Origin: Thermoanaerobaculia bacterium
GTDB lineage: Bacteria > Acidobacteriota > Thermoanaerobaculia > Multivoradales > UBA5704
Length of the DNA stretch: 64,000 bases
Direction: 5' to 3'
Assembly: GCA_044226625.1 (NCBI GenBank)
Contig: JBGAGQ010000003.1
Coordinates: 64,001-128,000, forward strand
In this document: piece by piece, positions 1-64,000 of the stretch
Layout: every line of letters starts with the position of its first letter
Numbering within the stretch: position 1 is the first letter of the stretch
Position numbers and translations under genes: made by a program
The notes under the pieces: model-generated
Databases searched by the model: none
What the model was told of the DNA's origin: nothing
Seen by the model: the letters and a program-made list of their open reading frames with translations, nothing else

Positions 1-615
1 GTCCACGAGCTGCTCCATGCCGCCGCCTGCGTGGCCTTCGGCGGCTCGGTCGAGCGCCTGGAGATCGACGGAGCCTACGGAGGGGCCCTGCTGGCCAAGG
101 TCTTCCCGTTCGTCGTCTCGGGCAGCGAATACGCCGGACGCCTTTCGGGGTTCGACACGAACGGAAGCGATCTCGTCTATCTCGCGACCGATCTCGGCCC
201 CTTCCTCCTCGCGCTCTGGCCGGGCGTCTGGCTGCTCCGCCGAGCGGTCTCCCGACGTCGCGCCCTGCTGTTCGGCCTGAGCCTACCCTTCGCGCTCGCG
301 CCGTTCCTTTCGCTCCCCGGAGACGCCTACGAGATCGGCTCGATCGTCGCGACGCGCCTTCCTCCTTGGTGCGAAGCGGCGACCCTCGCGCTACTCCGCG
401 GCGACGACGCGATTCGCAAGCTCGGCGAGTTGCGCGCCGCGTCGTCTCCTTCGATTTGGACGGGATACGGCTTCGCGCTCGTGCTGGGCTTCCTGTGGGC
501 CGAAGCGACGTACGCGCTCGGCGGGTCGATCGCGGGCCGCTTCGGTGAAGAGGCGGTCGAAGCGCGTTCGGTTGGGCCCAAAGCGGGGGCCGAAGAAGGT
601 CCGAGCCCCGGATGA
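1..615 (+). CDS. Membrane protein with HExxH zinc-metalloprotease motif (M50-like), 5'-truncated by the window edge
   Basis: Frame 1 is open from base 1 and reads VHELLHAAAC...; several hydrophobic segments follow; stop TGA at 613-615. Confidence 0.6.
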   Translation, partial: VHELLHAAACVAFGGSVERLEIDGAYGGALLAKVFPFVVSGSEYAGRLSGFDTNGSDLVYLATDLGPFLLALWPGVWLLRRAVSRRRALLFGLSLPFALAPFLSLPGDAYEIGSIVATRLPPWCEAATLALLRGDDAIRKLGELRAASSPSIWTGYGFALVLGFLWAEATYALGGSIAGRFGEEAVEARSVGPKAGAEEGPSPG

Positions 616-636
616 ATAGGAAGGCAAATTTCCCCG

Positions 637-665
637 TTGACAAGCAGTGGGAACGGGCGTAGTTT
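637..665 (+). promoter_or_regulatory. Sigma70-type promoter
   Basis: TTGACA (637-642), 17-nt spacer, TAGTTT (660-665); AGGAG at 686-690 precedes ATG at 697. Confidence 0.65.
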
Positions 666-696
666 GATCTCGTAACGAACGTCCTAGGAGGGCTCG

Positions 697-741
697 ATGA
701 CCACTCCACCGGACCAGAAAAAGCTCCCGCGGTCGAGGTAA
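697..741 (+). CDS. Candidate small ORF MTTPPDQKKLPRSR (14 aa; 31 aa to base 791 if read with a -1 shift)
   Basis: Promoter and AGGAG RBS upstream, terminator downstream; no homology recognised. Confidence 0.3.
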   Translation: MTTPPDQKKLPRSR

Positions 742-868
742 TTCGGGTTCTCGATCTCGGGAGCGAGCCGCTCGGCTGCGGCGTGCGCTAACGCGAAAAC
801 TGGATCGAATGCCCGATTCCAGGCCGACATCGCGAAGCAAGCGAAAGCCAACGCGCCCGGCGCGAACG

Positions 869-907
869 ACGGGAAGGCGAACCGAATCGCCTTCCCGTTT
901 TGCTTTT
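869..907 (+). terminator. Rho-independent terminator
   Basis: 12-bp perfect stem ACGGGAAGGCGA/TCGCCTTCCCGT, 6-nt loop, followed by TTTGCTTTT. Confidence 0.75.
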
Positions 908-1054
908 AGATTTCTATTGCATTTTTCGGAATCGGTTTTACATTTCTGAGGCCGGCTCCGGACTCGAGCCCTGATCGCCGGACCGCTCCCCCGCCCTGGC
1001 AGGGGAAAGCGGCGGCCGTCGTCCGGTTCCGGTGTGCATGCGGCGTCTTCCTGT

Positions 1055-2179
1055 CTAACGCCGTTTCGACTCGTCGGTCGAAAGCTTCTCCCAATCCCCT
1101 TCCGGTGCATCCAAGGCGATCGCGAGTCCGCCGTCCGAGCCGACATAGATGGGATCGCGCACCACCCGGACTTTGCCACCACCCACCGCCTGCAGCTCGC
1201 GCTCGAGGCGAGGCCCGAGACCCCGGATCAAGCCGGTGCCGCCGGAGAGGACGACGTTCTGGCGCACCCGCTCCTGGTATTCGGGATCCACCCGGCTCAA
1301 AAGATCGAACATCGACTCGACGAGCGGCGGCAGGAGCGTCTCGCACGCCTGGCGCATCTCCGCCGTGATGTCGATCCTCGTCGGCTTGCCGGCGACCGGC
1401 GCGGTGACCAGGATCGGCGCGAGCGGCTCGCCGACGAAGCTCCCTTCCTCTTTCCAACCGCGGACCATGTGCAGCGAGATGCTCGCCTGCGGATGGCGCT
1501 CTCGGATCAGGCGGAACAGTTGCTCGTCGATCGAATCTCCCGCCTGGGTAAGGGTCCGCTGGTCGTCCTCCGTCGGCAGGCGCCCCTTCATCACGCAGAT
1601 GTCGGTCGTGCCCGCGCCGATGTCGATGATCATCGTATGGAGGAGCTCCTCGAGCCCGTAGGCGACGGCAAACGGCTCCGAGACGATCAGGAGACTGTCG
1701 GCGATCCCTTGCATGGCCTTGCGCACCTGCTGCTTGTTGACCCGCAGCGCTTCGGCCGGCACGCCGACGACGGCACGGACGTGGAAGCTCGAGCGCTCGG
1801 CCGGGTCGACTCCGGCTAACTGGACGAGATGGCGCAGCAGCTCGCGCACCGCCGCTTCGTCTTTTTCCGAGCCGTCCTTGATCAGCCCCTCTTCGAGCGG
1901 CCGATGCAGGTCGAGCATGGTCCGCTGCTCGAGGGCCTCGCGGCCGATCAGCACGCTCTTCTTGAGCACCTTGCGGGCGACCATGTCGAGCGGCCAACCG
2001 ACGTAGCTTTCGACCACGTGGCGCTGGCCGTTGGAGGCGGAGATCGAGCTCCGGGAGGTGCCGAGGTCGATCCCGACGTGAAGGGCTTGCCGGTCGCCCG
2101 GTTTGCCGCTCGGTCGCTCGCTGGATGGGTCGCTCGGTGGGCGTTCGCTCGGTCGGTCGCTCGAAGGGCGGTCGCTCAT
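1055..2179 (-). CDS. MamK-like bacterial actin homolog (MreB/MamK superfamily), 374 aa
   Basis: Phosphate-1 GIDLGTS, connect-1 VSEPFAVAYG, phosphate-2 IDIGAGTTD, adenosine VVLSGG. Segments such as RAVVGVPA, DQRTLTQAGD, FVG..AGKP, ACETLLP, PEYQ..V.QN and DP..G.DGGL.IA follow MamK as I recall it. ATG 2179 has AAAGGA upstream, 7 nt after the amidase stop. Confidence 0.88.
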   Translation of the reverse strand: MSDRPSSDRPSERPPSDPSSERPSGKPGDRQALHVGIDLGTSRSSISASNGQRHVVESYVGWPLDMVARKVLKKSVLIGREALEQRTMLDLHRPLEEGLIKDGSEKDEAAVRELLRHLVQLAGVDPAERSSFHVRAVVGVPAEALRVNKQQVRKAMQGIADSLLIVSEPFAVAYGLEELLHTMIIDIGAGTTDICVMKGRLPTEDDQRTLTQAGDSIDEQLFRLIRERHPQASISLHMVRGWKEEGSFVGEPLAPILVTAPVAGKPTRIDITAEMRQACETLLPPLVESMFDLLSRVDPEYQERVRQNVVLSGGTGLIRGLGPRLERELQAVGGGKVRVVRDPIYVGSDGGLAIALDAPEGDWEKLSTDESKRR

Positions 2180-2186
2180 GAGGGGG

Positions 2187-3206
2187 TCAGGGTCCTTTCT
2201 CCGTGGCGCTCTCGGCGGCCAGGGCGTAACGGCGCACGCCGCGCGCGAGCGCTTCGGCGATGTATTGGCGGTAAAGGGGCTTCGCGAGCAGCTCGGCCTC
2301 GGTCGGGTTCGAGAGCGAAGAAACCTCGGCGAGCACCGCCGGCATCTCGGTCGACACGAGGACCAGGAAGGGGGCGGTCTTGACGCCTCGGTCGGAGAGG
2401 CCTCCGCCGGACGCGCCGACCGCCGCGGAGGCGCGCGACAGAGAGCTGAACAGGGAGGCGTCGATCGACTCGGCGAGGCGCCGCGAGCTCCCCTGCCGAG
2501 CGCCGGCGTAGACCTGGTCGAGCAGCCGGCGAAAATCGGCGACGGCGTACCCGGAGTCCCGGTTTTCGAGCGCCGCGAGGCGATCGAGCTCCGGATCGTC
2601 GGTCGGTCCGAGATAGTAGGTCTCGACCCCTCGCGTGTTGCCACCGGCGATCCAGTTGAGGTGGATCGAGACGAAGAGATCGGCCCGCGCCTGGTTTGCG
2701 ATCCGCGCGCGATCGCGCAACGAAACGGCCCGATCGTCCTGCCGGGTCATCACGACCTCGAAGGAGGAGGCCGCCAGAAGGCGCTCGAGTCGGCGGCCGA
2801 TGTCGAGCGTGACGTCTTTCTCATAGAGGCCGGTGGCGGCGCGGGTTCCCACCGACGAGCCGCCGTGACCCGGGTCGATCGCGATCTTTCGCACCGCAAG
2901 GGGGAAGACCGACGGATCGATCGGGCGCGGCGCCGACTTTCGAACGTTCTCTGCGACCTCGGGTACGTCGCCCGGCGCGCTCATCGCGACCGAGGCGGTC
3001 GGCGCGACGGGCATCAGCGCGGGAGCGAAGAGGCGGGACGACGCGAGCAACGCCACGGGGAGGAGGGCGAGGGCGAGCAACGAGCTCCCCAAGCGGAGGC
3101 GGCGGCTCCGTTTGAGGGTCTTGTGGGGCGTCCCCCTCACCAGCTCGACGTTCTGATCGACGAGCTCGCGCAGCAAACGCTGCTTTAAGCGATCGACGCG
3201 GGCCAT
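2187..3206 (-). CDS. N-acetylmuramoyl-L-alanine amidase (Amidase_3, AmiA/B/C-like) with N-terminal membrane anchor
   Basis: IAIDPGHGG, EKDVTL, TR..D..VSL..R..IAN, FVSIHLN and PAVLAE Zn-amidase motifs; hydrophobic segment LLALALLPVALLA. Confidence 0.92.
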   Translation of the reverse strand: MARVDRLKQRLLRELVDQNVELVRGTPHKTLKRSRRLRLGSSLLALALLPVALLASSRLFAPALMPVAPTASVAMSAPGDVPEVAENVRKSAPRPIDPSVFPLAVRKIAIDPGHGGSSVGTRAATGLYEKDVTLDIGRRLERLLAASSFEVVMTRQDDRAVSLRDRARIANQARADLFVSIHLNWIAGGNTRGVETYYLGPTDDPELDRLAALENRDSGYAVADFRRLLDQVYAGARQGSSRRLAESIDASLFSSLSRASAAVGASGGGLSDRGVKTAPFLVLVSTEMPAVLAEVSSLSNPTEAELLAKPLYRQYIAEALARGVRRYALAAESATEKGP

Positions 3207-3363
3207 ACGGCGCTTCCCTGCCTCGGCGTCTCCCGGCCAGCTCCTCGGGCGCCGATGCGGCCGCGAAGATCCTCGCGCGCTCGTCGACCCCTGCGAACCG
3301 GGAAAAGAGGGGCGAATCTTACTACTACCCGACTCCTTTGTACGGACCCGTTTGCCGGTCCGA

Positions 3364-5022
3364 CTACTTCGGGCCCAACCGGATCACCAGGTCGCTGCCC
3401 GAGACGCTCACGCTCTTGGCGAAGATCTCCGCACCGGCGAGGTCGAAGACCACGTGCAGCTCGTCCGGGCTGTGGTACCCGATTCGGATCTGCGTCAGCT
3501 CGGGGGTCCCTCCCGCCACTTTGGTCGCCGAATAGGCGTGGCGGATTCCCTTCAAGCGCACCAGCTCCCGCGGCGACCCGGTGTCGATCCGGAAATGGGC
3601 GAAGTTCGACGAGCGGATGATGCCGTCGCCTCGAAGCACCACTTCCGTCTCGCCCGCCAGGGCACGAACCGACACCGATCGAAGCTCGGACAACACCGGC
3701 CGCGGAGCTTCCGCGGCGGGCTCCGCGGTCTTGGCAGGGATGGCGGGGACGGGAGTTGAGGGCGCGCCGGAAGTGGGCGGCAGAGTCGTCGCACCGGGCT
3801 TCGCGGGGGCCGGGGTGGTGGCAGCACTCGGCGCGGCCTCCGGCTTCAAACCGTCCGCCGGCGCCGGCATGGGAGTCTCGGTGGGGGGACTCGCTCCCTG
3901 GGCATTCGGCCCCGGCGGAGCGGCCCCCGCGGCGGAATCGGGCGCGCCTGCGACGGGGCCTCCTGGGCTGGCCGGACCCGCCGCGCCCGGCAAGCTTCGG
4001 TACATCGGCTTCCGCTCCGGATTGGCAAAGGCGGCGGGGAGCGGCTCGGGATCGGACTCGCCGAAGAAGTCGTCCCACCACAGGTCTTTGACCCGCCAGG
4101 CGGCGACGCCTCCCAAGAGGAGCGCGAGAAAGAGGGAAGCCGCGAACCAACGCAGCGGACGCCTCCTCTTCCTCTGCACGCGAGCCGCCGGCTCGGGCGG
4201 GATCAGGGCCCCGGTCGTCGTCGAGGCGGTATCGTCGAGCAGCGAAGGGATCGGCCGGAGCGGCACCTCCGGCGGCGGCGCGAGGATCGGCGTCTTACCG
4301 GCCCAGCTGCGCTCGAGCGGGGGCGGCAGCTCGGGAGGGGGGATCGGCACTGCCGCGGGCGGGGCCGTCTGGGGCAAGGACGGGGGCACGGCGAGCTCGG
4401 GAAAGCGGGCCGCAGGAGCCCGATCCCCTGCGGCCGGCGGACCGCTGCGCGGATCGGTGGTCGGTCGGCTCGCGCGCTCCGCGCCTTCGGCCTCGTCGAC
4501 GCTCGCGGCCGCCTCCTCGAAAAGCCGCAGCAGCCGGTCGGCGTCTCGAATCGGCGGCTCCTGCGGCGCGGGCCGCGCCAGCGGTGGCACGGGGGGCGTC
4601 GTCGGTTTCGGCAGGGTGGCCACCGACGGCGTCGAAGGCGGAATCGGCGGCGAGGGATCGAAGGGGACGCCGCCCGATTGGACGTGGCGGTCGACAACTT
4701 TGTAGATCAGCTCCTTGGCCTGGGGGGTCAGCTCGAGGAAGCGCAGCCCCATCCCGGAAATCTGCGAGGCGTCCGGCGCCGGATCACGGGTCCAGACGAC
4801 CTCGCCCCTCCCTTTGATCAGCTCGAAACCGTCCCCCAGACGGAACTCGAAGTCGACCAGGGTGCCCACGGGCGCGGGCTGCTCGGTTCGAATGAAGATC
4901 CCGCCGGGCGAGATGTTCGCGGAGAACTCGCTGATGAAGCCGCTGAACTTCTCGAACTTGAGCTGAACCCGCGTCTCCAACGGTACCCGTCGGGAGTCGC
5001 GAGGAATCGAAGGATCGAGCAT
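3364..5022 (-). CDS. PilZ-domain (TIGR02266-like) protein with Pro-rich linker, one TM helix and C-terminal AMIN-like domain
   Basis: N-terminal RDSRRVP...NISPGGIFI...G.G.VVW...GMGLRF; TM WFAASLFLALLLGGVAAW; C-terminal PRELVRL..QIRIG..ELHVVFDL. Confidence 0.8.
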   Translation of the reverse strand: MLDPSIPRDSRRVPLETRVQLKFEKFSGFISEFSANISPGGIFIRTEQPAPVGTLVDFEFRLGDGFELIKGRGEVVWTRDPAPDASQISGMGLRFLELTPQAKELIYKVVDRHVQSGGVPFDPSPPIPPSTPSVATLPKPTTPPVPPLARPAPQEPPIRDADRLLRLFEEAAASVDEAEGAERASRPTTDPRSGPPAAGDRAPAARFPELAVPPSLPQTAPPAAVPIPPPELPPPLERSWAGKTPILAPPPEVPLRPIPSLLDDTASTTTGALIPPEPAARVQRKRRRPLRWFAASLFLALLLGGVAAWRVKDLWWDDFFGESDPEPLPAAFANPERKPMYRSLPGAAGPASPGGPVAGAPDSAAGAAPPGPNAQGASPPTETPMPAPADGLKPEAAPSAATTPAPAKPGATTLPPTSGAPSTPVPAIPAKTAEPAAEAPRPVLSELRSVSVRALAGETEVVLRGDGIIRSSNFAHFRIDTGSPRELVRLKGIRHAYSATKVAGGTPELTQIRIGYHSPDELHVVFDLAGAEIFAKSVSVSGSDLVIRLGPK

Positions 5023-5146
5023 CGCCGCCGTACCTCACCGCCGGACGGGCTGGCCGACCGGACGCCTTCGTGAACGCTGGTGAACGGCGAGGATCATAGC
5101 AGGGCGGGGGCGACCGCGGGCCGCCGCCCCCAACCCCGCCCGGAGG

Positions 5147-6529
5147 CTAGAAACCGAGTGACCGCTCGCGGGCCAGGAACGCCAGCACCTGGCGGGCGAG
5201 CTCGACCGTAAGGTTCTCCTGCTCGGCGGCGCGCTGAAACAGAATCAGCGCTCCGAGCGCCTCGCGGTGGACCTCGCGCGACTCGAACAAGGGAAGGATC
5301 TCGATGGCTAGCTGCTTGATCTCCGCGGATCGCCTCTGCTGCGCGTAGAGGGTCGCGAGCTCCAACGTGGCGAGTGCCGCGTCGTACCCCATCCTGTGCT
5401 CGTAGAACTCCGCGCGGACCTCGAGCAACACGCTCTCCGCCTCGTCCTCGTGGCCGAGGCCCGCGGCGATCCGGGCTTCGAGCCAACGGAGCCGAATGCG
5501 ATCGACGGGGCTGGAGAGAACGAAAGCGTCCCGGATCTGGGCCAGGCGTCGCGAGGCCTCGTCAAACCGCCCCACCGCGACCATCGCGAACAGCAAGTTG
5601 TAATGGGCATAGGTCTTCGAGAGCCCGTCGGCCTCCACGTCGAGCGGGCGGCCGGGATCCGCCGCTCGGCTCGAGACGGCCGGAAGGCCCGGGTCGGTCG
5701 AGAGATCCGGAGGTTTCGTATCGCCGGAAGGGATCGCGTCGAGGGCGTCGAACTCGTCGATCAGCCCTTCGAGCTCCGCCAGCGTGCCGTCGAGATCGCC
5801 CATCTCCTCCCGGATCTTCGCTCGGGTGAGACGCACGCGGCGCATCGCTGCCGCCGCCCTGGCCTCGTGGAAGAGGACCATCGCGTCGTCGGCGGCGTCG
5901 AGCGCCTCGGGCAACCTCCGTTGGGCCCGCCGGAGCGCCGCTTGGACATGAAGCAGCTCGCCGCGCACTTCCGGAGCGCCGGTCCCACCTCTCTCGATCA
6001 AGGCGAACGCGGTACGTAGTGCCTGGTCGGCGCCCATCAGCTCGCCGAGCACTCGTCGCGAATTGGCCAGATGACCCCACGCTCTCGCGGTGAGGTCGTG
6101 AACCCAGACCGAGTCGTACACCTCCCCGGAGAGCTGCTCGGCGATCCGGACGGCGAGCTCCGCCCGTTCGACCGCCCGGACCGGCTGCTCGACCACGGCC
6201 CGCTTGCTTTCGCGCAGGAGCAGCGAGCAGAGCGCCCAGGAACGAAAGCTCCCGTCCTTCTCCACCCGGTCGAGCTGGGACGCCAGATCGAGCGGCTCGA
6301 GCTGGGCAAGGAGGCCCGGAGCTTCCCGGCCCTCGAACAGAACGATCGACTCGTTCCAGTGCCCAACCTCCTCCTGCAATGCGCGGAGCTCGGCGAACCG
6401 CTCACCGCAGGCGGCGCAGCTCGCTTCCAGATGCGGGGCGATCTCCCGCACGACATCGTCTTGCGGAAGATCGCCCGCGAGCCACCGGGCCAACGTTTCG
6501 ATCGACAAATGACCTCGTTCCGTCTCCAT
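5147..6529 (-). CDS. TPR-repeat protein with N-terminal zf-HC2-like zinc-binding (anti-sigma-like) domain
   Basis: HLEASCAAC motif after HLS.ETLA; helical repeats ARAWGHLANSRRVLG and LRWLEARIAAGLG..AE..L; GAAGGAGG RBS before ATG 6529. Confidence 0.75.
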   Translation of the reverse strand: METERGHLSIETLARWLAGDLPQDDVVREIAPHLEASCAACGERFAELRALQEEVGHWNESIVLFEGREAPGLLAQLEPLDLASQLDRVEKDGSFRSWALCSLLLRESKRAVVEQPVRAVERAELAVRIAEQLSGEVYDSVWVHDLTARAWGHLANSRRVLGELMGADQALRTAFALIERGGTGAPEVRGELLHVQAALRRAQRRLPEALDAADDAMVLFHEARAAAAMRRVRLTRAKIREEMGDLDGTLAELEGLIDEFDALDAIPSGDTKPPDLSTDPGLPAVSSRAADPGRPLDVEADGLSKTYAHYNLLFAMVAVGRFDEASRRLAQIRDAFVLSSPVDRIRLRWLEARIAAGLGHEDEAESVLLEVRAEFYEHRMGYDAALATLELATLYAQQRRSAEIKQLAIEILPLFESREVHREALGALILFQRAAEQENLTVELARQVLAFLARERSLGF

Positions 6530-6567
6530 CCGGCCTCCTTCAGCCCCAGAGTTCTCTCTCTAGATAC

Positions 6568-6599
6568 CATTGTTGCCGGAAGAAGACATTTCGAGACAA
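6568..6599 (-). promoter_or_regulatory. Bipartite promoter-like motif TTGTCTCG-N16-CAACAATG upstream of the TPR gene
   Basis: Plus strand CATTGTTG (6568-6575), 16 nt, CGAGACAA (6592-6599); same architecture recurs at 6963-6994. Confidence 0.6.
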
Positions 6600-6653
6600 G
6601 ATCTTCCGAAGAAAATTCTCGAAACGACGAACCCAAAGCCGATTTCGACGAAA

Positions 6654-6899
6654 TTAGGGCCGGCCGGCGTCCTCTCTCCATCCCGCGGCGAGCGGGCGGC
6701 CCAAGGGATCAAACGAGCCGCCCTCCTCGGCGAACAGGTGGCGAAGCACGCCTCCAGCCCAGGAAACGAAGCTCCCCCAGCCCGTGCCGACGAGCGAGGG
6801 GAACCCTCTGGAGATCGACAACGCGGAGGCGGGCAGAGGTGCCACGAGCAAACCGGCGAAGACGACGGCGACGAGAGAGCGGGAAAGCCTAGAGCGCAT
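6654..6899 (-). CDS. Small secreted peptide (81 aa) with Sec signal peptide and EEGGSFDPLG motif
   Basis: AAGGAG RBS; MRSRLSRSLVAVVFAGLLVAPLPASA signal with ASA cleavage site; Trp-containing amphipathic segment, then GxxDPxG. Confidence 0.75.
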   Translation of the reverse strand: MRSRLSRSLVAVVFAGLLVAPLPASALSISRGFPSLVGTGWGSFVSWAGGVLRHLFAEEGGSFDPLGRPLAAGWREDAGRP

Positions 6900-6962
6900 A
6901 ACAATTCTCCTTGTTCGGCAACAGGTCGGAGGCAGAATGCCCACGCCGTCGCCTCTACAAGA

Positions 6963-6994
6963 CATTGTTGACGCTAAATCGATAACCGGGACAA
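6963..6994 (-). promoter_or_regulatory. Bipartite promoter-like motif TTGTCCCG-N16-CAACAATG upstream of the small peptide gene
   Basis: Plus strand CATTGTTG (6963-6970), 16 nt, CGGGACAA (6987-6994); extra CCGAGACA copies at 7003-7010 and 7025-7032. Confidence 0.6.
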
Positions 6995-7065
6995 AAAATA
7001 CCCCGAGACACAAAAATTCCCTCTCCGAGACATCTCCCGGCAAAACTTTCCCCGCAATTTCGGGT

Positions 7066-8121
7066 CTAGATCGGCTTCGAAGGCTCGAGCGGAGCGCCTG
7101 CGGCAGAGGCGAGAACGGCGGCCCCGAGCAGGCCGGTGCGCGGTTCGAGGACGATCCGCACCGGAACGCGGGCGAGGTAGGAAGCGAATCTACCCTTGGC
7201 CAGGAACGAGCGCAGAAAGCCTCCGGCGACGAGACGATGCCGCACCTTGGGCGCCACACCTCCGCCCAAGAAGATGCCCCCGGTCGCCCCCGCCGCCAGG
7301 GCGACGTTTCCCGCGACCGCCCCATAGATCGAGCAGAACGAATCGAGCGCCCGATCGCAGAGCGCAGATTCCCCTTGGGCGCTGGCGATCGCGATCGCCG
7401 CCGCGGGATCGGCCCCGGAGACCCCGGCGGCTCGATCCGCGAGAGCTTGCTCGACCGGCCGATGCGCCGCGAGACCCCGGCGGTCACGCAGAAACTCGTA
7501 GAGATTCACCAATCCGGGGCCCGAAACCAGCCGTTCGATGCTCACGTGGCCGCCGCTGTCGCCCTCCAGGCGCTCGGAGAGGTAACAGAGAAGTCCCCAT
7601 TCCTCCTCGTCCCGGGCGGCGAAGTCCATATGACCGCCTTCGGTCGCGAGGGTCACCCAGCGCCCGGCAACCTCGGTTTGGAGAGCGATTCCCAATCCGG
7701 TCCCGGCGGAAACCAGCGCCCGGTTTCCCCGGGCGCCCGGCTCTCCTTCTTGGACCTGCTGCAGCTGGTCGGCGGAGAGGCCTTCCAGGCCCGCCGCCGC
7801 CGCCGCGAGATCGTTGACCAGCAGCGCGCGGCCGGACGCCAAGCCGAGCCGCTCCCCGATCGCGTCGCCGTCGAGCTCCGGCCAGGGAAGGTTCGGCGTG
7901 GTCGCGCGATTGTTCCGCACCGGACCCGGAATGCCGAAACAGGCGGCCTGGAGCCCTTCGGAGTCCGAGCCGAGATACGCCGCTGCCGCGGCGCCCAGGT
8001 CGGGAAAATCGAGGCTCCGATAGTCGCGGATCTCCCCCACCGCCTCGAGCCGACCGGACGCGCCGAGGCAGAACCGGCCGAGCCGGATGTGCGTGCCGCC
8101 TACGTCCCCGGCGAGGAACAC
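7066..8121 (-). CDS. glk: Glucokinase
   Basis: LAGDVGGT, GIPGPV, LVND, GTGLG, EGGH.DF, SIERLVSGPGL and GGIFLGGGV motifs; GTG start just after the pgi stop. Confidence 0.92.
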   Translation of the reverse strand: MFLAGDVGGTHIRLGRFCLGASGRLEAVGEIRDYRSLDFPDLGAAAAAYLGSDSEGLQAACFGIPGPVRNNRATTPNLPWPELDGDAIGERLGLASGRALLVNDLAAAAAGLEGLSADQLQQVQEGEPGARGNRALVSAGTGLGIALQTEVAGRWVTLATEGGHMDFAARDEEEWGLLCYLSERLEGDSGGHVSIERLVSGPGLVNLYEFLRDRRGLAAHRPVEQALADRAAGVSGADPAAAIAIASAQGESALCDRALDSFCSIYGAVAGNVALAAGATGGIFLGGGVAPKVRHRLVAGGFLRSFLAKGRFASYLARVPVRIVLEPRTGLLGAAVLASAAGAPLEPSKPI

Positions 8122-8125
8122 CTCC

Positions 8126-9802
8126 CTACTCTCCGCCGGTTCCGAGCGCCCTCGCGAGACGATCGAGCCCTGAGGCGGCGTCGCCTCCGAGATCGATCCG
8201 CAGCACGGGTCTTCCTCGGCCGAGAAGGGCCTGCCGGTCACCGTCCGCTTGGGCCCGGATCAGCCGGGCGAAGGTGTAGTCGGTCTCCGGCACTGGGACG
8301 GGGTCCGCGGGGCGATCGATCAGTTGAAGGAAGCGGCATATCGGCGGCCCCCCCTTGTGCAGCTGACCGGTCGAATGGAGGAAGCGCGGGCCATAGCCGA
8401 ACGTGGTGGCGAGCCGCGTCCGGTCGCGCAGCCGCGCCTGGACCGAGCGCAGGACCGACGTCGCCGCGGGCGTCGGCGCGAGATAGGCGTGGATGCCCAG
8501 ATAGTTGCCGGCCGAGGCGCCGACGAGGAAACGATCCAGCACGTCGCCGAGATCCGGATAGTCGGCGTTTGCCTCCTCGCCGCCGCCGGACAGCTCCAGC
8601 TCCCCCTTCATCGCCCGGCTGGAGAGGTCTTTGGCCAGCTGGACGTCGGGCTGGTCGAACGGCTGGATGCCGAGGACGGCCCCGGCCGCCGCGACCGCGA
8701 GCTCCCAGCGATACATCTCGGCCGACAGATCGAGCCGATCGCCGAGCACGAACGAGGCGGTGGGATGCCCGGCCGCCGCGAGCCGAACGAGGCGTGAGCG
8801 AACCTCCTCCTCTTCGCCCGAAATCGCCAGGCCTACGAAGAAGCGGTCGTCGCCGTACGCCGCCGGTTCGCCCGGCGCCTCGCCCGCGACCGGCACGATC
8901 CCGTGGCCTTGCTTCCCGGTGCTCTCGGCGATCAACTGCTCCAACCACTCGGGAAACGCGGCGAGACCGGGGGAGGTGAGGAACGTGACCTTGTTGCGAC
9001 CCGCCGCCGCGAGCTCGCCGAGCGCTGCGCCAAGCGCGAGCGCCGGGTTGTCGACCTCCGGCACGTCGGGGCCGCAAGCCGCGGCGAGCGCGGCGGCCCG
9101 GTCGAGTAGGCCGGCGAGGTCGGCGCCGATCGCCGCCGCGGGGGCGAGGCCGAACGGCGTGAGCGCGCTGTACCGGCCGCCTACGTCGGCCGGCGCGTTG
9201 AACAACCAGCGGAAGCCGCGCTCGCGCGCGAGCTTCTCGAGCGACGTCGCGGGATCGGTCACCGCGGCGAAGGCGTTGCCGGTCTCCCCTAGACGCGCCT
9301 TCTCGGCTTCTCCCAGCGCGCCCACCCGGTGCCAGAAGTAACGGAAGAAGCTCATCGTCTCGGTCGTTCCGCCCGATTTCGAGGACACGAGGAAGACCGA
9401 ACGCGCCAGGTCGATCCGCCGCGCGAGGTCGACCACCGCGTCCGGGTGGGTGCTGTCTAGGACCCGCAGCACGGGATAGCCCGCCCGGTTGCCGAAGGTC
9501 TCCTGGAACACTTCGGGCGCGAGGCTCGAGCCACCCATACCGAGCACCAGAGCGTGGCGGAATTCGTCGGCGGCGAGCGTGGCGCCGAACGACTCGAGCT
9601 CGGGCAGACGAGCGCGCATGTCGGCGGCGAGCGTGAGCCACCCCAGACGGTCGACGATCTCCGGGGTGTCGGGAGCAGCCCAGAGCGTGGGGTCTTTCGC
9701 CCACAGGCGGTTGGAAAAGCCATCCGCCCGCCACCGCTCCAACCGCCGGGCGACGGCGGCCGCCCCTTCTCCGAGATCCATCGAGACCCTGGTCGTGCTC
9801 AT
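8126..9802 (-). CDS. pgi: Glucose-6-phosphate isomerase (Tal-Pgi-type PGI domain)
   Basis: GMGGSSL, SSKSGGT.ET, VGGRYSAL, EQLIAESTGK, PFDQPDV and GPRFLHSTGQLHKGG. Confidence 0.9.
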   Translation of the reverse strand: MSTTRVSMDLGEGAAAVARRLERWRADGFSNRLWAKDPTLWAAPDTPEIVDRLGWLTLAADMRARLPELESFGATLAADEFRHALVLGMGGSSLAPEVFQETFGNRAGYPVLRVLDSTHPDAVVDLARRIDLARSVFLVSSKSGGTTETMSFFRYFWHRVGALGEAEKARLGETGNAFAAVTDPATSLEKLARERGFRWLFNAPADVGGRYSALTPFGLAPAAAIGADLAGLLDRAAALAAACGPDVPEVDNPALALGAALGELAAAGRNKVTFLTSPGLAAFPEWLEQLIAESTGKQGHGIVPVAGEAPGEPAAYGDDRFFVGLAISGEEEEVRSRLVRLAAAGHPTASFVLGDRLDLSAEMYRWELAVAAAGAVLGIQPFDQPDVQLAKDLSSRAMKGELELSGGGEEANADYPDLGDVLDRFLVGASAGNYLGIHAYLAPTPAATSVLRSVQARLRDRTRLATTFGYGPRFLHSTGQLHKGGPPICRFLQLIDRPADPVPVPETDYTFARLIRAQADGDRQALLGRGRPVLRIDLGGDAASGLDRLARALGTGGE

Positions 9803-9886
9803 CGAAACCTCCGCTCGTCGGCCATTCGCGAACTCTATCCGAGTCGAGAAACCGCCCGCGAGGCGCGTGCTACGATCCCGCGCGCC

Positions 9887-10279
9887 ATGCGCCGTCCCTC
9901 CGTTCGCGCCGTCGTCGCCTCGTCGCTCGCCCTCGTCTTCGCGGTCACGATCGCGGCTTGCTCCCGGTCAGGACCGGTCGCGAGCTATCCCATGCGGGCA
10001 GAGATCTTGGGCTTGCCGGAAGGTCCCAACGGCGAGCTGCTGCTCCGCCACGAAGCGATCGACGGCTTCGCCGATCGCGACGGCAAGAAGGTGGGAATGG
10101 ATCCGATGTCCATGCCGTTTCCGGTCGCGGAAGGCCTCTCCCTCTCGGGGCTCGCCGTGGGCGACGTCGTCCGCGCGACGCTCGAGGTCGATTGGCAGCA
10201 GCGGTCGCCGGCGAAAATCACCGCGATCGAGAAGCTGCCCGCCGGAACCCAGCTCACGTTCCGCGCGGCGCACCCCTGA
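9887..10279 (+). CDS. Copper-binding lipoprotein, CusF-like OB fold
   Basis: Lipobox IAAC; HEAI...M.PM.MPF...L.VGD.V motif. Confidence 0.75.
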   Translation: MRRPSVRAVVASSLALVFAVTIAACSRSGPVASYPMRAEILGLPEGPNGELLLRHEAIDGFADRDGKKVGMDPMSMPFPVAEGLSLSGLAVGDVVRATLEVDWQQRSPAKITAIEKLPAGTQLTFRAAHP

Positions 10280-10386
10280 CGGGCGCGTCGCACGGACGAG
10301 GGCCGATTTCGGAGTCGGGGAGTCGGGCCCCAACCAACCCTTGACCATGAACGACGAATGAACGGCGATCACCAAGGAGGCACCTC

Positions 10387-10815
10387 ATGCCCGTACGTAG
10401 CGCAAACGCGGTTTGGCAAGGCGGTCTGAAGGACGGTTCGGGGCAACTCGCGCTCGGCAGCGGCGCGTTCGAAGGGCGTTACTCGTTCGGTTCGCGCTTC
10501 GAAGAGGCGGGCGGCACCAATCCCGAGGAGTTGATCGGCGCCGCGCACGCGGGCTGCTTCTCGATGGCGCTCTCGGCGGGCCTCGGCCGTGCGGGCTTCA
10601 CGCCGAAACGAATCGCCACCTCGGCGAAGGTCCATTTCGGCAAAGTTGGAGAAGCGTTCCGCATCACCCGCATCGACCTGGTGACCGAGGCGGAGGTCCC
10701 CGGCATCGACGACGCGGCGTTCCAAGAGCAGGCCCAGGGCGCCAAGGTCGGCTGCCCGATCTCGGCCGCCCTCTCCGCGGTCGAGATCACGCTCGACGCG
10801 AAACTCGTCGGCTGA
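10387..10815 (+). CDS. osmC: OsmC peroxiredoxin
   Basis: A.W.G.LK.G.G, GTNPEELIGAAHAGCFSMAL, CPIS.AL; AAGGAGG RBS. Confidence 0.95.
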   Translation: MPVRSANAVWQGGLKDGSGQLALGSGAFEGRYSFGSRFEEAGGTNPEELIGAAHAGCFSMALSAGLGRAGFTPKRIATSAKVHFGKVGEAFRITRIDLVTEAEVPGIDDAAFQEQAQGAKVGCPISAALSAVEITLDAKLVG

Positions 10816-10823
10816 AGCGTCCC

Positions 10824-10851
10824 CGCGCCGCCTCCGAATCGGGGCGGCGCG
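10824..10851. terminator. GC-rich hairpin between convergent osmC and HMG-CoA synthase genes
   Basis: CGCGCCGCC...GGCGGCGCG stem; weak U-tract. Confidence 0.45.
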
Positions 10852-10886
10852 CCCCCCTCTTCACCTCGACCTTCTCGACGAGTTTC

Positions 10887-12068
10887 CTACGAGCGGCCTT
10901 GCCGCAAGCGCGCGTACTCCCCGCCGTCGATCTCGCGCCGGGCGGCGAGGTCACGCTCGACGTCTTCCGCCCAGGCGCCCGCAAACGCCGCCTCGCCCGC
11001 GGCGAGCACGAGCAGCTCGGTGCCGAAACCGGAGCCGTACGAAAACGCCGTGATCCGCTCTCCCGGCGCCCGCCCGGCGAGCGCCTGGGCGACCGAGAGC
11101 CAGAGGCTCGCGGTATAGGAGTTCCCGACCCTGACGTTCCAGCCCATCGACGGCACCACGCGCTCGCGGTAGAGGGTCTCGATCCGCTCCGGCGCCCAAC
11201 CGAACGCCTCGCCGACCGCGACGACCGCCTTCTTCACCATCTTCGGGAACGGAACGTGGAAGCACAACGCCCGAAACGGCGCGAGGACCTCCTCGGGATC
11301 GCCCCCGGCGACAAGCGCCTCGAAACAGCGGACGGCGCCTCGCTTGTAGCACTCCAGGCTCAGCGGACCGTCGACGCGCGGGTGAGCTTCGCCGACCGGA
11401 CGCCAGAAGTCGAACACGGGCTCGCTCCAGGGGTAGCTAACCCGATCGACCGCGGCCACCGAGGGCCCGTCGATCACGAAGGCGACGGCACCGGCCCCTT
11501 GCGTCGGCTCGCCCGGATCCCCCTCCGCGTAGAGCGCGACGTCGGCGGCGATCACCAGCGCAGCGCGCGGCTCGTTCGACCCGGCCGCGCCGAATCGATC
11601 CAAGCCGGCCGCGCCGAATTGATCCAACCCGGCTGCGCCGGACCAGCGCCATTCCAGCGCTTGGCGTAGTGCGAGCGTTCCGCCGTAGCAGGCGTGCTTG
11701 ACCTCGTAGGAGCGCACGGCTCCAGAGAGGCCCAGCCGATCCGCTACCCAGGCGGAGAGCGGCCGGCTCATGTCGAGCGCCGACTCGGTTCCGACCGCGA
11801 GCAAACCGATTCGCCGCGGATCGCCTCCCCACCGGGCGAGGGCCCTCCGTCCGGCCTCGACCGCTAGGTCGACCACGCCGAACCCGGCCGGACACAGCGC
11901 CATCTCGCCGCAGCCGAGGCCGAGAGTCAGCTTCTCGGCTTCGACGCCGCGGAGCTTCGCGAGCTCCGCCATCTTCATCGCGAGCGGCGGCAGCGAGATG
12001 CCCACCGCGGCGATCCCCGCGGCCGGTCGTTCCATTCCTGCCGAACCCATGCCTGTCGAAGAAGCCAT
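10887..12068 (-). CDS. mvaS: Hydroxymethylglutaryl-CoA synthase family protein
   Basis: GTESA (Glu), EVKHACYGGT (Cys), GEPTQGAGA, DFWRP, FHVPF (His), GNSYTAS, SYGSG; start may be 12035 or 12050. Confidence 0.85.
   Translation of the reverse strand: MASSTGMGSAGMERPAAGIAAVGISLPPLAMKMAELAKLRGVEAEKLTLGLGCGEMALCPAGFGVVDLAVEAGRRALARWGGDPRRIGLLAVGTESALDMSRPLSAWVADRLGLSGAVRSYEVKHACYGGTLALRQALEWRWSGAAGLDQFGAAGLDRFGAAGSNEPRAALVIAADVALYAEGDPGEPTQGAGAVAFVIDGPSVAAVDRVSYPWSEPVFDFWRPVGEAHPRVDGPLSLECYKRGAVRCFEALVAGGDPEEVLAPFRALCFHVPFPKMVKKAVVAVGEAFGWAPERIETLYRERVVPSMGWNVRVGNSYTASLWLSVAQALAGRAPGERITAFSYGSGFGTELLVLAAGEAAFAGAWAEDVERDLAARREIDGGEYARLRQGRS
11581..11640. repeat. 24-bp in-frame tandem repeat (2.5 copies) encoding GAAGLD(Q/R)F
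   Basis: CCGGCCGCGCCGAATCGATCCAAG / CCGGCCGCGCCGAATTGATCCAAC / CCGGCTGCGCCG. Confidence 0.85.
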
Positions 12069-12085
12069 CGGCGACGACCGACCGG

Positions 12086-12943
12086 CTACTTCTTCGCGTG
12101 GTCGTAGAAGCCGCGGCCGCTCTTCTTGCCGAGGCGCCCGGCGAGCACCATCTGCTTGAGCAGCGGCGGCGGCGCGAAGCGCTTCTCGCGGTACTCCTCG
12201 AACATGATGTCGGCGATGTAGAGCGTCGTGTCGAGGCCGACGAAGTCGAGCAGCGTGAAAGGCCCCATCGGGTAGCCGCAGCCGAGCTGCATCCCCTTGT
12301 CGATGTCCTCGATCGAGCCTACGCCTTCCTCGAGCGCGCGGATCGCGTCGAGCAAATAGGGGACGAGCAGGCGATTGACGATGAAGCCCGAATTGTCGCG
12401 CGCCGCGATCGGCTCCTTGCCCACCGTCCGCGCGAAGGCGAACGCCGTGTCGAACGCCTCGTCCGAGGTGACGATCGTCCGCACCACCTCGACCAGCTTC
12501 ATCACCGGCACCGGGTTGAAGAAATGGAGACCGACGAAGCGATCCGGCCGCTTCGTGCTCATCGCGAGCTGGGTGATGGTGAGCGACGAGGTGTTCGAGG
12601 CAAAGATCGCCTCCGGCTTGACGATCTCGTCGAGGGCCGCGAACGTCTTCTTCTTCTCTTCGACGTTCTCGACGATCGCCTCGATCACCAGGTCGCAATC
12701 GGAGAGATCCGAGAATTCGAGGGTCCCACTCAGATTCGCGAACGCCGCGTCGCGCGCCGCGGCGTCGAGCTTGCCCTTCTCCACCGCCTTGTCGAGCGAC
12801 CCTTTGATCCGCCCGAGCCCCTTGTCCAGGAAGCCCTGGTTCACCTCCCGCACTACCGTCGCGAGCCCCGCCTTCGCCGCAATCTCGGCGATTCCGGCGC
12901 CCATCAGGCCGCAGCCGAGGACGCCCACCTTCTGAATGGCCAT
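12086..12943 (-). CDS. hbd: 3-hydroxybutyryl-CoA dehydrogenase
   Basis: GCGLMGAGIA Rossmann motif, IEAIVE, ASNTSSL, GLHFFNPVPVMKLVE, GFIVNR, PMGPF.L.D.VGLD. Confidence 0.93.
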   Translation of the reverse strand: MAIQKVGVLGCGLMGAGIAEIAAKAGLATVVREVNQGFLDKGLGRIKGSLDKAVEKGKLDAAARDAAFANLSGTLEFSDLSDCDLVIEAIVENVEEKKKTFAALDEIVKPEAIFASNTSSLTITQLAMSTKRPDRFVGLHFFNPVPVMKLVEVVRTIVTSDEAFDTAFAFARTVGKEPIAARDNSGFIVNRLLVPYLLDAIRALEEGVGSIEDIDKGMQLGCGYPMGPFTLLDFVGLDTTLYIADIMFEEYREKRFAPPPLLKQMVLAGRLGKKSGRGFYDHAKK

Positions 12944-13042
12944 GTTCGATCTCCGGGAAAACCCGGGCGTCGCCCGGGGCGAGCGGACTTTACCCGCTCG
13001 ATACCGGGCGACGCCAGGGCCAGCCGGCGCGGATCGAGGACT

Positions 13043-14800
13043 TCAGGGGTGATCCTCCTCCGGCGCCGTCGCCGCGGACTTCGGATATCCCGCGCGATCC
13101 GAGACCGCCCACATCGAGTCGACCAGGGCAAGACCGTTGAAGATCTTGTTGCTCCCTTGGAACGTCTCCAGGGCGTTCGGATTCGCCGGGCTCGCCTGGA
13201 GGTAGGAAGACGAACGGCCGCGGTCGGGCTTGGTGTCCGGGGTATCAGGCGGCCAGGCCGCGCGGGAATGGCAGTTCATACAGTTCGTGGTGATCGGGTG
13301 CGACGCCGCGAGCTCGATATACGGGTTGTAGGCGACCGGCCAGGCCCGGCCCACGGTTCCCGGCGGCACGTAGTAGTTGGTGCTCCCCTGCTGCTGCGTG
13401 GTGCCGTACGTGGTCGTGATCATGTAGTTCTTGTAGATCTGATCGCCGCCGGGCACCGAATTCGGCCGATGGCCGCAGTATCGGTTGCTCGCCGGGTTGC
13501 TGCAGGCGAGGGCGTCCGGGTGCCACCAGGCCGACTGGAAGGTCCAGGCCGACTGCGGCTCCTTGGTCATCACATGCATCGCGACCAGCGCCAGAGAGTC
13601 CCCCGCCTGGAACGCCCGGTTGTAGGCCCAGTAAGCGGAGGCGTCGAGAATGGCCCGGTCGCAGGTCGAGAGCGCCCCGAGGTCCGTCGACGTGTACTTC
13701 TTGCTGTAGAAGCGGTCGAGCGTCACACGCTCCGCGGAATCGTAGGTGTTCGGACCGAGCGGCTTGCCGTTCGGGTCGAGAACGCCGTAGAGGAACTGCA
13801 CCCGCTTCTGCTCGGCGGGTCCCGGCGGGCCGCTGGAGATGGCGACCGCGCGGGTCCAGAACTTCTGCATCTCGTAGCCGGCGTACTGTCCGTCGGCCGG
13901 CGAGCCCGGCGGGTTCTTCTCCCAATCCCAGATCGGCAGAGCGGTGACGGAGGTCCATGTCGGGCCGCCTCCCGAGACCGGCCAGAGCATCACCTTGAGC
14001 ACGATCGAGGTCGACGGAAACGGCTGGATGCTCGTCGAGGGGCTGGTCTTCCCGGGTAGCAAGGCGTCGAGCTTCGAGGCGTCCGCGAGCCCCTTCATCT
14101 GGATGTTGCTCAGCGCCGCTTGGTTGTAGCTGACAGCGGCGACCATGATGTCGCCGTTGCTCTCGAAGTTCACGCCGTCCTTGAGCGCGTAGAGCGGCGG
14201 GTTGGTCTTCGGGATCGGCTGCAGGCAGGGCTTGTAGGCCGGATTCTTGACGATCGCTGGATTGACGCCGTAGATCGGCGGCGGGAAGTTGATCGCGCCG
14301 GCCCCACCCACCTGGGCGTTCGCGACGTTCTTGGCGTTGAGCGTCACCGGTCGAAAGACCTCCGGAGCCGCGGGCGAGTCGTCGGTCGAGCCGGAGGCCG
14401 AGTAGGCGGCCGACGGTTTCCACGGGTTGTACTGATATGGGAAGGCCTGGGTCGAGGTCCCGAAGGTTCGCCAGGTCGGATCCTTCGACGCGTTGGCCGG
14501 CTGGTTCAGTCCGGCGAACACGCAGAACGCGTGAAAGCGCACGCGAGGGCCCTGGCCCGGCGTTACCCACGATTGGATCTTGGAGGAGGGCTGCGGATAG
14601 TCGAATCCGGCGGGAAACTGCGTCGCCGGGGGCGGCGTTCCGAGATTCTCGCACGCGGCGGGATCGGCCACCCGCTCGGCTTTGACGACCCGGGTGGGAG
14701 GTGTTTCCTCGGCCGAAGGGGGCGGCGCCGGTTTCGGCGCGCAGGCGACGAAGGCGAGGAGGGTCGAGGCCACGGAGAAAGAGCGAAGGACGGTTCGCAT
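13043..14800 (-). CDS. Uncharacterised lipoprotein with C-terminal CxxCH heme-binding motif (putative c-type cytochrome)
   Basis: Lipobox FVAC; TNCMNCH near the C-terminus; GGAGG RBS; coding-like third-position GC bias on the minus strand. Confidence 0.65.
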   Translation of the reverse strand: MRTVLRSFSVASTLLAFVACAPKPAPPPSAEETPPTRVVKAERVADPAACENLGTPPPATQFPAGFDYPQPSSKIQSWVTPGQGPRVRFHAFCVFAGLNQPANASKDPTWRTFGTSTQAFPYQYNPWKPSAAYSASGSTDDSPAAPEVFRPVTLNAKNVANAQVGGAGAINFPPPIYGVNPAIVKNPAYKPCLQPIPKTNPPLYALKDGVNFESNGDIMVAAVSYNQAALSNIQMKGLADASKLDALLPGKTSPSTSIQPFPSTSIVLKVMLWPVSGGGPTWTSVTALPIWDWEKNPPGSPADGQYAGYEMQKFWTRAVAISSGPPGPAEQKRVQFLYGVLDPNGKPLGPNTYDSAERVTLDRFYSKKYTSTDLGALSTCDRAILDASAYWAYNRAFQAGDSLALVAMHVMTKEPQSAWTFQSAWWHPDALACSNPASNRYCGHRPNSVPGGDQIYKNYMITTTYGTTQQQGSTNYYVPPGTVGRAWPVAYNPYIELAASHPITTNCMNCHSRAAWPPDTPDTKPDRGRSSSYLQASPANPNALETFQGSNKIFNGLALVDSMWAVSDRAGYPKSAATAPEEDHP

Positions 14801-14990
14801 TTCCTACCTCCCTGTGATTGTTTGACCGAGGATAGCCTAACCCGCTGGAAGATGCGCATGCGACGACCGCGCGACGATCCGTCGATCGCGTCACTCTCCA
14901 CCAGAGCTCGGGCACACGAAAGGTAGAGCCTCCGCCGTCCTTTCGGACGCCCCACCGAACCTCTGTCCGTCCCACCGGGAGAACCCTTCG

Positions 14991-17333
14991 ATGCCCGACT
15001 CCGCCCAACCTTTGCGCCGCCGTCTTCCATCTCCTCGCTTCGCTGTGGCGGTCGCTTGCCTGCTGAGCGCGCTCACCGTCGGGCCGCTCCGCGCCTACGA
15101 CGACTGCGATTCGAAGTTCATCGCCTACCTCGGCGCCGACGCGTACCAGTTCTCGCCCGCGCACTCGGGCGAGCTCGGCCGCGTGCGGCTCTTCTCGGTG
15201 CTCTCGAATCAGCGCGCCGCGGCGTTCGGCGACTACGGCACCGCATACTGGCGCCTGGAGATCCGCGACGAGCTCGGACGGGTGGTGCGCGCGGCCGACG
15301 GCGCCGCGAAGATCGATCCGAGCGGCCAAGCCCTCGCCGAGTTCTTCTGGAACGGCCGCGACGACTCGGGGCGCCAGGTGGCGCCCGGGCGTTATGCCTT
15401 CTCTTTCCTCGGACGCTTCCTCGCCGATCGCGAGCGAGGCAAGATCGCGCGGCCGATTTCGTCCTATTCCGAGCTCGCCGGCGTGGGGATCGAGAACGAA
15501 GCCTACGCTTCGACCGACTACGTGATCGTCAACGACCAGCTGGAAGAGAAGGACGCCGCCTCGCTTCGCCAAAGCCTCGCCGCGGGCGCCTGCCAGATGC
15601 GCCAGAACACTCCGATCGAGGCGGGTTTTGGCTACAACTACTACTACGGCTCGACCCACAGCCATTCGAATTGGTCGGACGGCGGCCAGCCGACGACCGC
15701 CTGCTCGTCCGGCAACGGGTACGGCAGCGGCACGTTCACTCCCGCGCAGGTCTACGACTTCGCGCGCAACTCGGCCGGCCTCGACTACTGGGTGATCAAC
15801 GAGCACAACCATCTGATCAACGATGCGCTCGCGACGAACGCCCCGCCGGTCACCGAGGCGAAGGTCAAACAGCGCTACGCGGACGGCAGGGCCGCGGCGG
15901 TCACGGCCACCGTCAACGACGTCTTCGTCGCCCTCTACGGCATGGAATGGGGCGTGACCACGAACGCCGATCAGGGGCACGTCACGCTGCTCGAGACGCC
16001 GAAGCTGTTCGGCTGGGAGACCTGCTCGACCTGCAACGGTCCGAACGCGGAGTGCACCGTCGGTAGCAACTGCTATTTCGACATCTTCACACCGAAGCGC
16101 TTCGGCTACCTGACGATGTACAAACGCTCGGTCGAGAACCCCTCGCCGGCCGGCGCCCTGGGGATCTTCTGCCATCCCGGAACGGGCGAGTTCGACAACT
16201 TTGCCTTCAACGCCGACGCCGATCAGGCGATGCAAGGGATCGCGGTCCGGTCGGGGCTGGCGTTCGCCACCGCGACGAACTGCGCCGATGCGAACGTCGC
16301 GTCGACCGACTACAGCGCGCGCTGGCGGGAGGCGCTGAACAAGGGATTCCACCTCGGACCCGTCGCGGACCACGACGCCCACTGCAACAACTACGGCGTC
16401 GGCCTTCCGAACCGGACGGTCTACCTGCTGCCGAACGGCACCGCCCCGGTGCTCACCCGCCTCGCGATGCTCCAGGCGCACAAGGCGCGGCATTTCTACG
16501 CCACCGAGGATTCGAACGCCCAGCTGGTCTTCGCGACCGCCGATTCCAGCCACGTGATGGGCGACATCTGGAACGCCGCCGGCGGCGCGAGCTTGCGCGC
16601 CGCGGTCTACGACCCGGACAACGAGGGCGTTTCAACGCTCGAGATCTGGCGCGGACAGATCGGCGGCGGAGTTCCCGCCTCGGCCTATCGAACGGTCTCG
16701 AACACCTCGACGATCAGCCTGACCGAGAATCTGAGCTCGGGGACCTATTACTACTACGTTCACGCCGTCCAGGCCGACGGGCACGACCTCTGGTCCTCAC
16801 CGATGTGGATTTCCTACGGAGCGGGTGGCTGCACCTCCGGCTGCACGCTCGATCTTTCCGGTTGGCACCTGGTCCAGGCGAACTCGGCCGCGACGTTCAC
16901 GCTTCCGGCCGGCTCGACGATCGCGAAGAACGGCTATCTGATCGTCGCCCGCGACGCCACCAAGTCGGCGTTCGAAACGTTCTGGCGCGGCGGCGCGGCG
17001 CTTCCCGCCGGCGTCACCTACGTCAACTCGGCCGGCGTCCTGCCGCTGATCAACGGCTCGGAAACCTATCGCCTCACGAACGTCGCCGGCACCACGATCG
17101 ACGGCACGACGGTCGCCATGCCGGCGAGCGCGAACAGCACGCTGATGCGAAAGGATCCCTGCCTCGCGGCGAACCTCGCCTCGAGCTGGACGACGGCCTC
17201 CGCTAGCAGCGCTACGCCCGGCACCGGAGCTGCCGCCGGCTGCGCCAAGGGGATGGTGATCAACGAGTTCGCCGACGCGCTCGGCACCAACAACTTCGTC
17301 TACGAGTACGTCGAGCTTCACTGGGATCAATAG
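14991..17333 (+). CDS. Secreted PHP-fold metallohydrolase (CehA/McbA-like) with FlgD-Ig-like and lamin-tail domains
   Basis: Signal peptide; FWNGRDDSGRQVAPGRY (FlgD Ig); YGSTHSHS..SDG, EHNH, G.EW, HP and DHDAH (PHP); DLSGW...FTLP..I...GYL (LTD). Confidence 0.78.
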   Translation: MPDSAQPLRRRLPSPRFAVAVACLLSALTVGPLRAYDDCDSKFIAYLGADAYQFSPAHSGELGRVRLFSVLSNQRAAAFGDYGTAYWRLEIRDELGRVVRAADGAAKIDPSGQALAEFFWNGRDDSGRQVAPGRYAFSFLGRFLADRERGKIARPISSYSELAGVGIENEAYASTDYVIVNDQLEEKDAASLRQSLAAGACQMRQNTPIEAGFGYNYYYGSTHSHSNWSDGGQPTTACSSGNGYGSGTFTPAQVYDFARNSAGLDYWVINEHNHLINDALATNAPPVTEAKVKQRYADGRAAAVTATVNDVFVALYGMEWGVTTNADQGHVTLLETPKLFGWETCSTCNGPNAECTVGSNCYFDIFTPKRFGYLTMYKRSVENPSPAGALGIFCHPGTGEFDNFAFNADADQAMQGIAVRSGLAFATATNCADANVASTDYSARWREALNKGFHLGPVADHDAHCNNYGVGLPNRTVYLLPNGTAPVLTRLAMLQAHKARHFYATEDSNAQLVFATADSSHVMGDIWNAAGGASLRAAVYDPDNEGVSTLEIWRGQIGGGVPASAYRTVSNTSTISLTENLSSGTYYYYVHAVQADGHDLWSSPMWISYGAGGCTSGCTLDLSGWHLVQANSAATFTLPAGSTIAKNGYLIVARDATKSAFETFWRGGAALPAGVTYVNSAGVLPLINGSETYRLTNVAGTTIDGTTVAMPASANSTLMRKDPCLAANLASSWTTASASSATPGTGAAAGCAKGMVINEFADALGTNNFVYEYVELHWDQ

Positions 17334-17342
17334 GCCGAAGCC

Positions 17343-17368
17343 GGGGCGGCGAAACGTCTCGCCGCCCC
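17343..17368. terminator. Hairpin between convergent genes
   Basis: GGGGCGGCGA-AACGTC-TCGCCGCCCC perfect 10-bp stem. Confidence 0.6.
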
Positions 17369-17382
17369 AGGTGCAGGAAGCG

Positions 17383-17994
17383 CTACTTGGTGAAGTCGAC
17401 CTTGGGGGCCGTCTCCGCGCCGGGGGCGGCGGTGAAGTAGGGCCTCGGGGGGAAGTTCCAGCCGAGGATGCCGATGAAAAGGCTCGCCGGGAATTGCTTG
17501 ACGCGGGTGTTGTAGATCTGCGCCTTCTCGTTGAACCGGTTGCGCTCGACGTTGATCCGGTTCTCGCTCCCCTCGATCGAGGCCATCAGGTTCGTGAAGG
17601 CTTCCGTCGAGCGGAGCTGCGGGTACTGCTCGACCACCACCATCAAGCGGGAGAGAGCCGAGGAGAGCCCGTCCTGCGCCTGCTGGAACTGCTGGAACTT
17701 CGCCGGGTCGTTGAGAATCTCGTTCGTCGCCTGGGCCGAGATCTGGCCGACGCGGCTGCGCGCCTCGACCACTTTCGTCAGGGTGTCCTGCTCGAACTGC
17801 GCCGAGCCCTTGACCGTCGCCACGAGGTTGGGAATCAAGTCCGACCGCCGCTGATAGGCGCCCTGAACTTGCGCCCACTGCGTGTCGACGTTTTGCTGCA
17901 GGTCGACCAGGCCGTTGTACTGGCTCACGCTCCACACGGCGCCGAGGCCGAGGACGACCAAAATCGCGATGATGACGCAACCGACCTTACTCAT
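17383..17994 (-). CDS. lemA: LemA family protein
   Basis: N-terminal TM, YQRR.DLIPNLV.TVKG, E.YPQL, EGSENRI.V.R..FN, FP. Confidence 0.93.
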   Translation of the reverse strand: MSKVGCVIIAILVVLGLGAVWSVSQYNGLVDLQQNVDTQWAQVQGAYQRRSDLIPNLVATVKGSAQFEQDTLTKVVEARSRVGQISAQATNEILNDPAKFQQFQQAQDGLSSALSRLMVVVEQYPQLRSTEAFTNLMASIEGSENRINVERNRFNEKAQIYNTRVKQFPASLFIGILGWNFPPRPYFTAAPGAETAPKVDFTK

Positions 17995-18112
17995 CTTGGA
18001 TCTCCTCCGAGAGTGATGCCGCGAACATCCTATCGACGACGATCCTATCGCGAGCCGGCCGGCCGGCGCCGCGGGTTCTCGGGACCTCCCGCGATATGCT
18101 CTCGGCCGCGCC

Positions 18113-18907
18113 GTGCAGACCTACCTCGACCTCCTCCGCTACGTGCTCGACCATGGCGTCCCGAAGGGCGACCGGACGGGAACCGGCACGCTCTCGGTGT
18201 TCGGCTACCAGATGCGGTTCGACCTGGCGGCCGGCTTCCCCCTGGTCACCACGAAAAAGCTCCATCTCAAATCGATCGTCCACGAGCTGCTCTGGTTCCT
18301 CGCCGGCCGGACCGACGTCGCCTGGCTCAACGAGCGCGGCGTGACGATCTGGGACGAATGGGCCGACGAGCGCGGGGATCTCGGTCCGATCTACGGCCGT
18401 CAGTGGCGCTCGTGGCCCGCGCCGGACGGCTCGACGATCGATCAGATCTCGCGAATCATCGAGCAGATCCAGAAGGATCCCAACTCCCGCCGCCTGGTCG
18501 TCTCGGCTTGGAACGTGGGCGAGCTCGACCGGATGCGCCTCGCCCCCTGCCACGCGCTGTTCCAATTCTGGGTCGGCGGGGGCAAGCTCTCCTGTCAGCT
18601 CTACCAGCGGAGTGCCGACCTCTTCCTCGGCGTGCCGTTCAACATCGCCTCCTATGCGCTACTCACGTCGATGGTGGCGCAGGTCTGCGGCCTCGCCCCC
18701 GGCGATTTCGTGCACACCCTCGGCGACGCCCACCTCTACGCGAACCATCTCGACGCGGCCCGGCTCCAGCTCTCCCGGGCGCCGCGGCCGGCGCCCCGCC
18801 TCGAGCTCAACCCGAACGTGCGCTCGATCTTCGACTTCCGGTTCGAGGACGTCGCGATCCACGGCTACGACCCCTACCCCTCGATTCCGGCCCCGATCGC
18901 GGTCTGA
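18113..18907 (+). CDS. thyA: Thymidylate synthase
   Basis: [51 protein letters not shown]. Confidence 0.98.
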
Positions 18908-18935
18908 GCCGCGCGTACCCGTTCAGTCGACCTGC

Positions 18936-19451
18936 TTGAAGACCACCATCATCGCCGCGATCGCCGCCAACCGGACGATCGGAGTCGTGCGCGACGGCCG
19001 CGCGGACGTCCCTTGGCATCTGCCGGAGGATCTGCGGCGGTTCAAACGGCGCACCCTCGGCCATACCGTCGTGATGGGGCGGGCGACTTGGGACTCGATC
19101 GGCGCCAAGCCTCTGCCAAGGAGGACCAACGTCGTGCTCTCGCGGAACCCCGCCTTCGCGGCCCCGGGAGCGCGCGTCGTGACCGGCCTCTCGCAGGCGT
19201 TCGACATCGGCCGCGAGCTGGGCGACGACGAGCTCTTCGTCGCCGGCGGCGCGCACATCTACCGCGAGGCGCTCCCCCGGGTCGACCAGCTCGATCTCAC
19301 GCTCATCGACCGGGACTTTCCCGGCGACACCTTCTTCCCGGAGGTCGATTGGAGCGCCTGGCGGCGGATCGAGAACGACCCGCGGCCCGCGGAAGACGGC
19401 GCGCCCGCCTTCGCCTTTACCCTCTGGGAACGGCGAGATCCCACCCGGTGA
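18936..19451 (+). CDS. folA: Dihydrofolate reductase
   Basis: PWHLPEDL..FK..T, VMGR.TW.SI, PLP.R.N.VLSR, GGA.IY, GDTFFP; probable TTG start. Confidence 0.93.
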   Translation: MKTTIIAAIAANRTIGVVRDGRADVPWHLPEDLRRFKRRTLGHTVVMGRATWDSIGAKPLPRRTNVVLSRNPAFAAPGARVVTGLSQAFDIGRELGDDELFVAGGAHIYREALPRVDQLDLTLIDRDFPGDTFFPEVDWSAWRRIENDPRPAEDGAPAFAFTLWERRDPTR

Positions 19452-20017
19452 CTTCGGATCGAGCAGCGCGGACAAGACCGGCGGGCCGACGCGGCACGGC
19501 CTGTCGCACGGTCCCGAGGCTCGCCGCCTTCCTGATCCTCGCCGGCACCATGGTCTCGATGGGCTCCTGCGCTCTGCGCGGCTCCCGCTCCACCGACGAA
19601 GTGGATCGGGTCAAGGTCTTCCTCATCGCCCCGGGCGGCGCGGTCGACGACTGCCGCGACGACCGGGCGACGGCGGTCGAGGTGATCCTTCCCCGGCGCC
19701 AGCCGGCGCTCGAAGGGGCGCTCTCGGCGCTGCTGCGCAAACGGGAGCGGATCGACACCCGGAGCGGCCTGGTCAATGCCCTCTATGCCTCGCCGCTTCG
19801 CCTGCGCACGATCGAGCGGAGCGAAAACGGCGCGCGGATCCACCTCGACGGCTATCTCGAGCTGGGCAACGGATGCGACGCCACGCGCCTGCGCCTGCAG
19901 CTCGAGCGGACGGCCGGCCAGTTCCGCGACCTCGACCGGTTCGATATGGATGTCGGCGGCCGCCCGCTCGAGGAGCTGCTCGCTGAAGCCGAGCGCAAGA
20001 GCCCGGGAGGCGCCTAA
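19448..20017 (+). CDS. GerMN-domain lipoprotein
   Basis: GTG overlaps the folA stop; lipobox-like MGSC; V.VFLI, ALSALL, G.CD...QL..TA.QF pattern. Confidence 0.6.
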   Translation: MTSDRAARTRPAGRRGTACRTVPRLAAFLILAGTMVSMGSCALRGSRSTDEVDRVKVFLIAPGGAVDDCRDDRATAVEVILPRRQPALEGALSALLRKRERIDTRSGLVNALYASPLRLRTIERSENGARIHLDGYLELGNGCDATRLRLQLERTAGQFRDLDRFDMDVGGRPLEELLAEAERKSPGGA

Positions 20018-20040
20018 CTCCAGGCGCGCGTGCGCGAAGA

Positions 20041-20350
20041 AGGAATCGTTTTTTAACCCGGAGAACGAAATTTTAACTCCAGGAACCGTTTTTTAAGTCC
20101 GGGAATCGTTTTTTAAGTCCGGGAATCGTTTTTCGGGACTGATTTTTGAATTTTGATCCGGCGGAATGAATTTTCAGCTCCAGAATTCAAATTTTAAGGT
20201 CAGGAATCGATTTTTACTGTGGAAAATCGATTTTCCAGGTCGAAAAACGATTCCTGGACTTAAAAAACGATTCCCGGAGTTAAAAAACGATTCTGGGAGC
20301 TAAAAAATGATTCCCCCGGATCAGAATTCATTCTCCTGGATCAGGAATCG
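20041..20350. repeat. AT-rich array of about 15 degenerate 20-bp units arranged as a large inverted repeat
   Basis: Unit RGGAATCGTTTTTTAAGTCC tandem at 20041-20135; reverse-complement copies at 20241-20320; internal perfect palindrome GGAAAATCGATTTTCC at 20221-20236. Confidence 0.9.
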
Positions 20351-20417
20351 CGCGGGAAGCTCCCGAAGCGTTCTCGGCGCTGGGATTTCGATTTCTCGCG
20401 TCGCGCGGAATTCCCGG

Positions 20418-21590
20418 CTATCCGGCGATCTCGATCCGATTGCGCCCGCCGTTCTTCGCCGAGTAGAGGCGCCGGTCGGCGATCGCGAACAGCTGGTCCC
20501 AATCGGACCCCTCGTTCGGAAACAGGGCGAGCCCGCCGCTCACCGTGAGCCCCAGGGTGAGAGAGCCGTGCTCGAGCGCGGTTCCGGCGACCCTCGAACG
20601 GAGCCCCTCGGCCGCCGTCGCGACATCGTCGTTCGGCTCGAGATCGAGCAGCGCCACGAACTCCTCCCCTCCGAGCCGGCCGATCACGTCGGTCTGGCGC
20701 TTCTGGGCCGACAATGTGGCGGCGAGGTGGCGTAAGGCGGCGTCCCCGACGACGTGCCCGTGGGTGTCGTTCACCCGCTTGAAGTGGTCGACGTCGATCA
20801 CCGCGACTCCAAGGAGGCGTCGGTCGCGCGTCGCGCGCGCCGACGCCTCGCGAAACCGTTCGAGCGTCGCCCGCCGATTCGGTAGGCCGGTGAGCGGGTC
20901 GAAATCGGCCAGCCGCCGGTAGGCGGCCTCCTTTTTCCGGACCTCGACCCAGAGCAATCCCAGCGTCGCCGCGACCGCGTTGACGATCTGGGCGATCCCG
21001 AACAGTGCGACGATCAAGTCGGCCCGATCGCGGTCGTTGCTACCGCCGATCGACTCCCAGATTGCAACCATCCGGAGCGACCAGACCGCGACGCTCGAAG
21101 CGAAGATCGCGGCGAGGAACCGCGCCGCACCCACCGCCTCCGGGGGCGGCTCGCGCAGCAGGACCCAGGTCGCGATCACGAACAGGACGTTGGCGATCGG
21201 CGCCGGAGCGAGGATGTCGACCAGGACGATCGGCTGCGGCCGGAGATGGTTCACCACGATCGGCAGCACCGACGCCGCGACGGCGATCGCCGTCCAACGA
21301 CGGTTCAGCCGAAACCGGGTGTGACTCAGGGCCCCTTCGATCGCGAGCACCGGTGCGAACGTGATCAGCGAATTGCCGACGACCTTGCGTAGGCCGAACG
21401 GCAAGAAATCCGGGAGCGTGATCAGGATCCCCACCGAATAAACCAATAGCCCGAGCCCCCACAGCCGGAGGGCTCTCGACTTCGAATCGTCCCGCTCGCC
21501 GAGCGATCCGCGGGCCACGACGAGACAGAGCACTCCGAGCAGGACGTTCAGGATCAACAGCGCAAGGAGCATCGTGCTGGCGCGGGACAT
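20418..21590 (-). CDS. Membrane-bound diguanylate cyclase (GGDEF)
   Basis: About 7 TM helices, DPLTGLPNRR, DVDHFKRVND.HGH..GD, RLGGEEF, AK..GRN. Confidence 0.92.
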   Translation of the reverse strand: MSRASTMLLALLILNVLLGVLCLVVARGSLGERDDSKSRALRLWGLGLLVYSVGILITLPDFLPFGLRKVVGNSLITFAPVLAIEGALSHTRFRLNRRWTAIAVAASVLPIVVNHLRPQPIVLVDILAPAPIANVLFVIATWVLLREPPPEAVGAARFLAAIFASSVAVWSLRMVAIWESIGGSNDRDRADLIVALFGIAQIVNAVAATLGLLWVEVRKKEAAYRRLADFDPLTGLPNRRATLERFREASARATRDRRLLGVAVIDVDHFKRVNDTHGHVVGDAALRHLAATLSAQKRQTDVIGRLGGEEFVALLDLEPNDDVATAAEGLRSRVAGTALEHGSLTLGLTVSGGLALFPNEGSDWDQLFAIADRRLYSAKNGGRNRIEIAG

Positions 21591-21740
21591 GATCTCTCCG
21601 GACTCCGAAACCCGGGAAGTCTAGCCGTACTACCGCTCGTGCATCGACGTTGTCTCGAGGACCGGTGCCCGACCGGACGCCCAGGGAGAATCGGGAGACG
21701 CCGGCTGCCGTTTGGCGCCAGCGGGTAGCCGCTGTATCCT

Positions 21741-22559
21741 ATGCGGACGTCTATGCGGATCCGGACCCTGTGGCTCTCGTTCGCCGCAATCCTGGCAGCC
21801 CACGCGGCGGCCGGGGCGCCAGCGGCGACGCCAGGGACCCCGATGAGCCCGCTGGCACCGACACCCGTCGGTGGGGATCGCGCGCTGCAGCTCTACGCGC
21901 CGTCCGAAAACGTGCCGATGATCGGAGGCGAGTCCGCGCAGCTCGACCTCGGGACGCTGTCCACGTACCTGGACGATCCGCGCGTGACCGAATGGGAGGC
22001 CTTCCTCTCGCTCGACGACGGCGTCACCTACCCGATCCGCATCACTCCGCACCTCGATCGCGATCTGCGGCGGATCTCGTGGCTGGTCCCCGAGCTGCCG
22101 ACCCGCACAGCGCGCCTGCTGCTCCGGTTCGGCGATGAAAAGAATGAAACCTCGGTCGAGATTCCTCGTCGTTTCGTGATCCTGGCGGCGGTCAACGGGC
22201 CCCGTCTCGCGGCGAGCCGAAGCCTCGTCACCCCGTCGTATCGAGTCGGCGAATCGGCGCGTCCGGGGGATCCCGGCGTGGTCCGATGGGTCGAGGGGTC
22301 CCGCCAAGGGGGCGAGCTGGTCCCGGTCGAATCCGTGACCCCCGATCTGGCCGAGCGCCTGCGTCTCCCCGGGGCTCCGCAAGAGCTCGATCCGAGGGTG
22401 CTCGAACCGCCGGACCGCTCGGGTAAGGACCGCTTCGCCGCGGCCGCGGAACGGCTCGCCTTCGTCCCGGGGACTTCCCGGCCCGTCCCCGCACGCCCGG
22501 AGCGGCCGGCCTATCCCCCTCTGTCCCCTCTCCTCCAGACGCTCCGTTTGAACCAGTGA
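21741..22559 (+). CDS. Secreted hypothetical protein upstream of the TonB receptor
   Basis: Signal peptide; WEAFLSLDDGVTYP.RIT; Pro-rich C-terminus; start may be 21753. Confidence 0.6.
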   Translation: MRTSMRIRTLWLSFAAILAAHAAAGAPAATPGTPMSPLAPTPVGGDRALQLYAPSENVPMIGGESAQLDLGTLSTYLDDPRVTEWEAFLSLDDGVTYPIRITPHLDRDLRRISWLVPELPTRTARLLLRFGDEKNETSVEIPRRFVILAAVNGPRLAASRSLVTPSYRVGESARPGDPGVVRWVEGSRQGGELVPVESVTPDLAERLRLPGAPQELDPRVLEPPDRSGKDRFAAAAERLAFVPGTSRPVPARPERPAYPPLSPLLQTLRLNQ

Positions 22560-22694
22560 GAAGGCCGCGGACCTAGGTGCCGCGCCCTTTCCCCTGATCG
22601 AACGCACCCTTCGAGGACCGCGGCTCCGTGGTGGAGCTCCGGCTACCTCGCTTGGGAGAGTGTCCTACGTATTTTCCAATCGAGGAGATGTGAC

Positions 22695-24827
22695 ATGCGT
22701 TTCACGAACCTTCGCGGCGGGGTCTCCCTGTCGCTCGCTTTCTCCACCGTCTTCGCACTGGCCGGTTCGGTCCGGCTGACCGCCCAAGAGGAAACCCCTA
22801 CCGTCGAGGAAACCGTCCAGGTCACCGCGACGCGGATCCCCGAAGACGTCCAGTCCGTTCCGGCCTCGATCACCGTCGTCTCCGGCGAGGAGCTCGCCGA
22901 GCGAGGGATCACCAACCTCACGGGCGCTCTGGCGCTGGTCGCCGGCGTCGCGATCCCCCCCGGCGGCGACGGTGGTCCCGCCGGCTCCGTGCCGGAGATC
23001 TGGGGCCTTCGGGAGTTCGACGCGTTCCTGCTCGTGGTCGACGGCGTGCCGGCCGGCGGCGCCTTCAATCCGGCGCTCGTCTCGCTCGACCTCACCGACG
23101 TCGAGCGGATCGAGGTCATGCGCGGCGCCGCGCCCGTGATGTACGGAGCGACCTCGTTCGTCGGCGTCATCCACGTGATCCATCGCCAGGCGGGAACCCG
23201 CAAGGACAGCACGGGTGACTATCGCCTCGGCCTGGGCAATTACGGCAGCGGCCTCGCGGCGATTTCGCTCGACCTGCCCGCCCTCGGCGGCTATCAGCAG
23301 TCGCTGACCGTGAACGGCGAGCGGCGCGGCTTCAAGGACGACGATACCGGCTTCGACCGCGGCCACATCCTCTACCGCGGCCGGGGCCAGGCCGCGGGCG
23401 GCGACTTCCGCCTCGACTTCGACGGCTCGGTGGTCAACCAGGATCCGGCGAGCCCGCACATCCGCCAGGGCCGGGTGCTCACGTCCCTCACGCCGCTCGA
23501 CGCGAACCACAATCCGAGCGACGCCAAGATCGACGAGAACCGATTCCAGCTCACGGGCGGATATGACAAGAACCTCGCCAACGGCCGCTGGTCGACCACC
23601 CTCGCGTTCACCCACACGAAGAAGGAGACCGTTCGCGGCTTCCTCCTCGGCCTCTCGAACGTCGGCGACAACGCTGAGGGATTCGAGCAGGACCTCACGC
23701 TCACCGACATCTATTTCGACACCCACTGGGAGGCGAAGCTCGCCCCTTCGCTCCAGATCGTCGCCGGCCTCGACCACATGTACGGCAAGGGCGAGGCCGA
23801 TTCCGAGACCTTCGGCTACCACGTGAACCTGAACGGCACGGGTGCCGAGAGGAGCAACGCGGTCGAGCACGAGATGGCGTTCGACTCGGAGGACGAGCGC
23901 AACTTCACCGGCGTCTACGCCAACTTCGACTGGAATCCCGCGCCGCGCTGGCACCTCCTGCTCGGAGCCCGGATCAACCGGACGGCCGAGGACATCGAGG
24001 CCGGAGAAGAGGAGCTCGACGGCCCGGACGCCGGAGAAGAGGAAGAGGGGGGCAGCGCCAGCCGCACCACCACCCGCGGCAGCGGCATGGTCGGCGTCAA
24101 CTTCCTCGCCTGGAGCAAGGACAACGGCGACGGCCTCTGGCTCTTCGCCGACGCGCGCGACGCCTTCAAGCCTGCGGCGCTCGACTTCGGCCCCGAGGCC
24201 GAAGCCGACATCCTGGAGCCCGAGACGGCCCGAAGCTACGAGATCGGCGCCAAGGGGCAATTGCTCGACGGACGGCTCGAGTTCGAAGTCTCGGCCTTCC
24301 GGATGGATTTCGAGAACCTGATCATCTCGGTCGACGAGGACGGCCAGCCCGGTCTCGCCAACGGCGGCAAGCAGCGGTTCAAGGGCGAGGAAATCGAGGT
24401 CCGCTATCGCCTGTTCCCCGACCTTCGCGCCGTAGCCACCTATGCCCGCCACAGCTCGAAGTTCATCGATTTCGTCCAGGATTTCGACGGCGTCCTCACC
24501 CAGCTCGCCGGCAAGCGGCTGGAGATGGCACCCGAGAAGCTCGCCTCCTGGGGCTTGACCTATAGCCCGAAGACCGGCTTCAACGCCTACGCGCTCGGCA
24601 GCTACACCGGGGACCGCTTCCTCAACAAGCGTAATACCGCCCTCGCCGAGGCCTACACGACTTGGGCCGCCGGAATCGGCTACCGGATCGGCCGGAGCGA
24701 GCTGCGCCTCGACGGCGAAAACCTGACGGACGAGCGTCCGCCGATCGCTGAAAGCGAGCTTGGCGACGCCCAGTACTACCGCCTGCCGGCACGCAGCTAC
24801 CTGCTGAGCTGGCAGAGCCGGTTCTAG
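22695..24827 (+). CDS. TonB-dependent outer-membrane receptor
   Basis: TonB box ETVQVTATR, plug VERIEVMRG...YG....GVI, LEPE....YEIG.K, terminal Phe; GAGGAG RBS. Confidence 0.95.
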   Translation: MRFTNLRGGVSLSLAFSTVFALAGSVRLTAQEETPTVEETVQVTATRIPEDVQSVPASITVVSGEELAERGITNLTGALALVAGVAIPPGGDGGPAGSVPEIWGLREFDAFLLVVDGVPAGGAFNPALVSLDLTDVERIEVMRGAAPVMYGATSFVGVIHVIHRQAGTRKDSTGDYRLGLGNYGSGLAAISLDLPALGGYQQSLTVNGERRGFKDDDTGFDRGHILYRGRGQAAGGDFRLDFDGSVVNQDPASPHIRQGRVLTSLTPLDANHNPSDAKIDENRFQLTGGYDKNLANGRWSTTLAFTHTKKETVRGFLLGLSNVGDNAEGFEQDLTLTDIYFDTHWEAKLAPSLQIVAGLDHMYGKGEADSETFGYHVNLNGTGAERSNAVEHEMAFDSEDERNFTGVYANFDWNPAPRWHLLLGARINRTAEDIEAGEEELDGPDAGEEEEGGSASRTTTRGSGMVGVNFLAWSKDNGDGLWLFADARDAFKPAALDFGPEAEADILEPETARSYEIGAKGQLLDGRLEFEVSAFRMDFENLIISVDEDGQPGLANGGKQRFKGEEIEVRYRLFPDLRAVATYARHSSKFIDFVQDFDGVLTQLAGKRLEMAPEKLASWGLTYSPKTGFNAYALGSYTGDRFLNKRNTALAEAYTTWAAGIGYRIGRSELRLDGENLTDERPPIAESELGDAQYYRLPARSYLLSWQSRF

Positions 24828-24843
24828 ACCTTCCCACGTGGTG

Positions 24844-24884
24844 GCCGCCTCCGGTTCTGACCCGTCCTAGGAACCGGGGGCGGC
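24844..24884 (+). terminator. Probable terminator after the TonB receptor
   Basis: GCCGCCTCCGGTTC...GAACCGGGGGCGGC stem followed by GTTGTT. Confidence 0.6.
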
Positions 24885-25011
24885 GTTGTTCGCGGGCCTC
24901 GGCCCGGTCGGCTCGATCCCCACGCCTTCAGAAGCTCCCGGCTCCATCCGCCGAAACCTTCGTCGCTCCCTCCCGTAAGGTTATTTGTACCCTAACGTCG
25001 AGGAGGCGTCG

Positions 25012-25365
25012 GTGCCGAACGACCCCACATTCCAACCTCTCAAGCCGGTCGACTTGATCGTCCTCCTCGCACTCGCCGAGGGAGATCGGCACGGTTACGC
25101 CCTCTCCCAGGAGATCGAGCGACGCACCGACGGAACCGTTCGCCTGGAAGCGGGAAACCTCTATCGGACCCTACGCCGGCTGCTGGCCGAAGGACTGATC
25201 GGGGAAGCCGGCCGACGGCCGAGCGAGAACGACGACGACCGCCGCAACTACTTCTCGATCACGCCGCACGGCATCCGGGCGGCTCGGGCCGAGGTGAAGC
25301 GGCTGTCCACGCTGCTCGGCTCGGCGGCCGTCCAGGCGCTGCACCAGCGGGCGGAGCCGACGTGA
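25012..25365 (+). CDS. PadR family transcriptional regulator
   Basis: LLALAEG.RHGYAL..EI, G.LYR.L.RL...GLI, RR.Y..IT..G; GAGGAGG RBS before GTG. Confidence 0.92.
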   Translation: MPNDPTFQPLKPVDLIVLLALAEGDRHGYALSQEIERRTDGTVRLEAGNLYRTLRRLLAEGLIGEAGRRPSENDDDRRNYFSITPHGIRAARAEVKRLSTLLGSAAVQALHQRAEPT

Positions 25366-28097
25366 GCAATCGCCGCGTCCTCTCCGAAGCGGTCTACCGA
25401 CTCCTCCTCCGGCTCTATCCCGCCCGATTTCGCCGCGAGGCGGAGAGTTTCCTCGTCGAGTTCTTCCGCGACCAGCTCCGCTCGGCCCGGAGTCGGCGGT
25501 TCGGCATCCTCCGGCTATGGACCCGAGCGGTCCCCGACCTCTTGGCTTCGGCCTGCCTCGAACGCGCCTCGGCGATGCGGGAGTTGTTCTCCGCGCCGAC
25601 CATCCCACGAACCCGACCCGGAGATTCCGCCATGAGCGTCTTCCTCCTCGAGCTCCGCTACGCGCTTCGCCTGCTGCGCCAGGCTCCCTTTTTCACCCTC
25701 GTCGCGGGGCTCGTCATCGCGCTCGGAATCGGCGCGGTGACGACGATCTTCAGCGCCGCCAACGGCCTCGCGTTCCGGCCGCTGCCGGGGACGCACGAAC
25801 CGGACCGGCTGGTCGAAATCCATCGGTCGGACGCGGAAGGGCGCGGCTCGCACTCGGCGTCCTACCCCTATTACCGGGCGCTCTCCGAGCGGTCGAATTC
25901 TCTTTCCGGGCTTGCGGCTTGGTCGATGCTCGCGCTGACCGTCCGGACCGAAGGGTCGGAGGGGACGCGGGCGCTCGGCAACATCGTCACCGGCAACTAC
26001 TTCGACGTGCTCGGCGTGCGTCCCGAGGCCGGGCGATTCTTCGTGCCCGAAGAGGACCGCGTTCCCGGAGCGCGGCCGGTGGTAGTGCTCAGCCATGCCT
26101 GTTGGAGCCGCGCGTTCGGCGGCGACCCCGGGGCGATCGGCCGGTCGATCTCGCTCAACGGTCATCCGTTCACCGTCGTGGGAGTCGCGCCGCGCGGATT
26201 CCACGGCGTCTTCGCCGCTCTCTCGACCGACGTCTGGGTGCCGATGATGATGCAGGCGGAGGTGCGCGGCACCGGAGACATGCTCTCCTCGGCGGGCACC
26301 TCCTGGTTGGAGCTCATCGGCCGGCGACGCGCCGGCATCGACGCCACCCAAGTTCGGGCGGAGCTCTCCGCCGCTACCGCGGCGTTCGCGGGGAAAGCCG
26401 AGCCGGCCGACCTCGGCCGCCTGTCGAGCGTCGCCGTGCATCCGCTGGGCGCTCTCCCCTCCGAAGCGAACGGGGCGTTCTTGAGCTTCCTCGCACTGCT
26501 GCTGGGCGCCTCCGGCCTGGTGCTCGCGATCGCGAGCGTCAACGTCGCCGGCATGCTGCTCGCTCGGGCCACCGCGAGGCGGCGCGAGATCCTCGTCCGA
26601 CTTTCGCTCGGGGCGTCGCGCGCCCGCGTCGTCCGTCAGCTGCTGATCGAGAGCGTGACGCTGTTCGGGCTCGGCTCGGCCGGCGGCATCCTGCTCGCCG
26701 AGTGGGGCACGCGGGCGCTCGAGCGCATCCCGATCCCGGTCGACGTCCCGATCTCGCTCGAAATGACACCCGATCTCCGAGTTCTCGCGTTCGCGGTCGC
26801 CACTGCGCTCCTTTCCGGCCTCCTCTTCGGCCTGGTGCCGGCGCTCGAAGGGACCCGCCTCGACCTCGCCTCCCCCCTCCGCTCCGAGACACCGGGTGCC
26901 GGCAGGAAGCGCTCGCGGATGCGCAACGTCCTGGTGGTCGGCCAGATCTCCCTTTCCCTCCTGCTTCTAATCGCCGCGGGACTCTTCCTGCGCGCGCTCG
27001 AACGCGGCCAGCGCGTCGATCCCGGCTTCGACGCCACGAACGTCGCGACCGCTTCGTTCGATACCCGCACCTATGGCTACGGTGAGGAACGCGCCCGGCA
27101 GTTCTACGCCGACCTCAAGACCCGCCTCGCCGCCCGGCCCGGAGTGGAGGCGGTCTCGTACGCGCGGGTCCTGCCTCTCTCCGGAAATCGCACCGGCGAC
27201 GAGTTCCGCGTCGACCGCCCGGCCGGTCCATCGGATGAAGAAGGCGGGGAGCCGATCCTCTTCGCGCAGGTCGACGCCGACTATTTCCGAGTGCTCCATC
27301 TACCGCTGCTCGAAGGACGCGGATTCCAGGCGAGCGACGGGCCGCGAGCGGCCGGCGTGGTGATCGTGAACGAATCGTTCGCGCGCCGCTTTTACCCTGA
27401 CGGTCCCGCGCTCGGCCGAACGGTCTATCGCGGCAAGGACGCTCTCACCGTCGTCGGAGTCGCTCGCGACGCGAAGATCGCCTCGCTCTCCGAAGGCTCC
27501 GAGCCGTTCGTCTACGTGCCGATCGCTCAGAGCTTCAGCGCCGAGCTGAACCTGATGGTCCGCACGGCCCGATCGGTGAACACCGCGGCCGATCCCGGCG
27601 CGATCGCGGCGATGATCCGCGACGAGGTCCGCGCGCTCGACGCCGGTCTGCCGCGCGCCGAGGTGACTCCGCTCTCGGTGGTCGCCAGCCTCGCACTCCT
27701 GCCGCAACGGGTGGCCGCGATCGTCACCGGCCTCTTGGGGCTCGTCGGCCTTTTGCTCGCCGCGGTCGGACTCTACGGGGTGATCGCCTATTCGGTGAGC
27801 CAACGGGGGCGCGAGATCGGCGTCCGCATGGCGCTCGGCGCCACCGTCCGCGAAGTGGTCCGCATGGTACTCGGCGAGAGCGCCCGGTTCGTCGCGGCGG
27901 GCGTCGCGGTCGGCGTCTGCCTCGCGCTCGCGGCCACGTGGCTGATGAAGCCATTCCTGTTCGGCGTGAGCCCGACCGACGCCGTGACCTACCTCGCGGT
28001 CTCGGCGGTGCTCGCCGGCGTCGCGATGCTCGCGAGTTACCTCCCCGCGCGGCGCGCAGCGGCGGCCGATCCGATGGAGGTGCTGCGCACCGAATAG
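25362..28097 (+). CDS. Duplicated MacB/FtsX ABC permease (acidobacterial ADOP family)
   Basis: ELRYALR.L...PFFT, two MacB_PCD-FtsX halves, RREI.VR.SLGA and REIGVRMALGA, PARRAA..DP..VLR.E; overlaps the PadR stop. Confidence 0.92.
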   Translation: MSNRRVLSEAVYRLLLRLYPARFRREAESFLVEFFRDQLRSARSRRFGILRLWTRAVPDLLASACLERASAMRELFSAPTIPRTRPGDSAMSVFLLELRYALRLLRQAPFFTLVAGLVIALGIGAVTTIFSAANGLAFRPLPGTHEPDRLVEIHRSDAEGRGSHSASYPYYRALSERSNSLSGLAAWSMLALTVRTEGSEGTRALGNIVTGNYFDVLGVRPEAGRFFVPEEDRVPGARPVVVLSHACWSRAFGGDPGAIGRSISLNGHPFTVVGVAPRGFHGVFAALSTDVWVPMMMQAEVRGTGDMLSSAGTSWLELIGRRRAGIDATQVRAELSAATAAFAGKAEPADLGRLSSVAVHPLGALPSEANGAFLSFLALLLGASGLVLAIASVNVAGMLLARATARRREILVRLSLGASRARVVRQLLIESVTLFGLGSAGGILLAEWGTRALERIPIPVDVPISLEMTPDLRVLAFAVATALLSGLLFGLVPALEGTRLDLASPLRSETPGAGRKRSRMRNVLVVGQISLSLLLLIAAGLFLRALERGQRVDPGFDATNVATASFDTRTYGYGEERARQFYADLKTRLAARPGVEAVSYARVLPLSGNRTGDEFRVDRPAGPSDEEGGEPILFAQVDADYFRVLHLPLLEGRGFQASDGPRAAGVVIVNESFARRFYPDGPALGRTVYRGKDALTVVGVARDAKIASLSEGSEPFVYVPIAQSFSAELNLMVRTARSVNTAADPGAIAAMIRDEVRALDAGLPRAEVTPLSVVASLALLPQRVAAIVTGLLGLVGLLLAAVGLYGVIAYSVSQRGREIGVRMALGATVREVVRMVLGESARFVAAGVAVGVCLALAATWLMKPFLFGVSPTDAVTYLAVSAVLAGVAMLASYLPARRAAAADPMEVLRTE

Positions 28098-28183
28098 GCC
28101 GAGCCGGGCGGACTCGATCGCTATCGACACCGCGCATCGACACGAATGACGGAATGCGGGCCCGGTGCTAGGTTGCCCGCATC

Positions 28184-29257
28184 GTGAACCGATTCAGCAA
28201 AATTGCCCGGCCTGGGCTCGTCGTCTTGGCTCTGAGCGGGATCGGGGCCGCGCCCCTTTCGGCCGCCGTACCGCCGACGATCGTCGGCGCGGCATCGCCC
28301 GCGGGCGGCCAAATCCGGGTGGGCTGGCACTTCCGCAACACGGACCAGACCGGCCCCCGGTACGACGTCTTCCGCGCGTCGGGGCCGTGTAGCGCCCCCG
28401 GGCCCTTCGGGGCGATCGCGACGCAGCTGAACGCGCTCGCCTTCCTCGACACCGGACTCGTCGACGGTCAGACCTACGCCTACGAGATCGAAAGCACCGG
28501 TGCCCCCGGTGTCCGCTCGGCGTGCGTCGAAGCCCGGCCGGGCGAGCCCTGTATCGCCCCGCCGCTCTTCCCCGGTCTCGCCGCGGTGAACGACGCGCAG
28601 ATCCAGTGCGGAATGATTCTCTCGTCCGCCGACGCGGTTCCGCTGTGCGGCACGTCCGCGGTCTACGATATCTACCGCTCGACGACCTCGGGTTTCGTCC
28701 CCGACAAGTCGAACCAGATCGTCTTCCACGGCACCTCGAACGGCACGGTCGACACGAACGTGTTCAACGGCGTCACCTATTTCTACGTCGAGCGCGCGGT
28801 TGACACGGGCAACGGAGTCCAGGAACAGAACCTGATCGAGAAAAGTGGTACGCCGCTCCACTGCGGCAACCCGCCTCCACCGACCGGGCGTTACTACACG
28901 GTCCTTCCTTGTCGAGCGGTGGACACCCGGCGCCCGGACGGAACGTTCGGTGGTCCGGCGCTCGCTCCGTCCGTTCCCCGGACGATACCCATGGCAGGAA
29001 CCTGCGGCGTACCGGCGACCGCGAAGTCCGTCGCCCTCCGCGTCTCGGTCACCGCTCCGGCGGCTCCCGGTAGCTTGGCCCTTTACGCGGCCGACCTCCC
29101 CTCGCCTCCCCTCGTGAGCGCGATCAACTTCTCGGTCGGCCAGACGCGAACCAACGACGCGATCGTCAGGCTCTCGACCGACGGCGCTCTCGCCCTGCTC
29201 GATCAGTCGAACGGAACCGTACACGTGATCGTCGACGTCGAGGGGTACTTCGACTAA
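28184..29257 (+). CDS. Secreted FN3-like protein with C-terminal Cys-containing beta domain
   Basis: Signal peptide; two YD.YR..../D....G.TY.Y FN3-like units; C-terminal PCRAVDTR...CGVPATA...NF..GQTR.N...HVIVDV.GYF. Confidence 0.65.
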   Translation: MNRFSKIARPGLVVLALSGIGAAPLSAAVPPTIVGAASPAGGQIRVGWHFRNTDQTGPRYDVFRASGPCSAPGPFGAIATQLNALAFLDTGLVDGQTYAYEIESTGAPGVRSACVEARPGEPCIAPPLFPGLAAVNDAQIQCGMILSSADAVPLCGTSAVYDIYRSTTSGFVPDKSNQIVFHGTSNGTVDTNVFNGVTYFYVERAVDTGNGVQEQNLIEKSGTPLHCGNPPPPTGRYYTVLPCRAVDTRRPDGTFGGPALAPSVPRTIPMAGTCGVPATAKSVALRVSVTAPAAPGSLALYAADLPSPPLVSAINFSVGQTRTNDAIVRLSTDGALALLDQSNGTVHVIVDVEGYFD

Positions 29258-29291
29258 GGGACAGAGCTCTCGCCTTTTCCCAGGAGGCTTT

Positions 29292-29537
29292 TCAGCCGCG
29301 CCTCCGGCCCTCTCGGTCCACCCGTTCGATCAGCAGGTAAAGCCCTCCGCAGGCCGCGAAAGCGAAGGCGGAGACGACGGCGGCGGGCAGCGCCGCTGCC
29401 CGATGTCCGGCGAGGTACGCCTCGAGCGTCGCGCTCAACAGCCACATCTGGACGATCAACAGCACCGCGATCAGGGCGATCGCGCCATCGATCGCTGTGG
29501 CTCCGTGTTTACGCGGGAGAGAGGACCTCGTTTTCAT
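29292..29537 (-). CDS. Small membrane protein (DUF6755-like) of the molybdoenzyme operon
   Basis: Two TM segments with QMWLL.ATLEAYL.GH motif; operonic position. Confidence 0.7.
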   Translation of the reverse strand: MKTRSSLPRKHGATAIDGAIALIAVLLIVQMWLLSATLEAYLAGHRAAALPAAVVSAFAFAACGGLYLLIERVDREGRRRG

Positions 29538-29550
29538 TCGGGCTCCCGGC

Positions 29551-30099
29551 TTACGCCTCGCCCCCCGAGATCCCCACGGCAAACAGGAGATCCCCTCGGC
29601 GCTCGAGCAGGATTCTGGGCAGGGCTCTGGGAGGCGGGCCGGCGACGACCGAGCCGTCGGCAAGGTCGAACACCCCCTGATGGCAGGGGCATTCGATCCG
29701 CCGCCTTGCGGCCGAGTAGATGACGGCGCACGATAGGTGAGTGCATTTCTGGCTGTAGGCGACGTAGGTTTCCGCTTCCAGGCGGATCAAGAGACAAGGG
29801 TCGGTCTCGGTCGGATAAAAGAATCGACGCGCTCCGCCCACCGGGACCTCCGCGGCTGCGGGGATCGGCAGGCGCAGAACGGGCGTAGTCCCACCCAGGC
29901 GGGCGCGCAATAGGATCCAGAGATTGCCGACGAACATGCCGAGGCTCGCGAGGGTCATGAACTTGCCGAGCTGCCGGCGGCTCACGTAACGCTCCTCGCC
30001 GCTCTCGATCGCGAATTCCTCGCGCCAGAGAGGCCGCGAAGGGCCGTCCTCGCCGTGTGCGTCCTCGGGGCTTGCCGGTCGCGCGTTCGGCGAATTCAT
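29551..30099 (-). CDS. Rieske 2Fe-2S protein with Tat-like N-terminus
   Basis: VSRRQL, CTHLSC and CPCHQG.F, GPPPR.L. Confidence 0.92.
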
Positions 30100-30674
30100 G
30101 GCTCTCCTTTCCACAGGTGGTCGGCGACGTCGAAGCTCGGCGCGGCAGCGTCCTCGGGCAGCATGAGGAAGACCTTCGTGGTAACCACCTGTCGGCCGAA
30201 ACGAAACGAATTGGCAGGGGTTTCGCGCCGCCCGGCGGCAATCTCTTCGGGTGTAACGAAGGTGAGCGCCTGGCTCGGGCAGACCGTCGCGCACATCGGC
30301 TTCAGTCCCGCCGACGTGCGGTCGTAGCACATGTCGCACTTCATCATCAGCTCGAGCTCGACCTGCATCTTCGGCACGCCGAACGGGCATGCGAGAACGC
30401 AGTTCGAGCAGGCGACGCAGCGCGGCTTGAGCGCCGAGTGGACGATGCCGTCCTCCCCTTTCTTGATCGCGTCGGCCGGGCAGACCATCGCGCAGGTCGG
30501 ATCGTCGCAATGCATACAAACGGTCGGCACGGTCGCGATCGAGCTCTCGCGGTCGACGAAATCGACGCTGATCATCGGCACGCCCCGATGCGTGCCGCAT
30601 TCGGCGCAGGCGTTTTCGCACGAGCGGCAGCCAATGCAGCGGGAGGGATCGATGTAGAACTGCGGCGCGCTCAT
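30096..30674 (-). CDS. 4Fe-4S dicluster electron-transfer subunit (DmsB/NrfC-like)
   Basis: CIGCRSC..AC, CMHC..P.C..VCP, CVACSNC..ACP, KCDMC...P.C..VCP. Confidence 0.93.
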
Positions 30675-32860
30675 CGTCCGCCTTCCGAAACCTTCTCGAT
30701 CCGACAGGCGGACACCTTGAACTCAGGAATCTTGCTGCGCGGATCGAGGGTGCGGTGGGTGAGCTGGTTCGCGCTCTTTCGACCTGCCCAGTGGTAAGGA
30801 ATGAATACCGTATCCGGCCGGATCGTCCGAACCACCATCGCCGGAAGCTCCATCGAAGTACGGCGGGTGGTGACCCGTACGCGATCGCCGTTCGCGATGC
30901 CGTAACGTTCGGCGAGCTCCGGATGCAGCTCGAGCTTCGGCTCCGGAGCCTGGGCCACGAGCGCCCCGATGCGACGAGTCTGGGTCCCGGACAGGTAATG
31001 GGAGACGACCCTGCCGGTGGTCAGATAGACGGGGAAGTCCGCGTCGACTGGATCTCCCGACTCGCGGTACTCGGCCACAACGAACCGCGCCTTGCCATCG
31101 GCATGAAAGAACCGCCCCCCTTCGAACAGGCGAGGCGTACCCGGATGGTCCTCGCTCGGGCACGGCCAGAAGATGCCCTGCGCGCGATCGATCTTCTCGT
31201 AGGTGATCCCCGAGTAGTCGGCAATTCCTCCGCGCGAGGCCCTACGGAGCTCCTCGAAGATCTCCCGTGGCTCGGAATAGGAGAAATGCTTCTCCTTGCC
31301 CAGCCGACGCGCCAGCTCGATATAGATCCGCGAATCGGGCCAGGCGTTCCCGGGAGGATCGACCGCCTTGCGAATGTGCAACACGCGACCCTCAGCGCTG
31401 GCGACCACCCCCTCCTCCTCCTCCTGGAGGCTCCCCGCGAGCACGACGTCGGCGTGCTGCGCCGTCTCGGAGAGGAAGAAATCGACCACTACGAACAGCT
31501 CCAGCTTTTGGAGCGCCTCGCGCACGAAGCTCGAGTCGGGCAGGGAGACCAGCGGATTGAAGCAGATCGACACGAGCGCCTTGATCTCGCCGCGATGGAT
31601 CGCCTCCATGATCTCCATCGCCGAAAGCCCAGGGCCAGGGATCTCCTCCGGCGCGATCCCCCACACCTCCGCGACGTGACGGCGTGCCGCCTCGTCGGTG
31701 ATCGACCGGGCGCCCGGCAGTTGATCGGCTTTCTGCCCGTGCTCGCGCCCACCCTGACCGTTGCCCTGACCGGTCACCATCATGCAGCCGGCGCCTTCGC
31801 GGCCGAAATTGCCCGTCGCGAGCGCCAGGTTGATCAGGCCGAGGACGTTCTCGACCCCTTTCGATTGGTGCTCGACGCCGCGCGCGTGGAGCGTCACCGC
31901 GCGTTCCGCTTCGCCGTACCAGATGGCCGCCTTCTCGATGGCAAGCGGCGGTACGCCGGTCAGCTCGGCGGTACGCTTCGGATTCCATGGTTCGACCGAA
32001 GCCGCTGCCGCCTCGAACCCCACGGTGTGCGCGGCTACGAAGTCGCGATCCACCAGCCCTTCCCGAACGATCACGTGGAGCAAACCAAGGTAAAGCGCGA
32101 TGTCGGTACCCGGGCGCAGCGGCAGGTAGAGATCGGCGTTTCGGCAGATCGGCGTCATCCGAGGATCGGCGACGATCAACCGCCCGCCACGATCCCTCAT
32201 GCGCCAGAGATAGCTGGTGGTGATCGGCGCGCATTCACCGATGTTGGCGCCGCAGACCAGGGCGACCTGGGCGCTCGGGATGTCCTCCCAGGGATTCGGC
32301 GATCGATCGACTCCCAGCGCCATCTTGTAGGCCGTTCCGGCTGAAACCATGCACAGACGGCCGTTGTAGTCGATATGCCGAGTTCCAAGAGCGACGCGGG
32401 CGAACTTGCCCAGCAGGTAAGACTTCTCGGTCGTGAGTGAAGCGCCGCCGTAGATCGCGACCGCATCCTTTCCCGACGTCTCCTGAATCTTCTGGATTCC
32501 CGCGACGACCCGACCCAGGGCCTCGTCCCACGTCGCCTTGCGGAAGCCCTCGCCGGCAACACGGATCAGCGGATCGAGCAAGCGGTCGGGATGGCTCCCT
32601 TGAAGGTATCGCTTGACACCCTTCGGGCAGAGCATCCCCCGGTTGAACGGAAATTCCTCCCAGGGCTCGAAACCCACCACCTGATCGCCGCGAACCGCGA
32701 GTCGGATCCCGCACTGCTGACCGCAGAAACAGCAATGCGTCTCGACCAACCGGTCCGGAGCTGTTCCGGCACCGGCCTGCCACCCACCAGGCGGCGCAAA
32801 CGCGAGGTGTGGACCATAGAGATCGGACAGCTTTTCGGCGTCGGTCGGAAGCTCAGCCAT
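30671..32860 (-). CDS. Molybdopterin oxidoreductase catalytic subunit (NasA/NarB/FdhF family)
   Basis: [10 protein letters not shown]...LCPKG, NGRLCM (Cys ligand), GQGNGQG, LTTGR..HY..G.QTRR, DP.SK.PEFK. Confidence 0.9.
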
Positions 32861-32914
32861 CGCGGCCTCCCGTTCGCACGTACGCTAGGTGTTCGTCTAC
32901 GAGGCCGCGAAGCG

Positions 32915-35170
32915 TCACGCTACCCCTCCGCGAGGGGTCTGGAGCGCCGCCATCTGCGCCTGGCCGAGCGAGATCCGTTTGCACGCCGGGCAGAGGGCCT
33001 GCCACCGCCCCCACCGTTCGGCGCGACCTTCCAATCGGTAGTCGAAGCCCATTTCGAGAAGCACCTGCGAGAGATCGTCCATCTGCATCTTGGAGGCGAA
33101 CCGCTCGCCGCAACGGACGCACGACGCCCCCTCCCCTTCCGCACCCGCCCGCTGGTAGAGCTTCACACCGAGCTGGGCGGGTCTCTGGAACACGTGGAAC
33201 AGCTTGCCGAACGGTAGGAACAGAAGGGCTCCCACGACCGTCACCGCGTGGAACTGAGCGAGAAACTCGTAGAGCGCCCCGTTCAGGAAGAGCGTCGAGA
33301 CCGTGAGGGCTAGACCTGTCACCGAGATCGCGAACAGGAGGATCAGCGGCAGGAAGTCCATTGAAAACGATTGGACCGCGAGAGCGCCGCGGTCGCCCAG
33401 CCTTCGCCACAAGGCGAGCGCGATGCCGCCCAGGACCAGGACCGCCGCCACGTCGAGGGCATGGAAGATCAACCAGGCCAAGGGGGTTCCGAGCGCAAAC
33501 GAGAACGACGGGAAGCCGAACAGGAACGCGACGTAGCGGTCGGCTCCCGCGGCGAGGCTCGGATCGCTTTCGAAATGGATCCAGCCGAAGACGAGAGGAA
33601 AGGTCACGGCCGCGGCGAGCAGGCAGCCCCAGAACAGCAACTGATGCATCCACCACCGGAGCCGCGAACGCTGCCGGACGAAACGTTGAGCGAACAGGTG
33701 CGTGACCGCTGTCTTGCCCAGTTCCACGAGAGAACGGACGACGCCACGGCTCCGAACCAGGCGGAAGCCCTGGCGCCAGTAGGTGCGGGTCGGCGGCTTC
33801 TGGAGCCAGACCGCGTAGTGAAACGCGACACCCCAAGTCGCGAACACGGTGGCGAACGTGTAGACCACGAGGGCGGCGTCGAAGTGCTGGAGGTTCCGCG
33901 AGCCGACGACGATCGCCGCGACCAGAAATCCGGTGACGAGCGTCGCGATGGATCCGGCCCGCAAGCGGTCGGCTGCGCGGGCAAAACCGGGCGGCAAGGT
34001 GCGGTCGTCTTCCTTGGCGAGAAAGATCCTTCGGTTGAGCCACCCGAGCAGGAGCGCCGTTGCGGAAAGCAGCGCGAAACCAGGCCAGAGAACGCCCAGG
34101 CGATCCCGGAAAAACCCCAGCAGGAGCGGCGGGAAAAAGCCGCCCAAGCCACCCATTGCGCCGACCAGACCGGTGACGGACGCGGTGTCGGCGGGGAAAT
34201 ACTGGGGAACCAGCTTGAACACCGCGCCGTTTCCCAGGCCGAGGAGGAATGCGCAGCCGAGCGCGCCGACCGTGAACGGAACCATTCGCGGCCAGGCGAG
34301 GAGCAATGCGAACGGCACGACGCCCGCGAAAATCCACGACAGGACGCGCGCACCGCCCACCCGATCGGCGAGCCAGCCGCCCACCGGCCGCATCAGGGTC
34401 GCCAGGACCACGAATCCGGCGGCGCGGAAACCGGCATCGGCGGGCGCCAAGCGGAACTGATCCTTGAGCAGAGAGGGCAGGTAGATAGAGAACGCGACGA
34501 AGCCGCCGAAGGTGAGGAAGTAGAACAGCGAAAGAACCCAAGCGAGCCGCTCGCGCGCGAGCAGTCCCAGCAAGGCGCCCAAGCCCTTCGGCGCGGCCCT
34601 TGCCGGCGCGTCCCGCGCGAGAAGACCGAAGGAGATCCCCCACAGGACCAGGAGGAGCGCCACGGCTCGAAACACCGGCTGCCAGCCCCAGGCGGCCGCG
34701 ATGAGAGGGCCCAGGAACACGGCGGCGGACTGGCCGACGTTTCCCAGCCCATAGACGCCGAGCGCCGAACCCTGACGCGACGGCGGGGTCCATCGAGAGA
34801 CGTAGCCGACGCCGACGGGAAACGAAGAGCCCGCGAGACCGAGGAAAAACGCCACGACGAGGAGCGACCGATAGCTGGACGCGGCCGGGACGAGCCAAGC
34901 GGGAATCGCGACCGCGACCATCAGGATCGAAAAAACCCACCGCCCGCCGAAGCGATCGGCGAGCAGACCCACCGGAATCCGTGCGAGCGCGCCGAGCAAG
35001 ACCGGCACGGCCACCAGGAACGCGGTCTCGGTCGCCGAAAGGGAGAACTGCTCGCGAAACCGGGGAGCGAAGGCGGAGATCAACCCCCAGGCGGCGAAAC
35101 AGACCGTGAACGAGAGGGTCGCGAGCCATACGTGCCGAACGTTCGAAACCGAGCCGCCTTCTTCGCTCAT
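32915..35170 (-). CDS. NarK-type nitrate/nitrite MFS transporter fused to a NarI-like membrane domain with terminal CxxC..CxxC
   Basis: LARIPVG.LADRFGGR, GLAGSSF, G.GNVG, GLGNGAVFKLVP, G.VGA.GGLGGFF; then HFDAAL, WWMH, PFGKLFH, CVRC/CPAC in one frame. Confidence 0.85.
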   Translation of the reverse strand: MSEEGGSVSNVRHVWLATLSFTVCFAAWGLISAFAPRFREQFSLSATETAFLVAVPVLLGALARIPVGLLADRFGGRWVFSILMVAVAIPAWLVPAASSYRSLLVVAFFLGLAGSSFPVGVGYVSRWTPPSRQGSALGVYGLGNVGQSAAVFLGPLIAAAWGWQPVFRAVALLLVLWGISFGLLARDAPARAAPKGLGALLGLLARERLAWVLSLFYFLTFGGFVAFSIYLPSLLKDQFRLAPADAGFRAAGFVVLATLMRPVGGWLADRVGGARVLSWIFAGVVPFALLLAWPRMVPFTVGALGCAFLLGLGNGAVFKLVPQYFPADTASVTGLVGAMGGLGGFFPPLLLGFFRDRLGVLWPGFALLSATALLLGWLNRRIFLAKEDDRTLPPGFARAADRLRAGSIATLVTGFLVAAIVVGSRNLQHFDAALVVYTFATVFATWGVAFHYAVWLQKPPTRTYWRQGFRLVRSRGVVRSLVELGKTAVTHLFAQRFVRQRSRLRWWMHQLLFWGCLLAAAVTFPLVFGWIHFESDPSLAAGADRYVAFLFGFPSFSFALGTPLAWLIFHALDVAAVLVLGGIALALWRRLGDRGALAVQSFSMDFLPLILLFAISVTGLALTVSTLFLNGALYEFLAQFHAVTVVGALLFLPFGKLFHVFQRPAQLGVKLYQRAGAEGEGASCVRCGERFASKMQMDDLSQVLLEMGFDYRLEGRAERWGRWQALCPACKRISLGQAQMAALQTPRGGVA

Positions 35171-35240
35171 TTCGCCTCCGCGTGACCGCCAGGACCCTGG
35201 AGGACCCCGGCGAAGTGCCGCGCCGTCCGATCGGGTGGGA

Positions 35241-36143
35241 TTATGGCATTCTTCGGAAGCGCTCCACCGCCATTTCGCGCTCCCGCTCGCGCCGGGCGGC
35301 GGAGCCTCTCTCGCGATCGATCGTATCGATCGAATCGTCGGTCCCGGGGGCGACGGCGGGGCTCGAGGCGCCGCTGGTCCCGGCCGGCTCGATGAGCCCC
35401 GCGCGTTCGAAGTCGGCCCGCGTCGAGCCGCCGGTGAGCCCCGAGCGCATCACCGCCTGAATCGCCTGCCTCTCGAACGAATTGAGGGAGCCGATCGACG
35501 AGCTTCCGGGGTTCGCCATCAACGCGTTCGGCATCTGGATGCCGTCGAGATGGCAGAGACCCAAAATGCCGTGCGTGAGCTCGTGATTGTGGACATTGCC
35601 GCCGAAGAGATGGCGCGTGACGGTCCGTGAGCTCGCGAGAACACCGGGCGCCTGGAACGTGTATCGCGCGCAACCTCCCGTGCCCGGCCGACAGAACGCG
35701 TCGACTTGCGGATCGCTGAGCGACGTTCCGGTGACCTCGAGGAATCCGGGGATCGGATCCTCTTCGTCGGTCGTCACGATGTCCAGCGAGTAGGCGCCGG
35801 CGATCAGCCCGCGCAGGTCGGCGAGGTAGCCGTCGACGTTGCTCCGCTCTCCGGCCGTGAGCGCCGTGCTCAGCCGGACGCGGATCCGGCTGCCGCGCGG
35901 GAAAGCGCGCCAGAAGCCGGTGTCCGGGCAGGTGTTCCCTTGCGAGGGGCGTAGCGGCCCCTCTCCCAGGAACAGGGCCGCGATCACGTTCGACGAGGTG
36001 AAATTCGTGTTGGGAGGCGGCGGGCTGGTCGGAGAGCCGCCGTTCTTGCCGCAGGCGAGCCCCGACGAGACGGCGACGAGGACACCGGCGACGAGGCGCA
36101 ACGATCGGAGCGTCCACATCATCCGCTTCGCCCGCTTCGGCAT
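35241..36143 (-). CDS. Lipoprotein with metzincin-like zinc-protease motif
   Basis: Lipobox GLAC; HELTHGILGLCH followed by NALM Met-turn; start may be 36122. Confidence 0.65.
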   Translation of the reverse strand: MPKRAKRMMWTLRSLRLVAGVLVAVSSGLACGKNGGSPTSPPPPNTNFTSSNVIAALFLGEGPLRPSQGNTCPDTGFWRAFPRGSRIRVRLSTALTAGERSNVDGYLADLRGLIAGAYSLDIVTTDEEDPIPGFLEVTGTSLSDPQVDAFCRPGTGGCARYTFQAPGVLASSRTVTRHLFGGNVHNHELTHGILGLCHLDGIQMPNALMANPGSSSIGSLNSFERQAIQAVMRSGLTGGSTRADFERAGLIEPAGTSGASSPAVAPGTDDSIDTIDRERGSAARREREREMAVERFRRMP

Positions 36144-36173
36144 CTTTCGCTTCCTCGTCGAAGGAGTCCCGTT

Positions 36174-37256
36174 TCAACCCGGCAGGAAGTAGAACACCAT
36201 GCCGAGGATCAGATACACCGCGAGCAACTGCGCTCCCTCGAGCCAATTCGATTCGCCGTCGCTCGCGATCTGCGTCGCGACGGCGATCGCCACCGTGACC
36301 GCGAGCACCTCCGGCACCGAGAACACCAGGTCCATCGGCTGGGGAGCCACCAAATAGGACAGCAGGACCAGGAGCGGCGCGACGAAAATCGCGATCTGCA
36401 CGCTCGAGCCGATCGCGATGCCGATCGACAGGTCCATCCGGTTGCGCCGGGCCGCGAACACCGCGGTCGAATGCTCGGCGGCATTGCCGATGATCGCCAC
36501 GACGACCACGCCGATGAAGACTTCGGTCATGCCGAGCGAGCGCGCCGCCTCTTCGACCGCGCCGACCAGGATCTCGCTCATCCAGGCGACTAGGGCGGTC
36601 GCGACCGCCAGGATTCCGAGCGCCTTGCCGATGCTCCACGGCGGCCCGCCCTCACCCGGCTGCGAATGCCCGCCGTCGCCCGCGAAAAGGCTCTTGTGGG
36701 TGAACAACGCGAAGATCAGGCCGCAGACGTAGGTCGCGAGCAGGACCCACGAGATGTCGAACGACAGCCGCCCTTCGATCAACAGGGCGTCCTTGCCCGC
36801 GATGTGATGGAACGCCGCCGGGGCGATCAGGCCGACCGCGGCGAGCAACAGCATCGTCGATTGCGACCGGGCGGCGGTGGCGTTGAACCGCTGCTGCTTG
36901 TACTTGACGCCGCCGGCGAGGACCGCGGCGCCGAGCACGAGGAGGATGTTGCCGAGGATCGATCCGGTGAGCGAGGCCTTGACCACCGAATAGAGCCCCT
37001 TCCGGAGCGCCATGATCGCGATGATCATTTCGGCCGCGTTGCCGAAGGTGGCGTTCAAGAGACCGCCTACCCCTTCGCCCGCGTGCTCGGCGAGATGTTC
37101 GGTCGCGCGCCCCATCCAGCCGGCGAGCGGGATCACCGCGGCGCAGGCGAAGAAGAAGATCAGCGTCTGCCGATCCGGGGCCGCATGCTCGAGCCACGCC
37201 GCCATCGGGACGAACACGAGCAGCCAGGAGAGAGAGGGACGAAGCCAGGTCTTCAT
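36174..37256 (-). CDS. cax: Ca2+/H+ antiporter (CaCA family)
   Basis: Two alpha-repeats GNAAEMI and [31 protein letters not shown]. Confidence 0.93.
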
Positions 37257-37356
37257 GACGAGAACGCGTAGTTTACGTCGTCAACGGGTCGTCTTTGAAC
37301 CCATCCCCGCGGCCGGCGCGCCTCCGGCGCTGCTCTGCTAGAGTCCGCGCGCCTCC

Positions 37357-38304
37357 ATGACTCCCGAGCTTTCCGTGATCCTCGCCGTCGGCGAGCGCCG
37401 CGATCGTGTGCGGGGCTGCCTTGCTTCCCTGCTCGCCCAGGAAGGGATCGAGCGGATCGAAATCCTGCTCTTCGACCTCGCGTCCGGCGATCCGGAAGCG
37501 ATCCCAGGGGCAGACCATCCGAGCGTGGTCGTCCGGAGGCTCCCCGCATCGACCCTCTTTTCGGTGGCGAAGGCGCGCGGCGTGCTCGAGGCGCGCGCGC
37601 CGGTCGTCGTCTTCGTCGAAGAGCACTGCCGCGTTTTTCCCGGCTGGGCGCTTGCGCTGATCGACGCCCACCGAGAGCCTTACGTCGGGGTCGGGCCGGA
37701 GGTCCACAACGGCAATCCGGACGTGCCGTTCTCGAGCTCGATCCACCTGCTCAACTACCAGATGTTCTTTCCGGGTACTACGCGCGGCGAGCGCACCATG
37801 CTGCCCGGGCACAACAGCTCGTGGAAGCGAGAGAAACTCCTCGCCTACGGCGACCGCCTGGAGGAGTACCTTCGAGCCGAGATCGTCCTGCATCTCAAGC
37901 TGCGCGCGGACGGACATCCCCTGCTGCTGGAACCGGCGGCGAAAATCGCCCACATTAACGAGAGCTCGTTCCGCAGCACCTCCCTCGGTCGCTACCTGTG
38001 GAACCGGATCTACGCCCATGAGCGCGCCGCGGCGTTTTCCTGGTCGGCTCTTCGCCGTGCCTTCTACGTGGTGGCGACTCCGCTCGTGCCGTTCTACTCG
38101 GTCGTGCGGCTCGCGCTCTGGCTCGCCGCCGAACGCCCGGACCTGCTCGGCCTCGCGATCCGCTACCTACCGCTCCACTTCGCGGTGGCCTTCGCCTCTT
38201 CGTTCGGCACCTGCGTGGGCCTGGTGGCCGGAACCGGCGACGCCGAAGCCCGGTTCACCTGGTTCGAGATGAACGAGTATCGCGCCTACGAGGAAAGGCG
38301 ATGA
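37357..38304 (+). CDS. Glycosyltransferase family 2
   Basis: LSVIL, CL.SL..Q, A.A.GV..A.APVVVFVEEH, GHNSS.KR. Confidence 0.8.
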   Translation: MTPELSVILAVGERRDRVRGCLASLLAQEGIERIEILLFDLASGDPEAIPGADHPSVVVRRLPASTLFSVAKARGVLEARAPVVVFVEEHCRVFPGWALALIDAHREPYVGVGPEVHNGNPDVPFSSSIHLLNYQMFFPGTTRGERTMLPGHNSSWKREKLLAYGDRLEEYLRAEIVLHLKLRADGHPLLLEPAAKIAHINESSFRSTSLGRYLWNRIYAHERAAAFSWSALRRAFYVVATPLVPFYSVVRLALWLAAERPDLLGLAIRYLPLHFAVAFASSFGTCVGLVAGTGDAEARFTWFEMNEYRAYEERR

Positions 38305-39215
38305 GCTCGGGCTCTCCGGCCCCGGCGATCTCGGTCGTCATCCCAGCCTACGACTCGCACTCGACCCTCGCCGCCTGCCTCGAGGCGCTCGAGCGCCAAT
38401 CCTTCGCCGACTTCGAGACGATCGTGGTCGACAGCGGTCCGAACGGCACCTCCGAGCGGATCGTGCGCGAGCGGTTTCCACGCGTCCGTTTCCTGCGATC
38501 CGCCGCCCGCCTTCTCCCCCAGGCGGCCCGCCGGCTCGGCGTCCGCCACGCGGTGGGCGCGGTGATCGTCTTCACCGATCCCGACTGCTACGCCGATCGC
38601 GCCTGGCTCGAACGGCTGCTCGCGCGCCATCGGGCGACCGGCGAGGTCGTGGTGGGCTCGCTCGCTTGCCATGGCGGGCGGCTCTGGGACCGGGCGATCC
38701 ACCTCTGCAAGTTCAGCAAATGGTTGCCGCGCGGCACGGCGCGGCCGGTCGACATGGCTCCGACCGCGAACCTATTGATCGATCGCGAGCAGCTTCGAGC
38801 TGCGGGCGATCTCGAGGTCCACGACGCGCTCATGGGCGACGTCGAGCTGTCGCGCAATCTGCTCGCCAACGGACGCACGCTCTGGTTCGAGCCGGAGGCG
38901 GTCGTCGCCCACCATCACGAGCAGTCGCTCCGAAGCTTCGTCCGCGAACGATTCGTACGCGGCCGGCGCTTCGGCGAGCTGCGCGCCGCTTGGCTCGGCC
39001 GCCGGACCCTTCCGCTGCTCGGGTATCTCCTCGCCACGCTCCTGCCGGTCCGGATGGCGCGGATCACCGCCTTCGTGGCGCGGGACGCCGCCCGTTCAGC
39101 TCAGCTCGGTGCGTTCATCGTCGGGCTGCCGGTCGTCCTCGGCGGCCATTGTCTGTCGCTCGCGGGCGAGGCGGTCGCTTACGCCTCCGCGCTCTGGCCG
39201 GCGAGCGCGACCTGA
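38301..39215 (+). CDS. Glycosyltransferase family 2
   Basis: ISVVIPAY, IVVDSG, ARRLG, FTDPDC, TANL, DVELS; ATGA overlap with the upstream GT. Confidence 0.88.
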   Translation: MSSGSPAPAISVVIPAYDSHSTLAACLEALERQSFADFETIVVDSGPNGTSERIVRERFPRVRFLRSAARLLPQAARRLGVRHAVGAVIVFTDPDCYADRAWLERLLARHRATGEVVVGSLACHGGRLWDRAIHLCKFSKWLPRGTARPVDMAPTANLLIDREQLRAAGDLEVHDALMGDVELSRNLLANGRTLWFEPEAVVAHHHEQSLRSFVRERFVRGRRFGELRAAWLGRRTLPLLGYLLATLLPVRMARITAFVARDAARSAQLGAFIVGLPVVLGGHCLSLAGEAVAYASALWPASAT

Positions 39216-39253
39216 GAGGCGCTCGGCCGCCTCGCGCGGCCAACCGAAAGGGG

Positions 39254-40558
39254 TCAATGGCCCCGGGCGAGCCGGATGCCGGTGAGCTGGAAGCGCGTGT
39301 CGGCGGGCCAGAAATTCCGGTAACTCGCGCGGATGTGACCGCGCGGCGTGGCGCACGAACCGCCGCGCAGCACCCGCTGGTTGTCCATGAACTTCCCGTT
39401 GTACTCCATCAAGTTGCCGTCGAACGGCGCGTAGCCGGGGTAGGGCTCGTAGTGGCTCGTGGTCCACTCCCAGAGGTCGCCGGACATTTGGACCAATCCA
39501 TCGACCGCGGGCGCCGGCCGCGGATGGAACGCCCGGTCTTCGAGGTGGTTGCCGGACGCGGGGTCGAAGCCGCCGTGCCGCGCGCCGTGCTCCCATTCCC
39601 GTTCGGTGGGCAGGCGGGCGCCGCGCCAGCCGGCGTAGGTCTCCCCTTTCCAGCGCGCGAAGGCGTCGGCCTCGTAGAAGCTCACGTGCGAGACCGGCTC
39701 GTCCGGGTCGATCGCCCGCTCGCCCGACAGCGTCCAGAGCGAGGCGTCCGCGGCACCCTGTTCGAGCGATTGCCAGTAGAGCGGCGCGCGCCAGCCTTGG
39801 ACCTTCACTTGGCCCCAGCCGTTCGAGAGCCAGAGCAGCGGCTTCTCGTAGCCGCCGTCGGCGATGAACTCGAGGTACTCGGCGTGGGTCGCGAGCCGGT
39901 TGGCGAGAGCGAACGGGTCGAGCCAGGCCTTATGAACCGGCAGCTCGTTGTCCCAGCACCATCCCCCTTCGAGGTTGCCGATCTCTACCAGGCCTCCCTC
40001 GAAATCCACCCAGCCGGCGCGGGTGCCCGCATCTCCCCCAGCCCGAGGCTCTCCGGGCACCTGAGGCGCGTAGACCGCGCGCAGCTCGGGCGGATCTGTC
40101 GCGAGGATGTGCTTGACCTCGGTGATCATCAGCTCTTGGTGCTGCTGCTCGTGCTCGAGCCCCGTGCGGACCAGGAACGAGAAGCGCTGCCAGTCGCCCT
40201 CCGGCACGGCGCCGATCAAATTCTCCATTCGGGCGTCGACCGACGCGCGATAGGCGCGCACTTCGTCGTTGGTCGGCTTCGTCAGCGAGCCGCGGCGATG
40301 CCGCTCGATCCGCGGCCCGACCGATTCGTAATACGAGTTGAGGACGAACTCGAGCCGCCCGTCGTCGCCCACCTCGCGTCCCCAGGGGGCGAGCACGTTG
40401 CGCGCGAAGAACCAGCTGGTATGGCCGAGGTTCCACCAGGGAGGGCTCACGTCGGGCATCGACTGGATGCGCCACGCTTCCGGCGCGAGCGGATGCGCGA
40501 GCTCGAGCGACAGGCCTCGGACGTTTCGGTAGGCCGCGAGCAGGTCGTCTCGATTCAT
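39254..40558 (-). CDS. egtB: Ergothioneine biosynthesis sulfoxide synthase EgtB-like (DinB + FGE-sulfatase)
   Basis: QSMPDVSP, GHTSWFF, NSYYE, EHEQQHQEL (iron-binding His), RLPTE.EWE, EYNGKFM, RASYRNF; GGAGG RBS. Confidence 0.88.
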   Translation of the reverse strand: MNRDDLLAAYRNVRGLSLELAHPLAPEAWRIQSMPDVSPPWWNLGHTSWFFARNVLAPWGREVGDDGRLEFVLNSYYESVGPRIERHRRGSLTKPTNDEVRAYRASVDARMENLIGAVPEGDWQRFSFLVRTGLEHEQQHQELMITEVKHILATDPPELRAVYAPQVPGEPRAGGDAGTRAGWVDFEGGLVEIGNLEGGWCWDNELPVHKAWLDPFALANRLATHAEYLEFIADGGYEKPLLWLSNGWGQVKVQGWRAPLYWQSLEQGAADASLWTLSGERAIDPDEPVSHVSFYEADAFARWKGETYAGWRGARLPTEREWEHGARHGGFDPASGNHLEDRAFHPRPAPAVDGLVQMSGDLWEWTTSHYEPYPGYAPFDGNLMEYNGKFMDNQRVLRGGSCATPRGHIRASYRNFWPADTRFQLTGIRLARGH

Positions 40559-40599
40559 CGCGTTTCCTCCCATCGGCGGCATCGGGTGGTTGCGGGCGG

Positions 40600-42168
40600 C
40601 TAGGGGCGCTCCGGTCGCGCGTCCATCGGCGCCTCCCCTTCCTCCCCTTCGTCGACGTCCGCAAAGTCGGCTTCGGGGAAGAAGTGGAGCTGCCCCTGGA
40701 GCGCGCGCGGCTGCCGATCGATCGGCGCGAGCCCCTCGATCTCCTCGCCCGAGGTGGCGCCGTACTCCTTGAGCTTGCGCGCCGCCGGCAGGACCCGGGT
40801 CTCGAGCGATCCCACCGCCTTATTGTAGGACTCGATCGCCCGCTCGAGCCCTCCCGCGAGCGAGCTGAAGTGACCGGAGAGGGTGCGCAAGCGATCGTGC
40901 AGGACGCGCCCCAGACGGCTGATCTCCAGCGCGTTCTTGGTCATCTGTTCCTGGCGCCAGCCGTAGGCCACCGCCCGCAGCAGCGCGATCAGCGTGGTCG
41001 GGGTCGCGAGGATCACCCTCTGCTCGACGCCCGCCTCGATCAGCCCGGGGTCCGCTTCGAGCGCGGCGGAGAAAAAGGTCTCGCCCGGGAGGAACAGCAC
41101 CACGAACTCCGGCGCCGGCTCGAACTGGCTCCAGTACGACTTGGCCGACAGCTTGGCGAGATGCCCCCGCACCTGCGCCGCGTGGCTCGCGAGGTGCATC
41201 CGGCGCGCCTCTTCGTCGACCGTCTCGATCGCGAGCAGATACGACTCGAGCGGCGCTTTGGCGTCGACCACGATGTTCTTCTCGTTCGGCAGGCGGACGA
41301 TCAAGTCGGGACGCACGCGGCCGTCCTCGATCGTTCCGCCCACCGGCTGTTGGTCGAAGTCGCAATGCTCCAACATGCCGGCCATCTCGACCACGCGGCG
41401 CAGCTGGATCTCCCCCCAGCGGCCGCGCGCCGCCGGCTGCCGAAGCGCCTGGACCAGGCGCGAGGTCTCGACGTGCAGGCTCTGCTGGGTGACGGCGAGG
41501 CTGCGCAGCTGCTCGGCGAGGCCGCCGTAGGCTTTCTCCCGGCTCGCCTCCAGCTCGCGAATCTTCTCGTCGACCTTGCCGAGCGAATCGGCGAGCGGCC
41601 GGACCAGCTCGCCGATCGCCTTCTCGCGCGCGTCGAGGTCGCCCCGCGCCCGCTCCTGGAAGACCTCTAGGTTCTGCCGCGCGAGATGGAGGAAGGCCTC
41701 GTTGTTCTTCGCCAGCGCCTCCGCCGAGGCCGCGGAAAACGCCTGGCCCAGTTGCTCGCGCGCCCCTTCGAGCAAACGCAGCTTCTCGCCCGCCGCCTCG
41801 CGCTCCTTGTCGAGCGCCGTCTCCGCCTCGGCGACGCGGGCGCGCAGGTCGGCCAGCGCGCTTCGCAAAGCGTCGGTCTCGCGGTCGAGGCTCTCGGCGT
41901 CCGCTTCGAGCTCCGGGATGCGCCGCGCCTTCTCCTCGAAGGTGGCGCGGCGGCTCGATTCGTCGAGCAGCTCGGAGCGCAGCCGGTCGATCTCCCGAGC
42001 CTCCTCGAGCCGCGCGCTCCTCTGCTCCGCCGCCTCGCGCTCGCGCGACGCGAGGCGCTCTTCGAGCGCGGTGCGCTCGGCGCGCGCGAGCAGGCGGGCG
42101 ATCACCCACGCGAGCGCCGCGCCGACGAGGATGCCCAACGATCCGAAGACGAACGGTGAGGCCGCCAT
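40600..42168 (-). CDS. rmuC: DNA recombination protein RmuC
   Basis: N-terminal TM and coiled coil; RG.WGE.QL, RPD.IV.LP, VVDAK.PL, EFVVLF.PGE, ATPTTLIALL. Confidence 0.95.
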   Translation of the reverse strand: MAASPFVFGSLGILVGAALAWVIARLLARAERTALEERLASREREAAEQRSARLEEAREIDRLRSELLDESSRRATFEEKARRIPELEADAESLDRETDALRSALADLRARVAEAETALDKEREAAGEKLRLLEGAREQLGQAFSAASAEALAKNNEAFLHLARQNLEVFQERARGDLDAREKAIGELVRPLADSLGKVDEKIRELEASREKAYGGLAEQLRSLAVTQQSLHVETSRLVQALRQPAARGRWGEIQLRRVVEMAGMLEHCDFDQQPVGGTIEDGRVRPDLIVRLPNEKNIVVDAKAPLESYLLAIETVDEEARRMHLASHAAQVRGHLAKLSAKSYWSQFEPAPEFVVLFLPGETFFSAALEADPGLIEAGVEQRVILATPTTLIALLRAVAYGWRQEQMTKNALEISRLGRVLHDRLRTLSGHFSSLAGGLERAIESYNKAVGSLETRVLPAARKLKEYGATSGEEIEGLAPIDRQPRALQGQLHFFPEADFADVDEGEEGEAPMDARPERP

Positions 42169-42174
42169 CTCGTC

Positions 42175-43968
42175 CTAGATGCCGAAGCGCTCCATCTTGA
42201 TCGCGAGGCCGTTTCTCGACAGGCCGAGCATGCGCGCCGCGAGCGACTTGTTGCCGTGCGACCGCCGGAGCGCCTCGCGGATCGCCGCCTGCTCGGTGAT
42301 CCCCACCAGGCGGTCGAGGTCGAGGTCGGTGGTGCCGTCGACGCGCGCGGTCTGGAGCCGTCCCTTCCGCACGCGGTCCGGCAGGGAGCTCAATTCGACC
42401 GGGCGCCCAGCCGGGCAGAGGTAGACCATCTGGCGCGCGATCCCTTCCAGCTCGTCGAGGTTGCCCGGGTAGTCGTAGGCCAGCAGCGCGGTCATCGCCT
42501 TGACCGTGATCCCCGCGAGTCGGGTGCCGGTCTCGTGGCAGAACCGGTTGACGAAGCTCTGGATCAACAGCGGCAGATCCTCTTTCCGGTCGCGCAGCGG
42601 CGGCACGTCCACGGTCGCGCGCGAGAGCCGGTAGGCAAGGTCGACGCGGAACTGATCGCGGGCAACCGCCTCTTCGAGCGGCGCCGAGCTGCCGACGACC
42701 AGCCGAACGTCGACCGGCGTCGCCTCCAGACCGTCTGCGGTCTCGACCTCGCCGGTCCGCAGGAAGCGCACCAGGCGCGCCTGCACGTCGAGCGGCAGCT
42801 GGTCGACGTCGTCCAAGAACAGCGTCCCACCGCTCGCGAGCAGGAGCTTGCCCTCGCGGCGGATCGTGCCGTCGCGCCCGGCGAGCTCGGAGCCGAACAG
42901 ATCCGCTTCGATCGCCGCGGGCCGCGCCCCGGCCGCGATCGCGGTGACGAACGGTCCCTGCCGGCGCGGACCGGAACGATGCAGCGAATGGGCGAGCATC
43001 TGCTTGCCCAAGCCCGCCTCGCCGCGAAGGAGGACCGGAATCGACGGATCGATCGCGGCGCGTAGCTCGTCGAGCATCCTCTTCATCGCCGGCGATTCGC
43101 CGATCACCAGGCCGGCGTCGAGCACCAGGTCCTGCTGGCCGAGCGAGCCGGGCAGGATCGGTTCGAACGCGCCGACGTGATGGATCAGGCCCAAGGCGAT
43201 CAGATGGCCCGCCGCGCGCAGCGCGTCCGAGACGGCCGGCGCCTCCGTCGGGGAGAAATTCGGCAGCGCCGCGATCAGCCGGTACGAGCGCTCGACCGCC
43301 TGGAACGCGTGATGGGCGATCCACGCCGGATTACCGTCGAGCGCGCCGAGGAACCCCCCGACGCGCGGCCCGCGATCGACCACCTGGTCGAGCAGCGCCT
43401 CTCCGCTCGAAAGCCAGGCCTGGTCGGTCGCCACCGCGAGGCGGATCGCCGAGCGCTCCCCTTCGCCGACCAGCAGGAAGAGGACTCCGCCGCCGAAGTC
43501 GCGCAGCAGCTCCCGCACCAGCGATTCCGAGGTCACCCGGCTCTCGGTATCGGCGAGCGTCCAGTCGCTCAGGCGGGAGAGATGGCCGAGCATCCCCTCG
43601 GCGGTGATCCGCGCCTCCAGCACCTCTTTCGGCGCCGGGGCCGAGGGGCGAGGGCTCTCGGCCGCCACGTCCTCGACCAGCAGCGTGACCGTGCCGACCC
43701 GGATCTCGTCCAAGACCTCGAGGTCGGCTTCCTTCACCCGCTTGCCCGAGACCATGGTGCCGCGGCGGCTGCCTAAGTCCTCGATCTTGAGCACGCCCGC
43801 CTCGTAGCGAAGCCGCGCGTGCTGCTGCGCCACGCCTACGTAATCGAGGGCGATGTCGCAGTTCGGGTGGCTCCCGATCAGGAGCTCCGGTCGATGCAGC
43901 GGGTACCGGTGGACCCCGTCGGGAGCGTAGGCGACCAATCGCAACATGGATCCGACAGCATACGCCAT
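42175..43968 (-). CDS. FHA + sigma54-interaction-like AAA+ + Fis-HTH regulator with degenerate motifs
   Basis: IGS...CDI...HA...DLGS..GT (FHA); LRGEAGLGK, GGTLFLDD, FRVDLAYRL, YPGN..EL; GNKSLAARMLGLSR. Confidence 0.87.
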   Translation of the reverse strand: MAYAVGSMLRLVAYAPDGVHRYPLHRPELLIGSHPNCDIALDYVGVAQQHARLRYEAGVLKIEDLGSRRGTMVSGKRVKEADLEVLDEIRVGTVTLLVEDVAAESPRPSAPAPKEVLEARITAEGMLGHLSRLSDWTLADTESRVTSESLVRELLRDFGGGVLFLLVGEGERSAIRLAVATDQAWLSSGEALLDQVVDRGPRVGGFLGALDGNPAWIAHHAFQAVERSYRLIAALPNFSPTEAPAVSDALRAAGHLIALGLIHHVGAFEPILPGSLGQQDLVLDAGLVIGESPAMKRMLDELRAAIDPSIPVLLRGEAGLGKQMLAHSLHRSGPRRQGPFVTAIAAGARPAAIEADLFGSELAGRDGTIRREGKLLLASGGTLFLDDVDQLPLDVQARLVRFLRTGEVETADGLEATPVDVRLVVGSSAPLEEAVARDQFRVDLAYRLSRATVDVPPLRDRKEDLPLLIQSFVNRFCHETGTRLAGITVKAMTALLAYDYPGNLDELEGIARQMVYLCPAGRPVELSSLPDRVRKGRLQTARVDGTTDLDLDRLVGITEQAAIREALRRSHGNKSLAARMLGLSRNGLAIKMERFGI

Positions 43969-44019
43969 GCGCCGCTTCGGGAAGAAAGGAGGGCCCCCCT
44001 CCTGCTATCCTTCGCCGCG

Positions 44020-45126
44020 ATGTCCACCGCCACGTCCACCGCCCCCTCCGACGCCCCGATCGCCGGCTCCACCGGCCTGTCGTCCGCCTCGCCCTCCCCC
44101 CCGCTCGCGAACGATCTTTTCCTGCGCGCCGCGCGCGGAGAGAAGGTCGAGCGGCCGCCGGTCTGGATGATGCGCCAGGCGGGGCGCTACCTGCCCGAGT
44201 ACCGGGAGGTGCGCGCTCCGATCGATTTCCTAACCCTGTGCAAGACGCCGGAGCTCGCCGCCAAGGTGACGATCCAGCCGGTCGACCGGCTGGGCGTCGA
44301 CGCGGCGATCCTGTTCGCCGACATCCTGCTGCCGCTGGAGGCGATGGGCGCCGAGCTCCGCTTTGAAAAAGGAGACGGCCCGGTCTTCCCCTCGCCGATC
44401 CGTCGTCGCGACCAGATCGCCGGCCTCTCCCGCCCGGACGTCGCGGGCACGCTCGGCTACGTCTTCGAAGCGCTGCGGACGGTCCGCCGCGAGCTCGCCG
44501 GCCGGGTCCCCGTGCTCGGTTTCGGCGGCACGCCGTGGACGCTCGCCTCCTACCTGGTCGAAGGGGGGACGTCGAAACAGTTCGCCCATCTGCTCGGCTG
44601 GAGCTGGGAAGATCCGGACGGCTTGAAGCTCCTGCTCGACCGGCTCGCCGAGGTCTCGATCGATTACCTGCTCGGGCAGGTCGACGCGGGAGCGCAGGCG
44701 GTCCAGCTGTTCGACTCGTGGGGGGGGCTGCTCGACCTCGAGCGCTGGCGGCGGATCTCCCGCCCGTCGATCGTCGCGATCGCCGAGGCGCTCGCCGGCA
44801 AGGTGCCGGTCATCTTCTACGTACAGGGGGGGAGCCACCTGCTCCCCGGGCTCGCCGAGCTGCCGGTCGAAATCCTCTCGGTCGACTGGCGGACGCCGCT
44901 GTCCGAGGCGCGGCGGATCGTCGGCCCGGACAAGGTGCTCCAGGGCAATCTCGATCCGGCGGCCCTGCTCGCGCCGGTCGACGAGATCGAGCGGCGGACG
45001 CGCGCGATGCTCGCCGACGCCGCCGGCGGACCGCACATCGCAAACTTGGGACACGGGATCTTTCCGACCACGCCGGTCGAGCACGCCCTAGCTTTCGTCG
45101 AGACCGTCCAGGGCCGGCGCGGCTGA
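44020..45126 (+). CDS. hemE: Uroporphyrinogen decarboxylase
   Basis: PVWMMRQAGRYLPEY, DAAILFADIL, GF.G.PWTLA.Y, QLFDSWGG, LQGNLDP, NLGHGI. Confidence 0.97.
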   Translation: MSTATSTAPSDAPIAGSTGLSSASPSPPLANDLFLRAARGEKVERPPVWMMRQAGRYLPEYREVRAPIDFLTLCKTPELAAKVTIQPVDRLGVDAAILFADILLPLEAMGAELRFEKGDGPVFPSPIRRRDQIAGLSRPDVAGTLGYVFEALRTVRRELAGRVPVLGFGGTPWTLASYLVEGGTSKQFAHLLGWSWEDPDGLKLLLDRLAEVSIDYLLGQVDAGAQAVQLFDSWGGLLDLERWRRISRPSIVAIAEALAGKVPVIFYVQGGSHLLPGLAELPVEILSVDWRTPLSEARRIVGPDKVLQGNLDPAALLAPVDEIERRTRAMLADAAGGPHIANLGHGIFPTTPVEHALAFVETVQGRRG

Positions 45127-45156
45127 TCGGCTGGCTTCGTTCGGCCCGAAAGCGAG

Positions 45157-45774
45157 CTACTTGAAGGTCCAGGCCTTGCCGGCCGTCCCCTCGGCCACCC
45201 AGGCGTTCGGCATCACCGAGGTGTCCCACTTCATCAGCCGAGTGCGCGCCCCGGCGAGATCCTGAACTCGCACCTCGAGGAAGTTACCCGCGATGTCGCC
45301 GAAGCGGAACGCCCCGGTCCGCTCGATCGAGCCGTCTGGCTGGTAGACCGCCCATCCCTTGGACGCGTTCTCCTGAAAGTTGAACACGGCGTCGCCGCCG
45401 TTCGGGGCGGCGTCGGCCGGCCCCCAGAACCGCACGTCGACGGGGAGCGAGAACCGGCCGACGATGCGGTCGGTCGCGGCGTCGTAGGTGCCGCTCGAGT
45501 TCATGTCGGTAAAGGCGAACACCGTGTTGTCGGTGAAGTTCACTTCGACCCGCACCTGGCGGTTCAGCTTGACCGCCTCGAAACGCGAGAGCGACATCAC
45601 GCTCGTCGTCTGGCGGGCGACCCCGATCAGCTTGGTCTTATGGGTGTAGCGGACCAGCGTGGGATAGGAGAACAACGCGAGGATCAGGACCAGGGAGACC
45701 GTCAACAGAAGCTCGACGATCGTGAAGCCGCGATTGGAAGCCGAGACGGTCGGGAGGCTACGGCGAGTTCGCAT
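45157..45774 (-). CDS. FimT/GspH-like minor (pseudo)pilin
   Basis: Prepilin site G/FTIVELL, hydrophobic helix, SR.EAVK. Confidence 0.85.
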   Translation of the reverse strand: MRTRRSLPTVSASNRGFTIVELLLTVSLVLILALFSYPTLVRYTHKTKLIGVARQTTSVMSLSRFEAVKLNRQVRVEVNFTDNTVFAFTDMNSSGTYDAATDRIVGRFSLPVDVRFWGPADAAPNGGDAVFNFQENASKGWAVYQPDGSIERTGAFRFGDIAGNFLEVRVQDLAGARTRLMKWDTSVMPNAWVAEGTAGKAWTFK

Positions 45775-45984
45775 GGCGGCGTTACCTCGGGTCCGGGGTC
45801 GATGCGGTCCACAGCCCGACGAGGTCGGGCCGTTACGAATCCGCCCGCCGGGGTCGGGCGAGACATTTGCGATTGATTATAAGCCCATCGCCCGGCGGCG
45901 GCCAGCTGCGCCCGGCGCCGTGCCGTTCCGCACGACGCCGGGAGGCCGGAGCGTCGGGTCCGGCTTGGCCCGGCCGGCACTCGA

Positions 45985-46917
<933 letters not shown>

Positions 46918-47040
46918 CGTGGACGTTCTCCCTTCGGTTCGCTCAGAACTTTACCATCGACCTCGGAGAGCGCCGAGCGCCGGCCCAGTTCGTCCCAAGG
47001 GCGCCGCCGCGACGGCCCTCTGGCCCGTAGAATGCTAGGT

Positions 47041-48495
47041 ATGAGCGGTCGACCCTCCGTACCCATCTTCTTCCTTCTCGCTCTCCTCTCCCCGATCGCG
47101 CCGGGCCGCGCGCTCGCCGCCGATCCGCCCGAGACTTTCCGCGACCGCCTCGCCGTGCGTGAGGCCGAGATCGTCGTCGGCCTCCCTCCGGCGCTCCAGT
47201 TCGAGCGCGACCGCGCCCTCAAGCCGGAGGACTTCGTGGTACGCGTCGACGGCGAGGTGAAGAAGGTGATCCGACTCGCCCCGCTCGCCCGCGACCGCGC
47301 CCCGTGGCGACTGGTGGTCGTCGTCGATCCCGCCCTCGCGCATCCCGACACGATCGTCGGCAGCCTCCTCTCCCTCGCGAGCGAGTCGGACGCCCTCTCG
47401 GCGTTCGGCACCGTCGACCTCGCGACGGTCGACGCCGAAAGCTCGGGGCTCGCCTGGTCCGGACGTGGCCTTACCGGCTCCCAGTCGATCGCTTTCGCGC
47501 TCGCCGAGGTGGCGGGTAAGGCGCGAGCCGACCGGCGGCGCAACGAGCCACGGCGCGACCTGCCGGCGACTGTGGCCGCCGAGCACCTCGGTGCGATCGT
47601 TCGTTTCTTGCTCGCCGATCCCGGCGGTGGTCCGCGGGCGCTCGCCCTCCCGCTCGATCCGATCGCTCCCACGGCGGCGGGTACGGCGGAAGGCACGAAA
47701 GCAGACGGCATCGCCGCGGCCGGCCGCGTGCTCGCCGCCTACGGCTGGACCCTGTTGCCGCTAGGTCTCGACGCAAAAACCACGTTCGGCCTCGACGGCC
47801 CCGGCGTCTCCGCCTACGACCATTGGAACGACACCTCGGTCGTCAGCCGCGGCCTGGACCTGCTCGGCATCGTCCGTTGGCTGCGCGGCAAGCGGGTCGT
47901 ACCGCCGCCCCGAGCCAAGGTGACGATCGAGGCCGAGATCCTCCCGGCGCGGCTCGCCGCGAGCCACCTCGCCGAGGCGACCGGCGGACTGTCGATCGAC
48001 CGCAGCGAGCAGATCCCGCTGACCTTCGATGCGCTCGCCCATCGCTACGTTCTGGGCTACGAGGTCGACGCCGAGCCGAAGGCCGGCGCGATCGTCGCCG
48101 CCTCTGTGGCGAGCGCCCGTGGCTCCTCCCCCGCCGTCGCCCCGCGCTACGTCCGCACCGGGGCGAGCGAAGACCTGGCCGGCCTGCTGCTCTCCGGGCT
48201 CCTCGCGGGCGATCCCCCCCGACATGATTTGCCGGTCCGAGTCGCCGCCTCCGCAGGCCGGATCACCGTCGAGGTCCCGGCGGCCGGGGAGGACGAGACC
48301 CCGCTCGGAGCGCTCCGGATCTCCTGGGCGGCGAAGCGCGACGGGATCGCGCATCACGAGATCGTCGGGGCTCCGGCCGCGGGCGAACCGGCGCTCCGCC
48401 GTGAGATCGCTAGGCCCCCGGGGAGCGGACCCGTCGCGGTTCTCGTCCAGGCGGTCGGCTCAGAGGCCGCCTGGGGCGACCGCCTGAATCCCTGA
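47041..48495 (+). CDS. Secreted hypothetical protein with degenerate VWA-like architecture
   Basis: Signal peptide; L.PEDFVV..DG, LAEATGG, Y.LGY; TAGAAT 7 nt upstream of the ATG. Confidence 0.6.
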   Translation: MSGRPSVPIFFLLALLSPIAPGRALAADPPETFRDRLAVREAEIVVGLPPALQFERDRALKPEDFVVRVDGEVKKVIRLAPLARDRAPWRLVVVVDPALAHPDTIVGSLLSLASESDALSAFGTVDLATVDAESSGLAWSGRGLTGSQSIAFALAEVAGKARADRRRNEPRRDLPATVAAEHLGAIVRFLLADPGGGPRALALPLDPIAPTAAGTAEGTKADGIAAAGRVLAAYGWTLLPLGLDAKTTFGLDGPGVSAYDHWNDTSVVSRGLDLLGIVRWLRGKRVVPPPRAKVTIEAEILPARLAASHLAEATGGLSIDRSEQIPLTFDALAHRYVLGYEVDAEPKAGAIVAASVASARGSSPAVAPRYVRTGASEDLAGLLLSGLLAGDPPRHDLPVRVAASAGRITVEVPAAGEDETPLGALRISWAAKRDGIAHHEIVGAPAAGEPALRREIARPPGSGPVAVLVQAVGSEAAWGDRLNP

Positions 48496-48524
48496 GACCG
48501 TGCGCCGTGGGGCACTGCCCGGTC

Positions 48525-49757
48525 TCATTCGTACCGCAGGGCGTCGATCGGGTCGAGCTTCGCCGCCCGTGCCGCCGGGTAGAACCCCGAGGCGACGCCG
48601 ACGGCGAGCGCCACCCCGGTCGCGAGCACGATCGAGGGGAGCGTCACCACGGTCGCCCACCCTGCGCTCAGCGACACCCCCTTGGCGATCGCAAGCCCTA
48701 GCAGCACCCCGGCGAGACCGCCGAGACCGCTGATCGCGAACGCCTCGGCGAGGAACTGGATCCGGATGTCCTGGCGGCGCGCGCCGACCGCCCGCCGAAC
48801 GCCGATCTCTCGCGTCCGTTCGAGCACGGAAGCGAGCATGATGTTCATGATGCCGATGCCGCCCACCAGCAGGGAGATTCCGGCGATCGCCCCCATCACG
48901 ACGTTGAACAGCCGCTGCGTGCGGCGGTTCTGCTCGAGCAGCGTCTCGGGTACCACCAGGTCGTAGTCGTCAGCACCCCCGTGCAGCCGCCCGAGCAGCG
49001 CGGCGAGCGCGGTGGCGGCGGAAGGCACCTCGATGCCCGGGGCGAGCCGCACGGCGATCTCGTCGAGCGGCGCGGCAAGCGGCTCGCGCTCGAACTTGCG
49101 CTCCGCGGTCGAGACGGGAAGGTAGACCTCGCGCGCCGTCGAGCCGATCGAAACCCCTTCGAAGCTCTCGCCTCCGGTCGAAGCCACGAGGACTCCAACG
49201 ACCGTGAGCCAGACGTCGCCGATCTTCACCGGCCGGCCGAGCGCGGGCTCCTGCCCGAACAGGTCGCGGCGCACCGAGGGCCCGAGCACGCAGACCTGCG
49301 CCGAGGTCGCCTGGTCGAGCGAGTCGAGAAACCGCCCTTCCGCGAGATCGAGCCGGCCGAGCGCCGCCTGCTCCGGCGCCGCCCCCCAGATCACCGCGTC
49401 GGCGCGCGCACCGGCCGCCGAAATTCTCGTCGCATCGAGCTTGATCTTCGGTACCGCGAGCTCGACCCCGGGGATCGCCTCGCGGATCGCCGCCAGGTCG
49501 CGCATCGAGACGCCGAGCGATTTCTTGCGGATCTCGACCGCCGCCTCGTCGTCGAGCGCCCGGCCGCGGACGACGACGTTGCGCAAGCCGAGCCGCTCGA
49601 CCAGGGCGAGCGCCTGCTTCTCTGCCCCCTTGCCGATCGAGAGCATCGCGATGACGGCGCCGACTCCGAAGATCACGCCGAGCGTCGCGAGCGCCGCGCG
49701 GAGCTTGTGGGCGGAGAGGCTCGCGACCCCGGCGCGAAGCGCCTCGCGCGGGATCAC
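48525..49757 (-). CDS. MacB-like ABC transporter permease
   Basis: HKLRA.L..LGVIFGVGAVI, ISLLVGGIGIMNIMLASVLERTREIG.RRAVGA, PA.RAA.LDPI.ALRYE. Confidence 0.93.
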   Translation of the reverse strand: MIPREALRAGVASLSAHKLRAALATLGVIFGVGAVIAMLSIGKGAEKQALALVERLGLRNVVVRGRALDDEAAVEIRKKSLGVSMRDLAAIREAIPGVELAVPKIKLDATRISAAGARADAVIWGAAPEQAALGRLDLAEGRFLDSLDQATSAQVCVLGPSVRRDLFGQEPALGRPVKIGDVWLTVVGVLVASTGGESFEGVSIGSTAREVYLPVSTAERKFEREPLAAPLDEIAVRLAPGIEVPSAATALAALLGRLHGGADDYDLVVPETLLEQNRRTQRLFNVVMGAIAGISLLVGGIGIMNIMLASVLERTREIGVRRAVGARRQDIRIQFLAEAFAISGLGGLAGVLLGLAIAKGVSLSAGWATVVTLPSIVLATGVALAVGVASGFYPAARAAKLDPIDALRYE

Positions 49758-51073
49758 GGCGTTCCCCCGTCGCCTTCGGCGGGGCGCGGCGGCTTCGCGG
49801 CGAGGCCCGGCAGACCGGCCGAGCCCTTCGCCCCTTCCGCTCCGGATCCCGCGCCCCCGGGCACCTCTCCCCGCTCCGGATCGACCAGGGCGACGACGTC
49901 TCCCGCGGCGAGGCCCGACTCGACGACCAGGCGTCCCGGACCGGCCGGCGAGGTCGCGACCTGCACCGGGGTAAACCGGCCGGAGGCGTCGCCGCGCCGG
50001 AACACCACGCTCTTGCCGTCCCGCTCGAACAGCGCCTGGCGCGGGATCGCGAGCGCCCGCGCCCGCCGCTCGAGCACCAGCTCGGCGCGCACGCGCGCCC
50101 CGGGCTTCGCGACCTCCGGATCGGTGCGGGCGAGGTCGAGGTCGACCGCGAAATACTGCACCGGCGAGCCGCGAAAACGTGGTTTCGCGAGCGAGTCGAC
50201 CCGCGCGACCTTCGCCGCGACCGGCCGGCCGGGGCGGGATTCGATCGTCACCGTCGCCGGCTTGCCGACCTCGAGCCCGTCCGCGTCCGCTTCGAGGACG
50301 TAGACCTCCGCCCGCATGACGGCGAGCTCGGGCAGCTCGCCGATCGGCTGGCCGGGAAACACCGTGTCGCCCAGGCGCACCGGCTCGTTGCGGAAATTGC
50401 GTTTGGCGACGAACAGCCCGTCGTGCGGCGCCCGCATCTCGATCGCCGCGAGCCCCTGCTCGGAGCGGCCGATCGAGGTCGCGGCCTTGCGCGCGTCAAT
50501 CTCGATCAACTCGCGCTCGGCCGCCGACTGCGCGGCGCGCAGGCTGCGCGCCGCGGCGGCCTTTTCTTCGCGCGCCTTCGCCAACTCGCGGTCGGCCTCC
50601 GATTCCAGGATCTCGTGGCGCGAAAAGACCTCGGCGTCGCGCTTGGCGAACTTTTCGGCCGCCTCGAAATCGCCGCGGGCGAGATCCGCGTCGACCGTGA
50701 GGTCCGCGAGCGCCGCGCTCTCGGTGGCCTTGGACTTCTTTCGGTTCTCCCCCGCTTTCGCGAGATCGCCTTCCGCCGTCGCGAGCGCGTTGCGCAGCTC
50801 GGTCGGATCGAACGCCGCAACGACGTCCCCCGCCTTGACCCGCGCTCCGTCGGCCGCGAGCCAGGCGATGCGCATCGGCCCGGGCGCCTCGATCGGAACC
50901 GACAGCGGCGTCGCACGGGCCGCTTCGAGGTTGCCTTCCGCCGTCACGCTCCGGACCAGCGGCTCCCCACGCACGACGACGGTCGGAATCGGTCTCGCCT
51001 CGTCGCGACACCCCGCCAGCAGGGTCGTCGCCAGGAGCGTCACGCCGAGAGCGGCCGCCTGCCGGTACCTCAT
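49754..51073 (-). CDS. Efflux periplasmic adaptor (MacA/HlyD-like) lipoprotein
   Basis: Lipobox LAGC; G..V..GD lipoyl halves flanking a coiled coil, RAP.DG, IP..A, GL..GD.V. Confidence 0.87.
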   Translation of the reverse strand: MRYRQAAALGVTLLATTLLAGCRDEARPIPTVVVRGEPLVRSVTAEGNLEAARATPLSVPIEAPGPMRIAWLAADGARVKAGDVVAAFDPTELRNALATAEGDLAKAGENRKKSKATESAALADLTVDADLARGDFEAAEKFAKRDAEVFSRHEILESEADRELAKAREEKAAAARSLRAAQSAAERELIEIDARKAATSIGRSEQGLAAIEMRAPHDGLFVAKRNFRNEPVRLGDTVFPGQPIGELPELAVMRAEVYVLEADADGLEVGKPATVTIESRPGRPVAAKVARVDSLAKPRFRGSPVQYFAVDLDLARTDPEVAKPGARVRAELVLERRARALAIPRQALFERDGKSVVFRRGDASGRFTPVQVATSPAGPGRLVVESGLAAGDVVALVDPERGEVPGGAGSGAEGAKGSAGLPGLAAKPPRPAEGDGGTP

Positions 51074-52431
51074 CCCTCCTCCTTCGCGAGGTCGCGCAGC
51101 GCCACCGCATCGCCCGGGCTCAGGCCGGAGAGCACTTCGAACGCCTCCGCCGTGCGGCGGCCTAGGCGCGGATGGACCTCTTCGTAGCCAAACGCCGTGC
51201 GGCGCAGAACCCGCGGACCACGCGGCGAGGGGAAGACCGCCTCGGCGGGGACGAGCAGGAGCCCGGAAAGGCGGGAGATCTCGACCGCGCCGCGGAAGCG
51301 CATGCCCGGCCGAAGCCGGCCGGCGATGACGTTGGCCGGAGCGCCCTCCGCCGCGCCCGCGGAGCCGCCCGGAAACGCCCCCGGCAACGAGATGTCGAGC
51401 TCGATGACCTTCCCCTCCGAGCGCTCCTTGCCGCGCTCTTCGCGGACGGCGCGGTCGATCGTTTCGAGCCGGCCGGAGATCGGCAGATCGGGCAGCGCGT
51501 CGAGCGTGATCCGCACCGTCTGGCCCAGGGCGAGGCGACCGACGTCCGCCTCGCTCACCTCGCCGCGCGCGCTCATCCGGCCGAGGTCGGGCAGCTCGAT
51601 CACCTTTTGCATCTGCCAGCAAGGATCGCCGATCCGCTTCTTCTGGCCGCTGCGATCGGCGACGTAGATCACCGTGCCCGCGCGCGGCGCGCGAACGGTC
51701 ATCTTGGCGATCGACTCCTCGACCTCGCGCAGGCGCGCCGCGGCGCGGTCGCGCTTGTCGACGAGAGCTCCCAGCTCGGCGGCCCCGCCGCGCGCCTCCT
51801 GGCGCAGCCGCTCGCGCCGGTAGGCGACCTCCTTATCCGACAGAGCGAGGTCGGCTTTCGCCTCGGCGAGCTCGACCTGCGCCGTGAGCTCCGGCGGCAC
51901 CTGTGCCTCGAGAGCCGCCTTTCGGTGCCGCGCCTCCGCTTCGGCGAGCGCCACTTCCGACTCGCCGCGCGCGAGCGCCAGCTCGGTCCGCCGCTTGGCG
52001 ATCTCCTGCTCGGCCGAATCTCGCTCGGCGGTCTTTTCCAGCCGTAGCCGTTCGAGCTCGGTGGTGTCGAAGCCGAGGACCGGGGCACCTGCCGGTATGC
52101 TCTGACCCTCCGGCGCCAGGAAAGCGATCTTGTATTCCCAGGTGTTCGGGATCGTCGGCGGTCCGAGCAAGGTCGAGGTCACCGCCTCCAGCTCGCCCGA
52201 GACCGGCACCGTGCTCACGAGGTCCCCGCGCTCGACCCTCGCCCAATCGCGCTCCGACTCGGCCCCGCCGGAACGGCTCGCCCAGGCGAGGCCGACGACC
52301 GCGGCCATGACGGCGATCCCCGCCGCGACGGCGACCGCGACCGGGCGGCGCCGGGCTTCCGGCGCCCGTTTCGAGGCCGATTTCGGAATCGGCTGGGACG
52401 CCCGTCCGGGGCCCACCGCGTTCTCCTTCAC
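51070..52431 (-). CDS. Efflux periplasmic adaptor (MacA/HlyD-like)
   Basis: TM anchor, coiled coil, RAPRAG, LRPGM, VP..AV, GL.PGD.V; GTG overlaps the upstream stop. Confidence 0.85.
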   Translation of the reverse strand: MKENAVGPGRASQPIPKSASKRAPEARRRPVAVAVAAGIAVMAAVVGLAWASRSGGAESERDWARVERGDLVSTVPVSGELEAVTSTLLGPPTIPNTWEYKIAFLAPEGQSIPAGAPVLGFDTTELERLRLEKTAERDSAEQEIAKRRTELALARGESEVALAEAEARHRKAALEAQVPPELTAQVELAEAKADLALSDKEVAYRRERLRQEARGGAAELGALVDKRDRAAARLREVEESIAKMTVRAPRAGTVIYVADRSGQKKRIGDPCWQMQKVIELPDLGRMSARGEVSEADVGRLALGQTVRITLDALPDLPISGRLETIDRAVREERGKERSEGKVIELDISLPGAFPGGSAGAAEGAPANVIAGRLRPGMRFRGAVEISRLSGLLLVPAEAVFPSPRGPRVLRRTAFGYEEVHPRLGRRTAEAFEVLSGLSPGDAVALRDLAKEEG

Positions 52432-53666
52432 CGCGCCACCGCCTCGCCCGGTCCGCGCAGGCGCTCGCCCGCCGCGAGCCCCTCGAGAACCTGGCAGTCG
52501 AACGGTCCGCAGGCGCCGACGCGAACCCGTTTTTCGCCTCCGCCCGCGAGCCGGGCGAGCGGTGGGTTCGAGCCGAGGTCGAGACCGGCGCGAGGCGCGA
52601 TCAGGCCGCGGCGCCCTGTGCCGCAGACGTCGACCCGCACCGACATGCCCGGCAGCATTCGCTTCGGGTCGGCCCGCGCGAGAGAGACGCGGACCGCGAA
52701 CGCCCGCCGCAGCCGCGCGCCCTTGGCGGCCTCGCCCGCCAGCGTCGAGATTTCTTCGATCCGGCACGGGAGCGCCTCGCGCGGGTAGGCGTCGAGGGTG
52801 CAGGTCGCCGCCATGCCCGGGGCGATCCGGCCGTCGTCGACGTCGGCCAGCCGCGCGCGCACGCCCAGGGTCGAGAGATCCGGCAGGCTGGCGACCGCCA
52901 TTCCCACCCAGACGGAGTCGCCCTCGCGCATCTCGCGGTCTTCCCAAGGGTGGCGGCCGATCAGGACCAACCCGCCGCGCGGCGCGGCGAGGGTGAGCGC
53001 CGAGCGGCTGCGCTCCGCCATTTCGATCTCCCGCCGGGAGGCGGCGAGCGAGATCCGGTCGACCTCGAGATCGGCCCGGCTCGTCGCGAGCTGAGTTTCG
53101 AGCGCCCGCTGGGCTTTCTCGAGCTCGCCTTTCGCCCGCGCGAGCGCGCGCTGGCGCTCCTGGTATTCGGCGAGCGGCAGCAGGTCGGGGGGTACGTCGG
53201 CTTTGATCCGCGCCTTCTCGAGTGCGGTCCGCTTCTCTTCGATCGCATAGCGCTTCTCGGCCGCCTGCGTCTCGGCGTCCGCCGACTTGCGCTCGAGCTC
53301 GCGCTCCGCCTCGGTCGCTTTGAGCTTCTTTTCCTCGACATCCGCGGCGAGGCCGCTGCTGTCGAAGATCGCGACCGGATCGCCGGCCTTCACCTCGGAA
53401 CCGTCCTTGGCGAGCCAGCGAATCTGCGCCTGCCATCCCGAGATGGGGGGAACGATCAGCGACTCCGCCCGTTCGGCCACTAGCTCGCCGGAAAGGAGCT
53501 GGCATTCGCGCACTTCGCCCGAGCGGACCGTCCAGTCGGACGAGGAGGCGCCGGCCGCCGCGCGGTTTCCGAGGTCTTGGCTGGCGGCGTCGCGGCATCC
53601 GGACGCCGAGAGCAGGGCGGTGATCGACGTGAGGGCGAGCGCCAGGCTCCGGCGGACTACGCGCAT
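52428..53666 (-). CDS. Efflux periplasmic adaptor (HlyD-like) lipoprotein
   Basis: Lipobox ASGC; DGSEVKAGD, APRGG, MLPGMSV, GL..GE. Confidence 0.85.
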   Translation of the reverse strand: MRVVRRSLALALTSITALLSASGCRDAASQDLGNRAAAGASSSDWTVRSGEVRECQLLSGELVAERAESLIVPPISGWQAQIRWLAKDGSEVKAGDPVAIFDSSGLAADVEEKKLKATEAERELERKSADAETQAAEKRYAIEEKRTALEKARIKADVPPDLLPLAEYQERQRALARAKGELEKAQRALETQLATSRADLEVDRISLAASRREIEMAERSRSALTLAAPRGGLVLIGRHPWEDREMREGDSVWVGMAVASLPDLSTLGVRARLADVDDGRIAPGMAATCTLDAYPREALPCRIEEISTLAGEAAKGARLRRAFAVRVSLARADPKRMLPGMSVRVDVCGTGRRGLIAPRAGLDLGSNPPLARLAGGGEKRVRVGACGPFDCQVLEGLAAGERLRGPGEAVAR

Positions 53667-54030
53667 TCCGAAAACTTCTACGACATCCGGCGAAAAACGT
53701 CTAGAGGCCCGGGGATTCCCCGATCCCGGCCGACGCCTCCGGGCTCGATGTCTATCGAACGGGAAGGGAGAACAGCAGCAGCAGCGGCGCGGCTGCTGCC
53801 GAGATACGACGGCCACCCTTAAGTTCCGGAGGCGTCCCGCGCGGGGCCATCCACCCCGCCCGAGCTCGCAGCTCCGATCGCGCCGAAAGCCGCCCCGAAG
53901 ACGTAGATAGGCTGCGCCTATCGATCCTCAAGGTTCCGCCTATATATCACTCTCCGCAGGGAATCTCGACGAACGGCGGGGTCCTGAGCCAACCCGCCGA
54001 CCGAGGGGATGCCCTCGGAACGAGCCTGTT

Positions 54031-54852
54031 TTAAAGGAAGAGGACGGGCGCCCGCGTCTCGCCACGTTTCGCGACGGATCGGCCGAGAGCTTCCTGGATC
54101 TGCTCTCGCAACGCGGAGAGAGGGGCGTCGAGCGCCATGTCGTCCAACGTGGCGGCGATCCCCAAGAGGACGGTCCGACGGGTGAGCGCCAGCTCGAAGA
54201 GAGTCGAGTCGAGGTTCTTCGCCAGGCTTTCCGTGAGGCTCGCCGGCGAGGGCGGCGTGTCGATCGATGGCAGCCGCGACGGGGGCGGCACGAAACCGAT
54301 GTAGACCGGCCGCCCCGCCTCCTTGTCCCATCCGAAGCGATCGAGATTTCCCTCCAGTGGCAAGCTCGCCTGCGCCAGCTTCGCCGGGACCTCGAAAAAG
54401 GAACGTGCGACGTTCGCGAGCGTGCGGGTCCACTTCTTCACCTGCTCGCTACGCGAAAGCTCGTCGAGCTTCGACCGGAGGCTCGGCTGGATGGGCACGA
54501 TCTGCCAAAGGCGCCCCCCCTCGCCCTCGGGCACGAGCACCAGGCAACGCCCGGGCGAAAGAACCGCTTGGGCCGCGACGCCGCCGTGTCGGCGAGCCCA
54601 CTCGAACAGCTCGTGCCGCGCAAGCTCGAGATTCGGATAGACCTCGGTGGAGAACAGGCGCCAACGCGCCGGAACAATCGCCGACCACATTCCCATGGAG
54701 GTCCGAACCGGCTCGACCGCAAAGTCGTCCAGCTCGCGGAGCACCGCCCGCCCCTCGACCGGAGGCCAGACGAACCCCTCCGGGACCTCAGAGGACGGCA
54801 CGACCGGAGCGCCAAGCTGCGAGGTCGCGCCGGAAGACTTCACGAAATCCAA
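54031..54852 (-). CDS. Hypothetical protein
   Basis: ORF of about 270 aa with globular-looking composition; TTG start with GGAGGG upstream; start uncertain. Confidence 0.5.
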   Translation of the reverse strand: MDFVKSSGATSQLGAPVVPSSEVPEGFVWPPVEGRAVLRELDDFAVEPVRTSMGMWSAIVPARWRLFSTEVYPNLELARHELFEWARRHGGVAAQAVLSPGRCLVLVPEGEGGRLWQIVPIQPSLRSKLDELSRSEQVKKWTRTLANVARSFFEVPAKLAQASLPLEGNLDRFGWDKEAGRPVYIGFVPPPSRLPSIDTPPSPASLTESLAKNLDSTLFELALTRRTVLLGIAATLDDMALDAPLSALREQIQEALGRSVAKRGETRAPVLFL

Positions 54853-55161
54853 GGGTAGAACCCCTCCCGCTTTCAATCTGCAACCTTCTGTTCGAAGTGG
54901 CTGCAAGCCTCGAGCCAACTCTCGAGGAGCTCGACGGCCGGAAGGCTGGCTCGAATCCTATGAGCGGTCGGTCCGGAGTGTAAAACTTTCCCTCGTCGTA
55001 GGGCACCCGGACGCGCGAAACGGGCTCAACCCTCGTCCGCCCTCGGTGGGACAAGATCGCTGAAAAGGCCTCCGGGGAGAGGCGGGTCCGTTCCAGGGAG
55101 CTGCTGGGCGCCCGAACCGCCCCGCAAAGCCGACCCGGGGCGGCGGCCTCCCTCAAGATCC

Positions 55162-55704
55162 CTACGGCAGGGCGGGCAGCGAGTACTCGAAATCGTACGA
55201 GTGCTTCTTGCCCTCGATGATGATGTGGAGGGTGCCGGAGATCCCCGCGAGCTCGCCCGTGCCGGAATCCGGCACCACGAGCACCGCGAGCTCGGGCACG
55301 CCGCGCCGCATGACGCCGCGATGGTAGAGCGCGAACGTCCCTTTCCGCCCGGCGAGCGTCGCGCTCACCGTCTCGACCGCGACGTAAACCCCGGAGCTCT
55401 CGGCGCCTCCGGCGGTGAGCATCTGTCCTTTACCGGTCCCCACCAGGTCGCCGTGGAATTCCTTCTCGATCGACATCCGGCCAAGCGAGGCATCCTCGGC
55501 CGGACCGGCGAGCGGCAGCGGATTGACCTTGACGTCGAAGTCTCCTCGGGCGTGCTCCATTTTGATCTCCTCTCGCCTCGCCTCTCGGGGCGTCGAATTC
55601 TGGTCCGTCGTGGCCGCCCAGGCCGCCGACGCGACGAGCGCCAGAGCGAGCCAAAGGAGGCTGCCCGCGCTCCCGCTTCGGTTCGTTTCGATTCTAGAGT
55701 CCAT
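55162..55704 (-). CDS. DUF3224 family protein (alternative start at 55560)
   Basis: A.G.F.V, K.F.GDL.G.G.GQML, YVA.E, GRKGTF.L.H, VVPDSGTGEL.GI.G, HSY.FEY. Confidence 0.85.
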   Translation of the reverse strand: MDSRIETNRSGSAGSLLWLALALVASAAWAATTDQNSTPREARREEIKMEHARGDFDVKVNPLPLAGPAEDASLGRMSIEKEFHGDLVGTGKGQMLTAGGAESSGVYVAVETVSATLAGRKGTFALYHRGVMRRGVPELAVLVVPDSGTGELAGISGTLHIIIEGKKHSYDFEYSLPALP

Positions 55705-55866
55705 CGCGTTCCCTTTCCGTAGGCCCCGAAGAGTAACGAGCGCCCTCGGTCGCCGATTGAACAAACGCGACACGCCGACCGGCGCGTGGGGGCACGGACG
55801 TTATGATGGAGGCCTCAGGCGCCGCGCTCCCGGCCCGATTGATCTTCCCTCGCTCGGTCTCCCCCC

Positions 55867-56670
55867 TTGATCCGCCCGAAGCACGTCCCCCCACGCGGCA
55901 TCCTGCACGGCAGGGTCGAACCGGCCGCTCCGGGCTACGGCCGTTACTGGCCGGGCGAAATCCTCGCGCTGTTCGTCGAGCATTTCTGGACGGTGTCCTG
56001 GGACGTCGCGGAGCCCAAGATCGCGGAGGTGTTGCCGCACCCTTCCGTCCACCTCGTCCTCGAAGCGGGCGGCTCGCGCGTAGCCGGCGTGCCCAAGGGT
56101 CGTTTCACCACCCGCCTCGAAGGGAAGGGGCGGGTTCTCGGCACCAAGTTCCGCCCCGGCGGCTTCCGCCCGTTCCTCGGAGCGCCCATCTCGTCGCTGT
56201 CCGGCCGAACCTTTCCCTTGACCGAGATCTTCGGTCCGGCCGCCGAGGACCTCGAAGATCGCGCGCTCGCCTTCGCCGATCCGGTGGGTGCGTTCGAAGT
56301 CGTGCAGGAATTCCTCGAAGGGATGCGCCCCCAACCCGATCCTGAATCCGAACTAGCCGCCCGCATCGCCGAGCGTGTGGCGACCGATCGCCAAATCACC
56401 CGCGTCGAGCACGTGGCAGAGGCCTTCGGCCTCGGGACCCGTACGCTCCAGCGCCTGTTCTCCGAATACGTCGGCGTCAGCCCGAAGTGGATCATCCAGC
56501 GCTACCGCCTCCACGAAGCGGCGGAGCGGATCGCGACGGGCTCCCCCATCGACTGGCCCGACCTGGCCCTGGAGCTCGGCTACGCCGACCAGGCGCACTT
56601 CATCCGCGATTTTCGCCGGCTGGTGGGCAAGTCGCCCGCGGAGTACTCGAAGGGGTTGAAGGGGGCCTGA
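55867..56670 (+). CDS. AraC family transcriptional regulator (DUF6597-like N-terminal domain)
   Basis: VEHFW.V.W, LP.P.VHL, KFRPGGF; R.LQRLF..YVGVSPKW, LA.ELGYADQAHF.RDF. Confidence 0.92.
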   Translation: MIRPKHVPPRGILHGRVEPAAPGYGRYWPGEILALFVEHFWTVSWDVAEPKIAEVLPHPSVHLVLEAGGSRVAGVPKGRFTTRLEGKGRVLGTKFRPGGFRPFLGAPISSLSGRTFPLTEIFGPAAEDLEDRALAFADPVGAFEVVQEFLEGMRPQPDPESELAARIAERVATDRQITRVEHVAEAFGLGTRTLQRLFSEYVGVSPKWIIQRYRLHEAAERIATGSPIDWPDLALELGYADQAHFIRDFRRLVGKSPAEYSKGLKGA

Positions 56671-56713
56671 GGGTCGAGCGTAGGCGCCCGCGGGCGCCAC
56701 GGCTCGAACTAGA

Positions 56714-57830
56714 ATGAGTCCCTTCCTCGGGAGGTCCAGGATGTTCGAAGCACGCTCGCTCGCGAGCCGACCGGCGGCCGCAGCACCTCGGACACGATCG
56801 GAGGAGCCCCGACAGGTCGCCGCCGCGTCCCTGGACGCGAGCCTCGCGCGGGCCGAACGGTTCGGCCACCGGTTAGAAGCGCTTGCTGCCCCGCCGGCTT
56901 CGAATCAGGTGATCCAGCGCCGCTGGAAGTACGTCGACGGGTCGGGACATCCCGGCGATTACTACTGGGAAGGACGCGATGATCCGTCCGGTTCGCCGCC
57001 GAACGGGGGGCGTCACATACCGCCCCCGCCTCCCCGGCAGCTCGAAGACACCCACAAGGGGGGCGGAGGCGGCAACATGAAGGCGCTGCGCACCGATCCC
57101 GACCGGGAGTTCCAGGATCTCGAGATGCTCGCACACCTCTCCACCCAGGCGCAGCAGCAGAAGGGGATCTTCTACTCGGGTCCGACCGAATCGCGCGGCC
57201 TCGGACGGACCCCGGTTTCGACCTCGATTCCCAACCGCGACAAAGGACTTCACACCAGCATCTTTCGCGAAATGACCGGCGGTGAGTCGAGCTCGACCAA
57301 ATATCAGCAATCGCTCGGCACGAAGGAGCCGAACACGAAGTACCAGATCCTCCACGGTATGGGGCACGGCGAAGGCGGAGGAAAGACACAAGACCGGAAC
57401 AACCTCGCCTCGGCTTCCGAGGGGACCAACACCTACATGATCCCCTACGACAAGGCGATCTCGGGCAATCCCGACATCGAGGTCGACAGCTCGTTCTCCA
57501 TGCGGAAGGGGACGCACCGGGCGGAGGTCGTCCATCAGAAATTCTTCCACAAGGACCTGCCCGACGAGCCAATCTTCTCAGAAGGATTGGGACGGCGACA
57601 TGCCGAAGCCGACGGTCTCCCAATACGAAGAGCACGAACGACGAGCCAGCCGCTACAAAGACCGCCCTCACCTCTCCGGCGCCGTCGGCCTCATCAATTT
57701 CTCTCGCAAGTTCCACCCCTACGCTCCGCCGAAGCGGCGGCAGAACGTCTGGGGCCGCCTCGGTCAATTCGCGCCAGGCAGCCATCCGCTCGACGACCAG
57801 CCTCGGAAGGACGGCGACGGCATTCTGTAA
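56714..57830 (+). pseudogene. Putative polymorphic-toxin-like His-Me (non-specific) endonuclease with eCIS-cargo-like N-terminus; apparent frameshift near 57578
   Basis: RFGH...VIQR leader; ILHGMGHGEGG...NNL...TN.YM..D nuclease-like motif; removing one base at ATCTTCTCAGAAG joins the frame to QKDWDGDMPKP... ending at TAA 57830. Confidence 0.55.
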
Positions 57831-57995
57831 AACGAACCCGCCCGACTGACGGATCCCGATCGAAATCGGATGCTCAGTCCATTACCCTCTACGCGCAGGT
57901 GTACCTGTCTGCGGGCCATACATCGCAGTTGACGCCAAACGGCAATCCCATTAGCACCTGACGCCTCTTGGCAACACCTGCCATATCTACAACCA

Positions 57996-59855
57996 CTACA
58001 TCGAATACCATGAGTCTTCAGCCGCGATGAAGTTGAAAACTTCCAGAAAAGATTCCTTTGTACTTACGCCAAGAAAATTCAGATCTCCGTCTAGAACCGT
58101 CCGCGCAACGATAACCTTTACTGCATCACTAACCCGCGCACTGTTCGAAGCCATCGATCGCTTCGAAGCAGGCATTGAAATCCCTGCTCTCCTGAGAAGT
58201 TCGTCGAAATCCTCTCTAGAGTACAGATCTTCAATTCCAGACGAGCGACAATTCTCCCACGGGCAGACCTCAAAAATAGAATCGCTTGAAACGAGGTACT
58301 CCTCCCGCAATACTTTCGCGGCAGTCCCCTTATCAATGACAAACTTCAGCTCAAACCCCTGGCCTATACAGAACGCAGTAATTGTAGGCAATGTAGATTG
58401 ACCACGACCTGGAACAACTGACGGGTGAATCGTAATACCTAAGAGCTCCGAAATAGCCCTGAGGTGCATCAGGTCCGTGATGCCCTCTACTAGCACAGCT
58501 CGCGAGCCCTTAGCCAAAGGAAATGGTCCGCCGTAGGTTTGCCCAATAGAATTGAACAGGGGCTGCAATGCAAGCGCCGCCTTGGCAGAGTTGGCCCGAG
58601 ACAGAGGCTTGTTCTCAACTCTAAGAAGGCCTCGACTATCTTGTTCCATTGTCCTTACGCCGCAGATATGGCGTACGTCCAAAAGGTGCTCCGAATGGGT
58701 CGTGATAACTACTTGATGTCCAGCGTGCGCTAAGCGCTGCAAGAAATCTAGAAGTTGAAGTTGAGCAGAAGGATGAAATCCCGTATTAGGCTCATCGAAA
58801 AGAAGCACGCTTGGTGCTATATCTTCGCAGCGGGTTACTAGATTATATCCGATCAAGAATTTTGTGTTATCGCTCAGGTGTCTATAGAACGACTTTTTTC
58901 CGTCGATCTTTGCCGTTAACTGCAACCCTTCATTTTCATGAAGTACAAACTCCAACATAGGATTCATGCCGCCAGCATTCACCAGAGAAGAAAGATGCGA
59001 CATTTTACCCCGAAATCCTTCAAGGAGTTCATCACGTCGATCCGGGTCGTTGATATCAAAGAATTCGTCGAGAAGATCTGAATCGAGAAGACTGACAAGA
59101 TAGCTTTCAAGGCCAGTGGACTTCCCGATCAATCCTTGGGTAATCCTATCTGGAAGGTTAGCATTTAGCTGGAAGCGCTGTCCAAAGAGAAAGATAGGGG
59201 GCACCAAGTGGCGCGCAAGCTCACGGTAGACGCGCCCCGGATTCATTTGCACCGGAAATTCACTTTTCTGAACTCTCAGCGCCCCAGTACGAGCATCAAA
59301 GACCCTTGCGAGGGTGCTTCCAATATTCGATCTTCTCCTGTTTTGATCATCTATCGTTTCCCCTGGTGCTGTAACCCAGAATAGCCCATGGTTACCCTGT
59401 CTATAAACACTGATTCGCCCAGCAGAGCGAGCATGATGAAAAAGCGAGGCGAATTCCTCGTAGCACTCGAAGGCGACTCCGGCCAAGTCCTCGCCTTCCT
59501 CGAAATCTTGAGGAACACCGGTCAGGCGAAGATATCTCTTAATTGACGCCAAGAACTGTTCTGGAGTAGGTAATTCACCTTCAATATCAATACTCCCCCA
59601 GATCAAGGGGGTGCCACCGCTGGGATTATAAAAATTGACAAAGCGGTCATTTTCGTCAGGGGAACCAACATCCGGGCTCAGACTCAAGATTCCCGCCAGC
59701 AGAGAACTCTTACCTGAGCTGTTACGTCCCAGGATTGAAACTATCCCTGATGGAGAGACCAAATCTGCGTCACCGGAATCACCAAACCCAAAACAGTTCT
59801 TGACTGAAATCGCGCCTATTCTCACCGGTAACTCCTTAGATTCCAAGCTGCCCAT
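57996..59855 (-). CDS. OLD-family ATP-dependent nuclease (ABC ATPase + TOPRIM), low-GC
   Basis: VKNCFGF, Walker A GRNSSGKS, Walker B LLFDEP...HP..Q, ITTHS, TOPRIM VLVEGITD...FVID, IEDLY. Confidence 0.85.
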   Translation of the reverse strand: MGSLESKELPVRIGAISVKNCFGFGDSGDADLVSPSGIVSILGRNSSGKSSLLAGILSLSPDVGSPDENDRFVNFYNPSGGTPLIWGSIDIEGELPTPEQFLASIKRYLRLTGVPQDFEEGEDLAGVAFECYEEFASLFHHARSAGRISVYRQGNHGLFWVTAPGETIDDQNRRRSNIGSTLARVFDARTGALRVQKSEFPVQMNPGRVYRELARHLVPPIFLFGQRFQLNANLPDRITQGLIGKSTGLESYLVSLLDSDLLDEFFDINDPDRRDELLEGFRGKMSHLSSLVNAGGMNPMLEFVLHENEGLQLTAKIDGKKSFYRHLSDNTKFLIGYNLVTRCEDIAPSVLLFDEPNTGFHPSAQLQLLDFLQRLAHAGHQVVITTHSEHLLDVRHICGVRTMEQDSRGLLRVENKPLSRANSAKAALALQPLFNSIGQTYGGPFPLAKGSRAVLVEGITDLMHLRAISELLGITIHPSVVPGRGQSTLPTITAFCIGQGFELKFVIDKGTAAKVLREEYLVSSDSIFEVCPWENCRSSGIEDLYSREDFDELLRRAGISMPASKRSMASNSARVSDAVKVIVARTVLDGDLNFLGVSTKESFLEVFNFIAAEDSWYSM

Positions 59856-60084
59856 AGACTTCCTGGGATTGCCCGAAGCATCGCCGCAGCTGCGCCGATT
59901 TTAATTAGCTAGCCCGCAAACTTTCAACGGCGCTGTATTCGTACATCGAAAGAACTTTGGACCTGCTAAAAGCAACCCGAAACGGAAGTAGACACATAGA
60001 TACCGCTTGTCCGCTGCACACCACCGATTGAGGCATTGCAGCGGCAGGTTTCGCACCCTCCTTGCGAAGCGATAGATGAAGAGG

Positions 60085-60167
60085 TGCCGGAGGCGGGACT
60101 CGAACCCGCATGACCTTGCGGCCGAAGGATTTTAAGTCCTCTGCGTCTGCCATTTCGCCACTCCGGC
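60085..60167 (-). tRNA. tRNA-Leu(TAA)
   Basis: GCCGGAG acceptor, TGGCGAAATGGCAGACGC D-arm, GAGGA-CTTAAAA-TCCTT anticodon arm, long variable arm, GCGGGTTCGAGTCCCGC T-arm; genomic 3' end A-CCT (CCA not encoded). Confidence 0.96.
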
Positions 60168-60290
60168 ATGGAGGGGATGCGGAGAATTGTAGTAGAGATT
60201 CGGAGCCGCTCCCAAGACAGCCTTCGTTCTCGAATGTAGTCTCTAAGCAGGGGAACGGCGACCGTGCGCGGCACTTTGGGAGAGCCTCGA

Positions 60291-60935
60291 ATGCGCATTG
60301 GAATTCTGGGGTCGGGGTTGATTGGGGGCGAGCTGGGCAAGCTGTTCGCGCGGGCCGGCCATGAGGTGATCTTCAGCTATTCCCGAGATGGGGCGAAGCT
60401 CGTCTCGCTCGCTCAAGAAGCTGGCGGGACGGCCCGTGCCGGCACGCCGCGCGAGGCGGCGGAGGGCGCGGACGCCCTCTTGCTTGCGGTCCACTGGTCG
60501 CGAATCCCCGACGTTTTGGAGCAAGCGGGAGACTTGTCGGGCAAAACGCTCATCAGCTGCTGCCTCCCCCGGGATGTCGACAACACCCGCCTCCTGATCG
60601 GCCACACATCGTCGGGTGCGGAAGAGCTGGCCAGGATGCTGCCTACCGCCCGGGTCGTCTCTGCGTTCCACACGATCCCCAACCAGGTCCTGGCCGGCGT
60701 CTTCGCCCGCCGACACGAGTCGCCGCGGCCGAGCCTGGTCTATTGCGGCGACGACGCGTGGAGCAAAGAGCTTGTAGCCGGGCTGATTCGATACATCGGA
60801 TTCGACCCTGTCGACGCGGGACCTCTGCCGATCGCTCGCTACACCGAGCCGTTCGCGCTGCTGATGGTGGAATTGGCGTACGGGGAAACGGCCGAACCGG
60901 ACCTCGGGTATCGGTTCGAGCACTTCCCGGGATGA
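60291..60935 (+). CDS. NADP oxidoreductase, F420-dependent-like family
   Basis: MRIGILGSGLIG, AGHEV, SGAEELA..LP.ARVV.AF.T, CGDD, GFDPVDAG.L..AR..EP. Confidence 0.88.
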   Translation: MRIGILGSGLIGGELGKLFARAGHEVIFSYSRDGAKLVSLAQEAGGTARAGTPREAAEGADALLLAVHWSRIPDVLEQAGDLSGKTLISCCLPRDVDNTRLLIGHTSSGAEELARMLPTARVVSAFHTIPNQVLAGVFARRHESPRPSLVYCGDDAWSKELVAGLIRYIGFDPVDAGPLPIARYTEPFALLMVELAYGETAEPDLGYRFEHFPG

Positions 60936-61044
60936 CGGTTTTGAAGGTCGCGAGCTGGACGCCCGGCGAGGTCTGATCGACAGCTGGGGACAGCACAGGC
61001 CAGCCGGCGACATCGCCGGCCGGCCTGCTATTGAAACAGTCGAA

Positions 61045-63787
<2,743 letters not shown>

Positions 63788-63793
63788 GAGGCA

Positions 63794-63824
63794 AGACTAG
63801 ATCAAAGTTTGGAGTGATTCAAGA
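63794..63824 (-). promoter_or_regulatory. Leaderless furA promoter with an overlapping candidate FurA operator
   Basis: TTGAAT (63822-63817), N17, TAGTCT (63799-63794), 6 nt before GTG 63787; AT-rich TCTTGAATCACTCCAAA overlaps the -35. Confidence 0.6.
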
Positions 63825-63868
63825 TCTGGAGGCGTGCGCTTCCTCCAAAGAGGCTGATGCTCCGAGGC

Positions 63869-64000
63869 CACCGGTGGCCTGAACCCGATCACCCCTGAGC
63901 TGGACACGATCACCAGTGATTTGGACCGGAACACCAGTGATCTGGACCAGAACACCACTGATCCGGACCAGAACACCAGTGATCTGGACCGGCACACCAG
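63869..64000. repeat. 21-bp tandem repeat (at least 6 copies, runs off the window)
   Basis: Consensus CACCAGTGATCTGGACCAGAA; units start at 63869, 63890, 63911, 63932, 63953, 63974 and 63995. Confidence 0.9.

What the first reader, a model, noticed from the sequence alone, without database searches (positions are those of the whole stretch)
1055..5022. MamK-like actin outside any magnetosome context, linked to a peptidoglycan amidase and a PilZ-TM-AMIN protein
Seen: a 374-aa actin-fold ATPase starts 7 nt after the stop of an Amidase_3 gene, with its RBS inside the amidase 3' end. Upstream on the same strand lies a PilZ/Pro-rich/TM/AMIN protein. No mam/mms or mreCD genes are in the window. Known: by recall, its sequence follows Magnetospirillum MamK (GIDLGTS, VSEPF.V.YGL, DIGAGTTDIC..KG..P..EDQ.TLT.AG, PEYQ..V.QN) more closely than MreB; MamK forms filaments that position organelles; AMIN binds peptidoglycan and normally targets AmiC; PilZ binds c-di-GMP. 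Inference: a cytoskeleton-directed, possibly c-di-GMP-gated, local cell-wall remodelling module (budding, stalk, pole or division) and a possible non-magnetosome role for the MamK clade.
Basis: partly seen in the sequence, partly recalled or inferred. Interest (0 to 1): 0.85.

Follow-up and report, generated by a model that had tools for sequence, protein, structure and literature searches.

The report
Actin-like filament gene paired with wall amidase
A soil acidobacterium carries, beside its normal shape-determining genes, a tightly coupled gene pair for a membrane-anchored cell-wall-cutting enzyme and an actin-like filament protein related to the one that lines up magnetic organelles, and the same pair recurs in many unrelated bacteria, which suggests a so far undescribed way of steering wall cleavage from inside the cell.

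Summary
On the minus strand lie a PilZ–TM–AMIN gene (3364-5022), an Amidase_3 gene (2187-3206) and, 7 nt after its stop, a 374-aa actin-fold gene (1055-2179).

The actin belongs to the MamK family in the wide sense: NCBIfam MamK 376 bits (cut-off 400), BeeR 201, MreB 78. In a tree it lies outside the clade holding magnetosome MamK. The genome has its own mreB-mreC-PBP2-rodA operon, and no MamI, MamP or MamQ match over cut-off.

The core is the amidase–actin pair. The amidase sits directly upstream in 79 of 80 Thermoanaerobaculia loci, in 5 of 5 other acidobacterial genomes, and in 73 of 80 metagenome loci of a sister clade (GC 42-67%). The eight exceptions are all cut by a contig end.

The amidase is bitopic. 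It has a conserved cytoplasmic N-terminal helix motif found once in this genome, a TM helix, an AmiA/B/C-type insertion and intact catalytic residues. The PilZ–TM–AMIN gene is a lineage-specific addition.

Best reading (about 0.55): the filament positions the amidase through its cytoplasmic tail, as bactofilin does with LmdC. Binding is not shown. I found no paper describing this pairing.

The parts
3364..5022 (-). Gene for a 552-aa bitopic protein. Cytoplasmic PilZ domain (aa 8-111, nt 4690-5001), Pro-rich linker, one TM segment (aa 290-311, nt 4090-4155), periplasmic Pro/Ala-rich linker, C-terminal AMIN-fold domain (about aa 445-551, nt 3370-3690). Accessory part, found in most Thermoanaerobaculia loci only.
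   Evidence: PilZ 46.3 bits and TIGR02266 86 bits. RxxxR and [DN]xSxxG present in 55/55 homologues. Same architecture in 54 loci, 384-745 aa. AMIN. Not detected in L086-L093 or in the metagenome loci.
3207..3363 (-). 157-nt spacer between the PilZ-TM-AMIN gene and the amidase gene. Its regulatory content is unknown.
   Evidence: The gap is 12-243 nt in relatives. No sigma-70-like site was found.
2187..3206 (-). Gene for a 339-aa bitopic N-acetylmuramoyl-L-alanine amidase. Conserved cytoplasmic helix (aa 2-24, nt 3135-3203), basic stretch, TM helix (aa 32-56, nt 3039-3113), disordered linker, Amidase_3 domain with an AmiA/B/C-type insertion (aa 107-333, nt 2208-2888).
   Evidence: Amidase_3 160.8 bits. 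Tail conservation, with R6 K8 V16 N19 invariant. AF2 model. Insertion shown by continuous alignment to 3ne8/8c2o/4bin and a split alignment to 4rn7/5emi. H114, E129, H182, E294 kept in all 149 aligned sequences apart from gaps. Tail motif occurs once in the genome.
2180..2202 (-). Gene junction: purine-rich Shine-Dalgarno-like run GGAGAAAGGA (2202-2193) inside the amidase 3' end, TGA (2189-2187), 7-nt spacer (2186-2180).
   Evidence: In relatives the amidase stop lies next to, or overlaps, the start of the actin-like gene.
1055..2179 (-). Gene for a 374-aa MamK-family actin-like ATPase (P0001). It has a 28-aa low-complexity N-terminal extension that close relatives lack.
   Evidence: NCBIfam MamK 376 bits, BeeR 201, MreB 78. 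PDB MamK 281 bits. Tree placement. 77% mean column identity over 29 orthologues, with GIDLGTS, SEPF and DIGAGTTD invariant. Relatives start MSE...
868..899 (.). 13-bp GC-rich hairpin with a T-run in the 439-nt gap between the actin-like gene and a convergent gene. Likely the transcription stop for the convergent pair.

Best explanation
The unit is a two-gene module: a cytoskeleton protein and a wall hydrolase.

The upstream gene makes a bitopic amidase. Its catalytic domain is in the periplasm and is of the auto-inhibited AmiA/B/C type. Its first 25 or so residues form a conserved cytoplasmic helix followed by a basic stretch and a TM helix. The gene that follows it within 7 nt makes a MamK-family actin-like ATPase that polymerises in the cytoplasm.

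I propose that the filament binds the amidase tail. It would thereby fix where along the envelope the amidase sits and cuts peptide stems off the glycan strands, at the septum or at another defined zone. This would work as bactofilin BacA does with the bitopic M23 hydrolase LmdC.

In most Thermoanaerobaculia a third gene adds a bitopic protein. Its cytoplasmic PilZ domain can sense c-di-GMP and its periplasmic AMIN domain binds peptidoglycan. This protein could couple the module to a second-messenger signal and to a particular kind of wall, such as septal wall.

Shown here: the family assignments, the topology features, the conservation of the pair and of the tail motif, and their co-occurrence.

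Inferred: polymerisation, tail-filament contact, the site of action, the c-di-GMP input, and the need for an activator.
For: 1. Family. MamK 376 bits against MreB 78. PDB MamK 281 bits, BeeR 146, MreB 61.6. The nucleotide-binding motifs are invariant in 29 orthologues.

2. Not the rod system. A canonical MreB (526 bits) with mreC, PBP2 and rodA lies on contig C123.

3. Linkage. The amidase lies directly upstream, on the same strand, in:
- 79 of 80 genome loci; L076 starts at the contig edge.
- 5 of 5 acidobacterial genomes outside the class, at 49-65% identity.
- 73 of 80 metagenome loci of the P0004 sister clade, GC 42-67%; the other 7 have under 500 nt upstream.
No third gene family is shared by those 80 loci.

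4. Coupling. The spacer here is 7 nt. In relatives the stop and start adjoin or overlap.

5. A conserved cytoplasmic tail.
- R6, K8, V16 and N19 are invariant in 29 orthologues.
- The same ..K..[IL]L+.[VI][YV]EEN[LV].. motif appears in 49 of 61 distant metagenome amidases. The remaining 12 are near-variants or cut ORFs.
- The motif occurs once in the six-frame translation of the 6.6-Mb genome.
- AF2 predicts helix 2-24 and TM helix 32-56.

6. Co-occurrence in the class sample. 199 of 301 genomes have the actin. All 20 listed genomes without it have only a weak amidase paralogue (best E 1e-19 to 1e-40). Carriers mostly have a match at E 1e-65 or lower, starting at residue 1-7.

7. The enzyme looks active and regulated. 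The four catalytic positions are kept in all 149 sequences. The AmiA/B/C-type insertion is present.

8. Precedent. BacA binds the N-terminal cytoplasmic peptide of bitopic LmdC, and those genes are adjacent in 226 species (PMC10945521, passages read).

9. PilZ motifs are present in 55 of 55 homologues, and the AMIN fold is supported.
Against: - No result here shows that the two proteins touch.
- The tail helix is amphipathic. It could serve dimerisation or membrane contact instead of binding the filament.
- Gene adjacency within one class is partly inherited order. Only the 5 out-of-class genomes and the metagenome clade give more independent support, and that clade's organisms are unnamed.
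- The actin scores under NCBIfam's MamK cut-off, and no member of its clade has been studied, so filament formation is extrapolated from MamK, saltatorellin and BeeR.
- I could not test whether other MamK-like clades (Gemmatimonadota, Verrucomicrobiota and fused forms) have the amidase neighbour.
- 102 of 301 class genomes lack the module, so it is dispensable.
- Expression is not shown. Only small contigs of one RNA library match.
- The tallies include genomes flagged unpublished: G104 and G175; G004, G104, G135, G175 and G179.
Confidence: 0.55

Rival explanations
1. Reverse polarity. The amidase, and where present the AMIN protein, serves mainly as a wall-fixed anchor for the filament. The filament's real task would be to position some other cytoplasmic cargo, such as a storage body, the chromosome or a polar complex, much as MamK positions magnetosomes.
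For: MamK's known role is cargo positioning (passages). The pair is conserved, as is a membrane-spanning partner with a wall-binding domain. AMIN is a wall-binding fold.
Against: All four catalytic positions of the amidase are kept in 149 sequences over deep divergence, which a mere anchor would not need. No candidate cargo gene is conserved beside the pair.
Confidence: 0.15
2. Co-expression without contact. The two proteins act in the same process, such as daughter-cell separation or envelope stress, and are co-transcribed for dosage. The tail helix would serve amidase dimerisation or binding to another partner, for example a divisome protein or an FtsEX-like activator.
For: The tail is an amphipathic helix of the kind that forms coiled coils. 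AmiA/B/C-type enzymes need separate activators (recalled from the literature; the insertion is shown).
Against: The tail-bearing amidase orthologue was seen only where the actin gene is present. The motif persists with the pair across GC 42-67%. No other gene is consistently shared.
Confidence: 0.17
3. It is simply a second MreB, as public databases label it, and guides wall synthesis.
For: Sources name the close relatives 'rod shape-determining protein (MreB)'. Pfam's best hit is MreB_Mbl at 85 bits.
Against: MreB models score 78 bits (cut-off 293) against 376 for MamK. The tree separates it from the genome's own MreB by the longest branch. mreC, PBP2 and rodA sit with the other gene.
Confidence: 0.03
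4. It is a remnant or part of a magnetosome-like organelle system.
For: MamK-family sequence. A LemA-family gene (MamQ model 100.5 bits) lies 15 kb away at window 17383-18120.
Against: MamQ 100.5 bits against a cut-off of 250. MamP 26 bits against 300. No MamI match, though that model rang in no control genome either. The same LemA search also rings in E. coli and others. The protein is outside the clade holding MamK-like of Paramagnetospirillum. Only 3 Mam models were tried.
Confidence: 0.02

Closest known systems
MamK, the magnetosome actin of Magnetospirillum/Paramagnetospirillum (PDB 5ljw, 5jyg; NCBIfam NF040964)
   Same: Full-length alignment over residues 29-367 at 281 bits, with the same nucleotide-binding motifs. 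It is the best-scoring family model.
   Different: Scores 376 bits against a cut-off of 400. Branches outside the clade that holds MamK-like of P. magneticum and the other members scoring 400 or more. Is not encoded among mam genes and is always paired with an amidase.
Bactofilin BacA with the bitopic M23 endopeptidase LmdC (Hyphomonas neptunium, Rhodospirillum rubrum; PMC10945521)
   Same: A cytoplasmic polymer gene lies adjacent to a gene for a bitopic wall hydrolase that has a short conserved N-terminal cytoplasmic tail. The adjacency is conserved over many taxa (one search compared).
   Different: The polymer here is an ATP-dependent actin fold, not a bactofilin. The hydrolase is an Amidase_3, not an M23 peptidase. 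The tail is a predicted helix, not a beta-hairpin. Binding is proven there and not here.
Other non-magnetosome MamK relatives: saltatorellin (Saltatorellota, 10.1101/817700), BeeR (Verrucomicrobiota, PMC11929497, PDB 8r2n) and mamK-like ORFs of Beggiatoaceae/Thiomargarita (10.1101/2022.04.11.487978)
   Same: Actin-like proteins nearest to MamK in bacteria without magnetosomes. Filament formation was shown for saltatorellin and BeeR (passages).
   Different: BeeR scores only 201 bits here and forms a separate clade. None of the passages I read reports an amidase neighbour. In Thiomargarita the reported neighbour is a flotillin-like gene. I had no saltatorellin sequence, so its place in my tree is unknown.
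Cell-separation amidases AmiA/AmiB/AmiC (PDB 8c2o, 3ne8, 4bin)
   Same: Amidase_3 fold with the extra regulatory insertion, aligned continuously over residues 107-329. Catalytic positions are kept.
   Different: No exported N-terminal targeting domain: the AMIN domain sits on a separate protein. Instead there is a cytoplasmic helix plus a TM anchor. Scores are far under the NCBIfam equivalog cut-offs (95 of 400, 83 of 532, 77 of 700).
MreB with RodZ and the elongasome
   Same: An actin-fold filament linked through bitopic membrane proteins to periplasmic wall enzymes (the general principle, recalled).
   Different: That system directs synthesis, and it is present separately in this genome. The partner here is a hydrolase encoded next to the actin gene.

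Membership tests
MamK family (NCBIfam NF040964) | Whole-protein score at or above the curated cut-off of 400 bits | tested here: not met
   376 bits. Clade mates P0002 score 392.7 and P0004 425.2.
MamK family (NCBIfam NF040964) | Closer to MamK than to MreB, BeeR, FtsA or ParM-like actins | tested here: met
   MamK 376, BeeR 201, MreB 78 bits. PDB 281, 146 and 61.6 bits. Lies inside the 73-row MamK sensu lato group (SH-aLRT 97) with the BeeR-like clade outside. FtsA and Alp7A appear only as weak Pfam hits. No ParM sequence was placed in the tree.
Magnetosome MamK (functional group) | Branches within the clade of MamK from magnetotactic bacteria | tested here: not met
   The 13-row clade with P0080 (MamK-like of P. 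magneticum) and P0029 is separate. The window protein is in an 11-row acidobacterial clade (100) that is sister to the P0004 group. The tree is a quick search with SH-aLRT support only, and only one row carries a magnetotactic organism's name.
Magnetosome MamK (functional group) | Encoded with other mam genes | tested here: not met
   Genome-wide: MamP 26 bits of 300, MamQ 100.5 of 250, MamI none. The MamI model rang in no control genome. MamA, B, E, L, M and O were not searched. The neighbours here are an amidase and a PilZ protein.
Actin-fold ATPase that forms filaments | Phosphate-binding and catalytic motifs present; polymerises with ATP | tested here: inconclusive
   GIDLGTS, SEPF and DIGAGTTD are invariant in 29 orthologues and align with MamK's. 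The role of MamK E143 and D161 is recalled, not tested. Polymerisation is not testable with these tools.
MreB (NF010539 / TIGR00904) | Score over the cut-off and association with mreCD, PBP2 and rodA | tested here: not met
   78 bits of 293 and 66 of 366. The true MreB (526.6 bits) lies at C123 with mreC, PBP2 and rodA.
BeeR (NF053558) | Score over the cut-off of 530 bits | tested here: not met
   201 bits. Separate clade.
Amidase_3 N-acetylmuramoyl-L-alanine amidase (PF01520) | Domain over the gathering score; metal ligands and catalytic Glu present | tested here: met
   160.8 bits of 27. H114, E129, H182 and E294 kept in all 149 aligned sequences apart from gaps. The assignment of these residues as ligands and catalytic residue is recalled.
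AmiA/B/C-type regulated amidases | Extra insertion that holds the auto-inhibitory helix | tested here: met
   The Pfam match spans 218 residues for 174 model positions. Alignment is continuous to 3ne8, 8c2o and 4bin but split around query 207-269 against 4rn7 and 5emi. Helices 205-262 appear in the model. Whether the helix blocks the site was not examined.
AmiA/B/C-type regulated amidases | Exported soluble enzyme, AmiC/AmiB with an N-terminal AMIN targeting domain; equivalog score | tested here: not met
   Cytoplasmic helix plus TM instead. No AMIN in this protein. NCBIfam scores 95 of 400, 83 of 532 and 77 of 700.
PilZ c-di-GMP receptor domain (PF07238 / TIGR02266) | Domain over cut-off, with RxxxR and [D/N]xSxxG motifs | tested here: met
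   46.3 bits of 22.5 and 86 of 68.7. Both motifs are in 55 of 55 homologues. The motif definitions are recalled. Ligand binding is not testable here.
AMIN domain (PF11741) | Pfam gathering score | tested here: not met
   16.5 bits of 20.5 for the window protein. 13 of 27 relatives match at E up to 1, with a best E of 5.3e-5.
AMIN domain (PF11741) | AMIN fold | tested here: met
   Model pLDDT 93. Foldseek top hits are AmiC 4bin (E 3e-4, TMq 0.64), PilQ 3jc8 and PilQ B2 4aqz. A profile hit to PilQ residues 193-299 has E 8.8e-6.
Cytoskeleton-hydrolase morphogenetic module (BacA-LmdC type) | Conserved adjacency of a polymer gene and a bitopic hydrolase gene with a conserved cytoplasmic tail | tested here: met
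   79 of 80, 5 of 5 and 73 of 80 loci, with every exception at a contig end. Tail motif.
Cytoskeleton-hydrolase morphogenetic module (BacA-LmdC type) | Direct binding of the tail to the polymer | not testable with these tools
   Needs a binding assay or a localisation experiment.

The most novel reading that the evidence does not exclude
A large clade of the MamK family, spread over several phyla, may be a dedicated wall-hydrolase cytoskeleton. In this reading the actin filament exists to place a membrane-anchored amidase through a conserved cytoplasmic peptide. That would make it a third actin-based wall system beside MreB (synthesis) and FtsA (division). Magnetosome MamK could then be a branch of an older envelope-associated actin that was recruited to hold invaginated membrane organelles. 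In Thermoanaerobaculia the system has additionally been wired to c-di-GMP through a PilZ-TM-AMIN adaptor.
Probability: 0.35. Interest if true: 0.85.

Novelty: new variant of a known kind. Interest (0 to 1): 0.7.

Why it matters
1. It would give a function to the many MamK-like actins of non-magnetotactic bacteria, whose roles are open. The saltatorellin and BeeR papers say so in the passages I read.

2. It would extend the principle of a cytoplasmic polymer steering a bitopic wall hydrolase through its tail. That principle is established for bactofilin and an M23 peptidase. Here it would apply to an actin and an amidase. The 25-residue motif with four invariant positions makes this directly testable.

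3. It touches the origin of the magnetosome cytoskeleton.

4. There is a practical consequence for annotation and surveys.
- Public records call these proteins MreB.
- Some clade members pass NCBI's MamK cut-off: P0004 scores 425 bits, and its relatives carry names from Nitrospira, Desulfobulbaceae and Syntrophobacteraceae.
- mamK is used as a marker gene for magnetotactic bacteria (10.1101/682252).
- An adjacent tail-bearing amidase is a simple flag for the non-magnetosome kind.

Tried and rejected
- Co-folding of the actin core (aa 29-374) with the amidase tail (aa 1-40). Two jobs using alignments failed. The third, without alignments, returned 'no answer': score 0.83, but a control with the actin replaced by an unrelated protein scored 0.66. 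I do not count it either way.
- An alignment of 15 diverse MamK-like representatives was too divergent for the metagenome scan. I then used the single protein P0004. Other MamK-like clades (Gemmatimonadota P0022, Verrucomicrobiota P0012 and the fused forms) were therefore not examined for neighbours.
- I guessed NCBIfam accessions next to NF040964 to reach other Mam models. NF040962 (near_HgcAB) and NF040967 (cytc_ExtN) turned out to be unrelated. MamA, B, E, L, M and O were not searched.
- The N-terminal parts of the 700-1232-aa proteins that end in a MamK-like domain have no Pfam domain, so they give no fusion clue.
- Cluster look-ups gave names for few representatives, so most tree rows are unlabelled.
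- RNA evidence. One metatranscriptome run (X6) holds small contigs matching 2026-2181, 4600-4751, 4916-5066 and 1030-1180. These are contigs from a library that may contain DNA, and they cover little. I do not use them as proof of expression or of co-transcription. Uncovered parts mean nothing.
- No sigma-70-like promoter was found in 600-6700. This scan is uninformative for this phylum.
- The 460-aa gene upstream (5147-6529) has no family match. It keeps its place only in some relatives, so I left it out of the module.
- The convergent HExxH membrane protein (window 1-615) is a frequent neighbour in Thermoanaerobaculia. It lies on the other strand and is not shared by the metagenome loci, so I left it out too.
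- Supplementary files of the papers were not opened. The saltatorellin and BeeR supplements may hold neighbourhood data that I could not see.

Full report
**What is in the sequence.**
All three genes of the finding lie on the minus strand.
- The ORF 3364-5022 gives a 552-aa protein.
- The ORF 2187-3206 gives a 339-aa protein.
- Its TGA (2189-2187) is followed by seven bases, and the ATG at 2179 opens a 374-aa ORF that ends at 1055.
- A GGAGAAAGGA run lies at 2202-2193, inside the end of the amidase gene.

The window is positions 64001-128000 of contig C81 of a 6.6-Mb assembly in 133 contigs (97.9% complete, 5.5% contamination). Downstream of the actin-like gene there is a 439-nt gap with a 13-bp hairpin terminator (868-899). 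Beyond it lies a convergent gene for a membrane protein with an HExxH motif (window 1-615). The operon therefore ends with the actin-like gene.

**The actin-like protein.**
- Pfam reports MreB_Mbl (85 bits) and Actin (52 bits).
- NCBIfam separates the subfamilies: MamK 376 bits (cut-off 400), BeeR 201 (cut-off 530), MreB 78 (cut-off 293).
- Among solved structures, MamK of Magnetospirillum (5ljw, 5jyg, 5ljv) aligns over residues 29-367 at about 280 bits. BeeR (8r2n) scores 146 and MreB (1jce) 61.6.
- GIDLGTS, SEPF and DIGAGTTD are invariant in 29 orthologues. They align with the matching MamK motifs. By my recollection these include the residues mutated in ATPase-deficient MamK.

The genome has a canonical MreB elsewhere (C123, 526.6 bits), followed by mreC, a PBP2-type transpeptidase and rodA.

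**Tree of the family.**
I built a tree of 81 rows. The rows were:
- 69 near-full-length representatives from a search of 1.84 billion cluster representatives. That search gave 1426 hits at E up to 0.001 and 190 at E up to 1e-30.
- 10 acidobacterial locus proteins.
- The window protein.
- The genome's own MreB, used as root.

Representatives without a near-full-length actin domain were left out. The method was IQ-TREE quick search, LG+G4, with SH-aLRT support only.

The results:
- A 7-row clade is BeeR-like. Its members P0103 and P0114 score 506 and 386 bits on the BeeR model.
- The remaining 73 rows form one group (support 97).
- Inside it, a 13-row clade (97) holds P0080, the 'MamK-like protein' of Paramagnetospirillum magneticum. 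It also holds P0029 (508 bits on the MamK model) and an FtsZ-MamK fusion.
- Every member of that clade that I scored reaches 400 bits or more.
- The window protein lies elsewhere, in an 11-row acidobacterial clade (100).
- This clade is sister to a group of P0004, L091 and L092, and together they make 14 rows (99).

So the protein is a MamK relative. It is not MreB, and it is not inside the clade that holds the one row named from a magnetotactic organism.

**Mam genes.**
Whole-genome searches with three Mam models gave the following:
- MamP: best 26 bits against a cut-off of 300.
- MamI: no match, but this model rang in no control genome, so the negative is weak.
- MamQ: 100.5 bits against 250. 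This is a LemA-family gene at window 17383-18120, and the same search also rings in E. coli and other controls.

Other Mam models were not searched.

**Conservation of the pair.**
A scan of one genome per species found 193 relatives of the actin-like protein. The best 80 (L009-L088, 69-96% identity) are all MAGs labelled Thermoanaerobaculia, Holophagales or Acidobacteriota.
- In 79 of the 80, the amidase lies directly upstream on the same strand. The eightieth (L076) starts at base 9 of its contig.
- The amidase stop lies within about 90 nt of the first aligned actin residue in 83 of the 84 loci measured (190 nt in L078), and the two genes often overlap.
- In a sample of the class, 199 of 301 genomes (70 of 107 genera) carry the actin. 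Some families lack it entirely, for example f15 at 0 of 43.
- In a sample of the phylum, 34 of 401 genomes carry it, five of them outside the class. All five have the amidase directly upstream, at 49-65% actin identity.

To leave the phylum, I scanned metagenome contigs with P0004, the sister-group representative. Its cluster includes a Nitrospira MAG protein.
- The 80 loci returned (L094-L173) have GC contents of 42-67%. Their actins are 46-55% identical to the window's.
- In 73 of them the amidase is directly upstream.
- The other 7 have under 500 nt of sequence before the actin core.
- Clustering all ORFs of these loci found no third family shared by more than a small minority, apart from overlapping spurious frames.
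- Relatives of P0004 carry MAG names from Nitrospira, Defluviicoccus, Desulfobulbaceae, Syntrophobacteraceae and Hyphomicrobium.

That those named proteins are amidase-linked is inferred from clade membership. I did not check it one by one.

**The amidase.**
It has a full Amidase_3 domain (160.8 bits). Residues H114, E129, H182 and E294 are, by recollection of the family, the metal ligands and the catalytic glutamate. They are kept in all 149 aligned sequences, and the only departures are gaps in cut ORFs.

The Pfam match spans 218 residues for 174 model positions. Alignments to short amidases (4rn7, 5emi) break around residues 207-269. Alignments to AmiB (3ne8), AmiA (8c2o) and AmiC (4bin) run through. 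The enzyme therefore has the insertion that, in those enzymes, carries the auto-inhibitory helix (recalled).

Unlike them it has no export-type N-terminus.
- The AlphaFold model (pLDDT 76) predicts a helix at 2-24, a second helix at 32-56 that is the hydrophobic anchor, a disordered linker, and then the catalytic domain.
- The first helix is conserved. The consensus is M-A-N-V-D-R-x-K-R-x-L-L-R-x-L-V-Q-E-N-V-D-L-I-x-G, with R6, K8, V16 and N19 invariant in 29 orthologues.
- The distant metagenome amidases show the same pattern: ..K..ILRGVYEENLRI.., then basic residues, then a hydrophobic segment.
- A strict pattern finds it in 49 of the 61 that have at least 100 residues before the catalytic domain. 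The other 12 are near-variants or wrongly started or cut ORFs.
- The same pattern occurs exactly once in the six-frame translation of the whole genome, in this gene.

The genome's two other Amidase_3 genes lie elsewhere. One, on C125, encodes a 595-aa protein next to a Germane-domain gene.

In the class sample every genome has some amidase match. But the 20 genomes listed without the actin have a single weak match (E 1e-19 to 1e-40). Carriers mostly have a second, strong match (E 1e-65 or lower) that aligns from residue 1-7. The tail-bearing amidase and the actin thus appear and disappear together. These tallies include genomes flagged unpublished: G104 and G175; G004, G104, G135, G175 and G179.

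**The third gene.**
The 552-aa protein has these parts:
- An N-terminal PilZ domain (46.3 bits; TIGR02266 86 bits). The RxxxR and [D/N]xSxxG motifs are kept in 55 of 55 homologues.
- A proline-rich linker.
- One hydrophobic segment.
- A second linker.
- A C-terminal all-beta domain.

Pfam AMIN is sub-threshold for the window protein (16.5 of 20.5 bits). Other evidence supports the assignment:
- 13 of 27 relatives match at E up to 1.
- A profile of the domain finds the third AMIN repeat of Myxococcus PilQ (E 8.8e-6).
- The model (pLDDT 93) finds AmiC 4bin and two PilQ AMIN structures as its best three Foldseek hits.

The architecture is the same in 54 loci, with lengths of 384-745 aa. The gene is not core. 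Neither domain was detected upstream of the amidase in L086-L093, and in six of these the upstream ORF has another Pfam family instead: Laminin_G_3, a dicarboxylate symporter, ABC_tran_2, a dehydrogenase or TPR. No hit appears in the 80 metagenome loci either.

**How it most likely works.**
The topology puts the amidase tail and the PilZ domain in the cytoplasm with the actin-like protein. The catalytic and AMIN domains are in the periplasm with the wall.

The simplest account of four observations is that the filament binds the tail and so sets where the amidase acts:
- The strict pairing.
- The 7-nt gene junction, overlapping in relatives.
- The conserved cytoplasmic peptide.
- The joint presence and absence.

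The published precedent is bactofilin BacA. It binds the N-terminal cytoplasmic peptide (aa 1-38) of the bitopic M23 peptidase LmdC with a KD of about 15 µM, and recruits it in Rhodospirillum rubrum. Those genes are adjacent in 226 species (PMC10945521, passages read).

The insertion in the amidase suggests that placement alone is not enough and that an activator is needed. Which one is unknown. In Thermoanaerobaculia, the PilZ-TM-AMIN protein could add a c-di-GMP input and a preference for a kind of wall. AMIN is known from septal targeting of AmiC and PilQ (recalled).

I rate this reading at about 0.55. The rivals are:
- The amidase acts as an anchor for a cargo-positioning filament.
- Co-expression without contact.
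- A second MreB.
- A magnetosome-like system.

These are set out with their tests in the Rival explanations section.

**What is known and what is new.**
MamK homologues in non-magnetotactic bacteria are in print:
- A preprint on mamK as a marker gene cites Lefèvre et al. 2013 for them (10.1101/682252, passage).
- Saltatorellin of Saltatorellota forms filaments in E. coli and Magnetospirillum (10.1101/817700, passages).
- BeeR of Verrucomicrobiota forms three-stranded tubes (PMC11929497, passages).
- Thiomargarita has mamK homologues beside a flotillin-like gene (10.1101/2022.04.11.487978, passage).

None of the passages I read mentions an amidase.
- A full-text search for 'MamK' with 'N-acetylmuramoyl-L-alanine amidase' found 0 papers.
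- 'MamK' with 'amidase' found 2, neither with either term in its title or abstract; I judged them from the listing only.
- A search for 'Thermoanaerobaculia' with 'actin' gave only word-start noise.

Within that library I therefore find no description of the pairing. Subscription journals and supplements were not covered. Public records label these proteins MreB.

**Verdict.**
- The clade is not that of magnetosome MamK.
- The core is the pair, not the trio.
- Non-magnetosome relatives are already known.

The mechanism remains an inference. I file the finding as a new variant of a known kind, a cytoskeleton-guided wall hydrolase, with interest 0.7.

Noticed in passing
Proteins P0013, P0016-P0020, P0023, P0024, P0026, P0028, P0031, P0034, P0038: A well-supported 14-row clade of MamK-like domains sits at the C-terminus of proteins of 523-1232 aa. 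In the 7 of these that I scanned, the long N-terminal part matches no Pfam family. Sources and hosts are unnamed.
   Followed up: partly
Protein P0071 (768 aa): A single protein joins a complete FtsZ (Tubulin plus FtsZ_C) to a MamK domain. It branches with the clade that holds MamK-like of Paramagnetospirillum.
   Followed up: no
window 2095-2179 (minus strand), N-terminus of the actin-like protein: This genome has a 28-residue insertion of Ser/Asp/Arg/Pro-rich repeats (SDRP-like) right after the start codon. The closest relatives begin MSERQALHVG. Other lineages have short, charged, variable N-termini. BeeR's hallmark is also a disordered N-terminal extension.
   Followed up: partly
window 1-615 (+), continuing from G000:C81:63836: A convergent 259-aa membrane protein with an HELLH motif. 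It has weak Peptidase_M50B (19 bits) and DUF3267 hits and keeps this position in most Thermoanaerobaculia loci. Whether it is related to the module is unknown.
   Followed up: partly
window 5147-6529 (-): A 460-aa protein with a Cys-rich N-terminus and weak TPR-like hits only. It is directly upstream of the PilZ gene in the closest relatives (up to 72% identity). Many other loci have only a 26-30% identical copy on the opposite strand downstream.
   Followed up: partly
window 17383-18120 (-): A LemA-family gene (174 bits) that scores 100.5 bits on NCBIfam's MamQ model, well under the cut-off. It shows how generic relatives of Mam proteins can mislead.
   Followed up: yes
G000:C125:51373-53160 (L175:2373-4160, minus): The genome's other strong Amidase_3 gene encodes a 595-aa protein with a long N-terminal part. 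It overlaps or adjoins an ORF with a Germane (GerMN) domain.
   Followed up: no
P0004, P0009, P0022: Some MamK-like proteins outside the clade with the named magnetotactic row pass NCBIfam's MamK cut-off (425, 420 and 412 bits). They are named 'MamK family actin-like protein' in MAGs of Nitrospira and Desulfobulbaceae. This is relevant where mamK serves as a marker for magnetotactic bacteria.
   Followed up: partly

Follow-up and report, generated by a model that had tools for sequence, protein, structure and literature searches.

The window analyzed here, a stretch of 64,000 nucleotides from a Thermoanaerobaculia genome, contains on its minus strand two neighboring genes, one for an 81-aa protein with the features of an exported propeptide and, 124 nt downstream of it, one for a 460-aa protein that combines a zinc anti-sigma-type domain with a TPR superhelix (Table 1). 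The small ORF is enclosed by a spurious ORF of 277 aa (6654-7487). Its GC content at the three codon positions (0.66/0.61/0.80) resembles that of the neighboring real genes, the third-position value of 0.80 being coding-type, and the intergenic DNA on its flanks reaches only 48-51% GC. The original prediction had described an 81-aa ORF with an AAGGAG ribosome-binding site, a Sec signal, a Trp helix and the sequence EEGGSFDPLG, all of which were found at the locus. The small ORF had also been placed directly upstream of the gene for a cytoplasmic 460-aa TPR protein; this arrangement holds, and the neighboring order is kept in genomes of the same genus.

Table 1. Coordinates of the peptide gene, the receptor gene and associated elements in the window
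Feature	Position	Strand	Remarks
Block 5' of the peptide gene (TTGTCCCGG...CAACAATGTCTTGTAGAG)	6953..6994	minus	Conserved in a 6-sequence alignment of same-genus loci
Ribosome-binding site AAGGAG	6907..6912	minus	7 nt 5' of the ATG; invariant in a 6-sequence DNA alignment
81-aa propeptide gene	6654..6899	minus	ORF and translation; stop codon included
Signal peptide, residues 1-26	6822..6899	minus	Predicted cleavage after P-A-S-A (inferred), before L27
Amphipathic Trp helix, residues 38-58	6726..6788	minus	AlphaFold2 helix, block pLDDT up to 82
Core peptide EEGGSFDPLG, residues 58-67	6699..6728	minus	Single copy of the family motif G-x1-x2-hydrophobic-D-P-x3-G
Intergenic block, peptide to receptor gene (TTGTCTCGAAA...GGCAAC)	6572..6599	minus	Conserved in the same-genus alignment; putatively promoter- or operator-like
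460-aa soluble anti-sigma-domain/TPR protein gene	5147..6529	minus	Stop codon included; own AAGGAGG
Zinc anti-sigma-type domain, residues 1-77	6299..6529	minus	Ligands H7, H33, C38, C41
TPR superhelix, about residues 92-460	5150..6256	minus	Disordered insert at about residues 270-294

The hydrophobic core of the 81-aa protein spans residues 9-27 (Kyte-Doolittle 19-residue mean of 2.27), and A26, at the predicted cleavage site, is kept in at least 90% of 26 aligned relatives; a hydrophobic N-terminal window is present in 69 of 74 related small proteins. The Trp helix has a hydrophobic moment of 1.08, and its W..L..LW pattern recurs across the relatives. The AlphaFold2 model of the protein consists of this helix followed by an unstructured tail (mean pLDDT 65.5). 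Within the core peptide, G60 and P65 are invariant, and D64 and G67 are kept in at least 90% of the 26 aligned relatives. What seems to be a degenerate second core occupies residues 72-81, and a second full copy is retained in three orthologs (L033, L035 and L037). An ortholog of the 81-aa ORF was found in five of seven same-genus genomes (49-65% identity, E values of 4e-19 to 2e-13), in each case with the receptor ortholog directly downstream. A search with a profile of the small-protein family retrieved 330 database proteins, all of them without a name or labeled as hypothetical protein, and neither Pfam nor NCBIfam assigned the 81-aa protein to a family at E≤1. A single-sequence search of a set of 5.8 billion proteins returned the query itself as the sole match, and in the protein atlas the only hits were clusters without a name from Acidobacteriota/Aminicenantota at 0.85-0.86, which is under the level that counts.

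The 460-aa protein lacks any transmembrane-grade stretch (maximum 19-residue mean of 1.02) and, judged from its sequence, is a soluble, cytoplasmic protein. Its AlphaFold2 model is an all-helical superhelix (pLDDT 92.2, pTM 0.90). Pfam gave exclusively sub-threshold TPR matches for the protein alone; TPR_12 was nonetheless detected in 92 of the 100 sequences of alignment A1, which comprises the 460-aa protein and 99 homologues. The receptor has relatives in 4826 clusters of 50% identity at E≤0.001. When the model was compared with solved structures, LGN was the closest (Z 22.9), and high scores were also obtained with RapJ-PhrC (4gyo; Z 21.0, rmsd 3.9 over 294 residues), NprR (Z 20.2) and the Rap protein of phage phi3T with its pheromone (Z 20.1). 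Helical repeat proteins often give high structural Z-scores. At the sequence level, the receptor profile reached NprR among PDB sequences at E values of 0.13-0.41, through the TPR repeats, and no dedicated RRNPP family model was matched in Pfam or NCBIfam.

In the N-terminal domain, the ligands H7, H33, C38 and C41 are invariant across 33 sequences, and the motif H33-x4-C38-x2-C41, completed by H7, exceeds the classical H-x3-C-x2-C by one residue. A profile of this region matched the anti-sigma factor ChrR (chain 2q1z_B) at an E value of 1.7e-4, with profile positions 4-77 lying on ChrR residues 3-73 and the His and Cys residues pairing up, and this match supports the likeness to zf-HC2 anti-sigma domains that had been noticed originally. 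The next matches were RsiW, DdvA and 3hug_B, at E values of 0.11-0.63. The Pfam zf-HC2 model gives no score to the 460-aa protein and is found in 7 of the 100 sequences of alignment A1; a paralog from the same genome with the classical H-x3-C-x2-C spacing (C132) passes its cut-off narrowly (22.3 versus 22.2 bits).

The genome contains 24 receptor paralogs, 17 of which adjoin their own signal-peptide/DPxG gene; no peptide gene of their own was detected for the other seven. When a profile of the small proteins was run against the 78,544 ORFs of the genome, 19 matches were obtained at E<0.002, 17 of which have one of the 24 receptor paralogs at a distance of no more than 600 bp. The same was true of matches that had been left out of profile building, five out of six being near a receptor paralog. 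The arrangement extends to other Thermoanaerobaculia metagenome-assembled genomes, where a DPxG-type small ORF adjoins the receptor gene in 78 of 80 related loci, mostly upstream and on the same strand (downstream in 7). The pairing of small protein and receptor is not due to chance. Conserved adjacency and a G-x3-D-P-x-G motif, whose absence had been named beforehand as evidence against a functional pair, are present in 78/80 loci and 17/24 paralogs, and the pair looks like a peptide-and-receptor module with some twenty occurrences in this Acidobacteriota genome of soil type.

The small proteins share a common plan consisting of a signal peptide, a W-rich helix and one to five cores, and 72 of the 74 contain at least one strict core. 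The Gly of the last core is the C-terminal residue in 29 of the small proteins, and in a further 24 only one or two residues lie beyond it; in known RRNPP propeptides the pheromone is located at or near the C terminus. The repeats of one precursor tend to carry the same residues at x1 (identity of 0.67 within precursors versus 0.22 between precursors) and x2 (0.59 versus 0.20), and none of 2000 permutations reached the observed value. Residue x3 (0.37 versus 0.35) and position -2 are not shared in this way. Fairly similar residues (identity of 0.39) also follow the cores of one precursor, so part of the within-precursor similarity may stem from recent duplication. The skeleton of the core (G, D, P, G and a position that is mostly Ile) is far more conserved than the usual RRNPP pheromones, and such conservation could point instead to a shared protease, a shared transporter or a structural role.

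Receptor type and peptide type were found to correspond. Four of the 24 paralogs of this genome lack the zinc motif; all four carry XRE HTH domains, and each is paired with a Cys-bracketed core of the form GC..DP.G.C, whereas the zinc domain goes with non-Cys cores. Among the 100 sequences of alignment A1, HTH_31 is present in 15. A complex prediction combining the A1 receptor alignment with residues 27-81 of the small protein (alignment A3) was run without controls and gave a score of 0.01 against a mark of 0.32, a result that speaks neither for nor against binding.

Two paralogs, those of the C76 cluster, connect the family with sigma factors. Their genes overlap upstream ECF sigma genes by 4-8 nt, starting inside the stop region, and to judge from this overlap are translationally coupled to them; in one of the two cases a peptide gene lies immediately ahead of the sigma/receptor operon. 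Pfam identified sigma factors and a sigma-54 activator as the neighbors of this cluster, and glucokinase, PGI-like and PilZ proteins as those of the pair in the window. No sigma gene lies beside the receptor gene of the window, and an ECF sigma gene within 3 kb was found in only 3 of the 80 related loci. The analogy with RRNPP quorum sensing drawn in the original prediction gained from the HTH-TPR relatives, the structural similarity to Rap and NprR and the tandem cores; its proposal of sigma factor modulation gained from the two ECF-overlapping paralogs and lost from the lack of a sigma gene at the locus itself. The genome also encodes a candidate component of an oligopeptide-binding importer (SBP_bac_5, E value of 1.6e-90), whose presence does no more than make peptide import possible.

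The non-coding DNA of the locus contains two conserved blocks (Table 1). The full pattern TTGTCCCGG...CAACAATGTCTTGTAGAG occurs once in the genome. In the region between peptide and receptor genes, the motif TGTC[ACT]C[GA][AT]A was found in 41 of 65 related loci, as compared with 0.12 per kb across the loci overall. A single promoter type preceding both genes (TTGTC.C-N17-CAAC) was also considered, a pattern that occurs nine times in the genome, twice at the locus in the window and once before a paralog (C46); the two upstream regions carry different conserved elements in the 65 related loci, and the idea of a shared promoter was therefore dropped. A sigma-70 promoter scan returned no sites, terminator-like sites were no commoner than in shuffled sequences, and Rfam found nothing at E≤1 in positions 4900-7300.

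We consider the two genes to be one module of a large lineage-specific family in Thermoanaerobaculia (Acidobacteriota), and the reading that we prefer is an exported propeptide paired with a cytoplasmic receptor in the manner of RRNPP/Rap systems, with sequestration of a sigma factor as the output, a reading to which we give about an even chance of being correct. For such a module we infer export, processing, re-import, binding and an effect on a sigma factor, as follows. The small gene would give rise to a pre-pro-peptide exported via the Sec pathway, from which the signal peptide would be removed and then the pro-region with the Trp helix cut off. Processing would free one or more short G-x1-x2-hydrophobic-D-P-x3-G peptides, in the present case a single copy around GGSFDPLG. 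The peptide would re-enter the cytoplasm and bind the 460-aa protein on the concave side of its TPR superhelix, altering the hold of the N-terminal domain on its partner as occurs in Rap proteins. Because this domain is of the zinc-binding class I anti-sigma type, the output would be the capture or release of an ECF sigma factor, which at this locus would be encoded elsewhere; in sister paralogs the output domain is the XRE-type DNA-binding HTH. Residues x1 and x2 would distinguish the roughly 20 pairs of a genome from one another. The organism is diderm, and a peptide acting between cells would face two passages across the outer membrane, which counts against this reading. In its widest form the proposal is a multi-channel peptide language of Thermoanaerobaculia, with about 20 orthogonal pairs per genome that are told apart by x1 and x2 and act through ECF sigma release or capture or through DNA binding; if so, RRNPP-style sensing of peptides in the cytoplasm would be known for the first time from outside Firmicutes, in a diderm phylum, and a soluble anti-sigma factor gated by a peptide would likewise be without precedent. 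We put this wider proposal forward tentatively, as a possibility somewhat short of an even chance.

Conserved adjacency alone would be explained equally well if the small exported protein were itself the end product, for example a peptide with antimicrobial or competitive action, a surface peptide for adhesion or metal binding or, in the Cys variants, a disulfide-looped effector, and the TPR protein were only its dedicated transcription regulator, sensing something else and making no contact with it. The Cys-bracketed cores would form disulfide loops outside the cytoplasm, which fits a product acting there, the conserved element that each gene has upstream of its own suggests separately controlled transcription units, and some 20 diversified copies per genome resemble polymorphic toxin or bacteriocin loci. 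Nevertheless, the pairs have no conserved neighbor gene for immunity, export or modification, the pair in the window being flanked by genes for glucokinase and a PilZ protein, and the TPR superhelix, of the peptide-binding type seen in Rap and LGN, would be left without a ligand. The joint switch of receptor type and peptide type and the frequent termination of the small protein exactly at the core, which is typical of propeptides with an active core, also argue against a mere regulator and product, an explanation that we regard as unlikely.

In a further explanation the TPR superhelix would hold the unexported precursor, by the helix or the core of the latter, in the way that secretion chaperones bind their substrates, and export would free or load the anti-sigma domain. 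The receptor is soluble and cytoplasmic, and the small protein is synthesized in the same compartment before its export. Such a secretion-coupled partner switch, for which the logic of ExsC/ExsE and of FlgM provides precedents, would inform the cell about its export capacity or the state of its envelope, not about cell density, and it needs neither re-import nor passage across the outer membrane. However, a Sec substrate does not normally stay long in the cytoplasm, a general export-capacity signal can hardly account for some 20 diversified pairs per genome whose x1 and x2 residues are precursor-specific, and the tandem repetition of the core would have no obvious use; we consider this explanation improbable. 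A RiPP-type natural product with enzymatically modified repeated cores and the TPR protein as scaffold or recognition factor, an alternative already mentioned in the original prediction, would account for the short repeated cores behind a leader-like region and for the Cys-rich variants, but it is very improbable given the classical Sec-type signal peptides with a small-x-small site in place of a cytoplasmic leader, the regulatory domains (anti-sigma or HTH) of the partner, and the lack of any conserved modifying enzyme, Pfam having detected no radical SAM, YcaO, lanthipeptide or similar enzyme among the neighbors in the window or in the C76 cluster.

Peptide signaling through cytoplasmic TPR receptors is regarded as a speciality of Firmicutes, and to our knowledge almost no cell-to-cell signals are known from abundant soil phyla such as Acidobacteriota. 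We found no description of the pair in the literature on RRNPP systems beyond Firmicutes, on anti-sigma or ECF factors with TPR, on Thermoanaerobaculia signaling and on DPxG motifs, in which supplementary tables might list such proteins. The available text of the ECF reclassification preprint mentions TPR only for the extensions of ECF42 and for an ECF267 FecR-like protein. The pair looks like an undescribed peptide-controlled gene switch. If this is confirmed, Acidobacteriota would gain a genetically encoded and easily synthesized class of signals, with thousands of metagenome clusters, and peptides would become a new type of input for anti-sigma factors. Confirmation would also mean that the logic of propeptide and TPR receptor had an origin, or has spread, outside monoderm bacteria. 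A direct test is possible with synthetic peptides and recombinant proteins although the organisms are uncultured.

Four known groups of proteins can be compared with the pair. In Rhs/YD-repeat toxins, as in the small proteins, two D-P-x-G motifs are possible in one polypeptide. The DPxGL motif of Rhs proteins is part of a huge shell protein, where it has a fixed spacing and functions in self-cleavage; the present proteins, unlike these, have 70-125 aa, variable spacing and no YD repeats, and a relationship was rejected as a chance resemblance of motifs. LGN/Pins and other eukaryotic TPR superhelices are the top structural matches of the receptor (Z 22-23, rmsd of about 4 over about 295 residues), and LGN/Pins bind extended peptides in their inner groove. 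They are, however, eukaryotic, share about 14% identity with the receptor and have no regulatory N-terminal domain, so the likeness is one of fold only.

The ZAS proteins (ChrR, RsrA, RsiW, RslA and DdvA) resemble the receptor in its N-terminal part, where a profile of about 75 residues matches ChrR and the four invariant ligands align, and also in the coupling of two paralogs of the present family to an upstream ECF sigma gene. The receptor differs from them in having the motif H-x4-C-x2-C instead of H-x3-C-x2-C and a soluble TPR superhelix as sensor part, where ZAS proteins have a cupin, a membrane span or nothing. Moreover, most members of the present family, the one in the window included, have no neighboring sigma gene.

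The closest parallel to the module as a whole is provided by the RRNPP/RRNPPA systems, above all Rap-Phr and also NprR-NprX, PlcR-PapR and AimR-AimP. In these systems, as here, the gene for an exported propeptide adjoins that of a cytoplasmic TPR receptor of 250-500 aa, and the active motif lies at or near the C terminus of the propeptide. Tandem pheromone copies occur in some RRNPP propeptides, according to the available text of one report (PMC11343458). RRNPP receptors have a helical effector domain at the N terminus that contacts either a partner protein, as in Rap, or, as an XRE HTH, DNA, and HTH-TPR members exist in the present family too; the receptor model resembles RapJ with its peptide, NprR and the phage Rap at Z values of 20-21. 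The receptor in the window nevertheless showed no sequence-level homology to RRNPP receptors beyond generic TPR, and it carries a zinc anti-sigma domain rather than an HTH or the three-helix effector domain of Rap type; we found no description of a zinc anti-sigma output domain for RRNPP. In the available text of the reports, RRNPP systems are described for Firmicutes and their mobile elements, and a large survey covered only Firmicutes and viruses (PMC10075063; PMC9765709). The present family, in contrast, belongs to diderm Acidobacteriota, its peptide core is built on a fixed G...DP.G skeleton, and it reaches up to about 20 pairs per genome.

The 81-aa ORF is a real, conserved gene. Its GC content per codon position (0.66/0.61/0.80) is like that of the real genes around it, the GC content of the non-coding DNA flanking it falls to 48-51%, and its product begins with a positively charged N terminus. 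The AAGGAG sequence, Sec signal, Trp helix and EEGGSFDPLG motif of the original prediction were all confirmed from the sequence and AlphaFold2, as were the burial of this ORF in a longer reading frame, here judged spurious, and the presence directly downstream of a cytoplasmic 460-aa protein, which has no hydrophobic segment of membrane grade. Relatives of the 81-aa ORF (49-65% identity) were found in five of seven same-genus genomes, and in all five the gene next downstream is the 460-aa protein's ortholog. The focal pair is strongly conserved. The small protein contains one core motif, G-x1-x2-hydrophobic-D-P-x3-G (DPxG, with x1, x2 and x3 as variable positions), and an apparent decayed second copy; two full copies are kept in three orthologs.

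Features of the focal pair, its surroundings and related loci (window positions unless another locus is named; L118, contig C76:152000-160000 of the same genome)
Feature	Location	Strand	Remarks
81-aa ORF	6654-6899	minus	nested within spurious 277-aa frame
AAGGAG		minus	7 nt ahead of the ATG of the 81-aa ORF
Hydrophobic core	residues 9-27 of 81-aa product		ends in P-A-S-A
Trp-bearing helix	residues 38-58 of 81-aa product		AlphaFold2
EEGGSFDPLG	residues 58-67 of 81-aa product		opens unstructured tail
460-aa ORF	5147-6529	minus	starts 124 nt downstream of 81-aa ORF; own AAGGAGG
Conserved non-coding elements	6572-6599 and 6953-6994		also across loci L033-L112
552-aa PilZ protein gene	3364-5022	minus	downstream of receptor gene
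Glucokinase and PGI-family genes	7066-9802	minus	upstream; ORFs as listed overlap ~115 nt
Sigma-54 activator	L118, 338-1399		cluster position 1
ECF sigma	L118, 1523-2056		overlaps start of zinc/TPR paralog 2049-3395
Second ECF sigma	L118, 3600-4145		after first zinc/TPR paralog
DPxG peptide gene	L118, 4270-4563		between second and third ECF sigma
Third ECF sigma	L118, 4690-5217		overlaps start of second zinc/TPR paralog 5214-6602
DPxG small-protein match	C60:15866-16168	plus	E 2e-9
64-residue stop-to-stop ORF	C80:24518-24709	minus	two G..IDPVG motifs, no signal peptide
Split peptide gene	L060:2421-2878		two overlapping frames (signal peptide and helix / cores)

The 460-aa protein, the putative receptor, gave only sub-threshold TPR matches by itself. 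A scan of 1.84 billion representatives retrieved 4826 clusters of relatives at E<=0.001 and 583 at E<=1e-30, and within an alignment of the protein and 99 homologues TPR_12 was recognized in 92 of the 100 sequences, a MalT-like TPR in 37, HTH_31 in 15 and zf-HC2 in 7. The AlphaFold2 model (pLDDT 92.2, pTM 0.90) is all-helical, with a disordered insert at about residues 270-294, and among solved structures it comes closest to peptide-binding TPR superhelices, LGN being the first (Z 22.9), followed by RapJ with its Phr peptide (Z 21.0, rmsd 3.9 across 294 residues), NprR (Z 20.2) and a phage Rap with pheromone (Z 20.1); because helical repeats commonly give high Z-scores, these matches indicate the fold class and not the function. 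Within the N-terminal 77 residues, H7, H33, C38 and C41 are invariant in 33 sequences, and the last three form an H-x4-C-x2-C zinc motif one residue longer than the classical one. The proposed resemblance of this region to zf-HC2 anti-sigma domains is supported by a full-length profile match to the ChrR anti-sigma domain (E 1.7e-4) with His and Cys aligned, and RsiW, DdvA and 3hug_B ranked next.

The focal pair belongs to a large family of such pairs. The 6.6-Mb genome (67.7% GC) contains 24 paralogs of the receptor. When a profile seeded with the small ORFs adjoining 13 paralogs and 11 small ORFs of related genomes was run against its 78,544 six-frame ORFs, 19 matches were obtained at E<0.002, 17 of them at 600 bp or less from a paralog, one beside a paralog fragment truncated at a contig end, and one isolated. 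Five of the six non-seed matches adjoin a paralog, and matches of the next rank (E>=0.03) do not. Since about 1% of the genome lies so close to a paralog, this pairing is far from chance. The profile search detected no own peptide gene for 7 of the 24 paralogs. In 80 loci of other MAGs, collected through the receptor only and without using the peptide, a DPxG-type ORF adjoins the receptor gene in 78, mostly upstream on the same strand and downstream in seven; one of the two remaining loci has no upstream flank. The adjacency expected for homologs and paralogs held in 78/80 loci and for 17/24 paralogs.

Near the match on contig C60 of the own genome no receptor paralog was detected, and it represents either an orphan peptide gene or one whose partner is too diverged for the query. 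The ORF on contig C80, likewise of the own genome, may be a chance unrelated match or a leaderless relative, and the split gene of L060 points to a frameshift or to misassembly. Loci L082 and L085 are double modules in which two receptor genes stand tail to tail and each has a separate DPxG peptide gene on the strand that it occupies itself.

With a profile of 26 relatives, 330 small proteins were found in the public protein collection; among those listed, no Pfam domain was found other than one unrelated match, and the source name, where given, was always 'hypothetical protein'. The small proteins are of 70-125 aa. Their signal peptide, which has a small-x-small site, is followed by a spacer, then by a W..L..LW helix and finally by one to five cores of the form G-x1-x2-(I/L)-D-P-x3-G, usually with (K/D)-E just before. 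At least one strict core is present in 72 of 74 related small proteins and at least two in 55; the last core Gly is the protein end in 29/74, and one or two residues follow it in 24/74. Across 90 non-redundant multi-core precursors, identity within precursors was 0.67 at x1 and 0.59 at x2, compared with 0.22 and 0.20 between precursors, and none of 2000 permutations equalled the observed value. The cores of one precursor are thus alike at x1 and x2, which carry a precursor-specific identity. Position x3 (0.37 within, 0.35 between) and position -2 are not common to the cores of one precursor. Over the six residues past the core, too, identity within precursors is 0.39, and part of this likeness therefore comes from recent duplication. 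The x1-x2-hydrophobic triplets of 15 own-genome precursors are nearly all distinct.

Regarding the output, 43 Sigma70_r2 matches were found in the genome. In a dense regulatory cluster on C76 two zinc/TPR paralogs are coupled to ECF sigma genes that overlap their starts, the classical sigma/anti-sigma arrangement, and one of these sigma/receptor operons has a DPxG peptide gene directly before it. No sigma gene was found near the focal receptor, and in just three of the 80 related loci does one occur within 3 kb. The four own-genome paralogs without the zinc motif all have XRE-type HTH domains, and each of them is partnered by a convergent gene for a peptide with Cys-bracketed cores (GC..DP.G.C); output domain and peptide class therefore co-vary.

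The sequence TGTC[ACT]C[GA][AT]A (often GTGTCACGAAA) is found in the spacer separating the peptide gene from the receptor gene in 41/65 loci; upstream of the peptide gene, 25-30 of 64 loci have GCAAC[CA][TA]T together with a palindromic element of the GGCAT.CCGCC type. These conserved elements could be promoters, operators or leader structure; an Rfam scan of the focal stretch holding them gave no match. In the downstream 552-aa protein an N-terminal PilZ domain of the TIGR02266 paralog type (E 1.5e-24) precedes a long low-complexity Pro/Ala-rich middle, and there is one hydrophobic segment. The upstream glucokinase (E 3.8e-89) and PGI-family neighbours appear unrelated to the pair.

In a sample of 151 genomes from the phylum (receptor profile at E<=1e-10, up to 11 candidates scored per genome), the receptor profile matched the own genome and two of the three others of its order, six of eight genomes in the class, and two of 139 in other classes, both weakly (~1e-12). 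The 80 named loci all belong to MAGs whose label is Thermoanaerobaculia, Thermoanaerobaculaceae, Thermoanaerobaculum, Holophagales or Acidobacteriota.

The reading best supported by these data, which we hold with moderate confidence, is a circuit resembling those of RRNPP systems, Rap in particular. The small protein, as its signal peptide suggests, would be exported and processed into short DPxG core peptides that would re-enter the cell, where one SBP_bac_5 importer component is encoded. The re-entered peptide would then bind the TPR groove and alter the action of the N-terminal domain, which in the focal receptor would keep an ECF sigma factor bound or set it free and in the HTH paralogs would bind DNA instead. 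The main alternative, that the exported protein is merely a regulated product that never meets its regulator, is possible and rather unlikely; that the TPR protein holds the precursor before export, as a secretion-coupled partner switch, appears improbable. A RiPP precursor, the alternative offered originally, is very improbable.

Zinc-binding anti-sigma factors are a well known class, and the receptor has an N-terminal domain of their type but differs in that an adjacent sigma gene is mostly missing. In the article texts searched, supplementary tables aside, no zinc anti-sigma factor was found with a soluble TPR sensor and an exported-peptide partner. The proposed Rap-like circuit shares with RRNPP systems the pair logic of propeptide and TPR receptor, and differs from them in an N-terminal domain that lacks the feature of membership in that family and in a host beyond the known taxonomic range; the RRNPP survey screened only Firmicutes and viruses (PMC10075063) and the RRNPPA evolution paper framed the family as belonging to Firmicutes (PMC9765709). 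Tandemly duplicated pheromones are known from phage Rap-Phr propeptides (PMC11343458). Within the literature searched the focal pair is undescribed, and with its predicted biochemistry it would unite in a new form two known kinds of system, signalling through a propeptide and a TPR receptor, and control by a zinc anti-sigma factor.
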